The position numbers and the translations under genes were made by a program. From Calcarisporiella thermophila CBS 279.70 (taxonomy: Eukaryota; Fungi; Calcarisporiellomycota), in the NCBI RefSeq assembly GCF_041956535.1, contig NW_027192198.1:779311-843310 (forward strand): DNA of 64,000 bases, written 5' to 3'. How positions within the stretch are numbered: the first letter of the stretch is position 1; the number at the start of each line of letters is the position of its first letter. Shown here piece after piece: positions 1 to 64,000 of the stretch. Under the pieces are notes generated by a model. That model was not told where the DNA came from, searched no databases, and saw nothing but the letters and a program-made list of their open reading frames with translations.

Positions 1-349
1 ACTCAAAATTAGTAAATATAGCTTGTTCGACCGTGAGAATAATGTCGGAACTTCAATTTACCCCCACACGCAATATTATTATTCATAAGACACCTTCTCT
101 ATTCAGCTCATAAAAAAAAGAAAATAATAGAAGTAACAGCTTGATAGGAGTATAAAAGAACAAGGAAAGAGAAAACAAATAAATTCAAAAATAGAGGAAA
201 ATACACAAAGCAATATATAAAAAAAACTGCATCAAAAAAACAAAAATGTTCACAACGACTATTAACAAGATCAACTCAAAATTGAACAGAAAACATGATA
301 AAAAATAACTAGATTTAGCTCAAAAGAATAAAGAGACAAATAGTGTATA

Positions 350-1600
350 CTAAGGAAGCGAACCACAGCATAGCATTGCTAGAGCTGCAATAGCCTCCTT
401 TTCGTTCTTACCGTAGGAAGGCGGATGAGCCTCAGGTAGCCAAGGCCCTGCCTGATACGGCAATGGGCTATGGGGAGGACTATGCGGGGAAGACGAGAGT
501 CCAGGCGAAGTCTTGCTCGAGAATTCTTCATCCGTGTCCGGTGCCTGTTTCGTAGAGCGATACGCAGAGAGAGGTGGTGTTCGCAAAGCGAAACTCTCGC
601 CCAGCACCGGCAATGATCCAGAAACACCACTTTGTCGAGGAATTGGACGGCACAAGTAGGGAGGGCCTGCGATCGAATGCCGACGGAACTTGGCAGCTAC
701 GAGCTGTGGGCCTAGTTCGCGCCAATTCTCTTCCTCCGTTGCAGAAGAAGAGTCGCTCCAATTGTTTTCGTCCTCATCCTCCTCCAAATCCTCGTCCACG
801 ACCACCCCCCTTGCTCCCCTAATTCCTCCGCCATTCAAAAGGGCCGTATCCGATTGTCGTCTGCCACTTCCGGTGATAGTAAGTCCCCACCGACCCCTGC
901 CCATCCGCTGGAAATAGGAGCTAGTGCGTAGGACCGTGGCTACATCCTGTTCCCAGTCGGGTGGCGCCGTACGATAAATCGGATAATTCTCCTGAATCCA
1001 GCTGATAACCTCACGCATCGTTTTCTGTTTCTGTACTGTCTGGAACATATTGACTAGTAACACAGTCCATGCGCTGGAAGGCATTCTGTAGCTCAGGTCT
1101 CCCTTTACCGCTCCTCCTGTATCGTCATCGACAATCATTTCTACGTCATTATCTCCCGCATTTGACGCATCAACCCCGTCGCCATTCCCATCATCGTCCA
1201 CTATTTCGACCTCTTCATCGTCTTCTTCAGGCTCTACATCTTCTTCCAAATGAAAGAGTGTCTGCTCCTCCTCCTCCTCCTCATACATGGGCTTAGGCAC
1301 ATAAGTCCAGGCAGCCCGGCCCACACTCAAGAAGCATGAGTTATTGCGAAGCACTTGGCGCAGTGCTGAGCGAAGAAGATCAGGGCGCTCTCGCAAGTGG
1401 GGATGCGTGGTGAGGACGTATCGGAGAAGCTCACTCTCCTTGTGCACTGTATGATGAGGGTCACGAGTGAAAGCCTGTGTTAGTATGACGAACAGATTCT
1501 CATGAATGCTAGGTTGATGGCCAGTGGGAGAAGGATTGCGACGGATTGGTCTTGGCTTGAGAGCGGGGGGTTTTAAAAGACGAACTTTGGAAACAGTCAT
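350..1600 (-). CDS. Winged-helix/forkhead-like nuclear protein (GDS1-like), intronless, 416 aa
   Basis: Long ORF with two forkhead-like segments (e.g. TMREVISWIQENYPIYRTAPPDWEQDVATVL...YFQR...GRWGL), an acidic linker, a TEEENWRELGP motif and C-terminal EAIAALAML. The last two recall fungal GDS1-type proteins (from memory). U-rich 3' flank. Confidence 0.7.
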   Translation of the reverse strand: MTVSKVRLLKPPALKPRPIRRNPSPTGHQPSIHENLFVILTQAFTRDPHHTVHKESELLRYVLTTHPHLRERPDLLRSALRQVLRNNSCFLSVGRAAWTYVPKPMYEEEEEEQTLFHLEEDVEPEEDDEEVEIVDDDGNGDGVDASNAGDNDVEMIVDDDTGGAVKGDLSYRMPSSAWTVLLVNMFQTVQKQKTMREVISWIQENYPIYRTAPPDWEQDVATVLRTSSYFQRMGRGRWGLTITGSGRRQSDTALLNGGGIRGARGVVVDEDLEEDEDENNWSDSSSATEEENWRELGPQLVAAKFRRHSIAGPPYLCRPIPRQSGVSGSLPVLGESFALRTPPLSAYRSTKQAPDTDEEFSSKTSPGLSSSPHSPPHSPLPYQAGPWLPEAHPPSYGKNEKEAIAALAMLCCGSLP

Positions 1601-3314
1601 CGGAGGGGCAAAAATAGGAAGGCGGTTAGTTCTTAAAGAATAGAGTAATGCTGAAGAAAGGAAAAGGGTAGATAATTTAAGTTAGAGAGCAATAAGAGAG
1701 AGAATAGAATAAATAACAAATAGAAAAATGTAGAAAAAGAGTTCCTGGCTTGTGAGAAGAAAAAAGAGATTTTTGAGACCGGCAAGCGAAACTCTTGAGA
1801 ACGTGGTTGAGGCAGTGAGAGAGGAGCAAAGAGGTTTATCACGAGGTGCCCGAATGCCTCAAGTTCCACGAAGCCCACTTGATGCAAAATTACAAATATC
1901 CCACGAGTATCCCCCTAGTTTTTTTGCGGATGAGTAATTAAGGAAAATCTTTTGCTATAATGACCTATGATGCCATAATTCATGGTTGGAGAGGATTACG
2001 CCACCACTAACCTGGTGTTTTACTCCAGTGGATGCGATAGAATCCTCTGGGCATCTTCTCGTGGGCATTTTCTACCAAAACAACCATGGGGACGATATAA
2101 CCCCCTCAATTGGCCTACGCCCAAGCAAATTCTTGGCAGCGCACTGGTCTATTTGAGATTTTGGTTGCATTCATTCTCTAACACTTTAGAGGATTTGGCA
2201 AAAATTCACATCAATCTTGTTTTTAACTTTGAAAGAATCAAGCAGTCATCGCACAATAATAGAAGAGTTTAAAGCGTTTAGCAGATTCATTCTCCTTTTA
2301 AAATTTCAATCATCGGCACTGGATTTCGGTATAACTATGTTGCAAATTCTATTCGCATCGGGAGAATATAATGCATTACAATGATGATGAGTAAAACATC
2401 TTGTACTATCTTGAAACTCTTTGGATGAAACTAGTTAGCATAACCCCAGTAACCACGATCGAACAAAGTTGAATGCTCCAAATTTCCCAACACTAACTTT
2501 ATACTTTTGGAATGTTTCGCGCTTTGCATCCTCTCTTTCACATAAGAAATATAGCCTTCTTTTGCTATGACTTTTTCAGTCGGGGATTATCATTGGACAA
2601 TCCTAGCCCTTTTTTTATCGATTATATGAAATAACCATTTATACTCTGGAATATTCTCTACCCATAACTAGGTCCATATCGTCCTTGAATGGCGTGATAT
2701 TGACGTCTTGAGATAAAGTATCCCCAGTTGAAGTCTGGCGAAATTCGATTGAGATGGCCTTTTTTTAGAAAAAGATATCCATGACCAATTTTTGTCGGGA
2801 ACACAAGATTTGAAGGACAGGGGACCACTTGAGAGGCAACTCGGGCAATAAGTCGCTGACATCATGTTCGGGCGTCTCATTTGATATCTGAACAATGGTC
2901 CATTTACTAATCGATAGCTTCTTCGTTTTTATTCTGAAGTTTTAAAGTCAAATTCGTAGTTTGTCCGATTCGATTTTGGGCGGTACACATTCGGATCATA
3001 GCCAAAATGGTGCACAAATACTTTGAGTGAATATACCGTGTCATTCTAACTACTATGTTATAGTTTGAGAAAGTTAAAAAAGTGAAATGGATAAAAAAAA
3101 GTTTAGGAAAAATAATAATAAACAATAAGAAGATAGAAGATAACTCATTTTTTAAGGCCCGAATTCCCAGCGAAAGATTTCAAATAAACAAAGAAATAAA
3201 GAAGGAAGAATAAGAGAGAATAAATGATCAGAAATGCAATTTATCTCGTCAACGAGAATAAAGAAGAGTATATATAATCCGGAAATTATGATTGAAAGAA
3301 GAGAGGGGGATTGC

Positions 3315-6300
3315 TTAGTACTCCTCTTCCTCGCCCTCCGTTCCCGTCCACATCTCTTCTTCTTCATCCTCGTCCCCATCCCAATCCACTACCGCGTCGT
3401 CCAACTCCTCATCCGAGAGTGCATGATGATGGTGGTGATGGTGGTGATGGTGATGGAAAGGCGCAATCACAATATCCATCTCGGCTCCCTCGTCACCCGT
3501 ACCCTCCTCCTCGCTGACGTCGCTCATATCGCTGTCGGGAGTTCCCTCTGTGTATTCTTCGTAGATCTCCTCATCCTCGCTGGTGTCTTCCTCCCCTTCT
3601 TCGGCCGACTCGATTCCTCCACCTGCAATCATTCCAAGGGACGAATTCCGGTATAAATCGGGTGCCTCTTCGCCCTCCTCCTCCTCTTCCTCAACTTCTT
3701 CTTCATCCTCAGTATTTTCATAGAACTCCTCCTCATCGTCCTCATCCTCATCCTCCTCGTCTGCAAGGATAGCACGTCTCCTTCGTCTTCTCCTCGCCTT
3801 ACCCTCATCAGATCTACTCATCTTAATGGCTATACGTGTGAGCTGCTCTAGTGGTCTCAAAATCGTGCTGATCACGTTTTTGGCTGCAGGGTAATTGAAA
3901 TCCACCTCACCAAGCGCGCTGGTCAGCAGACCCACAAAGTTCTTCTCAAGCATGAGCTTTGCGGCCGAGCTGGGGGCGTCGGCAGGCTTACCTGCGGACG
4001 ATTGGGGAGGGGGGCGCGTCGTAAGTATACGGTAACACACGTCGGATAGGGCCATCAATTTTCCGTATTTGATTTCCATCAAGCTAGGTGCGTGCATGGT
4101 GTCCTTGAGGGAGCGTGCAATCCCGTCAAGCACGAAACGACGTACATGCTGCAACTCCGAAGGTGGCACCTCTCCTGGGCGCAGTTCTTTCGACTTCGTA
4201 TTCTCATCGGATTCCAGATCGGGCCCGTCGCTGCACAATGCCACCAATGTGTTTGTAGCCCAATTCGAGGGTGTATAGCGGTTTCGCCGTGGCTCGTCTG
4301 ACAAGTCCACTCCTTCATACGGGAGAAGATCATTGAGCAGATAATTTAGGAAGACAGTACGCGGTTTCCACGTAGAAGTGTCCTCGCCCCGCCGACTAAA
4401 GTTCATCAAATTGATCTTACACACGGGATAGGATGAAAGTAGTTCGGTGAGGCATTGGAGCAAGAAGCAAGTATACATGAATTGCCCCTCCCGAGCTTTG
4501 GACGCAGCATCTGCTCCCTTGTCATCCTTTTCGTCAGGTTTTGAACCGGCTGCCCCCGTTTCTCCTACGGCAGGGACGGAGGCCGATGACTCGGCCATTG
4601 CCGTGTCTTGAAGTGAGGTGCTTGGCTTCGAAGGCGTGGCAAATATCGAATCGCTGCTCGGAGGTGCTGCATCTTTCTTCTTTGCACGGTGGTTGAGAAG
4701 CTCATCAATGAGGAAATTGATCACGACCGCAGAGATCCCCTCTTGTGGCTTGGGTGTCTCGAAAGGCTGCGGTTGCAAAAACATGGAGGTCTCAGGTGCG
4801 ACAGTCGCTTCGGCCTTTGACGAAGACTCGCCTTCCTCCTTATCTTTTTTGTCTTGCTCTTCGGCTTCCATCGACTCTCCCTCAAGCGGTTTCTCCTCGC
4901 CTTTTTCCTCCTCGAGGCTTGCGTCATCCGCCCACCGCGAATTGCTCTTCAACGTGATCTGCTGGCTTCGCATCATCATATCGTTGGCCGGTAGTTTGCA
5001 CAGGTCTCGTGTGACGCGTAGGAAAGTCTCAGGGTCACGTAGTGCAATGTGGCTATTATTGCGTAAGAAAGTGGTGACATCGACCACACGAGGACGCGGA
5101 GGAGCGAACCAGGTATTCACTTCGCGTTCCATTGTGTTCTGTAGCACCTGGGGGTCATCGACTGCATGCCGTAGAATGAGAATAATGAACGGCTCCTGCC
5201 CCACAAATCCTTCAGCGCCTGATCGAGGCAAAGAAAACAGTAGTGGAAGTCCGCCTGATTGAACAAATTCTGCGGCAAAACGGTGCTGCCGGGTCAGTCG
5301 CACGAGCACTCGGAGCAGAGCAAGCATAAAATCTTTAGGCGGTTGCGGTAGTCGTAGAAGCTCAATGCAATGCTTTAGTAGCTTCAATCTGACCTCATCC
5401 GAGACCTTTGCGCGTGCCTCACGCTCCCGCTCCTCCGGTTTTTCGACCCGTTTGATATCTGCATCCTCGGTGTGCTCAACTTCAATGGCACGTGGCTCAT
5501 CTGCCATCGACAAAAATACTTCAACAACGAGAAGTAATGGCGTGATCCATTCAGCAACCGCATCACCGCCTGTCGCAAACTGCAATTCTATTAGGTCGAT
5601 AAGTGGCGGGAGAAGATTTTCCTTAACGGTGAGGACCTCCTCTTGGAATTTGCTGCCATTAAGGATCAGCGCGAGTAATCGGAATCGCGAATGGAGTTTG
5701 TGCTGCAATTTCTTCCACTGTTCTTCGTCTATTGATCTATCCCTCGGCTCAACTACGTCTGAAATTAAGAGCTTGATTGTGGGTATCGTATTATCTTTGC
5801 ACAGAATGGTGAAGAGATCCGTGATTTCAAAAATCGCCTGCTCAGACACATCCAGAAGCTCAAGTGCACGGCTACCAATCTCTTGCTTGACTGCTTCCCG
5901 CATCTCGTGATAGCTCTTCTCGATCTCCTTCGCTTTACCCTTGTCTTTTTCAGGTGCAGGCGCCTTCGCGTCAGATTCAGATGGCTGATTTGAAGAGGGA
6001 GTGCCCATGGAGAGCTCTAAAGCTTCACGCAGGAATCTGGCTTCTTCATTGTCACTTGAATCGGTGAGCTCCGTCATCGGTGCATCACCCCCAATCTCCA
6101 CTGGCATGCTAGAAGACTCCGGGTTCCGTTCACTAGATGGTCCTCCAGCCGAAGCTTCCGCATTCTCCGGATCATCCTCGGCATGATCTTCGGTTTCTCC
6201 GCCTTCGTTGTCCCTACCGTTTGTATCTTGCTCTCCTTCTCCGCCTCCCTCCCCAGTAGTAGCTCTATTGCCGGGTGTATCTGAGTTGGTATTTCGGCGC

Positions 6301-9300
6301 TCACCACTGGACTCGTCGAAAGCAGCGGCAGCGACCATATCCGGATGAGATAGAAGATATTCGGCGGCGCGCGCGACTGAATTGCCGCAGCGCATTAGTG
6401 CAGTCTCTGCTGCACCCGTAGGGAACCCCATATCTGTCAGTTGGCGGATGCTCGACTCTGGCGGAGGAGGTGGGGGTGGCGGATGCCATCCGAAAAGTGT
6501 TGGAGCAGAATTACCAAAACTACTGGAGCTTTCTGCAGTTTGATTGATTTCTCCCTCCCCCTTAAGGATCTGCACAAGTATTTGTGCCAAAATGCGATGT
6601 ATTGATGGTGTACTCTTGGGCAAGTATTCGCTGTTCCATATTTCGCGAACCACTGGTAACACCTTGGCACGCATCATGACAAGATGCTCGTAGGGATCAA
6701 AACTATCCGCCGCACGATCCTTGTCGCGCGAAATCAATGTATTCGTGCTGGGGGAGTCGTGTAGAAGTTTGTGGGAGATGACAATATGTAAAAGATGCAA
6801 CGAGACACCGATTGCCTTGTGAAGATGATCAAGTGTTGTTTTGACTTCGTCACTCTGGTCCGCCTGGGAACTAAGCTCAATTGCCCGCTGCCAAAGTATG
6901 CGGATAAGATCAAACATGGACTCGAAGCCCCCTGCTCTATCGAAAGCGAGCACTACTATTGTTTGCAGCGTCATATGACTGCGTTCATCCACGAACATTA
7001 AACATATTAGCCCCAGCATAGCACCAAGATATCTGTAGCGTTTAGGCTCTGGTTCGGTATCTATTGCAGATGCATTACAGTTGATTAATACATTAGAAGC
7101 GTAGATAAAGAGCATTGATCCAGAACTAACCTATCCGCGGCCACAGGATACTGTCTTTCATGACCTTTGCCACAATATCTGCAACCTTGGATGCTTGTTT
7201 TTTCTGTTGCGGCTCCGCCCCTCTGCGCGTCACCAGCATCCTGCAAACTCCTATTTATGAACGGGAAAGATGTTAAATTTAGGGGGATGCCTCGTTAACA
7301 AATCCTCTCTTACCTTGGAACACGATCTGCAGACAAGTGGAGAGGTGCAGTGTCATATATTTCAAATATAATGCGTTTTTATATTTCGGGTCATTCTTCG
7401 ATACCGGCAGCTCTGCCTCGCCCTCTTTAGACTCTTCACCCTCGGCCTGCTTGTTACTCGGGTCTGTTGTCTTCGGACTCAGAGGTAAATTTTCAGGTGC
7501 AAATGGGTCGCTGAGCGCAAACGCTGGCGTTGTCAAATCTTTCGCATCCTTGTTAGGACGATCCTTGAACCAAGACGAAGGCACCACATCCTTATAGTGG
7601 ATACACTCTCGCACGCAAGCTCGGTGAAGCTGTCCCAACAGAGCAATAACCTCTTCGCCCTGCGGACCTGCCAGCGATTGTACGACGGTGGCAGCGCTCT
7701 TGCTATGGGAGAAAATCGGTGGGCAATAGAGATCCGCGAGTAGGCCGATATGCGCCATCACAATAAGTAGACTTCGGAAAGTGTTATTTGCGTCCTCGAT
7801 TTTGGTCGTTTCCGATTCCTCCAGGACCAAGTACGTTGCAAGCAACGAGCCGGGCTCGTTATATTCAAGGAATCGCTTCGTGTTTTCAAGCGATTCGTGC
7901 AGCCCCTTTATTATCGCGTTCGCAACCACGGATGGATTCACTTCACTTGCAATATTGAACACGTGAGAGAGCAAGTAATGAGCATTGGTGGTGGCAAAAT
8001 CATAGGGAAGCGAGGGAAGCAATAAGATCTGAAGGAGCTGCTCTAGCCCATCAAGCTTGATGAATTCCCGACAGTTGGTGCTGTTCTGGAAGAGACTCTC
8101 AAGAAACTTAAGGGATATAAATGCGTGAGCAAATGTCGCTGGTGCTAATCAAATTTCATCACAGAAAAATTACCTTTGAGAGAACTTCGATGAATTGTAA
8201 AATCAAACTCTCTGGTTTCTCCTCTGGCTTGGCATCCTCTGACTCCCCTGCAGAACCTGCTGCGGCTACTCGTGAAGGCTGCTCTGAGGTCGTCATCGGA
8301 ATATCCGTCACTGTTTCATTTGCGGGCTTAACATGCAACCGATAGCCTGTGTCCTCTTGCTTTGCCTGCTCGCTCTGCCCGAAATCAATTATTCGCTTTA
8401 TTATTTCTAAAGCCGCATTTAGCACATCAATCCGTAAACTCGGTTGATGTCGAATAAGCTCCTCGATGGAGCTACCAAGCAATGAGGCGTTGTTGCCCTC
8501 CATAAGCGAGCGCAAGTGATCCTTTGATATGAGGATGCTGAAGAAATTGGGAATGGGGTTGGCCTCTTTAAACATTTCCAAGCCTTGGCTATTAAGGCAA
8601 ATGGCACCAAATGCATTGGGTATCGCGTTGATGACCTAAAACATGAAAATGCATGATAAAAATTAGAGCTACTTGAGAAAAAACAACAGGTCCATTGTTT
8701 AAGGCATACATCGCTGGAGACTAAGATCTCTGCATTAACCGTTTTTAGAAAGGTTTGTGGTAACTGTGCTTCCTGAAGCATCGTAAGCGATGTAGGCTCG
8801 TTGTGGATGATCGTTGCCAGGATATTAATCGCTACGAAGAGGAAAATTAACCGGATGCAATTAATGAGTGTCCAACATTCATCAAGAAAAGGCATTTCAT
8901 TTCGAACCTTGGGCAAAAACACTACTCCCAAAGGGTTTAGGATGAGCAATTATAAGCTTCAAGGATTGCGGTAGACTGGAGTCAATAACATTTCGCAGCC
9001 CATCCGCAGTACCAGTTGTAACCATCATGTGCAAGATAAACTTTAACATTCCTTTTAACAGGCTAATGCGTTCGTGCGGCACCGAGCTATCATCTGAAGT
9101 TTCTGACGGAATTGTTCGCTCGGCAATTGCGCCAGCTGGGGCGTCTAATTGCACATCTTGCATTGGCTCGCCTTCCGTGTTAATAAATTGAGTGCAGAAT
9201 TCAACTTCCTCTTTGACACGCCCAATCAGAATACTGAGCCCGTTGGCATTGATAAATACGCTGAAAGAGTTGGTAAAACCATACACGATGCTATCTAGCA

Positions 9301-11138
9301 TGCTCACAGCCTTGGTGATCACCTAGAATTTTGAAAAATTAACGCGCGAAGTTAGACTTAATGGTTGTCAGAATATACCTTTGCATGCGAAGAATTTTTG
9401 TTTTGCAGAAGCTGTAATAATGTCGTGATAATTCCAGCAGAAATCAACATGGTCCCACCGCTCTGTGTGCTTACTATATAGGTCAGCAGGAAGAAAAAGG
9501 CATCCACGTACTCTTGAGGGTATAGATCTGAGAAAAAGTGATCACTAAATTTGCAAGTTAAATTTGGTGATGAATGTTTCGAACTCACTTGTATTATTTT
9601 CAAGATTTGTAACCAATTTTCGGAAACCAGAAAGAAGAATGCCGTGGTTAGCGGATGCTTGGAGGGCACTCAACACCTCGTTCAACTTCGACCGATAGCG
9701 TGCTAGAGCTTCTAGTGCATAGAGTGTAGCAATTTGAATAGGCTAATTGGAGAAAAGGGGCAAGGAAAAAGGTATGCCATTATTCGTCCGTAATAATAAG
9801 AAAGTTCATGAAATCATTTATGTTTTACCATAAAGACGTGTTTTTCCGGGTGAATTAAATCTGCGAGTTCCGTCACAAGCTCAGGCTCGTAGAGAAATAA
9901 TTTAGCGTTTGCTTCATTTTCTGGGTACATATGGACTACTTTAGGGGTTAGGGTTTGGCGGTGTAGGACTGCATAAAATCAGCAAAATAACACTTGCCTG
10001 CTATTGCGATGGCCAGTATACGAATGGTTAGGAGGCGTAGTCGTGTTTTCGGGTCTGAGACACCAAGTGAAAGTCGAACTCGATGCAACAAACCAAAGTG
10101 AAATTCCTCCGGAACTGAATACTGTTCAACAATCTGGTCGAATAGATTTCGTTCAGAAGTGCAATGTTGACGGGGATTGATGATGGTAATGGTCGTCATT
10201 CCCTCCTTAACTTCACTGCTGCTTCCGGCCGCACCACCAGATGATGCGCCGCTTGTCAAAGATTCTCGCCGATGAATGGGCGTAGGTGTCTCTGGCACCG
10301 CTCTGTTCTCCGCTTCTGCTGAGACGTTCTCATCTGATCCCTTGTGCTGCTTTACAAACCGGTAGAAGGAGTAGTGGAAGTTGTTCAGGTCCATAGGTAT
10401 TTTTGCGTCAGGTGTGCTCAACAAGTATAAATTTGTTGATTCATCCTCTGTCGACCAGGCAGAGGCAAGATCCATAATACGCTCGTTCTGAATTACAAAA
10501 TTTGCTCGCAATGAACGTTGTTGACTTAGGCGTTGTGCGGGACGTAGCAATAGCCATAATGTGGTTTCGAGTACTTCGTGGTCAAATGTATTGAGGATAT
10601 CATTAAGATGCTATTAGAATAGTAACTAGACTCAATAATAGCTCGAAGGCAAGTGGTTAAACCAAAAGAATCACCTCATAAGAATTATACAGATTTCGAT
10701 TTGTACAATTCTCCAACAGCAGTTTTGTAAATCGCAAGATCGCTAACAATGTCTGTCGCTCGTTGTCTGCAAAAGGCTCCTTTTGTACGTGCTTCTTCAA
10801 CTCATATCGTTCACACAGCTTCTCTAGAATTGTGTCGAATCGATTTAGCACGCTTATCCAAAGGAAAAGGTCCCCACGCGGAAATGGCCAGGCATCAAAA
10901 GATGCCAAGATCTTAGAGATTTCCGATTCAGGCTGTTCATTTAATTCTTGAATAAGCTTTTTCATAGCCGGCGGCTACACGAAAAAAAGGTAAAAATTAG
11001 ATAATTGAAGGTGAGATCGGGGAAAGTTTGAGAAAGAAATCCCCCGACTTTCTACCCTTCCCCATATACAGTTCCTATTGATAAGGAATAACTTACAGGT
11101 GACGCCAGTTTCTTTGGTGGAGACTTTTTGATCTTCAT
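3315..11138 (-). CDS. TOM1: Tom1/HUWE1 E3 ligase, N-terminal part only (ARM solenoid DUF908/DUF913 + UBA + UIM-like; no HECT), ~2340 aa
   Basis: 12 exons: 11097-11138, 10675-10974, 9998-10610, 9829-9935, 9589-9742, 9379-9527, 8908-9322, 8710-8831, 8174-8635, 7314-8106, 7131-7250, 3315-7060. They sum to 7023 nt in frame. Motifs: WPFPRGDLFLWISVLNRFD, LLENCTNRNLYNSYEHL, IIHNEPTSL, AIPNAFGAICLN, UBA (LTDMGF...AAEYLLSHP), PDLYRNSSLGM. Confidence 0.92.
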
Positions 11139-11379
11139 TGTCTCGATAATAAGTATATGTATAGATATGGAGAGAGCATGCAAATATATATATGCGTCAA
11201 TATATATATGTGTGACAGAAATTAAGGCTGCTCGAGACAAACAAAATAAAACAAAAGGGGGGAGGGGTGCTCACGATTATCCTAAATAACAGAATCTTTT
11301 CTGGTCTCCTTACGAAGAAAAGGAAAGTCGAAACGATGTCAGGTATGGTCGCGTAAACTCCTGCCGCAGCATTAGACTC

Positions 11380-11387
11380 TGACGTCA
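11380..11387. promoter_or_regulatory. CRE/ATF-type palindrome TGACGTCA in the TOM1/NDUFA12 divergent promoter
   Basis: Perfect TGACGTCA in the ~320 bp between the two head-to-head start codons; function is inferred only. Confidence 0.3.
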
Positions 11388-11459
11388 CATTGATCTATAC
11401 CCTGTTTTCTCAAAGTTCCTTCTGGATAGTGTTCGACCATTGTTATTCCCTCTTCAACG

Positions 11460-12066
11460 ATGTCGTATATCACACGCACCATCCGTAACTTCTTGAAGAT
11501 CGGGCCGAAGGAATATATTCATCAATTAAATACCATTGGTGACACCAAGGCCGGTATTCTGGTTGGGGTAGACAAGTACGGCAACAAGTATTACGAGGAC
11601 AAAAGCGAGACGATTTACGGTAACTTTCTGCCCCTCTTTACAAATTTCCCAATCGCTTCCTTGCTTGAAACCTAATTCTCTCTCACCCTATTGAATCGAA
11701 TGCATGCTATTTATTTATTATTCATATTAATTCGTATGCGATCTATTATTTTTTACTCAGGTCGGGATCGCTGGGTTGATTTCAATCAGTACTATTACGA
11801 CGCATCACAAATTCCAGCCGAATGGTAGAGTTTCTTTGTCCACAATAAGAAGAATATGAGGAAAAAAACTAATTTTGATCTAATTCAGGCATATGTGGAC
11901 TCACCACATTATCGAGGATCCTCCATCGGTGGAAAAGCCTTGGATCCCTAAGTTCCAGTCAGTGCATCAAGAGAACACGACAGGAACTAAAGCCGCCTAT
12001 GTTACTTATAATACAACAGCACCCAAGATTACCGCGTGGGAGCCCCAAGTAAAGGACCGTAGCTAA
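11460..12066 (+). CDS. NDUFA12: NADH:ubiquinone oxidoreductase subunit NDUFA12 (17.2 kDa-like)
   Basis: IGDTKAGILVGVDKYGNKYYE / GRDRWVDF...YDASQIPAEW / HMWTHHI...YNTTAPKITAWEP. Exons approx. 11460-11619, 11761-11824, 11890-12066. Confidence 0.93.
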
Positions 12067-12352
12067 GCTTTGCATACATAAAAAATGCTTAATTTGTATG
12101 AAGAGTGCTTTATTTCCAACAATAGATTATTTCGTTTCTTTTATTGACGTGCTATAAACATATACTCCCGTAATTTTTAAGAAAATTTCTCCAAGGACAT
12201 ATTTCTCAACTTTCCATGTCTTAAAAATATTCAAACAAAAAAAAAGGCATAGTACGACTCATCATTCCAAATAAATAGACAACATATATTTGAACACAAG
12301 CCTGCTCTTTTAACCATTTGGGCAAAAAAATCGGAGAAACACAAAAGACATA

Positions 12353-13372
12353 TCAGAGCTTCGCGCGATCACTGCGACTAAGCGTTGCGGTAATCAGACC
12401 TAGTAGGGTTCAGCCCCATTTAATATTTTCACATATGTCAATGATATTCGATATTTCTTACCAGATGGATCGGATAGCGGTTGATAAACAGTTGCACTGG
12501 CGCCTTCGTTCTCCATACCAAAAGGCTTGAGGTTTACAGGGAAATAGTGCACATTAGGCATTGCGAAGTAGATGCGTGCCACATCCTTACAAGAGTCGAG
12601 GAAACGATGCGCGGTGTTGTAGAGAGTGGCCTGCACACTTGGGCTCGGCTCCACAAAGGCTTCCAAAGTCAAGCGTCTAACTTCCTGTCTTGCCAGCTCG
12701 AAATTGTATTCTTTTGGATGGTGGGTGGTCGGATATTCCCATTTCGATTCCACCACGGTCGAGAAGACGCGGTCTTCCGCCTCTGGCAGGGTCGTATACT
12801 TGTCGCGAACAAAGTTGGTAAAGGATGAACCCGTCGATTTAAGTACGCATAGATCCTTCAGCCCGCTACGAATAGTATAACCGCCGTTACGCTTGTAGGT
12901 GACTTGCGTGGTATCAACGTCGCTCTCCTTGCTAAAGGCATGCGGATGGATCTCACCATGAACGAGGAGTCGATTCCAGCGGTGCTGAGTGATATCAATA
13001 TGGCACTGGTGAATGTGCGAGTAAGTGCTCACAAAATGATGAGCTAAATCACAAGCGAAATGCTCGAACGGTTGGACACTGGCCGCCTCTTTTGCCTTGA
13101 TATATACGGTATTCTTCATTGAGTCTAGTGAAAAAAAAATATGGAGTTTATGGAGCTTAAACTGGACATTGACTCTAGTGTTCGTTGTGTTGCAGCTTAC
13201 CAGTCGCGACCACAATCGAATTGTCCGCCTTGGTGTAAGAGGTGGCAATATCACCTTCAAGCATAACTCGAACAGTTAGCTCAGTCACCTCATGCCACTT
13301 TCCTTTGCGAACTACTTTCAGGAGTCGGACGCGGTCCTTTCCATAGACAGCGGTTTCTAATGCGTAGGTCAT
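12353..13372 (-). CDS. UOX: Uricase (urate oxidase), peroxisomal (C-terminal AKL)
   Basis: YGKDRVRLLKV, DNSIVVATDSMKNTVY, LCVLKSTGSSF, SPSVQATLY, MPNVHYF, PSGLITATL...AKL*; three exons. Confidence 0.95.
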
Positions 13373-14416
13373 GTTGAATAACTTGTTTAAAAGAACAAAA
13401 GTTCCGGAATGGATACGAGAGAAAAAGATAAGAAAAGAGGACGGAAACTGCTTAGAATAAGTAAGTCCTTAGCCGAGAGCCGATTAATGAACCGTAAAGT
13501 TGCGGGGGTGAACCTTGGAGCTGAGTGACACAAATCGTAAGAATCACACGACAATCAAAGCCACCACCCTACTGAAATACTATAATATTTCAAATTCGAA
13601 GCCGAGGCCCGAGCAGATAGATCTAGAGATCCTTAGAAGACAAGGTTATAAGATAATACATGCATGGAAAATAGATTCGCTGATGTGTAAAGCTCCAAAT
13701 GCTTTGAGGAATACATTTCATCCTCCGTTCCAAGAGAGTTATCATTAGCTAATTCGAAAAAGTATTAGGAAGCGGCTGGGATAATCCACATATAAAATTC
13801 CTGAAATCCAGCGCAAAGTCGGGCAGAGTCCCACAGAGGAGTAAACATTAATTGCAGTTGAACACCGAATACTAGCATGAGCATATTCGACCTCTGCATT
13901 TTGAGAGACGAATGTTGCTTAAATGTTATGCTGCTAATCCGGTTCCTGGTGGATTACAAAGTAAAAAACTAATGCTCCAAAGTAGAAATCTTGTTAGTTG
14001 AGGCATATTACATGTATTGAGAACCGCAATGCGGGTCTCAGGATTCTTAATCCGTCTTTTACGAGATATCCATTGTTCGGCTTATTATTCCAAGGGAATA
14101 CCTTTTTCCTTGCATCATAAAACTGGGAAAACATTCAATTTATCATTAATCACCCTAGTATCTATATCTAATGGATTATATCCAGAAATTTTCTCATTTG
14201 GAGCAAATTTAAGCACAGCTCATTAAATAAAATTTTTATAGCATTTTGAAAAAATATATATATATATTGAGTTTGCCCGATTATATTAATTATGGATCCC
14301 CCACCTTTCATATCGAATAACCTAGATCAACCAGCAAAATTATTGAGCGATTCAAAAGGGCTTTTCATTAACAAATGATCCTGCCTGTTTTCGACTCTAA
14401 AGAAAAAGAAATAGTT

Positions 14417-14489
14417 TGGAGAATCGGGGTATCGATCCCCGTGCCTCTCGCATGCTAAGCGAGCGCTCTACCATTTGAGCTAATTCCCC
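14417..14489 (-). tRNA. tRNA-Ala (anticodon AGC)
   Basis: GGGGAATTAGCTCAAATGGTAGAGCGCTCGCTTAGCATGCGAGAGGCACGGGGATCGATACCCCGATTCTCCA folds as a full cloverleaf with G3:U70, followed by a T-rich terminator. Confidence 0.96.
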
Positions 14490-14566
14490 AATTTGTTAAG
14501 TTTTCAAAATTAGTAACCATAAACCCCAAGTTTTTCACTTTGATCTTTTGCTCTTGCCTGATTTTA

Positions 14567-14646
14567 ACCCGGGGGAGGGTTAGTGTAGTGGACTATTCCT
14601 GGGATGCCCATGAGAACGGCGTGGGTTCGAATCCCACATCGGTTTC
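14567..14646 (+). ncRNA. tRNA-like element with intact Pol III A and B boxes (degenerate tRNA or Pol III leader)
   Basis: A box TAGTGTAGTGG at 14581, T-arm GTGGG-TTCGAAT-CCCAC at 14621-14637, canonical A-B spacing, but no canonical acceptor or anticodon stems. Confidence 0.55.
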
Positions 14647-15510
14647 ACGTACATGCTATACACGACAACTGCGATACACGCATATCGATTGAAAGTCTAT
14701 CGATCAAGGACCTATATCTCGTTAAGTCCATTGACATTAACTTCATGTAATATATGGAAATTAAATAAAAAATTTCCATTGATTGATCAAAAAAAAATTG
14801 CCTGCTTTTTAATATTTTTTTTTGCCTTTCACTTACTTTAAGCATATTTCTATTTTCGTTTCTCATTGTCGAAGCTTAGAGTAGTTATATAAAAACTTCA
14901 AAATCGGTAAAAAAAAGTCCCCACCTAAGTTATACAAGCAAACTGCCGTTTTCAAGTGACAGAAAATTGCGCACTTGTACGAAACGCAAGCAATACATGT
15001 TGTTTTGCAAGTGTTAACCAACAAGCTGATTGCTTTTCCAGTGGCAGTAGTAGAATGAAATCTCGGGAAAGTGGTCCCCTGTTTAATCAAGAAAGATCGG
15101 ATGCCCGTTGATTTGAGAGGAGTTCTCTCCAGTATATTGAAATACATTAATATACCGGTATTTGTAAACTGTGGTGATTTTTTTAAAAGTTTTGCCTTTC
15201 TGTGATCGATAGAACTGAATGTAATGAATTCGTCTTCGTCTGCACTGTAGCAAAGTTAGAGCCAAGCTACATAGCTGGGAGGATAGGTTTTAAAAATCAA
15301 GAATTTAACTCTCAGTTTGTCACTGTCCTAAATTTCACAGGGGAATATGCGACGATAAAGGAGCTGGTTGATATACGCGAAATAAAATAAAAATAAAATC
15401 TACGTACAAAGGAAAAATGAGAATGAGAGGAAAAAAGAAGGCAATAGAAGGGAAATCCATATTATTTTTATAGGGTGAGATGGTAGAGCGGAGATGAACA
15501 GGCAGGAAAT

Positions 15511-18500
15511 TTAGCCGGTCTTCTGCTTTTTCCGCTTGCCTTTGCCCTTGCTCTTGCTCTCGCTTCGCTTCACGGCCCGCAGCTCCTTCTTCATCCTTGG
15601 ATCCACCATCTTGTAACGTCCCTTGACACCCTTTGGCCGGCCTTGAATACCCCGATTTCCTCCCCTGGCCACGACAAGCTGGGCAGGCTTCCGCTGTTTG
15701 CCTACTGCCTTGCTCATCAGCTTCGCGATAGACTGGGATTTTTCCCGCTCCGTCATATCGGATGTCTCGGCAATGGCCGAGGCCTTTTTCTGCAACTTCG
15801 CCAACTGCTGCGCAGCCTTTGCCTTCTTCCTGGCCTTTGCCTCGGCAATCTTCTTGATTGGGCGAGCATCAATGGCTTTAAGTCGTTCGCGCAAAGCTTG
15901 AACTGCCTCCTTTGTCACTGGAAGATTGGGTGTATTGTGTTTCTTTTCGTCATCGAGGAACCATTCAGGTAGAGAGTGCGAATCGTTGAAGGTGCGTTTG
16001 TTGAAGCCGTCGTCCAAGAGGTCGGATTTACTCTTTTGCCTATTGACGAGCTGCTGTGCAAGGGTCATAGCCTCCGCAGTGATAAGCCCAATGTCTAAGG
16101 CAGAAATAGCAGTCAGTGGATGGACGAGAAAAAAAAAAATAAGAGATGCAGGAATGCTTACTGTTATCCCTTGACTTTTTAACCCCGTCCTGCATGTCAT
16201 CCTCCCACATGTCGGCATCTTCATCTTCACTTTCTCCAGCCGCCACCACCTCAAAATCGTCACTGTCCTCGTCGTCAGATCCATCCACAGCTTCGTCTGC
16301 TTCCTCCTCAGCCTTCCGCTTCCGGGTACTAGCCCCATTTGCCTAATGAATGAAACATGTAAGCCACAAGTTGCTATCCGCTTTGCTTGATAAGATGAAA
16401 GCTACCTCTGGTTTGGCATTCTCCTCATCCTCTAGTTCTACCATATCCACTTCGTCCTCCTCTTCCGCCCCCTCTTCCTCTTCCTCTTCCTCTTCCTCTT
16501 CATCCTCCTCCAAGCTCTTAAAGAGGGGTTGATCAAACCATAGTGCTGCTTTCTTGCTCAGCTCCCCTTTTCTGGGCTTATCTTCGTCCCCTTGCTCCAA
16601 GCTCCTTAACAGGGAGCCTTTCTTCTCTTTTCTCCCCTTGCTGTCATCTGCAAATCTCACGCGCTTCTTGCCATTTTCCTCCTCGCTCTCACTGTCGCTC
16701 TCACTTGTGCTGTCACCATCTTCTTTTCTTGCCTCATTCGCATCGTCTTCCTCCTCTGAGTCAGAAGCAATTCCCGTCCACTCCCCTTCTTCATTTCGCA
16801 TTTTCTTTACACGATACTTGGCGTCTCGTTCCGCTTGGCGCTCCTTGTACTGCTCGTACATCTCATCCAGCTGCGACTCAAGGCGGTCTGTATTATCCTC
16901 GTCATCGTCATCGTCTTCAAATTCCTCTTCGTGTGGGTCTTGACTCTTTCGGGTATTGGACAGACGCGATTTTTTACCGGTATCTAGATGGATATCGCCA
17001 TCCTCGTCCTCCTCAAGCTCATCGAGGATGGAGTCCGTAAGGGACATGTCGCCTTTGCGCAGTTTGCTAAGTGCCTGAATGGCCCAACAAGATTCAATAA
17101 GATTAAACTTACATCAAAGTTAAGAGGCAAATAAGGCTCGGACATACCCCATCTTTTTCAATCTTTTTCAAAGAGAATACCTCACCATCGCCATTGCTTG
17201 CCTGATCTAGAGCGATGTCGGTGGGGGCAATCATATTGAGCTGCATACGCAAAACTTGTTTCTGCCGTTTTTCGTTGGCTTTTCGGCGCGCGCGTCTCAG
17301 ACGGGCCTCTTCGCTCTTGGCGAGGGAGTCGAGCTCCTCGTAGACAGCATCCTCATCTGACTTCTCTCCTTCCTCCTCGGGTTTTTCCTCAGGTTCCTCC
17401 TTAGACACCTTCTTCTTCTCATCCAGACCCACCTGTGCATGCATCAACTCGATTAATAACACAATATCGACCGATAGCCCATAGGAAATGGCTTACCGCT
17501 TTGCGAGCTGCTTGCCGCCATCTTAGCAAGTTACGGAAATCCTTCTTACCAAGCACCTTTAAATCTTCACAGCACGCTTTGATTTCGTCGTCCATACAGC
17601 TCATGGAAAGATATCTAGAAACGGCATCGGTTAAAAATCGAAACTTGGCCTCATCTCCCCTTCCAGAAAAAAAAAATACTCACTCTTTATCTTCCCCATC
17701 GAAACTTATTTTGTTCACAGTCGACAGGATCGAGATGGGGTCATCCGATCGAATAAACTCAGAGGCCGGCACGGATTTGAAAAGGATGTAGTCACCATCG
17801 TCATATCCATCACGCTGTCTTCGTTTTTTCTATGAGGCAGAGAGGGTGTGAGCTAAGAATAACAACTTCCGAAATGCGAGAGAATTAAGGACCAACCTCA
17901 GGGTGGAAAATATCAATCTGCTTGTTGCTTGACTGGGAAAGATCGATTTCGGAGAACACAGCCTTGGGATCCAGGAAGCGGGGGTCGATTTTTTTAGGCG
18001 CAAGGAAGTCTTTGCATACCACAAAAATTTCTGCGGAAACGTTTCTGTCAGCAGAATACCATGTAAGCTCACCCCAAGAGGCAGAAAACGCATCTAGAGC
18101 AGGTCAAGTTACCTGGAGGAGGGGGGTTTGGTTGCCTCGACTTTTGTGAACAATTGGTTGAAAACCCATATTAATTTGTTGTAGTCTTTAGAACGAAATA
18201 CTTTGGTGACGAAGGTTCCGCCCTTGTTCAGGAATTCGACGGCAAGCTTTAGCGACATAAGCACAAGTTCTGACTGGGAATATGCATCTTGAACCCAAGC
18301 TGTACCGACGTTTGGGGCACCGTCGTGAAGAACTCTGGAAAAAGAAAACAAAAGAAGATCACCTTAGCCATGGGCAAACTAAAGAAATAATAAGAGAATC
18401 CGGAATCATACACATCAGCCTTCCAGTGTTTCAAGTGTCCACGAAGCTGTGCTCGACATTTATCCGTTGTAATATCTTCCTGCATAGTGATGACATTTGG

Positions 18501-18886
18501 AATCGGTTTGATGGCGGCCAAATCCACACCCACAATTAAACTGGACACGGGCATGTACTTTTGAGCAACCTGCAGCCTAGTAGTATCAAAGACTCATATT
18601 AGTCCATTTCTCTCCATCACACCTTCAGCAAGTGGAATTACCATCCTCCTGGCGCAGCACACAAATCAATCAAGCATCGTGCTCGCTCCAAAAAGTTATA
18701 TTTTTTGTTAAGTTGGATCAGCTTAAAGGCCGAACGGGCACGATAGCCCTGTTCCTTAGCCAAATGATAGTATTTATCCAAACGCCCTAGTCATCGGAAG
18801 AAGGTTAGGATCCCATGGCACACAAGCGGGCATGCAATAAGGCATCATGGTTTACCTTTGGCTGTTTTCTTGTCTCTTTTACCCAT
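15511..18886 (-). CDS. SPB1: AdoMet-dependent rRNA methyltransferase Spb1
   Basis: [53 protein letters not shown], and the C-terminal LPEWFLDDE...[13 protein letters not shown] domain; multi-exon. Confidence 0.95.
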
Positions 18887-19658
18887 TATGAATTATATAT
18901 AATGAATAGATGGGATCCAAAGTCAAAATACCTTGCAAGAAAATTTTGTTTACTAGAGAAATGCACAGTCATGACAAACAGTCACCGAGAAAGATCCTTC
19001 AAAATGCGTCGATCTCTCCCTCCTCACCACCGGCTGTGCGAAATCAGGCCAACAGAAGCGTAGGTTCATGTGTCCATACCCTGTTCACTTGATGGAGGTT
19101 AATACGGAGCTGGTGAAATCGATCGGGATCGACAGAAATGCGTTTTGGGGTGCACCTATTATTGTATTTAACTCGAAACTTGGCTTTGTTGAGATGCTAT
19201 GTATCAAGAGGCCCCATTTAATGAACTATAGTATTTTACAAGTGAATGACAGTTTGACCAAGCGCCGTTCCGGGTTAGTCCTTAGAAAAGGTCGATTCCA
19301 TCGTCTATCCTTTGTTTGAAGTTAAAACTATATGCTCAGCATCATGGCCTTTCTTAATATTCTGAACAGCGGTCATACCATGGGATTACTAGTAAAATTA
19401 AGCCCAGGATGCTCAAACAGAGATGTAGGCAAAGTCGTTTAATTTCTTTTCTACTTCCACCTTTCGTGTAAACTTAAAGAGAAGAAAAAAAAAGGAAGAC
19501 ATTTAAAAGAAAAAAAAATCTCCAAAGGGAAACATATGGCCCCCAAGTGTATATAAAAAACTGTATAAACTAGAGATTTGGAAACCCAAGCAAGGCAAAA
19601 CCAGATTAACGTGAAATACAAGGAAGTTAAGAATGAGTGAAGAGGAAGAGGCTGCTGA

Positions 19659-20458
19659 TCACACTACAAGCATAGAAAATGTTTTAGCATACACTCGGGG
19701 GAACGGGTTCAATGGAGTTCAAAGTCAAGCCCGGCACTTACTTGCATATTTCTTCGTCCAATCGTGGGCTATCCAAAAGCAGAGAGGGTTAGGTAGAAGA
19801 TCCTCTTGAACGAAAGGCAACAAAATACATACCCGTGGCGATTGCGGCCTTTTCATTCTCCTTCCAGTGCTGTGCCACGTCGTTGGCGAGAGGATCGTCT
19901 GGGTTTGGTGCAGAGAGCAGTGCCTGGATAGAGAGCAGCACCGTGCGGATCTGAAGAGCAGGGGACCACTTGTCTAAAATTTGGAATGCACGGCCATGTC
20001 AATGAATTTAGCATCAAGAACATCAAGCGCCGTCGTTCCCCTCTTCCATTACCTTTCAAAATATCCAAACAGATCCTCCCGAGTTTATCGATGTTGGGGT
20101 GATAAATCTTGGTCAAAAAGCGGACCTTTGGCGGAGCCATCGGGTATTCCTCAGGAAGAAAGAGCTCCAGCTTGAAAATACCACCTAGAATGAGGCAGAC
20201 AGAATCATCCATCACGTCGATGTAATACAGAGAGAGGAATCTTAAAGCGTACCCTCAAAGGGAGACTGGCTCGGTCCCGCCATGACGACATCAAAATACC
20301 TCAAGTTATCTTCGTGTGGTGTTGCGCTGATGCCGGGAGCCGGTTCGGCCAAGAGCCGCTCAGTCTCCTACTCATCATTAGGAATGAGGTTAGTGTGAGA
20401 ATGAAGAGCAGAAAATGGCTAGGTCACCCACCTTTACTATACGCTTGGGCAGGGCCAT
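19659..20458 (-). CDS. UBC13: Ubiquitin-conjugating enzyme Ubc13 (UBE2N)
   Basis: [89 protein letters not shown]; multi-exon. Confidence 0.95.
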
Positions 20459-20970
20459 GATCTGGTAATCGTAGGCTACTGGATATTAACAAATGAAATA
20501 GAATTCAGCAAGATCCAACGAAACCACACCCAAGATCTCTCTGGAATGGGAGGAGGGAGGGAGATAGATAGTTACCGGTCTAATAGAGAAAATACTAGAA
20601 GGATGAAAAGGAGGAGTCAAGGAGAAGAAATCCTCAGACTTGGGCCACGATTCAAGCGGGAGGTTGAGGGCAGACATCGGGAAAAAGCTTGAATTGACAA
20701 GTTTCTTGTTCATAACCAAAAACTCTATTGGCAAAAGCGCGAATATATAGATATAAATAATACGTACAAGAAATATAGAAAGGAAAATTAATGCTCTTAG
20801 GGGGGGGGGGGAATAAGGAAAGATTCGTTAGAATAGGAAGATATGGAAAGAAGAGTATTTTTCTAGGGTTTTTTATATACATCTAAACAATAAAAAATGA
20901 TCATTTCTGGATTAATCTAGAAATCTATGCTGAACTATTGGTGCTGAACTATTCTAGGAAATGCAATGCT

Positions 20971-21980
20971 CTATGCAATATGGGGCATTCCGGGGCGTCC
21001 GCCGCTTAATGGCCTGCCCTCGCGGTTCACCGACCAGAGGGCCGAGCCGCCGATTGATTTTTTAATGCCGTCGGTCAGAGCGACGGCGGTGGCAGGGGGG
21101 AGCACGATGGGCGGTAACCGCAGCTCCTCGATTTCCTGCTGGCCCGGTTGTGGCTGAGGGTTGGAAAGCGGGGTGAAGTTCTTGGGCGACGAGGGGGTCG
21201 ATGCAATCCCTCCGCGGGTGCTCCCCACGTTCGTATATTCCATGCGAGGCGAGTTGGGCATCGACATGGACCCTAATGCAAAGGAACCAGGCGGTAACGG
21301 CATTGGCTGTTGCTGGAACCGAGGCCCTTCTCCGGGGAGGTTCATGCGTAAGCTGGCGTGCGACGGGCCTCCCAATTGCCGGCGCATGAGTTCTTGGCGC
21401 AGCAGAGCATTCTCGCGTTGGAGCTCGCGGATGTAGTCGGCAGCCAGCCGCAATACGGTGCCTTTGTTGGGCCGCTGCTTTTGGTCCGAGGAGGAGGAGG
21501 AGGAAGAGGGGCAGACCAGCTCCGAGATTTCGAGGATGGTGTTGTTGATATTATCGCGGCGACGGCGCTCGACCACATTGTGATTCTCGCGGCGGCGAAG
21601 AATGCGTTCGATGGCAGTTTTGCTGTCGACATCGTTCCTAAAATCCACAGCCAATGTCAACACAGGCCTTGACATGAGGGCATGAATGGGGGGGGAGCCT
21701 ACCTGTTGAGAATGTTGACCCCGTTGACCTTGTACGTCGACTGCTTAGCCTTCCGGCCGCCCGTCTTCTTGATGGCGGACGACGGCTGGTTGGACGAGAA
21801 GTTGAGGAACAGAGGCTGCTGCGAGGGATCGACGTCTTCGCCCGATTCGGGCTCTAATGAGGATTGGCGCGAGGAGGCGGCCGACGAGTCGTAGACGTGG
21901 AAGGCGGGCTGGGCGGAGGGATTGAGGGGGGCCATGGAGGCGGCGGCGACGGCGGGCGAGAAGTTGGAGGATGGAGCCAT
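20971..21980 (-). CDS. bHLH-zipper transcription factor (E-box type)
   Basis: RRRENHNVVERRRRDNINNTILEI...NKGTVLRLAADYIRELQRENALL; two exons joined at NILNR|NDVDSK; start codon approximate. Confidence 0.85.
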
Positions 21981-22789
21981 TGGCGAGAGAGCGAGGAGCA
22001 AGCGAAAGCAGCAAGAGAGGCAGGCGAAATTGTTTACCGACAGGAATCCCATGCACCAGTCCAATTCATCTCCGACTATCCTCGTTTGTGTCTCTGTCGT
22101 GAGAGAAAAATTGGCCTGAGGCCGAAAAGGGGACGGCCTTTTGCGAAGCTTGCAAGCCTCCGTTGGTGTGGACCAGTGCTTGCGCTATTTTTGTTCACGC
22201 TTCGTCGCCTCCCCCTCGACGGTTTCGGCCGGAGATGGGTGCATGTGCAAGGCCGCGGACCAGCAAGCGGCCGCCCGAGAAAGGGAAATTGGGCACGCGA
22301 TAAAACTTCCGCGGCGTGCAGTCACGCCCGCAAGGCCGGCCCTTGGTCATGTTTGCTCACCCGCCTGTTTTGGAAACCCGGCCGAAGCGTCGGCCTGACG
22401 AGGGATTTCTGTCTCTGATAACCCGCACAAGCGTTGCGTCACATGCAGCGTCGAATCATGGGCGAGGCGAGGAGCCGGCATTTGAGAAAGCGAGGACTTC
22501 TCTCGATGCCGGCCGTTCTTTACCCTTCTTTCAGGGTTTTCATGGGGATCGAGTGTGGAGGATTGGCCAAGGTAATCTGATCCTGCGCTTTTCCCTCCAC
22601 CCCGCCCCCCCCCTCTCGGCCGGGGAAAAAATACTCCCGACGTCAAACGTCAATTTCGAGGATACGAGGGCGAGGCGCAGCAAGTCTGCATTCTCGGTAC
22701 TAGAGCAAGTCGGCGGGCCTAGCAAGATGAACTTCCTCTTCGAATCCGGCACATCCCTCTCTCCTCGCCATAGCAGATAGCGGTTAGCC

Positions 22790-23573
22790 ATGAAGTTCAG
22801 CAAAGGTGCGTGCTCTCCTGGATGGATGGATGGATGACAGGTCGAGAAATGTCGGGTTGGATGGCTTCTGTGAGCCCAGATCGCTATCAACCAAGGCATT
22901 TCCGTTCATTGGCAAACATCTCGATGCTCATGCTTTTAATCTCCAATCTGTAGATGTCAGCTCGTCGCGCCGTAAGAGCCGGAAAGCTCACTTCTCGGCC
23001 CCCTCTAATATCCGCCGCAAGATTATGAGCGCTTCGCTCTCCAAGGAGCTGCGCGAGAAGTACCATGTAAGTTCCTACCTCAGCTCGCGATCAAACGCTC
23101 TGCGCCGATCACTAATGTCTCTAATGGATCAATCCAGGCTCGCTCCATCCCCATCCGCAAGGACGATGAGGTCATGGTGGTGCGCGGCTCGTATAAGGGT
23201 CGTGAGGGCAAGGTTGTACAGGTGTATCGTAAGAAGTGGATCGTCCACATTGAGCGCTTGAACCGCGAGAAAGTCAACGGTAGGAGGCCCGATGTCCTCA
23301 TTTTGCGTTGGCCATTGACTCACTAGGCGATATTATCTAAATATGCTAGGCTCCACCGTCCCCATTGGCATCCACCCCTCCAAGGTGGTCGTGACCAAGC
23401 TCAAGGTCGACAAGGATCGCAAGAGCCTCCTGGAGCGAAAGGACCGGTCCGCTTCCTCCAAGGGCAAGGAGAAGGCAGAGGATGCCATGCAAGAGGTATG
23501 TGTATATAATGTAGGGGGTGAGAGGAGGAACCAGAATGTTTCTAATATTCAATGCATTGCCATTATCTAGTAA
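22790..23573 (+). CDS. RPL26: 60S ribosomal protein L26 (uL24)
   Basis: [23 protein letters not shown]...[11 protein letters not shown]...[13 protein letters not shown]; the stop codon lies in a separate last exon. Confidence 0.95.
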
Positions 23574-23747
23574 ATGACCTAGGCGTGCTTTTTGATATCG
23601 TTTTGCTGAGGAAAACAAAAAACAATATAAATAAATATTTTTATTCTTTTAAACATACCAACTTGGTTCCATTCGAATATTAAATTCCAATACTAATGCA
23701 CATTAGTCGAAAAGAAGAATATTAGCCAACGAATACCTGTCATTTAT

Positions 23748-25027
23748 TTAATTTTTCGCAAGTGCTCTCCTGTGGCAAGCACGGTGAGCTCGTCTCCAAT
23801 CGACACGGATCCGGCTAGGACCAAATATCGGTTAGTGTCCCATCCATCTGTCTATGCATCTAGTAACCGAAGAAATTCCAGAGCTTACAGGTTGTCTTCA
23901 TGACACAGTTCATTCCAAAGCAGGCGGTGTAAGGCGCCCCCTTATCCACCCGCCTGTATCCCTGAAGGGTCCTCTGCGGCTGGTGCTTAGGGTGGGGCTC
24001 GCCGGTCTCATGATTGACGTTGGGGATGGTGCAGCGTGTGCATCTGCAAGCGACATGGTACTCCACACCTCCAATGGTAAAGCTTAGCCAGGTGTCTTCG
24101 GAGAAGGGAGAGCATCCGCTCACCACCACATTGGGGCGGAAGTGTAGAATGTGAACGGGCGTCTCAAGCCGAGAGTTGAGATCTTCGAGAGATGCCTCGG
24201 AGATCAGAAGCATGGGGAAATAGTCTTGAAACGCAGACTATACAAAACAAAAGAGAAAGCGGATTGGCAGGGTTGAGTGGATTGGCTTGTTGGCCAGGAT
24301 TTTCGTTCTTGGCCACGCGCAAGCAAGCAGTATTACCTGTGCCTGGAACCCTAGCTCTTGCTCACTCGGAGTATGATGCTCCACCTTACGGATACCCTCC
24401 AAAGACTTGTGCACGAGCCTGACCTCTTTTCCGAGGAACCGGCTTAACCACTCGGCAGCTGCATCGCCCATGTCATAGGCATCGACCTTATCCGCCCACA
24501 CTTGCACCACCACCTTACGTTGTACGATGGCTTGTCTGGCAAATTAAAGAAGTAGTGAAAAAAAATTTTTGACCGTGGAGGCGACGGCCTACTTACGTTG
24601 GAACCAGGGGAAGTTCCAATTCTTCCATTCCAGGAGCTGTAAGAGTGAGTGTGCCTCCCGTTGGGTGATTGGGGTCTTCGTGTATGTTGGGGGTGATAAG
24701 CACCATCCTCGGAGACTCGCGTTGCGAGAGCTTGTTCATATCAGAAGTTATAATAGCCCATTGCCTATCATATTTGAAACCATCTACATCGGAAATATTT
24801 GGAGATATTAAAAAACAATCCAAAGGCAACATGGTCGATGGAAAAACGCTTAATCACATTGGTTGATGGTGAGTGAGGTCTGAGGCACACCTCGGCACGA
24901 TTTAATTGGATAGATATAGAGCTAGCAGAGGGCCAAAGCATCATGAGAAACGGCACAAAAACCTCATGGGCCCAGCCATCACTCAACGAGGAATTACCTG
25001 GGAGACTTTGATATGTTCAGTCACCAT
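23748..25027 (-). CDS. MOSC-domain (mARC-like) molybdenum cofactor protein
   Basis: LYIYPIKSCRG, YDRQW, FQDYFPMLLISEASL, FRPNVVVSG..PFSEDTW, CTRCTIPNV, FGMN; multi-exon. Confidence 0.9.
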
Positions 25028-25494
25028 CGCGTCCTTCACAACCGCAGGCGAAGAGTCCAAATCTTGCAAATGGGTGCCTTTATTTGGCCACGGTCTATAG
25101 ATATATATATATATATATAAACTCAAGACCAACGCTGACTCACAAGGAGTGCTCTGTGACTGCCCAGGAGATGCAAATCAAGTCCCTATTCGCCTTCCGC
25201 TCGAGCATTCCATGACTGCCAAAGCGGAAGGCGAATCTAATCGATGCATTTACCAGACGGCCTCTGATTGGCCAGTTAAAAATAATAAGGTAAAAAAGCT
25301 TGCGCTTCTTATGTCCATTATCTCATGTAACGAGAGTTTTAGTTCATCTGCTGGATCGCTTCTCTCCCTCTCTTTCTTCCTCCCCTATCGGCCCCTCCAT
25401 CGACTTTAGAGATCATCTCGCATCATCTGTAATAACTACACACTCATCTAATACATCTATACCTCTATTTCCCCATATCCCTTAAAAATAGACC

Positions 25495-26115
25495 ATGCGG
25501 CCCATTGTTGCTCTCCTTATTTCATCTTTGTTTACTTTTGCGTATGCCTTCGACATCAATACCGTGGATAATTCCACTCGCGCTCTGTTCCCGACCTGGT
25601 GCACTCATCAAAAAGCATCGTGCGAGAACATTTGCTATGAGAATGGCCTGACGACGCAAGCCAATAACTGCGATGACAAGACTCTCGCGTACCACTGCAT
25701 CTGCAGCAACGGCCTCGCGCCGAATTCTTCGCAATACACTCAAACGATTCCCTACTTCATATGCACGACAGATCGCGAGGACTGTATTCGTGGATGCAAA
25801 ATAGCTGATGCCACCTGTGTGGCACAGTGCCATGCTAGAGCCAACTGCACTGCAACCGAGCCGAAAAAGTAAATATCCCTTCATTAATGTTAAGCACACA
25901 ATGGGGCTGATTCCGACATCTTGTTTTTTAGATACAATCGCACTAGCACTAGCACCATTGGCATGGGAACCCCCAGCAGCGTCAACCCCGCCAATAATCC
26001 AACCTCCACTAAGCCATCGGGTATCTTTGCTCAGAGCGATTCGGCTTCCTCCGGCATCAATATCGGGTTTGTGGTGTTTTTGAGCGCTGCGGTGTTCTTC
26101 TTCAGTCATTTCTAG
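25495..26115 (+). CDS. Secreted Cys-rich, probably GPI-anchored cell-surface protein
   Basis: Signal peptide, 10-Cys domain (WC..Q..SC..IC...NNC....L.Y.CIC.NG..P...Y..TIPYFIC), intron ~25869-25932, Ser/Thr/Pro stalk and hydrophobic C-terminus. Confidence 0.8.
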
Positions 26116-27593
26116 ACAATCCGTCTCGGCCGTGTAGAATATCACTCCCCCCAAAATGTCTACGACTCTTGCACGTTTAAGCTTATATATATACTATGCT
26201 TATTCTCTTTTACCTATTTCATTAATGGTCGTTCACATAATTCTCTACTTATATATCAAGATATTTTCCAGAAACTATTTTATTTCTATTTCTATATCTA
26301 TCTCTATTTCTATTTTATATTCTCTATTTACGCAACTTAACATATGCCTTCTTTTCTCCTCCTTAATACGTTTATATTCGACCAGGCCCTTATTTTCCCC
26401 CCCACTTATGACGTTCCACTCTGACTGTCTCTAAAGCATCGTCTTCAAATAAAAAAAAATAAACCCCTTGACTTACTTATTTATCCATGCTTGCTCCACG
26501 ATGAAATCTTGAGTAGTATAGCCGCATTCCATGCATGACGGCACCAACCTAAGATGAGTAAATTATGATTTTGCGGAAAAGCCCATCTAAGACCTTTCAG
26601 AATAGCGGCCTGCCTACTAGCAATGGTCCGGCGTTCCGATCCCTGTCCTCTTTGTCATAGTTTGTCAGGCACTTATGCCGTAATATGTTTGCTGCCCCTT
26701 GCATGAACCGTCCTCCCAAACCACAGTTGCGTGCAGTGTTCAGACCAATGCAAACAAGCGCTGAAAATAGGAATCAGCATTCGACATTGCCCAGGACGGA
26801 GAGATGCAGAGCCTGAAATGTCATGCCTGGCCGTCCCAAGTAAGGTTCTGCTTGCTCCGGGATATAGTTGAGTCATTGCCGAATTTGCCCATCCAGGCTT
26901 TCATTTAGAGACGTCTGGTTCAACAAGCCCTGCCACAGCCAGGTCCACCGACTCGTTTCTCAAGGCCATCGACAGATATAGAAGAATTCCGTCTTGTTTT
27001 ACCTGACAAGGCAATAGACCGACCTTTAGAATAGTGAATTTAACCCGAGAATCTCTGAAACTAAGACTAAGGAAATCCCAGAAATCTGTGGAGGGCAAAG
27101 TTGAAGGGGAGGGGGGGGGGGCGGCGAAAGTCATAGGGAAGCCAGAGAAGGAGGGGGAAATTGGGCGAGAACAAGCAGGTCTATAGGTGCCGCGGTGGGC
27201 CGAGCTTGATCGTAGAGCTGGGAGGAGAGGGAGGGATGGGAGGCGGAATACGACTCCGAGGCGCAGGACGGGCAGTTGGGCTGTGGCTTCTGGATTCGGT
27301 ATGAAGAGAGCTGAAAAAGGGAGAAGATCCCGTCTTTTCAAGAAGAGCAAATGCTGGCGAGGATTCCTCTGGGCATCTTCCGTTTGACACACACTCTGAG
27401 TCATTTGAGTCAAGGCAAATTTGATATCCGAGGATACTAAGCGAAATTACTCCTCGTGAAATTTTGAAAGTGGATTTCCTTATGCTCACCAATGAAAATT
27501 CTATAAACGGGAGGGGGGTCTCGTAAACATAAATTTTCCTTGGACTTTCTTTATTTTCCTTACTCTTTTGGATTTTTTTTCCATCACTGAAAG

Positions 27594-29431
27594 ATGTTGA
27601 CTGCTCTCAACCATTTTACCAAGGCTTGCCCTTTCCTCAATAAGACCTCGGTCTCCACTCTGAGAAGCCTCTCGACGAAGCCCGCCATGGGCGAGAGTGG
27701 CATGACCAATGCGCTCCTCTCGGCCGCAGAACGATGCCCCGTGATGCACAAGGCCCTCGTTGCCCGCCAGTGCGCTCATGTCTCCACCACCTCGCGGGCG
27801 GCGAAACCCGTCTCCTCCCGGGTCAATGCTGCCGCTGTCAACGAATCCTCCCCATTCATGCAACCTGTGCTGGGGACGAAGGCGGTCGAGGGTAATCATC
27901 TAGCAGTTTATCAGGAATGATGATAGGCCATGTACACTTAATTAATTGACATTCCAATAGCTTGCCCTGCGCATCAAGCCAAAGCATCGTCGACATTCGA
28001 CTATGAGGCCTTCTACAACGAAGAGATCGAGAAGAAGCACAAGGACAAGAGCTATCGCTACTTCAACAATATCAACCGGCTTGCCCAGGAGTTTCCCCGT
28101 GCGCACACGGTCAACGAGAAGGATCGTGTCACCGTGTGGTGCAGCAACGACTACTTGGGCATGGGGCGTCATCCGATGGTGGTCGATTCGATGAAGTGAG
28201 TTGCTTTTGGATGGATGTGCGATCATCCCCATCCTCCTCCCCCTCCCGATGGCTGACCTTCTCTTTGCGTCTGCATCACAGGAAAACGCTCGATCGCTAT
28301 GGTGCTGGCGCTGGTGGGACACGAAACATTGCCGGCAATGCCGCCCTTCACTTAAATTTGGAACGTGAGCTTGCTAGCCTTCACCGCAAGGAGTCCGCGC
28401 TCGTTTTCAGCTCTTGCTACGTGGCCAACGACGCCACCCTCAGCACCCTGGCCTCGAAACTTCCCGGATGTGTGATATTTTCCGACGCCTCCAACCACGC
28501 CTCCATGATCCAGGGGATTCGCCACTCGGGGGCTCGCAAAATGATCTTCCGGCACAACGATCTGGAGCACTTGGAGCAGCTTCTCCAGTCGGTGGATCTG
28601 CACGTCCCCAAGATTATCGCCTTCGAGTCGGTCTATTCGATGTGCGGCTCCGTGGGGCCGATCCGAGAAATATGCCAGCTGGCTAAGAAGTATGGTGCCA
28701 TCACCTTCTTGGATGAGGTGCATGCGGTGGGAATGTACGGCCCCCGGGGGGCGGGTGTTGCTGAACACTTGGACTATGAGATGAATGCGGCTTGTCCGCT
28801 GCCCAAGCCGGGCTCCGCCCTGGACATGGTCGACATTGTGACGGGCACGCTTGGAAAGGCCTACGGTGTGGTCGGCGGGTACATCGCTGCCTCCGCCTCG
28901 CTTGTCGACATGATTCGCTCCTACGCGCCCGGCTTTATCTTCACCACCTCGCTGCCGCCATCGGTGGTGGCCGGTGCGCTCACCTCGGTTCGATATCTGA
29001 AAGAGTCGCAGGTGGAGCGCCGCATGCAGCAGCTCAACACCCGCGAGTTGAAGCAGCGTCTGGCGGACCTTGACATCCCCGTGGTCCCGGGGCCGTCCCA
29101 CATCGTGCCCGTCCTGGTCGGGGAGGCCGAGGTGTGCCGATTTGCCTCGGACCAGCTCTTGCACGACCACAACATCTACGTGCAGGCCATCAACTATCCC
29201 ACGGTGGCCCGGGGCGAGGAGCGCCTGCGCATCACGCCCACCCCGGGACACACCCCCGAGATGATGGACCAGCTGGTGGACGCTCTGGTGGACATCTGGA
29301 AGCGCAACAGCCTGAAGAAGGTGAGCGACTGGCGCTTGGAGGGCGGTCGCGCCAATGTGGGCGTCCAGGGCCAGGAGGTGAGGCCGGTGTGGACGGAGGA
29401 GCAGCTGCAGGTACAACCCTGCGCCGCCTAA
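27594..29431 (+). CDS. HEM1: 5-aminolevulinate synthase, mitochondrial
   Basis: FDYEAFY...[57 protein letters not shown]; three exons. Confidence 0.96.
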
Positions 29432-30109
29432 GAGGGGCCTCGCTCCAACCTCACGGCCGACTTGCCCGGCTTCCCACCACGAAATTAATTATGTAGTCCA
29501 TACCTCCATGTTTTGTTGGTTTTGTTTAATTATCCTCCCCCCTCTTTTCAATGGCAATGCAAAAAGATAGTAATATTTTAAAAAAAATCAGAAAATGTTT
29601 TGATATATAGTTTGACATGGCCCCCTGCATGTTTTTTTAAGTTTTCTCTTTTGAATGGCCCACGAGAATTGCTTGAGCACATAATAAATTGAAATTAATG
29701 CAGATAGCCATGCCCCTCCTACGAAGCCATGAGTAGAACGAAAAGAATCCATGCAACTTAAAAACTGAATCAACATATATATATTATATATGTATATATA
29801 GATTTAGGGGCATAGTGCGTAGAGACAGGATAAGATAAAAAAGAGAATTTGAACATATATAATAATATTGTACTAATTGGGAAGATAAAAAAAAATTATT
29901 ATGTATATTGAAAAGCCATAGAAAAAAAGTATTGCGGATTAGGCTGAATAGAAGGGTCAAAATAAATACGAGAGATTAGGTGATAAGGGGGTCAGAGAAC
30001 CTAGTCCATACTGATGAACAAGAGGCGAAAAAAAAACAAGGAGAAAAGCAGGTTGAAAGGGGAAAAAAAAAGGCGAGAGAATATACATGCATAGAAAAAA
30101 GATTGCTAG

Positions 30110-32205
30110 TTAAATATACCAAGTCTTTGGACGATAATACCCGTTATTCGAGGTGTCATAGTCGAACGAGGAATCCACCAGCCCACTCGGCCCACGATCT
30201 GTGGCATGGATGGAAGTCTGCCCAGAGCTTCCAAAAAGCGACTCTGAGGACGTTGCATGCCACCGCTCCAACCACCGACGTAGCCAAAACCGCCGCTTAC
30301 CGCCGGTGCTTTCCGCGGCCTCGCTGCCCGTCCGCTCCAGCCGGAGGCAGACGAAGGGCCGCTCCATAGGATCTGGAGGGGTGCTCTCGTACAGCCGGTC
30401 GGCCCAGCCTTGATAGATCTCGTCCAACACCCGCTCCACCTCCGGCATGGCCATCCCGGGCATGTTGGTGTCCTCATCGCCCTCTTTCAGGCTACGCTCA
30501 AAACTCGGGCGTGTGGTCGCCTCCCAGCTGCGCACGCACTCTCTTGCGTACTCCATATCGGTCAATTGCCCCCGCTCAAATGCTTCCCAGGCCGGTTGCG
30601 CTTGCCAGATCACATGGAAGTCTCGCACCCTCCACAGATGACACAGCTCCAGTAGCGTTTCCTTCGTTTCCCGAATGGTTCTGCAATGGTAAGGGAGAGT
30701 CATCCTCAGCATCTGCTCTCGGGTGAGGCGCCCCGCAGCTACCATGGCCCGGAGCGCCTCCTCCAGCGCCTGCACCATCTCGACGCATGCTGCTCCGCTC
30801 TCCGACGCGGATGGAAAAACAATGACCAATTGGCCTCCAGGAAGGAACTCAGCAGCACGCAAGTATAGGAATGTCAAAAGGTCGTCGTGGGCCCGTCGCT
30901 CGAAATGCAAGCGTTCAATGGGGGACACCTCCGTTGAGAAGGAAAAGACGCTGGATTTTAGGGTGGTGGGCAGCGTGGAGAGGAACTGAAGGGAGGAGAT
31001 GGAGAACCCCAGGTGAAGGTATTGATCTAAAGCACGAAAAGGGGGCGAGTTCACACCCAAATATGAATCTCTTTACCCACCTACCGATATCTCTCCCTCA
31101 AAGGGCCATCTCTTACCTGGGAAGAGCCGGCGAACCAGCGATCGCCCAATGACATGCGGAAACACATTGGAGCGCATCATCGGCTGTCTCAAACTCGACA
31201 CCGACTCTGCTCGCCTGCTTCGAACGGAGACCGTTTTCTCCGTCGTCGTGCTCCGCGACAGCCTCTTCATCTCGCTCGAGGCGGTATCCTCGTCTTCGCG
31301 ACCTTCCCTCCGTTTCTCCTTCTTGTCGGATCCATCCGCCTCGGAGTCCCTCTCCTCTTGCTCCTCATCCCTCTCTTTTTCCGGTTCCTCCAGGATGGCT
31401 TGCGGCGTTTTCAGGGGCTTTCGACCCATGGCCCCCGGTGATTTCACCGACATCTCTGCGTCTTCCTTCGGGGCCGTCTCCTCATCCTCCGACGGCGAGA
31501 AATAAATGGCGGGCGACTTTTTCTTTCTTCTTGTGGGGCTTCCGACCTCGCTCGCATCTGTTTCACTCGAGTAGTCCACGTGCCGGAATTCCTTAGGTGG
31601 GGTTCGCGGCGGCAGGGCACCCAGACTCAGGGAGCGCTGGTTTCGCGAGAACCTGTTAGGAGGAGTATCTTGGGGTTTACGAAAGTAGGAGAGATAGCTT
31701 CTTGATGGTCTGGAGAGTAGGCTGTTGGGGCAAGGGGAGAAGGGAATAAAAGGAGGGAGGTTCAGTCTACCAGCGTTGGGCAATGTAAGGACCGTGATGC
31801 AGCGTATTTACTTGAAGAGAGAGGAGAAGTCTGTTTGCGGGGTATCTACATGCGAAACTACAAAGAAGGGCTGAGGCAGTGATTGGCGCTTCCGCAGTTT
31901 TCCGGAATGGGCCCGAACAAAGCGGCTCTCGAGGTGAGGGAGGGCCTCAGCTACGGCTGCCATTCCATTCATGCCTGTTCCCATTCCTGCGATGAGGAGG
32001 GGTGGTCACTGCATGTTAATGTAAACAAACAAGGTTGCCAACGCTTACCAAACTCTGCGATCTGGAAGGTGTTGTCGTCCTCTCTCGGGAGCGGGCAGCT
32101 GTCGGCTATTTTCCAAATGTCAGTGACCAAGATTGGACCTCAGCAAACAACATGGAGACACAGACCTGCCCTTCGAATGGCGGGTAGAATACTGATCATA
32201 GTCAT
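30110..32205 (-). CDS. SABATH-like SAM-dependent carboxyl methyltransferase with a large charged insertion
   Basis: Spliced motifs FQIAEFGMGTGMNG, HVDTPQTDFSSLF, VFPHVIGRSLVRRLFP, HLGFSISSLQFLS, DLLTFLYLRAAEFLPGGQLV, LPYHCRT. These match the methyltransferase_7 motif order; start uncertain. Confidence 0.7.
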
Positions 32206-33203
32206 TTGGAATGAAGGGCTAGAAAATGGTACACAACAATACAGGGGGGAGGGGGAAGTAAACAGGGCGATAGATTACTCAGCCGGAAGTCAATGACTCG
32301 TAGGGCAGAACGAAGCTGAAAACGGAGGAGAAAGGGGAGGAGGGGAGGCGAGGACGGGCGGAGGTAAAGACCAAAACCTGCTGAGCGGTGGCCAACAACA
32401 CACAAAAAATTATGGAGCTGAAATAGGGAAACACGTTGCAAAAAGTGGAAGAAGGGGCGAAAGACATCGATTTCCTTCCACGGCCGCGCTTTCGACAGTT
32501 TATAAAAGTCGCGGGAGCAGGGCAGGTTGTTTGTCCTCATAAAAGCTGCAAGTTCGCTAATATAGCATAGATTGGGCTCTTTAGCAAGGATTTTAGGGTT
32601 TATTGCCTGCCATTACTCAAAAATTCGGATGATGACGATGCAGGGAGGCCGAGAGGGTGAAGCCCCATGGTGCGCATCCGCTGAGCTCAGCGCCCAGCTG
32701 CCTTGAGTGGTATCAGGCCGTCCCCTCCCATGGGGCTTGGTCCCATACGAGCCTGAGGTTGTTCAAATAATATACAATGCCCTTCCCACGGCGGTCCCAT
32801 AGTGCTTCTCCTTCTCATGGTCGCCCTATTTAATGCATTTATATAATCCCATGCGTTTGCTCGCCGCAACAGTCCAAAAAAAAGCGGATGTATGCGCCCC
32901 TGGCACTACAAGCTGCAGCGCATTTTATTTATTTTTCGTTCTGCTGGTAAATTCAACCTACCTATTGTGTATAAAATAAGCCATCATCGTAATTAGCCAA
33001 TATGGGTGGCAAATAGAGTTGATTGGGATATGACGAAGACGGTGTTGAGGGCAGGTGGCTCCGAGCCTGTCCTGCCCCTACCCTACGCGTCTATCGAATC
33101 CTATCGAAAGAGTGTGGAAGGAGAAACGCGAAAAGGTTTGAACATCCATCCATCCATCCATCTTCTTTTATCGAGACGCGTGCACCCCAATATATAAAAG
33201 AAA

Positions 33204-35316
33204 ATGGCACAGGCAGCAGCAGCAGCACCAGCTCCCCAGCAACAGCAGGTCTTCAAAGACAAGGAGAAGCCTACCGAGGTACGGCTTAGCAACATCCTGG
33301 CAGCCAAAGGTAGATCCATCTCGGCTTTAATCTATGGCATCTGTGCGCTTAACTGTGTTTTTGCTGCTTAGCTGTCGCCGATGCCGTGCGCACTTCGCTT
33401 GGTCCGAGGGGAATGGACAAGATGGTAAGCCTGATCTGGCTCTCGGTTTTATGCAGGGAGATCTAACGAAATCCGCGAATATTCACTTAACAGATCAAGA
33501 CTGGCAACGGCGAGGTGGTGATCACCAACGATGGAGCAACTATTCTTAAACACATGTCGGTTCTTCATCCGGCCGCAAAAATGGTGCGCCCTTGACCACA
33601 CAATATGGACTAACTCTTGATGATCCATGTTTTACTCACATTGAATATTCTTTTAGTTGGTCGATTTGTCCGCTGCTCAAGATGTGGAGGCTGGCGATGG
33701 CACAACATCGGTGGTTGTCTTGGCGGGTAGTTTGCTTTCAGCAGCCGAAAAAATGCTGGCAAAAGGTAACCTTCTCAGCATTCCATCCTTTTCGTCCACG
33801 AATGCTAATTCGTGTTTATTTAAGGAATTCACCCCACCACCATCGCTGAATCCTTCCAGCGTGCCGCCCAGAAATCTGTAGAATACCTCACCGACATGGC
33901 TACCAAGCTTGAACTGTCCGACCGTGAATCCATGCTCAGGGCAGCAAGTACCTCCCTTAACTCTAAAGTAAACCTCCATCTAAGAATTCGGGCATTTCCA
34001 ATTTTTTCTAAATTTCCCCTTCTTCTCAGGTCGTCTCGCAATATTCCTCGCTTTTAGCGCCTATTGCTGTGGATGCAGTCATGCGAGTGATTGATCCTAC
34101 CACGGCGACCAACGTCGATCTGAAAGATGTGCGCATTGTTAAGAAGGTTGGCGGAACCATCGACGACACCGAGCTAATTGACGGGCTAGTGTTGACACAG
34201 AACGTCATTAAAAGCGCAGGTGGGCCCACGCGGGTGGAGAAGGCCAAGATTGCCCTTGTACAATTCCAGCTCTCACCCCCCAAACCAGATGTAAGTGAAT
34301 CAATCCTCCTCCTCCTCCCTCCCCTCCCAAACAGAATATTGAATACTTTGTTGTTGTTTCAGATGGAGAATCAGATCATTGTGAACGATTACCGCCAGAT
34401 GGATAAGATCCTCAAGGAGGAGCGCCAGTACCTGCTCAACATTTGCAAAAAAATCAAAAAGGCCGGATGCAATGTTCTTCTCATCCAGAAATCGATTCTG
34501 CGTGACGCAGTGAACGATCTGTCGTTGCATTTCCTGGCGAAGCTGAAGATCCTCGTGGTCAAGGATATCGAACGCGACGAGGTCGAGTTCATCTGCAAGA
34601 GCACCGGATGCAAACCGATCGCCGACATTGACTCCTTCACCGAAGACAAGCTTGGATATGCAGAGCTGGTCGACGAGGCGGAATCGTCCGGCGCCAAAAT
34701 CCTCAAATTCACCGGGCTCAAGCAGGCACAGCCCCAACAGGGACGTACCGTCTCGGTATTATGTCGCGGGGCGAACCAGCTTGTGCTGGAGGAGGCGGAG
34801 CGCTCGCTCCACGACGCACTCTGCGTGGTCCGGTGTCTTGTCAAGAAGAAGGCCCTGATTGCCGGAGGAGGCGCTCCAGAGATTGAGATATCGCAACGGC
34901 TTATGGAGTATGCAAGGAGTCTTCCTCGCGGGATGGAGGCGTACTGCTTCCAGGCCTTTGCAGAAGCGCTAGAGGTCATTCCCACCACGCTTGCGGAGAA
35001 TGCGGGCTTGCATCCGATTGCGATCGTGACCGAGCTGCGAAACCGGCACGCAAAGGGGGAGAAGACGGCGGGGATCAACGTGCGCAAGGGCACCATCTCG
35101 AACATCTTGGACGAGAATGTGATCCAACCCCTGCTGGTGTCGACGAGCGCGATCGAGCTGGCTGCAGAGACGGTGAAAATGTTGCTGAAGATTGATGACT
35201 TGGTAAGTGCATCCTGTATCGAAATTGCTTCGACGTCACAGCCCAACCTAATATTCTTGCTTATTTTCTTTTTTCCCTTGCACGTTCTTCTCCGATATTA
35301 GGTGCAGACACGATAA
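33204..35316 (+). CDS. CCT4: Chaperonin CCT subunit delta
   Basis: [54 protein letters not shown]; multi-exon. Confidence 0.96.
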
Positions 35317-36352
35317 ACATGCTCACAAGGTATACGATAAGAAAACATTTTCTTTATTTCTAATTTTTTTTTATTTTATTTGCATTGAAAATATTCCTTG
35401 TTTTAGTTTTTTCTTCTCTTTCTGTTCGATAAACTGAAAATTTTAACTCTCAATATATGCAACCCTTCTAATTTCCCCCCTAAATCTGACCGAAGGTTTC
35501 TCGTCAACTCAAACAAGAGAGTTTTCCATACATAAATTACCCATGATTACTTTAGCATGTGGTGAGTGTCCCCGAGAGGGAAGGGCTTTTAGGTAAGAAG
35601 AAGAGGGAGAGCAAGAAAAAGAAGCTATTCATTAAGCAATGTAGATCAAAACGAGGATGTACCATCCCTCCCTGGCCTAAAATGGAGATAATTTGAATTG
35701 TATGAAGAGAGAGCGGCCATTGAACTCAATTCACCTTGCACCGGTTACCGGATGCATAGCAAGTGCAGAATCTAATGCTTGCTTCAGAGGACTAGCTTCT
35801 CCATGTCATCTGGGCAGGCTAGCTGCCGCGGGCTCTGTTAACAAGGCTGCTTCAGAAGATGGGTCACGGATGGCCGCGTCCAGCCCAGCCCTTGGCCAGT
35901 CTCCCCCGCGTGCAAACGGTCTAGGCCTTGGAGCAGGGTCCACAAAACCAAACTCGCCTAGATCATCGGGGTTCAAGGGGAAGGGAGTATTTCTTCCCTC
36001 CCCTCGACACAAGATGGATATAGGGTTTAGGTTAGAGGGGAGGGGAGATCGTGTCATAGTTTTCCACGCTTTCGTTCTTAGCTTTTCGGCCGCCGCTCCT
36101 AACATAATGTCCCTCCAAAGCAAGTAATCAGCGTGGCAATAGTTGCTCTCTCCCTATTATAGAAAAATTTCAGATTGAGTTGATACGTCACCCTCCGAAA
36201 TGAAGATATTCTCCGTCTTTCGATTCCAATGCACTTGGGGCTCAATCTCGTTACACATGCGAACTTTTCGGCGGCCGACCCAATGAGCGATTTTAGCCTC
36301 TGACTTAGCGAAAAAGGAGAACGGCAGACGCAGAAACTTCTCAATTAGTGCT

Positions 36353-36360
36353 TATATAAA
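36353..36360 (+). promoter_or_regulatory. TATA box of the metallothionein gene
   Basis: TATATAAA ~100 bp upstream of the metallothionein ATG. Confidence 0.55.
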
Positions 36361-36461
36361 GAGCGGCGGTCACCCCGCTTCTTCCCACCAACTCATCTTT
36401 ACTGAGCATCCTCCTTCACTAGCAAACAAATCAGCTCTCTCTAAACTCTCTCTCTCTCAAA

Positions 36462-36635
36462 ATGACCTGCCCTTGCAACTCCTCTGCCAACAACGCCTGC
36501 ACCTGCGCTGCCAATGCCTGCGCTTGCCAAAACTGCACCTGCACCAACTGCGCCTCCAAGACCAGCTGCAACTGCGGTGGCAGCAAGTCCTCATGCACAT
36601 GCGGCAGCAACTGCAAGTGCAGCACATGCCAGTAA
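36462..36635 (+). CDS. Metallothionein, 57 aa (absent from the ORF track)
   Basis: MTCPCNSSANNACTCAANACACQNCTCTNCASKTSCNCGGSKSSCTCGSNCKCSTCQ*: 16 Cys in CxC/CxxC motifs, no aromatic residues, all Cys codons TGC. Confidence 0.9.
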   Translation: MTCPCNSSANNACTCAANACACQNCTCTNCASKTSCNCGGSKSSCTCGSNCKCSTCQ

Positions 36636-37290
36636 GCCGCTGTGGTGGGCCTCACGCTCTTCCCATTGTCGAAGACCGGCGTTTGTTTCAACCTTATAAC
36701 GTTACCCATTTTGTTTGAGAAATAAATCATGTGTCTTTAATTTGTATAATAAACCTCCTCTTGATCCCTCATCCTTCTCGTTTGTCTTAAAGGTCTTGGG
36801 CGATGAAGCTCATTAGCAAATAAGCTGTACTAGCTATTAGAGAGATTCCGAAACTTATATCTGGAAGAAGCCCTGTCGGGCGTGTCTCGAGCCCCTGGCA
36901 GAGCCTGTAATCTTTCAGGTGATTGCATTAATTGATCTTTTTCTTGGTCGATTCAAAAGGATGACCATTCAGCACTTGAAAAGAAAAGAAAGGTGAATGT
37001 TTCCTTCTATGGAGAAATAGATATAGCTTTTTATTCAGTCTCTATTACTGTGGAAAAAACGCTTTCATGTATCAATAAGCTGAAATTCTGAGAAAGAGTA
37101 AAAATATTTATTATGAAATGAAAACGCGCTTCAATCAGTAAACCTTGAATTTGTTAGTTTGCCTCGAATCGGACGAATATCCTTCTTGTGGCTGATATTC
37201 AACTTAGAGAGAATGAGTGGCTTGGCTTCCGCCTTGAAATAGGATCTAAGTATTACTTCGCGCTGTGAACTGTGAAGGAAAAAAACAAGG

Positions 37291-38039
37291 ATGACGATGA
37301 ATCTCTCGCTCTACACCATCAAAGCAGTGCTCATTCTCGATAGCGATGGAAACAGAGTACTTGCGAAATATTACGGCAAGGATTATGCTTCCCTGAAGGA
37401 TCAAAAGGCATTTGAACGCTCGCTGTTTGATAAGACAAAACGATCGAGTGGTAATTTCCGATTCGCGTCCTCCTATTAGAGTATCGAGCAACGGGTAATG
37501 GACTAACTTATTTGTCACTTATAGCCGAGATCATTCTTTTCGATAACCACATTGTTTTATATCGCAATAACATCGATGTCTTTTTCTATGTCATCGGCTC
37601 ATTTGATGAAAATGAGCTTATCATCGCGTCTGCATTGAACACTTTTTACGAGGCCGTGTCCCTCCTTCTCAAGTACGAAAACCATACATTTAATTTTCTT
37701 TGATGAGATCTTTATTCATACTCCACTATTCTATATGTAGCCATCAGCTCGACAAGCGCTCCATCCTCGACAACCTGGATTTAGTCCTGCTAGCTCTAGA
37801 TGAAACTGTAGATGATGGGTAAATAGCACTTTTTATTAATCTTTTTTTTTTCCCACATTTTTGTCATCGCTAATTTTATCCTTTATTCGCTCAGAATTAT
37901 TCTCGAGACTGATCCTAACTATATTGTCTCGCGGGTTTCAAAACCTTCCGACACCGTCGACATTCCTCTCTCTGAGCAAACTCTGATGCAGGCAGTTCAG
38001 ACAGCACGCGAGCGCTTGGCCGGCTCTTTGATTAGATAG
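37291..38039 (+). CDS. RET3: Coatomer subunit zeta
   Basis: [64 protein letters not shown]; four exons. Confidence 0.93.
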
Positions 38040-38963
38040 AGCGGATCACTCTATGGCGTCTTGATTACCCATTCGTCTTTTATTTGCTCCTTGTTATATT
38101 TTCATTTTCTTGGGTATTCTTATCTGCGGGGCGATTTTTAGAGTTGAGTGAAAATTTTCCTCTTGTATCTCATATTCTTTTTCTCTCTTTTTTTTCGAGT
38201 AAAAAAATACTTTTTTCGCTTCATTAATCTATACAGGATTTATTTTGGTACTGGAGGCTATTTGGAGTTAACTATATAATAATGAAGGTATTATTATCGT
38301 AACTTGGCGATGTCTTAGGCTCATGTAGGGTTATCCAGATAAGAGCTCTCTTAAACACTTGCCTGATGATGATCTCCTGTGGGTATTCTTCATGCCACAG
38401 AAGAGGGAGAGGAACCAGTGACAGCTTGATCAAGGAACACCAAAATCTATACCGCATAATAGTAGAAATCTTGGGGTAGTGTATACTCTGGTCACTTAAC
38501 TAGTAACCTCTTTCCCCAAGGTCATTTGTCGCATCTTTCTATCCCCTTTCCTGAAGCTCCATATCCGTCATAATTTTTTCCATAAGTAAATAAATTTCCC
38601 ATAATCAAGATAATCCAATACATTGGCACTAAGGAGTGTCTGTCTCAGTTTCCCACTCCCCTCTTGGTTACTTGGTTAACTTTAGCCAGCATGGTCTTGT
38701 ATTTATATTTGGCAAGACCATTTATCCTCAAAATATTGACATTTAACACGACTACTTAGAGTCCTTGGGTTGGCCCCTTCCCTGGAGACAAATGTTTGGG
38801 TTGATAGAGTGGAGGACTAGCTAAAGGTGAGCAATGCTACATCATCAAAGTTTCATTTATTCGATTCTTAATTACACTTGCAAACAGGAAAATAGCTAAC
38901 TTGTCAAAGTCGTTAGCATCAGTATTGGAGGTCTCATCCACTTTGCCCAGGGATGTCACTTTA

Positions 38964-40122
38964 TTAGCGTTTCGCTTTATAACCACCATCCACAACGAGA
39001 GTCGCGCCGTTCGTGAAAGAACCGGCTCGCGACGCCAAATAAATACACGTTCCTACAATGTCCTCAGGCTCTCCGCCACGTCCAACGGGGATCAATGTGC
39101 CCACCATCTCGGTATTGTAATGCTTGGTTAATTCAGTGGGAAAATAGCCTGGAGCAATCGTATTCACGGTGACGTTGCGTTTCCCGAGATCAACGGCCAG
39201 AACTTCAGCCAAGCGATGAAGGGCTGCCTTGGATACCGAATAGGGGTATGTCCCAGGCGTCAGAGGTAAGATGCTAGCGACTATCGATCCAATCATAATC
39301 ACACGACTTGGGTCTTGGTGTGTGCACTTTGCAGTCAGAAGGGGAATAAGGCTATACCAAATAGAAGTCAGCTTGGCAACTATGTCTATAGGCTCTTTCT
39401 TCTCCTCCTACCCCTCCTCTTTTTCCCTTGTTGTGCGAGAAGAGTTTCAAAAGAAATAAAAACTTACGCCTGCGTTAAAAAAAAGGGTGTGTTTAGATTG
39501 AGATTCAACACAGAATCCCACTTGGTCTCAGGAAAAGTGTCGAGCTCATGGTGGCTCGACGTGCCAGCATTATTCACAAGCACATCTAGGTGATCTTCGC
39601 GCTTCTCTAGCTCCTCCACTAACCTCTTTATCCCTTCTGACTTGGTCAAGTCGGCAGGGATGCTGACACACACACCTGGTCCCTGCTGGCTAAGTTGGTC
39701 AGCAACCTAAGAGATGAAAGTAGAACAAGAGCGAAGATTTGTGCTTGAATCTTGAGTATGAAATCATTGCTCAGCTTGTTCTCAATATTCTACCTGATCG
39801 CATACTTCAGCCGTACTGCTTGAAATATAAACCTTAGCACCGTTGGAAACAAAGCCCTACAAGAAGAATAGTCAAAATAAATCTGGCGAAAGAAACCAAT
39901 GTGGTCGATAGTGCCGAGTCGTTCATCCTTCTCCTTCCTATCGCCGAAGCTCAGCTCCACTTACTGAAGCTATCATTTTCCCTATGCTATACAACATCAA
40001 ACTCGATGTTGTCAGCTTAAAAATGGGGGGCCTGAAGTTACAAGTGCCTCTACTCACCCACGGCTCCCGCCTGTGACAACCACAACTTTACTTTTCACGC
40101 TGAAGAGTTGCGAAATATCCAT
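38964..40122 (-). CDS. Short-chain dehydrogenase/reductase, copy 1
   Basis: MDISQLFSVKSKVVVVTGGSRGIG, LDVLVNNAG, YSVSK, VNTIAPGYFPT, VVDGG; five exons including a 22-nt exon. Confidence 0.9.
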
Positions 40123-41232
40123 GGATGAGTTGAGATAGAATGGCAGAATCTAGCACCATCGAAATTGTAAAATGGGCAAATGCCATTTAGTTCCCCACTG
40201 TTAATATTTAGGCGTTGAGGATCATCAGTAGGTTGCATAATGGGATGGGCGATACTTGCCGCGGAACGGATTGATCCGAGATCCATGGAAATTGGGTAAG
40301 ATACCAGGGAAAACTGACTGAAACCTAGATGGTCTAGGATCCCGATCGGCAATATAATTCCCACTCTACTCACATAGGACCAGCATTACGGCTGATAAAC
40401 ATATTAGCGGGTCAGGTCCAAATGGCCTCCTATAGATATAATCATCGATGGTTGAGATAAATATAGCTGCATATTCATCAAGAATTGGGGAGACACATCT
40501 AAGAGCATTTAGGAATTTTCAGCTCCACTGTAAGCGTTGGATGTCCGCCATTTCTGGGCCAGCTTTGTCGGCTACAGATTCTTATTGATGATCACCACGT
40601 GGCCGACCGATTTAGTGAAGCGCATCATGGCTTAATAATATTCAGCCGTTTAATATTATTAAACGGGTTGTGGCCACCTTACTTCACTGAATTTTCAAGC
40701 GATTGTGAACAATTCAGATGATAGTTCACTTAACCGAATCTCTGATGATGATCTCCTATGAGCATTTTTCGTGTTATTGAATAGAAAGTACCAGTGAAAG
40801 TTTGATCAAGCACCAAAAATCATACTGCATATTAGCAGAAATATCTCGGAACAGGTGTCTACTACAATCACCTATTCTCCTCACTAAGGGGTGTCTGCCT
40901 CAGTTTCTCTCACTCCTCTTGGTTACTCGGCTAACTTGAGCCAGCCCGGTCTTGTGTTTATATTTGGCAAGACTATTTATCCTCAAAAAATTGACATTCA
41001 GCACGACTCCAGGTTAGGGTCTTTGGGTTAGCTCCTTCCCCTCTATCAACCCAAATGTTTGTCATTTGGGTTGATAGAGAGGAAGACTATCTAATGGCAG
41101 ACAAAGGTATGGCCTCAGCTTCATTTATTAGATTCTTTGCATGCTTGTCAAAAAGATATGGGGATAGCTTGTGAAGGTTGTTTGCACCAGCACCGGGGAT
41201 TTTAATCCGCTTTGCCCAGGGATGCCACTTTA

Positions 41233-42417
41233 TTACCGTTTGGCTAGATAACCACCATCCACCACAAGAGTTGCTCCATTCGCGTATGAACTAGCCCGCG
41301 ATGCCAAATAAATACATGCTCCTACAATGTCCTCGGGCTTTCCGCTGCGTCCAACTGGGATCTCTGCTAACATCTTCTCGGGATCGACCCGCTTTGCTAG
41401 TTCAGTGGGGAAAAAGCCTGGTGCGATCGCGTTCACGACAATGTTGCGTTTCCCAAGGTCAGCAGCCAGAGCCTTAGTCAAGTGATGAATCGCCGCTTTG
41501 GATGCAGCGTATGGATAAGACGCAGGAGTACGGGGCAAAACGTATGCGGCTACCGATCCAATCATGATAACACGACTTGGATCCTGATGCGTACACTTTG
41601 CGGTCAGAAGAGGAATAAGACTATATCAAATAGCAGTCAGTATTCTCATGCATAGCTCTCTTGCAATTCTGTGTATTTGCTCTTTCTTCTTCTTCTTCTC
41701 TTCTTAACTAATTTGCGAAAGGAGTTTCAAAAGAAATATAGACTTACGCCTGCGTTAAGAAAAAGGGTGTATTTAGATTGATACCCGTCACATAGTTCCA
41801 GTCCATCTCGGGAAAAGTGTCGAATTCATGGGAAGCCATCGCGCCTGCATTGTTCACGAGCAAGTCGAGGTGATTCTCTCGCTTCTCCAGTTCCTCGACA
41901 AACTTCTTAATTCCCTCTGGCTTGTACAGGTCGGCAGGAATGCTGACACACACTCCTGGTCCGCGTGTGCTAAGTTTATCTGCAACCTATAAGGTGAAAA
42001 TAAATCGAGAGCAAAGCGTTAGGGCTCGTGTTTGAAACAGGTGTGCAGGCAAAGCACCACTAGTTTCCAACGGCCTACCCGATCGCATACTTCAGCCGAT
42101 CTGCTTGTGATATAAACTTTAGCACCATTGACAACGAAACCCTACACAATGAATTTTCAATAAAAGGGGTTCGAGAAACACGCATATTCAATAATGTCGA
42201 GTTGGTGCTGTCCAGATCACCACTTTACTTTCTATCGTTGAAGCTCAATTCCACTTACCGTTGCGATCATTTCCCCTATGCTATATAACACCAACCGATG
42301 TCATTAGGTCAAAAGATGGCGCGAACCTGAGGACATGGGCGCTTCTACTCACCCTCGGCTCCCGCCCGTGACAACTACAACTTTATTTTTCACGCTGAAG
42401 AGCTGAGAAATTTCCAT
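41233..42417 (-). CDS. Short-chain dehydrogenase/reductase, copy 2
   Basis: MEISQLFSVKNKVVVVTGGSRGIG, LDLLVNNAG, YAASK, VNAIAPGFFPT; same intron positions as copy 1. Confidence 0.9.
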
Positions 42418-43848
42418 GAATGACTCAAAATAAATTAAGAAAATTTACCACTGTTGATAAGATAAAATGCGGAAAGTGCCAGCTCGACTTTCCCCTGTTA
42501 ATAGAAAGCGCTTGACAAACATAATGTAGAGTATAATGAAATTAGCAATGTTTGCCGCAAAGCTGATTGGCTAGTGGAGTATGGAATTTGATAAAGGAAA
42601 GAATGGAAGAGGCATGCGGCCGTCTGTGCAGTCACAACATGGCCTAGGCCCTTTTCCCCAGTTTTTTCAAGCTTGCCCCGATAACAGAAGAGCGGAAAAG
42701 TTAATGTAAAAATACTGCAGAGCCTGCTCTCTTTTCGAGATACGCAATCCATTTTTAGCAAATAAAGCTGGTAGGCTGAAAGGTTAAAGTTGGAAAAATG
42801 CATATCCCCATTCAATTATCTCTTTTCATTATGTCTATTCTATTGATCATGCGTTATTTTCACTATTATAATTTGTTTTGTGTGCCCTCTCTTAACAAAA
42901 CACACAGCACGTATCCTCTCCGGCATACTTACGTAAAACTTGTTGATGGGTTTCTTACTAATACTCTCCCTTTCGGTCTCATTTCTATGTCACATTTCAT
43001 CTCTGGTCTTTGGTGTCTTAAGATGATTATCAAGCTCTACGGTTATTTAACCAGAACCGAGCCGAAATTCGCTATTATAAGACACTACTCCATTAAGTAA
43101 GGGGTTTCACACAAAAACTGGGCCATTTTATTGACTTTCGCTGGGTATTTCTACTCAAAAACCTCGTTTGACATGGTAAATATTCTATTTCAGGAAAAAT
43201 CCTTGCTATGAGGAATGCCTTTCACCTTATAAGTTGACAAGCTCGAGGTGAATAAATAGTCCTCTGTGCCTCATTACTCATACTAGTAGGTCAGATCCGA
43301 ATGGCCTCCTATTGATATAGCTATAGACAGTTGAGGTAGATAGCTGTATGTTCGTCGAGAGTTGGGGAGAAAAATCTAAGAGCAATTAGGAATTTTCAGC
43401 TCCACTGCAAGTGTTGGATGTCCGCCATCTCTGAGCGAGTATAGTTGGCGACAGATTCATATTGATAATCACCACGTGGTCGACCGATTTGGTGAAGCGC
43501 ATCACGGCTGAACATTAAACGGCTCGTGGCCATTTTACTTCGCTGAATATTCAAGCGATTGCGATAGAACAGCCGAAAGCTGGATGGCAACCGTTCCTCC
43601 GTTTAGCAACGGAATAATGCACGTGCATAGTGCATAGTGAAACTTTGAGTTCAAGAAAGTCAAACAGGGAGGATTCAGGAGGATGCACCGTATATCCAAC
43701 TGCAGTGGTCGAATTGGGAGGGGCAGCAACGGTCCCATCCCCCATTCATCATCCCATCTTCAAGGCATATAGGTTTCCATGTCTGTTTATTGCTATAAAA
43801 CATACTAGTCCTCTACATTATATAAAACACGTGAAAAAAATGGTCCAT

Positions 43849-45982
43849 TTAAGCCGCCACCTTCTCTATCAAATGCGCAACGACGTGGGGATCCGCGAGG
43901 GTGCTGATGTCTCCAAGCTGATCCGCCTCTCCTGCAACAACTTTGCGCAGGATGCGTCGCATGATCTTGCCCGACCGTGTCTTGGGCAAATCGGCCACAA
44001 TGTAGATACGCTTGGGCGCAGCAAATGGGCCGATGGTGGTGCGGACTTGCAAGACCAGTTCCTTTGTCAGGACTGTTTCGTTTGCCTCAGCGGCATGGGG
44101 CTTAATGGTGGCAAAGACATGGATCGATTGCCCCGTCACGTCGTCGTGTCCTCCAATGACGGCCGCCTCGGCCACGGCGGGATGATGGATGAGGGCGGAT
44201 TCGATTTCAGCGGTGGAGAGGCGATGGCCCGACACATTGATGACATCGTCGACCCGACCACGGATCCAATAGTAGCCATCCTCATCGCGGGTCACGCCAT
44301 CCCCTGTGAAGTAGTAGCCCGGGTAGGGGCGCAGATAGGTATCGAGGAACCGCGGGTGGTCTCCGTACACAGTGCGCGCCATCGAGGGCCAGGGGCGCTT
44401 CACCGCCAGCACCCCCGTCACGTTCTCGCCCTTCAGCTCTTCGCCCGTGTAGGGATCCAGTACAGCGGGCTGGATCCCAAAGAACGGGAAGGTTGCCGAT
44501 CCGGGCCGGGTGGGGGTGCACCCGGGGAGTGGGGTGATGATGATGGAGCCAGTTTCAGTCTGCCAGTAGGTGTCCACGATGCTGCATCTGCCGCGGCCGA
44601 CCTTTTCATAGTACCACAGCCAGGCCTCGGGGTTGATGGGCTCACCCACTGAGCCCAGAACGCGCAGGGAGGACAAATCGTGCTTCTCCACCCAAGAATC
44701 GCCGAGGCGACGAAGGGCACGTATCGCGGTGGGGGCCAGGTAAAGCTGGGTGATGCGGTATTTATCGACGACAGCCCAGTAGCGTGAGGCGTCGGGATAG
44801 GTGGGGACGGACTCGAAGATAAGAGTGGTTGCACCAAGACATAACGGCCCATAGATGATGTAAGTGTGGCCCGTGATCCATCCCACATCTGCCATGCATC
44901 CATGGATGTCTCCTTCTTGGTAGTCGAAGATATACTTGACCGTCATCGCGGCCCCCAACAGATATCCACCAGTGGTGTGGAGCACTCCCTTCGGCTTGCC
45001 CGTCGACCCAGAGGTGTAGAGCAAGAAGAGGGGGTCCTCGGCGGATACGGGGGTGGGTGGGCACTCGTCCGATTGCTTTTCAATTTCCTCATGCCACCAG
45101 AGATCGCGCGGGGTGGAGAACGGCACGTTCCCGCCTGTTCGCTTGTACACAATCACATGCTTGACGCAATCCAAGCCTTCTAGTGCCTCATCGGCAATCT
45201 TCTTGGTGGCAATCGTCTTGCCGCCGCGCTTACCCTCATCTGCAGTGATGAGGATCTTGGACCCGGCATCTTTCATGCGTTCGCGCAGCGACTCCGCCGA
45301 GAATCCGGCGAAAATGACCGAGTGCGTACACCCAATGCGTGCGCAGGCCAAAAACGCAACTGCGGCCTCCGGGATCATGGGCAGGTACACTGCCACCGAA
45401 TCACCTTTCTTTGTTCCGAGGGAAAGAAGCAAGTTGGCAAGACGCTTCACCTCACGGTAGAGTTCTCCGTATGTGACTTTGCGTGATTCATGAGAATCGT
45501 CTGCCTCGTAGATGATAGCAACCTGGGAGAGAAGAAAGAGAAGGCGGTTCATGGTTTAGCAGATCCGACCAATAGACCATCGCAATAACGATGTTCCGTT
45601 TACCTTGTCGGGGTTAGCATGTGCATGACGATCGACACAGTTATATGCTGCATTCAAGGTGCCATCCTCGAACCACTTCACGTCACCATTCTCGAAACCG
45701 CCGGATGACACTTTTGTGAATGGTTTCTCCCAAGAAAGGAGGTCATGGGCCATCTTTCAAATACATCCCCCCCCATAATTCATTAATGAACGAGTACACC
45801 TTAAGGAGACACGCGTTTGACTAGCTTACCTTGGACCAGAAGGTGTCGGGGTCATTCAAACTGGCCTCATACATTTCCTTGTATTTATCTAGTGATGGGA
45901 CATGGGGGGTTGGACATTGCGATGGGTCCAGGAGACGAGCTGGCACGTTGTACACCTGAACGCGTTCACTAGAATCCGTCAT
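43849..45982 (-). CDS. ACS1: Acetyl-CoA synthetase
   Basis: [47 protein letters not shown]; three exons. Confidence 0.96.
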
Positions 45983-46718
45983 GCTTAGTTTGTGGTTGGC
46001 AAGAGTAGGGAGTCAGATAAATAGACAAACGAGGAGGAGGGGTGCCGAAGAGGGGAGAAAAGCTCAAGGGGGGAAGACGAGGAAGAGGGTGGGGAAGGAG
46101 TAGGGAAGTCAGGGACAATAAGACAAGAGCAAAAGAGGAGAAAACTGTGGAAGATAAACCTGCGCTATTCCTTAATCAAACCTTAAATTGTTGGGGATAA
46201 TCGATTAGATTCGTAACCTCAGCGATAAATAGAGAGTTAAAACTCGGCCACAAAACCATCTGAAGGCCGCATCAGAAAGTGGGCAGGAATCAAACTCCTC
46301 CTGGCATCTGCCCGCAAGAGCAGCCCGCTTTCCCATGAGAAGATATCTAGAGTTTTCTTAGTCATTCTTAGATGCGCGTCCTTGAACCCTAGATTTTCCC
46401 CAGAGCTATCCCCTCCAGTTGACTACGTGGGACCAAAAGCCCCGCCTTTATCTAAGGTGTTGAGCCACCCTTCGCTCCACATGACCAAAGCTGATTCTAC
46501 AAACGAGAACGCAGCGAATTGCAGAATGGCAATAAACTTTATTGAATTCGAGAGAATCATAACGGCTGGACCGCAGAAAAAAATAAACAAATGCTTAAAT
46601 GCTTTCACTACCGCATAATTCTAAATCTTCTGCGGGGGACATATTGAAACGGTATAAGCATTCTCTGTACAAGCTGAGCCGAGTGCGCAGTCACGGGGGG
46701 AGGGGTGAATGAGTCCTA

Positions 46719-49682
46719 CTAGTCCTTGTCATCGGAGCCTTCAAACTCCTCGTTGCTCTCTTCCTCCAGCTCGATGACCTTGGCACGTTTTCGTTTGCGC
46801 TGCTTGGGGGCCTTTTCCGCCACCAGCCTATTGGTAAGGAAATGGAGCTTCAGCCTTGTGCCTTGTCCATTCTCGATGGACGCTTTTGTCTCTCGTAGGA
46901 GAGAGGGTGCACGCGGGCCCAAGACTAGGTATCTGAGCGGGGGCGTGAAAAGAGAGAGAGGCGGGTTAGAAAAAGAGGAAAATGGTATTTGTAAAGAAGA
47001 GACTCTGAAATGCGCCTACATACGAGATGGTTGAGTAGGGAGTGAAGTGGAACTCCTCTTTGACGTGGCCCTCCAGGATAAGGTTGTTCAGCACACGTTC
47101 CATATCCTAACCGACAAAACGATTTTCCTATTTTGTCAAGAGCAGCAACGAAAAGAAACTCAATCAGAATAGAATTTACTTCTCTGCTAAACTCGGGGGA
47201 AGCCGTTATCTCCCCACGTTCCACCATCCCCTTGACGATCTTCCCAGGGCGTCCCGCCCGTGACCAGAGCACATCCAGCATCTTTATATAGGTCGTCTTT
47301 TCTTCGGCACGGCTCAGCGCCTCGAGGATTTTGACCACTGTATACGCGGCAAGTGTGACATCTCTCTCCGTCACTTCCGAAGCTGGCCGCAGACAGTTGT
47401 CGCACACGCCACAGACTCGGTCCATATCGGTTGGGTTCAGCGCGCCCTCGTCGTGGGCATACTGCGTCCCGCCGCTGGAAAAATAGCGCTCAAACAGGAT
47501 CTTACGACAGTGGACCAAATCCTGTGCAAAGCCCAGCATACCGTACACTAGATAACAAGAGGATAGGAAATATAAGTCCCGGCATTCTACGAAGGGCAAA
47601 ACTGTGTACCATTTCCAATGCCTTCCACTTCCCCGATTGCCAGAGTGGTAAGCCTTGATACTAGCAAGAATCAAGCATATTCAAGAAAAAAAAATTCGCT
47701 TAGAATTAATTGCTAGAATGTAAAGAGTAGAAAATTACCATCGGACCCTCGATAATACAGTATACACTCTGCGGGTAGCCCATCTCTCCCTGCTCGCCCG
47801 CTCTCCTGGTAGTATCCATCCAGCGACTTGGACATGGTATGATGGATCACGAACCTCACATTTGGCTGATTTATACCCAGGCCAAAGGCAATGGTAGCGA
47901 CCACAACATGGATCCTCCCATCTCGCCAATATCGATGAATTTTCTCCTTCGTGTCCTGTAGGACGAGCAGTACGAAAAGAAGAAGAAAAAAGGGTGTGAA
48001 TACCATTTTGAGCCTCAATGCCAAGCTTAAACGAAGCTCATCATTCGTACTTCGGATAAATCTGCATGGTAGACCCCCACTCTAACCCGCCCCTCGGATG
48101 CTTTATCGATGCCCTCGGCAACACTATGTGTATCTTTTTTCGATAAACAGTAGATGATGCCCGATTTGTTGGGGTAGTGTTGTAGTATCCACGAGGAGAT
48201 CTGTTGATACTGATCAGCTGCCGAGTCGGGCTTATCAAGGACTTTGTATGCAAGATTTGGACCTAAAATGATTCAAGCAAACCATAGCAGACATTATTCA
48301 TGGGTCATACGTGGGATTAAGAATAAAATACGCACGATATAAAGGGGAGGTAAACACCAAGGTCCCGAGGGGGTCGTCAGGCGGTTTGAGCCCAAGAATT
48401 TTCACAACCGACTGTAGTACTGAAGGAGAGCAGGTCGCGGTTAAGGCAATAATGGGAACATCGGGGAAGAGAGTCTAGCGCGGGAAAGTTTCAAATATTC
48501 ACTTTGACGCAAGTCCAAATATAAATAATAATATTAGTACCAACCCGGAGTATATTCAGTTTCTGTGGGGCAAAGTGAAAAGCAACATGAAAGATAGAGT
48601 CGTTACCGAGTCTATTTTTTAGATTATCCTTATTAGGCTCAAAACAAAAATACCTTATAGTCGGGGCTTTGAGGAAGAATGCACAAGTTCATGAATATAG
48701 CGAGTGTTAGTGTCAGGAGGAAATACCCATTCAATATGTCCTATTTACCGGAAATCGTGACCTAGTTGTGAACAGCTATAGAAGAATAATGCAAATGCAC
48801 ACGCGGTTTTTAACAAAGGCCAATGTTCTGATCCATGGATGAACATAATATGCTACCAATGTGCCTCGTCAATGACGATTCGCGCTAACCTTCCAGCCGC
48901 ATACACCTGCTCCAACTTCGACAGGAAGCGTTTCGACTGAGCAATGCGCTCTGGGGTTACGTACATCATCTTGATGCCGGGCCTATCCTCTCCGCCAGAA
49001 GCCGCCTTGCCCTTTTTCTTGGTACCGCTCAGCATTGCGTCCAGCACGTCCTTGGTTTCTTCCTTGCTCGATGAGCCGTACAACATCCCAACACCGACCC
49101 CAGCCTCTTGCAAGTGAAACACCTGGTCTCGAATGAGCGAAATCAGCGGGGAGATGACCAGCGTAATGCCCTCTGAAAGAAGCGCCGGAAGCTGATATGT
49201 CAAAGATTTGCCACCACCTTGAATGCATCAAAAAAACACGTCAGCATTCAAGCGTTCACACACAGCTTGATCAGGTAAGATCAGTAATTTGATCATCCTT
49301 CTCACTGACCTGTAGGCATAATTACAAACACGTCCCGTTTATCCAAAGTAGCATTCATAATGGGTATCTGCTGCGGCCTGAAATTAGTAATTCTCCAGTG
49401 GAGATCCGCTAGCCGCCGCAGCTCACTGGACCATGGGAATTCCTCTGCTGCGTAATTCTTTCCGGAATACTTTTTAATTAGTTCCTCTCTTGCGGCCTTT
49501 TCTATGGAAGACACCAAGGCCATTCGCCTGGATGTAAGTCGTTCACGTTGGCTTTTTAAAGAGGCAATCTTGGCATCAATCAGCGCGATTTCCTCATCGA
49601 GCTGTCTAATTTCTAACTGGTGGTTCCTATCCTCGGCATCATCCTCGGATGATATATAGATCTCCTCTCTAGAACTGGCCAT
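46719..49682 (-). CDS. RecQ-family DNA helicase (RECQ1-like)
   Basis: [71 protein letters not shown], Zn motif C...CGVCDNC, RQC region; many introns. Confidence 0.92.
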
Positions 49683-49823
49683 GACGCTTCGAAATATTAC
49701 ACGGCCAACTAGGATATTTGTGTAAGATGATTGAAAAGCAGTCTCAGCTGTGACTTGTGAATATCTGGAAATAAACAGATCAGAGCGGGAGTAAGTTTTG
49801 AGTTGGTCAGTCAATCTTACACC

Positions 49824-50357
49824 ATGCCATTCTATGAACTCGTTTGCATAGCAAGATCAGGACTTGCACAGGTAAACATTAAGCCAAATAAACAGATTAT
49901 TATCCTATCTTTCAGGGAAAAAAGCCAGTATAGCAGTGCATGATCTGATTTTTTTTTTTGTTACTGGAGACGAGTCTTCGCGATCTTGTCAAAACTTCCA
50001 CAACCTACATCCTGGATCGTGGGGGCGTGGTGCGTGGCTTCCAGAATTGGGGAGAGAGGGAGCTTCCTCATCGTATCAAGCGTCACCAGCAGAAACATTC
50101 TGATGGATTGTAGGTGTCTTGATCACTCTTGTGTTCTTGTGCTCTACCTCTCCTTTTGTTGATTAACGATTCGACTAATAATTCGTCGAACATCCCACTT
50201 CGTTAGGTACTGGGTAATGCAGTTCGATTCCAATCCTCAGATTGTCCAGGAGCTTACTCGCAAGATGCGCGTCGATCCTCGGGTCTTACGACACACCTTT
50301 ATTAAATTGGGTACCAAGTTGGAGGATATCGTCGCCCGTCCAGAAAAGACCTTTTAG
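49824..50357 (+). CDS. MRP17: Mitochondrial ribosomal protein S6 (bS6m), absent from the ORF track
   Basis: MPFYELVCIAR / GGVVRGFQNWGERELPHRIKRHQ / YWVMQFDSNP...MRVDPRVLRHTFIKLG. Exons approx. 49824-49871, 49970-50109, 50207-50357. Confidence 0.88.
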
Positions 50358-50562
50358 ATGGCTCCTCCTTAACCTCTTATCCCCCTCCCCCCCTTTTATT
50401 GTACTGTTTATTTCCTTTCTTTGCAAAAATTCGTTTCATATCTTCTTATTTCCTTGTGCCTCTCGCCTTTATGTTTTTGGAAAAGAAAACCATGGATGTA
50501 TCTTCCCTTTAATAGATTACACACAAAAACTTACACACATTACATTTCGAAGATAAGAAAAC

Positions 50563-52384
50563 TTAATATAGACTATGCTTGGAAATGGCGTCCAGGACGA
50601 TGGCCCGTTCCTCCGAGGTATCCGTAAAAAGATAGTGGGATCCATCGGGGGTCTCCACTTTGAAGCTGTTGGGGAGCACGATCTCGTCCTTGGCGTCATG
50701 AATGAGAAGATTGTTGGAAAAGTCAAGCACGGCGATAGGAGTGGCATCCTAGATTCACGCGAATTATTACAGATTCAATATGGATAATTCTTAATTGGAA
50801 AAATCCAGCTCACTCACCTCCACTGACTTGAATACTTCCAGAACGTTCCCCCTCAATGTGCACCAGCGACGGCGCCAAACCTTGTTAGTCAAGTGTGAGT
50901 TCAAATACTATCCTAGGTTAGCGAAAAGCTCTAAGAGCAGCTTACCCATATATTCTCTGTTTGAATGGTGATGAATCCTGTGAAGATGGGGGTCTATGGT
51001 TTAAAATTCCAGAACTGATTAGAGCTACGGGCAGGAGAATTGCTTTTTTTCTTCTTCTTAGGAATAGAACTCTCCCTACCTTTAAAGAAGGCGTGGAAGA
51101 GTTTGACTTTGCGTTGGTACGGAACGGGTTGTTAGATTTCTCCTCGACCTCTGGCTTCACTACCTTTTCCACCTCTTTCTCTTTTCCTTTCTTTCTGATC
51201 TCTATCTCTTCCTCATCAGGTAGATCCATTCCTACAGAACTCTTCGCTGGTTCTTTGATGATAGGTATCACTGACTCTGTTGCAACATGTGGGGGTTCCT
51301 GTTTAATATATTTCTCCTCAGCTTCATTCGCTGTGTTCAGTGAAGCTTTCGCTTCGACCTCTTCTCTCGCTTCTGGCTCCACATTTGTACCTCCTTCTTC
51401 GTCGAGTTTCTTTGCGGCCTTTCGGCGTCTTGGCGACAGCGTCCCCAGAATTCCTTCTCCACCCAGTGCCCAATTCTCCACCCCCTTCATCATCTCATCC
51501 TCTTCAACCAGGCTCTCAGGCGACTCGGTCCCTGGCGCTACAGCGGAAGTTGTATGGACGATTGGATCAGTGAGGGAGGGGGCCGTGGCATGAATAGGAG
51601 AAGAGGTGAGTTCGGAATTGGATTTGATTCCATGAGGGGATACAGGGGGGGTATTGAGGTCAGTGGAGGCATCCTCCTCGAGTGAGGGAAGACGAAGACG
51701 CTGTCGTATCATGTTGTCACTAAGGTCGAGGATGTGGGTGGCCGTGAGATGATAGTCATATTCCTGGTCGTATCGTAGAAGTTAGCCAACTTGATAAGCT
51801 TACTTGAGGGTGGAAGAAATGGAAGGAAGGAAGGAACTTACGGGAAGTCGTGAGCCAAGGGTTCTCGTATGGACGAGGGCACGCGCTATCGAGAATATTA
51901 GTTAGATAGAGCTCATTTTTTCAATTATATCCATCTTGGGGTTATCTACCTTTCTTCACACCACTAGTGGTTTTAATAAAAATGCATGCATAAATAAATA
52001 GAGGGTGAATATTGCGAATAAAATTATGCGTGTATCAATATAGGCACGCTCTCACTATATCCATCCTATTGCACACTCACCTAATCTTCTCGGTCATGTA
52101 GGTGACAAATAAACATCGATCCTTCACACGCAGAAATCCGTATTGCACTTCGTCATCTCGTAGTTGGGCCCGAAATTCGGCCAATCCGCCCGTCCCACTT
52201 GAATACAGCGAGATAGAATCGCGGGTTCCATTATAACCCATCAAAATCCTACAACATCACATTAATACGTTTGCGGTCTTAGATGAAGTGAGAGATGAGC
52301 CAAGATGCTTTACCAATTAGTGGGGCCATCAGAGCGAATACGCGCGTAGGCATCATGCACGCCGGGATCCAGTTTGCAAGCCAT
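50563..52384 (-). CDS. ADF-H (drebrin/coactosin-like) + disordered linker + C-terminal PH-domain protein
   Basis: N-term AYARIRSDGPTNWILMGY...GTGGLAEF..QL.DDEVQYGFLRV...GVKKARALVH; C-term GYL...WRRRWCTLRGNVL...LPNSFKV...YLFTD..EE...LDAI. Includes a 14-nt exon at 51950-51963. Confidence 0.75.
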
Positions 52385-53691
52385 TAGTGAAATAGAGTAA
52401 AAGTAGAGATAATTAGAGCGAGGCCAATAAGAAAGTTGAGTAGATTATGGGATGGTAAGATAACAATGGCAAAAGAGAGAAGAAAGGAGACTAAGGGACA
52501 GGGAAAACGAGGGCCTAAATTTGAAAGAGATAGCCGATTTTTTAATAAAGCATGTAGGGAAATGTTAAACAAGCCCAGACGCTGATTTTTAATGTCTCCA
52601 AAAGCAGACTTTCTGTGGTGGGGCTAAACTCTAAAGAGACTGGAAGCCACCCATCTCTCCTCTGGTACCCTATGAAGGCCAAGGATTCCGGCCACTTCGA
52701 TTCTGCTGCGCCCGCCCGGGCCAGATCGGAACTAGGGGTCGAGATTCAGCCTTTTTATCACGGCCTGCATTTGCAATAAAAAGATCGACGAGCTCTTTCA
52801 CTCGGAAGAAGAGTGTATGTGGAGTTAGTTTAGCGATAAGAAGTCTATAAGCTGGGAGTATAGTGTGGTGCAGACTAACCCCGGTGCTGGTAGCGAAGCA
52901 AGAGCCTATACCAGCGAGAAAAGTCTATCGCAGTGGAGCAGGCGGGTGGCTAAAGCGTTATTCCATTATGAACTACAATCGAACTGCCATGGACGTGCTG
53001 CTTGGGACCTTTTTCTGGGTAGAAACCCGATTTGTTGCAGTGAGCATCTGAGAGAAATGGCCTCCAAATGGGGAAAAGTGGCCTATAATTGAGCAGCTTG
53101 AGCATGAAAGATTAAAAATCTGGCCGAAACACTCTCAACTTACGGTTGCTGTAAAGCTTTGTTTTTTATTTTAGGCTGCTCCGTTCAGAAATCTCTAAGA
53201 CAAAATGAGAATGACAGCACGGTAGATCCACCGTGCACTTGGTTGTTCTCGAGAAAAAGCGGCCCAAGGTAACGAAAAAGCCAATTCGCATGATCCAAAC
53301 CAAGCCATGAATAGCCTAACTCCACCAGGCCGTCTGCAATAGGCTCTCTCTCCCTGATTGAATCGAATTTAGAATCCTACCCTGAATACAGTAACAAAGA
53401 GCAGCAGGTTTCCTGGCTTGCGTCCACTCGACACGCTTATTTCCACTTTGTCCATGGCTTGTTTGGAGGACAAGATAGGAAAGCTCTATCCGTATCGAAT
53501 CCCGCTCACCTTTGCAACATGGTCGCTCTCCTTAAAAAAATATATTGCAAATGTATTAAGAATTTTGAAAGAATAAAAAAGAAGTCTCTACAATTTTTTC
53601 TTTTTTAGTTTCGCCATATATTAATAAAAAAAAACTTGAAAACAAAATCCTAAAATTTTTTAAACTAACATCAACGCCAATCTCCCAGCAT

Positions 53692-55809
53692 TTAGTCAAC
53701 CTCCTCCATGGTGGACTCGCCGGTCTCCTCCAGAGCGGGTGCGTCGGAGGTGGTGACATCAGCAGCCTCGGTGGTGTCGTCGTCGATCGACAAGCCGAGC
53801 TTGATCATCTTGTGGATGCGGCTGGCGAAGGAGTTGGGCTCCTCAAGTGAGAATCCGGAGGAGAGCAGGGAGGTCTCGAAGAGAAGCATGACGAGGTCGC
53901 TGACGGTGCGGTCGGAGGAGTCGGCCTCAAGCTTGTCCTTAATGGACTTGATGATGGGGTGGTTGGGGTTCACCTCCATCGTCTTCTTCGACAGCATGTA
54001 GGTGGTCATCGAGGTATCACGGAGCGCCTGCGCCTTCATGATACGCTCCATGTTAGCGGACCAACCGAACTGGCCAGTCACAAGCACGCATGGAGAGTCG
54101 GTGATGCGGTTCGACACAACAACCTTCTCGACGCGGTCGCCAAGGATCTCCTTCATCTGCTTGCAGAGGTTCTCGAACGACTTGGTCTCCTCCTCGCGGG
54201 CCTTCTTCTCCTCCTCGGTCTCCTCGAGCTCGAGCCCCTCCTTGGTGATGCACACCAGCTTCTTGCCGTCGTACTCGCGCAGCTGCGTCACGGCGTACTC
54301 GTCGATGGGGTCGGTCATGAGCAGGACCTCGAAGCCCTTCTTCTTGAGCACCTCGAGGAAGGGGGAGTTCTCGATGGCGGCGCGGGACTCGCCGGTGATG
54401 TAGTAGATGTTCTTCTGGATCTCGGGCATGCGGGTCACGTAGTCCTTGAGTGAGGTCATCTCCTCGCCGGACTTGGTGGAGTGGAAGCGAAGCAACTCAG
54501 CGAGCTTGGCGCGGTTGTTGCTGTCCTCGTGGATGCCGAGCTTAATGTTCTTGCCGAACGCCTCGTAGAACTTGTTGAAGTTCTCCTTGTCCTCGGCGAT
54601 CTCCGCGAACATCTCGAGACACTTCTTGACGAGGTTCTTGCGGATGACCTTGAGGATCTTGTTCTGCTGCAGCATCTCACGGGAAATGTTAAGCGGCAGG
54701 TCCTCGCTGTCGACCACACCCTTGACGAAGTTGAGCCACTCGGGAATGAGGTCCTCGCAGTCGTCCATGATGAACACGCGGCGCACGTACAACTTGATGT
54801 TGTTGCGCTTCTTGCGGGTCTCGAACAGGTCGAAGGGTGCGCGGCGGGGCACGAAGAGGATGGCGCGGAACTCAAGCTGACCCTCGACGGAGAAGTGCTT
54901 TACGGACAGGTGGTCCTCCCAGTCGTTGGTGAGGGCCTTGTAGAAGGCGGCGTACTCCTCGGAGGTGATGTCTTCGGGGTTGCGGGTCCAGAGGGGCTTG
55001 GTCTTGTTGAGCTCCTCAGTCTCGGTCTTCTTCTCCTTAATCTTCTTGGTCTTCTTCTCCTTCTTTTCCTCCTCGTCCTCGGCATCCTCTACCTTGGGCT
55101 TCTTGTCCTCCTCGCCCTCCTCCTCCTTCTTCTCCTCCTCAACTGCCTCCTCGTCCTCGACCTCCTTCTCGACCTCACGCTCGACAAGAAGCTGGATGGG
55201 GTAGGAGATGAATTCGGAGTGCTTCTTCACGATCTCCTTGATGCGCTTCTCCTCGAGGTACTCGGTCTGGTCCTCCTTGAGGAACAGACGCACCTCGGTA
55301 CCGCGACCAAGGGTAGGGTTCGGGTCACGGGTCACAGTGAAGTGGCCACCGGCGGCGGACTCCCAGATGTACTGCTCATCATCGTTGTGCTTGGTGACCA
55401 CCTGCACCTTGTCGGCGACGAGATATGCCGAGTAGAAACCAACACCAAACTGACCAATCATCGAGATGTCAGCGCCGGATGAGAGAGCCTCCATGAAGGC
55501 CTTGGTGCCGGATTTGGCGATTGTGCCGAGGTTGTTAACAAGGTCGGCCTTAGTCATACCAATACCTGTGTCACGGATGGTCAAGACCTTGTTTTCTTTG
55601 TCGGGGATAATGCGGATGTAGAGATCCTTTCCGGAATCGAGTTTGGAGGGATCCGTGAGGGATTCGTAGCGGATTTTATCGAGAGCATCAGACGCGTTAC
55701 TGATAAGCTCACGAAGGAAAATCTCCTTTTGAGCGTATACAGCGTTGATGATAAGAGACATAAGCTGGCTGACCTCAGCCTGGAAAGCAAACGTTTCGAT
55801 ATCGCTCAT
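53692..55809 (-). CDS. HSP90: Cytosolic Hsp90
   Basis: 705-aa intronless [23 protein letters not shown]-terminal MEEVD; probable 5'UTR intron. Confidence 0.98.
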
Positions 55810-56646
55810 TGTTTTTGATTTTTCTACGAGAAGAAAAAAGAGGATAGATTCAGATTAGCTCTCTGCACGCAATCATGGGGAAAGGACCCTTGATCAAGGC
55901 TGGCGAAGCAGCTCCGCAATCAATCAAGGAAATGCACTCCACCTTTTTTAAAAAACCGTTAAATTAAAAAAGAAAAAGAAAATGCAGATGGTTTATTCGT
56001 TAAAAAAAGTGGAGATATGAGGAGTTGACGTGACAAGCGTCGGGATGAGCCAAAGAAGAAGAAGAAGAGTAGGAAGAAGAGGGCAGCATTTGAGAGTATG
56101 GATTTATACAAATAAAAATTTTTTCACGCTCCGACCACGAATTTCTAAGAGCTTCCATCAACTCTGCTCGAGTGCTTTATTTTTTCCTTGCACCGCCATG
56201 GAATTTAAGCTTTGGACTTTGTGATTTCCCTCTCTCCCCTCCCCCACTTCAAACAGTATAGACCCACCTAATATAAGATACTTGAGACGAAAAAGATGCA
56301 TAGATTAATCTCCATAGATTTTTTTATTATCTTTTCTTGAAGAAATAGAACAACGTTGTTGCCAGCACGCTAAAAAGTATAGTAGTAAAATAAAAGAAAA
56401 AGAAAAAGGCATCTCGTATTCTCACACCAATTATAAAAAAAAAGAAGAGAAAAAAAATTTCTACTCAAAAAAAAAAATATAAAAACAAAAACAAAAGAAA
56501 ACTTAACGGTAAATATAAAGATAAGAGATTTGAGGGGAAAAGAAAAAAAAGTTGGCAAAGGTTTTAATAGAAGGGGGAGCAAAAAGAGAGAAAAATTTGG
56601 GGAAAGGAAGGGGGACGGGGAAGAAAAAAAAAATAAAACTTGCGAT

Positions 56647-57438
56647 CTACAGAACCAAACACTTGGCCTTCTTCTTGGTCACAGGCGGCTCTAGAGCAGC
56701 CACAATAGCCTCATCGAACACGTTCTTCAGCCCCTTTTGCGTAAGTGCGGAGCACTCAACATATTTGACCGCACCAAGCTCGCGTGCCAAACGCTCGCCT
56801 TGCTCGTATGAGATCGGGCGCTGTTTTTGCCGAGCAAGCTTCTCCAACACTGAGGGGTCGTCGCGCAAATCGACTTGTGTGCCCACAATTAAGCACGGCA
56901 CACCTGGACAATGGTGATGAACTTCTGGGAACCATTTTTCCTTGACATTCTCGAAGCTGGCGGGCGAAGTCACCGAGAAGCACACGAGGAAAACGTCGGT
57001 TTGAGGGTAAGAAAGGGGGCGGAGCCGATCATAATCCTCTTGACCTATATAATGGGCACCGATTAAAATGGCGGCTCTTCATTAAGGGAATGGGGCACTA
57101 GAATAACCTACCGGCCGTATCGAAAAGGCCCAGTGTATAGGCATCCTGGCCAACCATTACTGTAACCGCATAATTGTCAAAGACCTACGCCCATTCCACC
57201 AAGGGCAAAAGAGCGAATAAAAGATTAGCACACCAGCCACACAATAAAGCATATGGCAAAGCTAGCTTACTGTTGGCACATATTCAGATGGGAATTTGTT
57301 CGTTGTGTACGAAATCAGAAGGCAAGTCTAACAGAGCAGGGGGGAGTGGTTAGAATTGGGCCATTCGCTTAGAATAGGGTATTATTTTACCTTCCCCACA
57401 GCACCATCTCCCACCACGACGCACTTGATTGTCTGCAT
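56647..57438 (-). CDS. CDC42: Rho GTPase Cdc42
   Basis: [52 protein letters not shown] box CLVL; four coding exons. Confidence 0.97.
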
Positions 57439-58129
57439 ACTGTCTCAGCCGGCTTCACAAAAAAAGAATGAGAGAACACGCGACAAAGCAATAGAATGGG
57501 AAACAAAATGTTAATCAAAGAATCGAATCTAAGTGAGGTTAAATAGAGGAGAAGGTAAATTCAATCAACATTTTATCTGCCGATATAAATGGTGGGCTAT
57601 GGAATCCCATCTACGCTCATCTATTCTCATCTAAGTAGTAATCAAGAAAAATAGCTCACCCCTAGGATAATCCAAGAGAAAGAAAAAAACTTGCGACAAC
57701 GGATAGGTAATAAGAACTACTCTTCTTATCAGGCCTATGACACGATGCAGGAAAATCAAAGCACACAGAAATCTGAGGAAGATGAAGAAGAAGTCAAGTG
57801 GAGATGGGCAAAATCAGAAGAAGAGGAGAGCAAAGTGGATTTGCAAAAAAGAGATCCAAAAAAAAGCCTAACTTGCTCGAATACAAAACGCACTCAACGT
57901 CACCAGTGTGACTGGACCTTTATCACAAAATTTGAATTTTCGGATTTTATTATCATTGGGATGAAGGCCCCCTACACCAAATTCAAGGCAAAAGTCTCAT
58001 GAAATTATATTTTAGTAAATACAAGCGGCAATCAGCGAGCACTTGAAGTAAAATTAGGTATCCTGTCCTTTCCTCCCCCTTTACACTTTTTCTTTCTTTT
58101 TTTTCATGGCTTTGCGACTGTGACCATAT

Positions 58130-60181
58130 TTAAAGCTTCGCCTCGCTCACTACTCCGCTCGAGTTTACCTCCCGACACACCTCTGCCATATTGCGAAGTG
58201 CGTTTCGGACGGCCTCTTTGAACCGCGCAGTGCTCGTCTCTTTGCACGAGAATTTGGACTCGAGTCCAAATTTGATCACCTTACTTCCTGACATATAATT
58301 AGTCCCATATCCGTCGGGCACCACGGCTCCGAACCCGGTTCCTTGAAACATGTCGCCAGCAAAGAGGCCGGAGGTCGAGAGTCGGAATCGACACGACAAC
58401 GCCAGCGCTGGATCCTTGAATAGGGCCACCTCGCCGTCTAGGCTAGGACGATGCACCAGCCGTAACCCAAGAATATGGCGATCACAACCCTTCCCAGACA
58501 TGGCGAGCTTCATATAGTTCAAATGGGCTTTGACTGCCTCCTGGAGGAGGCGATACTTCTCCTTAGCATCAATAGAGCCATTCACCATGGCTTCGCAAAA
58601 GACTCGGCTCTCTACGCTGAGGGAACGTAGTGTTTCCGTGCGACCATGCAGGAACTGGCGAGTAGAGGCGGTCTCGTATGTGGCGGTGAATGTACCATGC
58701 AGACTGTAAAATGCAAGTTGAAGAGCCATCTGAACGTAGGCATCCGGCGAGAGTTTTGCTATATAAGAAGGCGACGCCAAGAGGATAGGTAAGTAAGATG
58801 CGGGCTTTGGAGTGGGGGAGAGGCAATGGAGGGCAGTTACTTACCAACTTTCTTTATAAAATCGGTGCCGTAATCATCGAAGGTGAGGATGTCGGTGTCG
58901 CTATCCTCGATCAATGCGTCGGCGCGCTTCTGTGCTTCTGCTAGCCGACGCCTTGTTTCCTCATTGGTGATGAACTCAAGGTGGTGTGCAGGGGGCAGCT
59001 GGACTGAAGGCGGGAGAGGATCGGTCGGAGTCTTTCCAACTCTCCTCATCGCGTAGTCCATGATCAACGCGGGAATCAACGCGTCGCAGGGCGAGTGTTC
59101 TCCGTTGCACCCCATTTTCCCTTCTCTATCGGCTACTATGGTGATGGCTTTGTCGAACCACCGGTTTTGTCCTCGGCGTCCGCAGAATACATTTTTGACC
59201 ACCTGTGGTCGACTCTCTCCAACGGCATAGTCATCCAACGCTACAGCAAACAAGGCTAACTCGATCTGATTCAGCGTGTCACGGTTCTTGTCGGGGGCGA
59301 TTTCCAGCAAATGCTCGCGGTTCTTCGTCCATTCGTCTCGATGATCACTTGTAAACAAAGGAACAGGAACGCACTCCCCTCTCTGCTCAGCATCCCGGAC
59401 TGCTGCCCACATCTGCTTCTCCACCTCGCCATCTGAAAGGGGCCGGCCATTTTCATCGTAAACGTTTACGCGATAAATACGATTATGCACAAGAACAATG
59501 ATATGCCGAGCCGGGTGAGGGTGGGGAGCATGCACGAGTGTGTCGCAGTCATGCTGTGGAATGCGGGTAAAACCGAACACTTGTGTGTACTGGTGCATAC
59601 AAATGGGAGCACCATCGCGAAGCCTTTCAGCGGGGAGGGTTTGACTAAGTTAGAAAAACCATCGACGAAAAAGTTAATTTAACCTAGTACTCAGCAGATT
59701 CTAAGCTGGAGTTTCTCAGCTACTGAACCTACCTATCTATCATCTCCTTGAAATCTATCATCCTCATCACACATCGGGCAGCCCTTCTAATTTGGTAGGG
59801 AGTGAAACCTGAGTTTCCCTCCAATCTTCTACTTCCCTCTTCATCGTTGAAAATGATAAACCAATTGGAATTCACAAGCAAAGCATCCCTCCATTCAAAA
59901 TAAGCCTTGCGAATCCAAAATGCATCATCCAGCCAGTTATAAGGGCTAGAGCGATCGATATCAATCAGGCGCTGCTGTAAACGATTGCCAATTCCTGAGG
60001 GAGAGAGGAATTCGCGGACATTTTGTTCGGAGCGCGCGTACTCTTCTGGGGTTAGGAGCGGACGCAATGAGCGCAGGTAGAGAGAGAGAGAGGATTGCAG
60101 GGCGGGGATCGGAAGACGAGGAAGTCTGGATTGAAGGGCGAAGGTTGGAATTGGATCCTTCTTCTGTTGCTGCTGGCTCAT
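58130..60181 (-). CDS. Carnitine O-acyltransferase, C-terminal AKL
   Basis: LPRLPIP, NRWFDK, GEHSPCDA, SPDAYVQMALQLA, TYETASTRQFLHGRTET, GCDRH, GFGAVVPDGYG; three exons. Confidence 0.93.
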
Positions 60182-61063
60182 TTTTGTTTTCGAAGAAATC
60201 CGATACACTACGAGTAATGGAGAGTGGTAAAACTTCCTAGCGCCTAGGTGTCTTAAAAATTCATATGACAATTAGTTTTGTATTTTATACCCTCACATGG
60301 AAAATCGGCTTTGCGTAACCCAATTAACGCACGAGATTGCTATGGCTCTACCTCCATATCATAAAGCGAGAATAATATAAAGGACTGCTAAGGTCTTCAA
60401 GATATTGAATTGGATGGTGCTGGTTGTTTTGTTTAGAAGCTGGTAAAACTCTGCGGGTGTTGCTTTTTTTTCCCTGCTTTCAATGGCTCATATTCTAGCT
60501 TAGCTCGCAAGAGATCCTGCCAATATCCGATAGGCTCCGAGACTACCACTTGCCATGGAGAATACATTGCGCCTTTCTCCCTCGACCAACGGGTGAGCTA
60601 GAGGAACTGAAGCCGCGAGTGCACTGAGCGCGAGAAACATACGGCCATTATCCGGGCTAACCTCATGTTGGATGAGAGAAAAGTCGGGTCATGCGCAGCA
60701 ATGCTTTACAAACCCGTCCGCGGTATATGCACAAGCCTCGAGAGAGCGGGAAAATGGGGAAATGGGTGGCCCGGAGTAATCTAGCCATTTTAAACCGAAC
60801 TCCCGGTGTGCTTAAATGGATTGACGTATTTGAAGAATGTCGTCTTTGTTTGCCAGAAACAAATGGATGCAGCGCAGAGGAGAAATATGTGGAGCAAGTA
60901 CGCACTGGCTTTGACTCGTCCTAATCAGGAACAATTAAATTGAAATATTTGGGAAGGCCTAACATTCGTTCGTACTGCCCTTTCGATCGAGCCTCCTCTT
61001 TAGCTTGCTATACTAAACTCCTCACGCTTCTTGAACATTCTTTCCACTTCAAATCACGAATCT

Positions 61064-61321
61064 ATGACTTGTCGCATTGGACCTATTCTTCTCCTATCTC
61101 TTTTCCTTCTAGTTTCTTTGGTTCATTCCCAAGTCATCTCTTTGAATCCTGATCTCAACATACAGCGTCAACTTGACGAGGGGAGATTCAAGCTCGTCGG
61201 TGGACAGGGCAATCCATTGAACCCGAAGCTAGGACCGGGCCTGTCCGGGACCAAGATTGATGGAACAGAACTGGACAACACCGTAGATGATCACACTATT
61301 GAGCCGGATCTACTTGAATGA
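61064..61321 (+). CDS. Small secreted orphan protein, 85 aa
   Basis: ATG, hydrophobic signal peptide (PILLLSLFLLVSLVHS|Q), hydrophilic mature part, U-rich 3' flank. Confidence 0.55.
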   Translation: MTCRIGPILLLSLFLLVSLVHSQVISLNPDLNIQRQLDEGRFKLVGGQGNPLNPKLGPGLSGTKIDGTELDNTVDDHTIEPDLLE

Positions 61322-61637
61322 ATTCATTCCCGGATATTGTTGGTTTTAGTTATTTTTTTATTAATTTATAGATGCCTCTTTGAGATCGTGTTTGACCATG
61401 TCATCATTTTAGCCTTTTTTTCTAAGCCCAGACGGCTGGGATCAATAGCAACCAGTAGCAGGGGGCAATAAGATAAAATAAAATATCAAGAATTATACAA
61501 TTTCTTTTAAAGGACAAAGAGTAAAAAATAATAATACTGCATGCAAATTTCCAATATATATAGAAGTAAAGGATGGGAAATAAAAATATCTATGTGTTTC
61601 AGCAAGCAAATTTCGTCTATCTCCTTTTTTTCATTTC

Positions 61638-63091
61638 TTATACAACCGCATCAAACAAGTAGCTGATGCTCTCTCCATTATGGGTCCGCCTGATGGCCTC
61701 CGCTAGAACCCCCGACACATCAATCACCGTCAACTTGGAGGAGCGAGCACGCTTTTCGGCAGGAATCGGAAAAGTATTGGTAACTACAACCTAAGCATTC
61801 AATCAAGATCCATTGTAGCCTAGGCAGGTATCTTGGACTCAGAATCACGTTTACTTACCTGATGCACATTTTGACAAGCTTCAATTGCGTCCACCGAATT
61901 TCCGCTGAGCAGCGCGTGGGTGGCGATGATATATACTTTTTTCGCCTTGCACTTGGTCACCAGATGATCCGCAGCATTCAAAAACGAGTGGCATTCATCT
62001 ATCATATCATCCTTAACGAGAAGTAGAAAGTTATTATCTTGCTTGACCCTGGCAAGAAATTTCCACAAAGGAAACGGTCCAGATAAGTTACCACAATAAA
62101 TGCGATCTTTCCGTTGGCATCCCCAACCAGGGTGATGCTAGTCTGTTCGCCGTTCTCGTTGCACACCACACTCACATCGGCAGACACGCTCTCATCCTCC
62201 ATCAGTTCCTCGCCATCCATCTCCGTCATTCTTGCAACGCTCTGCGTTCTCTTCATTCCGTTAGTACCTGGCCGCGTTCGCTCCTTATGGATCAATGCAA
62301 AATCGATTTTGAGGCGATCTGCAAGCGATGTAACCCGCTTTGCACCGCCTGGGTTCTTCGAAACCACAACACCCTGTTCGTAACCGGGAACATTCTGCTG
62401 TATCCATCTCGCGATATTCGGTTCGGCGAAGAGGTTGTCGACGGGTTTGTTGAAGAATCCCTGCATTTGAGAGGCATGCAGGTCCATCGTCTTTTATATA
62501 AAAATTATTAGAGATCAATACTTGTTTCTTGCTTAAAAAAAATGCAAACGAATAGATCACTCACTATAACATGATCCACTCCCGCCACAGACAGAACGTT
62601 AGCCACCACTATTTCAACACAATGTTTAAATTTCTCAGTAGACACTACGCAAAAATTAACATCCTGGATTACGTTTTGCAGTGATAGAGCTTCGATAGGC
62701 CTTCTTTTTCGACTGCTTGGAATAAGGGAAGTAAGGTACGACGGCCGTGATGCGCCGAGCGCTAGCACCCTTACATGCCGACACCATAATGAATAGCTCC
62801 ATCAGGTGATCGTTGACAGAAAATCCACCCGATTGAACAATGAACACATCCTCGTTCCTAACAGAACACCCTAAGAGAAGCAGAGGAGAAAAATTATATT
62901 GGGATGTCGTGCAGAGAAAGGATTAGTGAGAGGCACTAAGAAGAAGTTGATTTCGTACCGATCTCGACACTCGTCTCCTTATTGCTGAACTTGGTGAGTT
63001 TAACAGGGGCCAAAGTCGTCCCGAGCCGCTCGGCTATAAGGGCCCCAAGTTCAGGGTGAGAGGAACCGGCAAATATTTTGGTGTTTCGCAT
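61638..63091 (-). CDS. PRS1: Ribose-phosphate pyrophosphokinase (Prs1-like, with insertion)
   Basis: [76 protein letters not shown]; multi-exon. Confidence 0.92.
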
Positions 63092-64000
63092 TAGGGAAGA
63101 GGTATATCAGATACGAAATGTAAAAAAAAAAAGAGCGGGGAGGGGATTTTGACGGAACGATCGTCCTCACACTTCTCTTTCACTAAAACCTACGACATTT
63201 TTATTTTGTATTGCGGTCCTAGTTTTGAGGCGCAGAATTCATTGAGAAATATGCAATGGAGAAACGGATGTGAAAAAGGGCCGCAGTATATAGCAGAAAA
63301 AGAGCATGACGGCCGTTGCATCATAGAGCCAATCCCAGGAGCTCTAGTTTTCACGCAAAACAAACATAAGCCTAACGGCTAACCAGCATAGCCTGGAGTT
63401 CGTCACCTCTCTGCCTCCATGTTCCTACCTATTTCTTCTTCTCGGGAAGGTTTATTCCGAGTTAGCTAAAAACTAGAGATACGTATGGTACTAATTCTAA
63501 GAAAGCTGTGCACAAAAATATATAGTACGTGGACATAGATGATGGTCCAAATAAGCTGAGAAAAAAGTGAAAAAAGAAAATGTCGGCTTCAGTGACAACA
63601 TACAAGCAATTTGGCCATTTTTTATTTGAATTGTATCCTTTCTATTTGTGGAACCTACTTTTTTATAAAGAGGACTTCACTAAGATATGAAAGCAATGGA
63701 GAGGAAAGGGGCGTCTTGGACTTGAAGGAAACCTATGGGTTGCATTCCTCACTGCTGGGGCTGAAAAGTGCCGTATTATACCCTTCCATTGAAGCCCGAT
63801 CATGCTGGTCTATAGCTGGCCATACCTAACTATTGCTAACATCTGGTTTTTGGGCGTGGATGGCTTTTATTTCAACAACGTTTTTGCCAAGGAATTTTGA
63901 CGCCACCGACTCGGAGGAAGCACATACCGCTAGTGTAGCCGATGAAAACTTGAGAATGGGCTTCGGTTGCTTTCAAATAAAACAACTGGAAGAGATGAAA

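Follow-up and report, generated by a model that had tools for sequence, protein, structure and literature searches.

Tom1 of Saccharomyces cerevisiae (PDB entries 9EGK, 9DNS and 9ELD) and human HUWE1 (7JQ9) are orthologous forms of a ligase that is central to quality control. All structures listed in a 2026 review are single-chain (PMC13196369). In Calcarisporiella thermophila CBS 279.70, the gene of this family ends before the catalytic HECT domain. It lies in the window, a 64,000-nucleotide stretch of contig NW_027192198.1 (scaffold C8). Where is the HECT half encoded, and can two separate halves still make one ligase? We found no report of a split Tom1/HUWE1 in the literature searched, the coverage of which is incomplete.

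The N-terminal half ends in the acidic domain

The gene in the window (Tom1-N) and its surroundings have the following features.

3315-11138, minus strand: Tom1-N gene, 12 exons, 2340 aa, ARLD1-3 and the beginning of the acidic domain; VTP21DRAFT_11160 in the annotation
11138-11097, 10974-10675, 10610-9998, 9935-9829, 9742-9589, 9527-9379, minus strand: exons 1-6
9322-8908, 8831-8710, 8635-8174, 8106-7314, 7250-7131, 7060-3315, minus strand: exons 7-12
9611-10761, minus strand: DUF908 region, aa 86-398, with the ring-closure motif and the His equivalent to human H356
9936-9997, minus strand: intron 3, GC-AG with the donor AG/GCAAGT; its position is conserved, and a pair of tandem acceptors is spaced by 3 nt
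7999-9316, minus strand: DUF913 region, aa 458-824, with L648, equivalent to yeast L615 of the structural-ubiquitin site
6339-6461, minus strand: UBA domain, aa 1293-1333
3663-3800, minus strand: directly behind ARLD3, an Arg7 run and then an additional acidic block; lineage-specific when compared with 56 intact relatives
3630-3662, minus strand: conserved motif PDLYRNSSLGM, close to where the acidic domain starts, at about 1895-1905 of yeast Tom1
3318-3629, minus strand: free acidic C-terminal tail; contains His11 (3455-3423) and, ten residues from the stop, a conserved MW motif
3318-3329, minus strand: 12-nt word GAAGAGGAGTAC (EEEY), which recurs in frame in exon 1 of the C-terminal half on scaffold C7
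3315-3317, minus strand: stop codon TAA at the presumed fission point
1601-3314, minus strand: T-rich 3' flank and intergenic DNA, with no C-half remnant, no gap and no repeat in common with C7
350-1600, minus strand: forkhead-domain gene, the downstream neighbor, not part of the ligase

The 12 spliced exons form one open frame whose sole stop is the terminal one, as the sequence-only reading of this DNA had described, and the deposited protein also has 2340 residues. In intron 3, the acceptor 3 nt earlier would give 2341 aa and the deposited acceptor gives 2340. All 11 introns are at positions common to the Tom1 genes of Umbelopsis and Rhizophagus. Pfam recognizes DUF908 (E 7e-78) and DUF913 (E 1e-101) in the protein, with neither UBM nor HECT. 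The UIM-like helix is seen by eye only and has no Pfam match. The block after ARLD3 contains 28 Asp or Glu residues and a Lys/Arg run of 7, against maxima of 22 and 3 in the 56 intact relatives.

The frame ends GTEGEEEEY-TAA, 114 residues from the Asp of PDLYRNSSLGM, where the earlier estimate was about 110. The DNA beyond the stop was said to be U-rich and free of coding-like frames. This agrees with our measurements: the first 250 nt are 50% T and 8% G, and the 1714 nt between 1601 and 3314, T-rich at first, have a longest open stretch of 97 codons. The next gene is the forkhead gene, which starts at 1600 on the same strand, at the 1.7 kb distance given by that reading. The C-half sequence has no match in the window, nor in the adjoining 10 kb on the left side.

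The C-terminal half is a separate gene on another scaffold

The sequence-only reading had predicted a separate UBM/HECT locus with its own ATG, and such a locus is present on scaffold C7.

C7:98173-93048, minus strand: Tom1-C gene, 5 exons, own ATG, GC-AG first intron, 1605 aa; VTP21DRAFT_10304

Our model is identical to the deposited protein of 1605 aa. It comprises the Tower, three UBMs, ARLD4 and a HECT domain with the catalytic Cys, and it is the one locus in the assembly where a triple UBM is followed by HECT. An SMN gene lies about 740 nt upstream on the same strand, and the 5' flank is pyrimidine-rich. The GC-AG introns in both deposited gene models hint at transcript support.

The two genes complement each other. 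The order ARLD1-3, acidic domain, Tower, UBMs, ARLD4 and HECT is that of Tom1/HUWE1 and also that of both halves taken together, and the key residues are kept. The domains that the family carries on one polypeptide are here divided between a locus on C8 and another on C7. Residues 1111-2261 of an intact Rhizophagus orthologue map to C8 and residues 2533-3902 to C7. DUF908 and DUF913 occur in the whole assembly only at the window locus, and no full-length Tom1 copy was found in it, as anticipated. Both halves are located far inside scaffolds of about 1.24 Mb with unrelated genes on their flanks. The partner is present and intact, so the earlier idea that Tom1-N is a catalytically dead lone scaffold loses its basis.

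Position of the break and fit of the halves

The acidic domain of yeast Tom1 (residues 1873-2131) is disordered and binds histones (10.1101/2024.07.08.601072). Since PDLYRNSSLGM corresponds to about 1895-1905 of the yeast protein, the cut falls within this domain. In the AlphaFold model of an intact Fennellomyces orthologue, the matching segment of about 390 residues has pLDDT <50 over nearly all its length. Deletion of the acidic domain leaves the fold of yeast Tom1 unchanged, and in vivo mainly its left half is needed (10.1101/2024.07.08.601072); this functionally important left part is carried by Tom1-N.

Put end to end, the two halves restore the dimensions of an intact linker. The distance from the PDLYR motif to the Tower motif is 114 + 265 = 379 aa, compared with 357-449 in intact relatives, and the summed acidic residues number 122, compared with a mean of 124. 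This additive arrangement aligns better to the Jimgerdemannia linker (score 351) than a join at EEEY does (300). For the first 21 residues of the C-half, homology with the linker does not reach significance (p 0.08). The 12-nt word at the end of the N-half coding sequence matches C-half exon 1 in frame, with a probability of about 0.01 by a codon shuffle made post hoc, and an extended duplication around EEEY is not significant (p 0.16). Glu-rich DNA could produce such a match by chance; otherwise, it may be left over from a staggered break or mark where a recent exchange took place.

Relatives encode a single chain

Tom1 is one chain in every relative checked, including Glomeromycota, Umbelopsis, Mortierellaceae, Mucorales, chytrids, Dikarya and plants, and 93 of 99 newly listed Tom1 matches have at least 3150 aa. 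The Mucoromycota orthologues (Umbelopsis, Rhizophagus, Mortierellaceae and Mucorales) are 36-46% identical over the first 1250 aa, have intron positions in common with both halves and have linkers of similar length. They are, however, single genes of about 3500-4000 aa with HECT, whereas C. thermophila has two. The pattern is that of gene fission, with one ancestral gene and two complementary descendant genes.

The sequence-only reading had suggested a search for the same break in related genomes; the apparent halves that we checked are artefacts. In Jimgerdemannia, Circinella, Tulasnella, Rhizopogon and Ceratobasidium the annotated break is in or near the same linker, but each case is an artefact or a contig-end fragment. 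The Jimgerdemannia halves break at contig ends in a poly-T intron. The uncalled N-half of Circinella is directly upstream. The Tulasnella halves lie 6 nt apart and result from a wrong acceptor, those of Rhizopogon are 236 nt apart with an N gap, and the Ceratobasidium half is a fragment that starts at a contig end. About two dozen N-half matches of 2400-2700 aa are taken as exon-level gene calls, as their tails look like intron read-through in the acidic region.

Beyond Tom1 itself, no synteny is seen with Circinella, Jimgerdemannia or two metagenome loci, and the neighboring Pfam domains in Umbelopsis and Linnemannia differ from those here. The collections searched hold one strain and one short-read assembly only. 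Protein searches and a metagenome scan gave no second Calcarisporiella sequence; the scan returned only two distant Tom1 loci, with 34-35% identity.

Both halves are conserved

Trees of the N part, the non-HECT C part and the HECT part all place C. thermophila among the Mucoromycota orthologues, with deep nodes weakly supported. Domain content, phylogeny and intron positions agree in making each gene a Tom1 orthologue. The root-to-tip distance is 1.75 in the N tree (1.88-2.29 in relatives) and 1.22 in the C tree (1.25-1.56 in relatives). Conserved columns are kept at 87-100% in the larger blocks. The proportion drops slightly in N301-800 (78/87) and in C610-820 (44/50), two regions that contain the closure surfaces. 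Tom1-N keeps the equivalents of human H356 and yeast L615, whose known roles need the C-half close by. The frames have no frameshifts or internal stops, and branch lengths and conserved columns give no sign of relaxed evolution, so a pseudogene is rejected, in line with the earlier argument. This conservation suggests that both halves are maintained under selection.

Origin of the split

We favor fission by DNA translocation, followed by assembly of the products into a non-covalent heterodimeric ring ligase, as the probable explanation. Retroposition is excluded because the introns are conserved and shared with intact orthologues. Duplication with reciprocal decay has left no trace, as neither gene has a remnant of the other half next to it. 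The split is seen in the assembly, and misassembly or a recent strain-specific translocation is also possible because the 12-nt in-frame match ends exactly at the stop.

An assembly artefact would mean that the cell has an intact gene and that the assembler cross-joined two scaffolds within the low-complexity acidic linker. The method listed for the assembly is 454/SOAPdenovo (PMC11393059 supplement), other fungal assemblies or annotations break in the same linker (Jimgerdemannia, Rhizopogon and Tulasnella), and the two genes could be rejoined seamlessly at the common word. However, two reciprocal misjoins would be needed, and such a swap implies that the partner locus has a genuine acidic mini-gene of 30 codons. 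The assembly has a BUSCO fragmentation of 0.9% (PMC11393059). There are no N runs near either half, neither flank is duplicated elsewhere in the assembly, and the other false halves are at contig ends or gaps or 6-236 nt apart, unlike those here. The longest word common to both junctions is 14 nt, shorter than the usual assembly k-mer sizes. We regard an artefact as unlikely.

Another reading is a real reciprocal translocation of recent date that used the 12-nt microhomology and is confined to the cultured strain; its halves may work poorly or not at all. The exact in-frame match at the break suits such an event, and a seamless join at EEEY gives a W-to-HPLL spacing of about 146 aa, within the 144-154 of Mucorales. 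Conservation and intact frames are compatible with a young event and do not date the break. On the other side, both new ends resemble finished genes, with an ATG and a pyrimidine-rich 5' flank on one and a T-rich 3' flank on the other. In the C-half, the acidic run that precedes EEEY is similar to the second acidic block of the linker, and the N-half has gained the Arg7 run and acidic residues that are absent from 56 relatives. The exchange also requires the 30-codon mini-gene at the partner locus, and the Jimgerdemannia linker fits the additive arrangement better. Loss of Tom1 makes yeast heat-sensitive (10.1101/2024.07.08.601072), and such a loss would presumably be costly for a thermophile. 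A recent event therefore also seems unlikely, and we place it just behind the artefact.

Alternatively, the fission is real and old and the halves act apart. Tom1-C would then amplify chains on its own as a UBM-HECT enzyme, Tom1-N would serve as a scaffold or adaptor, and binding between them would be transient or absent. Tom1-C has three UBMs and a complete HECT, open ring states are known in homologues (10.1101/2024.07.08.601072, PMC8476073), and the slightly lower retention in N301-800 and C610-820 touches closure surfaces. Full activity, though, requires ring closure (PMC8476073, 10.1101/2024.11.25.625210); closure mutants of the human protein lose activity, and the isolated HECT domain nearly loses substrate ubiquitylation (PMC8476073). 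Yeast L615 holds the structural ubiquitin between ARLD1 and HECT (10.1101/2024.11.25.625210), and its equivalent is kept here together with that of H356, which makes fully separate functions improbable.

Trans-splicing of the two pre-mRNAs into one full-length mRNA, an option of the sequence-only reading, is very improbable. A candidate GTACTA donor does overlap the stop, and these genes have degenerate donors. However, this donor is in phase 2 and the first intron acceptor of the C-half in phase 0, and entry through the T-rich AG sites that precede the C-half ATG would run into an in-frame stop. Flank complementarity equals that of shuffled controls (p 0.22), and the deposited annotation has the halves as separate genes.

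A predicted two-part ring

In the favored fission, a single ancestral TOM1 would have been broken by a DNA-level rearrangement in the exon coding for the disordered acidic domain. In the assembly, the outcome appears as two intron-containing genes on different scaffolds: Tom1-N has gained a stop and a 3' flank, and Tom1-C has its own ATG behind the SMN gene. Both would have been retained under selection. Most likely, the two proteins come together non-covalently and form the usual ring. By comparison with the solved homologues, the contacts that bridge the cut would be those of ARLD1 with ARLD4 and HECT, of the Tower with HWA and probably of ARLD3 with ARLD4. The cut lies in an unstructured insert, so these folded contacts should be untouched. 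The buried area between ARLD1 and ARLD4 is 860 square angstroms in HUWE1 (PMC8476073) and 1122 square angstroms in Tom1 (10.1101/2024.11.25.625210).

Yeast Tom1 and human HUWE1 are one chain with an acidic loop tethered at both ends, whereas two genes here encode two predicted chains with free acidic tails. The loop would thus have become two tails, the longer one on the N-half, which we expect still to capture basic orphan proteins (histones and ribosomal proteins) for the HECT domain on the other chain. One may speculate that the Arg7 run is an import signal or a clasp for the acidic head of the partner. A natural two-subunit Tom1/HUWE1, a two-gene ring with two free acidic tails and an output possibly tuned by subunit ratio or localization, seems to us slightly the better supposition.

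Implications for the Tom1/HUWE1 family

Gene fission is already known in fungi. In the separation of folB-folK-folP (PMC4224340), one frame is likewise broken and both parts are kept as genes. Those parts, however, are independent enzyme domains, whereas Tom1 is a single, uninterrupted solenoid ring in which catalysis depends on the two ends meeting. What appears new from the gene models is the split of Tom1/HUWE1, an unusual fission that runs through such a ring and not between independent enzymes.

The roles of ring opening and of the unresolved acidic domain are stated as open (10.1101/2024.07.08.601072, PMC13196369, PMC8476073). If the split is real, chain continuity across the acidic domain is dispensable, and C. 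thermophila points to a tolerated cut site that could be reproduced in yeast TOM1, at about residue 2000-2030. With such a cut, substrate capture and catalysis could be set against each other in mix-and-match fashion, and half-size thermophile constructs would become available for structure determination.

Neighbourhoods of the two half-genes

The Tom1-N gene lies between two neighbours in the window and encodes an arginine run near its end.
350-1600, minus strand, forkhead-domain gene downstream of Tom1-N, apparently intronless
3774-3800, Arg7 run, C-terminal to ARLD3
12400-13260, minus strand, uricase gene upstream of Tom1-N
The Arg7 run is found in none of the 56 relatives compared and is a possible nuclear import signal.

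The C-half gene (UBMs and HECT) is on scaffold C7, in the stretch L026.
L026:5939-6039, C-half intron 1, with an unusual donor, GCAATG
L026:6489-6539, 51-nt hairpin with 25-nt arms, 84% complementary
L026:6915-8123, SMN gene, assigned by Gemin2-binding and YG-box matches
The SMN gene is immediately 5' of the C-half, and a beta-adaptin gene is its head-to-head partner. The C-half ATG follows the hairpin by about 315 nt; the hairpin may be prone to breakage or have a regulatory role. If the GCAATG donor is not used, the frame of exon 1 closes at 56 codons; the ATG that comes after it stands directly past the intron 1 acceptor.

Eight further HECT loci occur in the assembly (two on C10 and one each on C4, C17, C1, C14, C5 and C16), and DUF908 and DUF913 are absent from all eight.

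The linker in relatives

The TOM1 gene of Circinella minor is intact, yet its annotation omits the entire N-half (L030:1307-10000). A linker intron near the fission point recurs in Jimgerdemannia (L034 end/L031 start), Circinella (L030:9600-9700) and Umbelopsis (L035), and the break may have started at or close by this intron.
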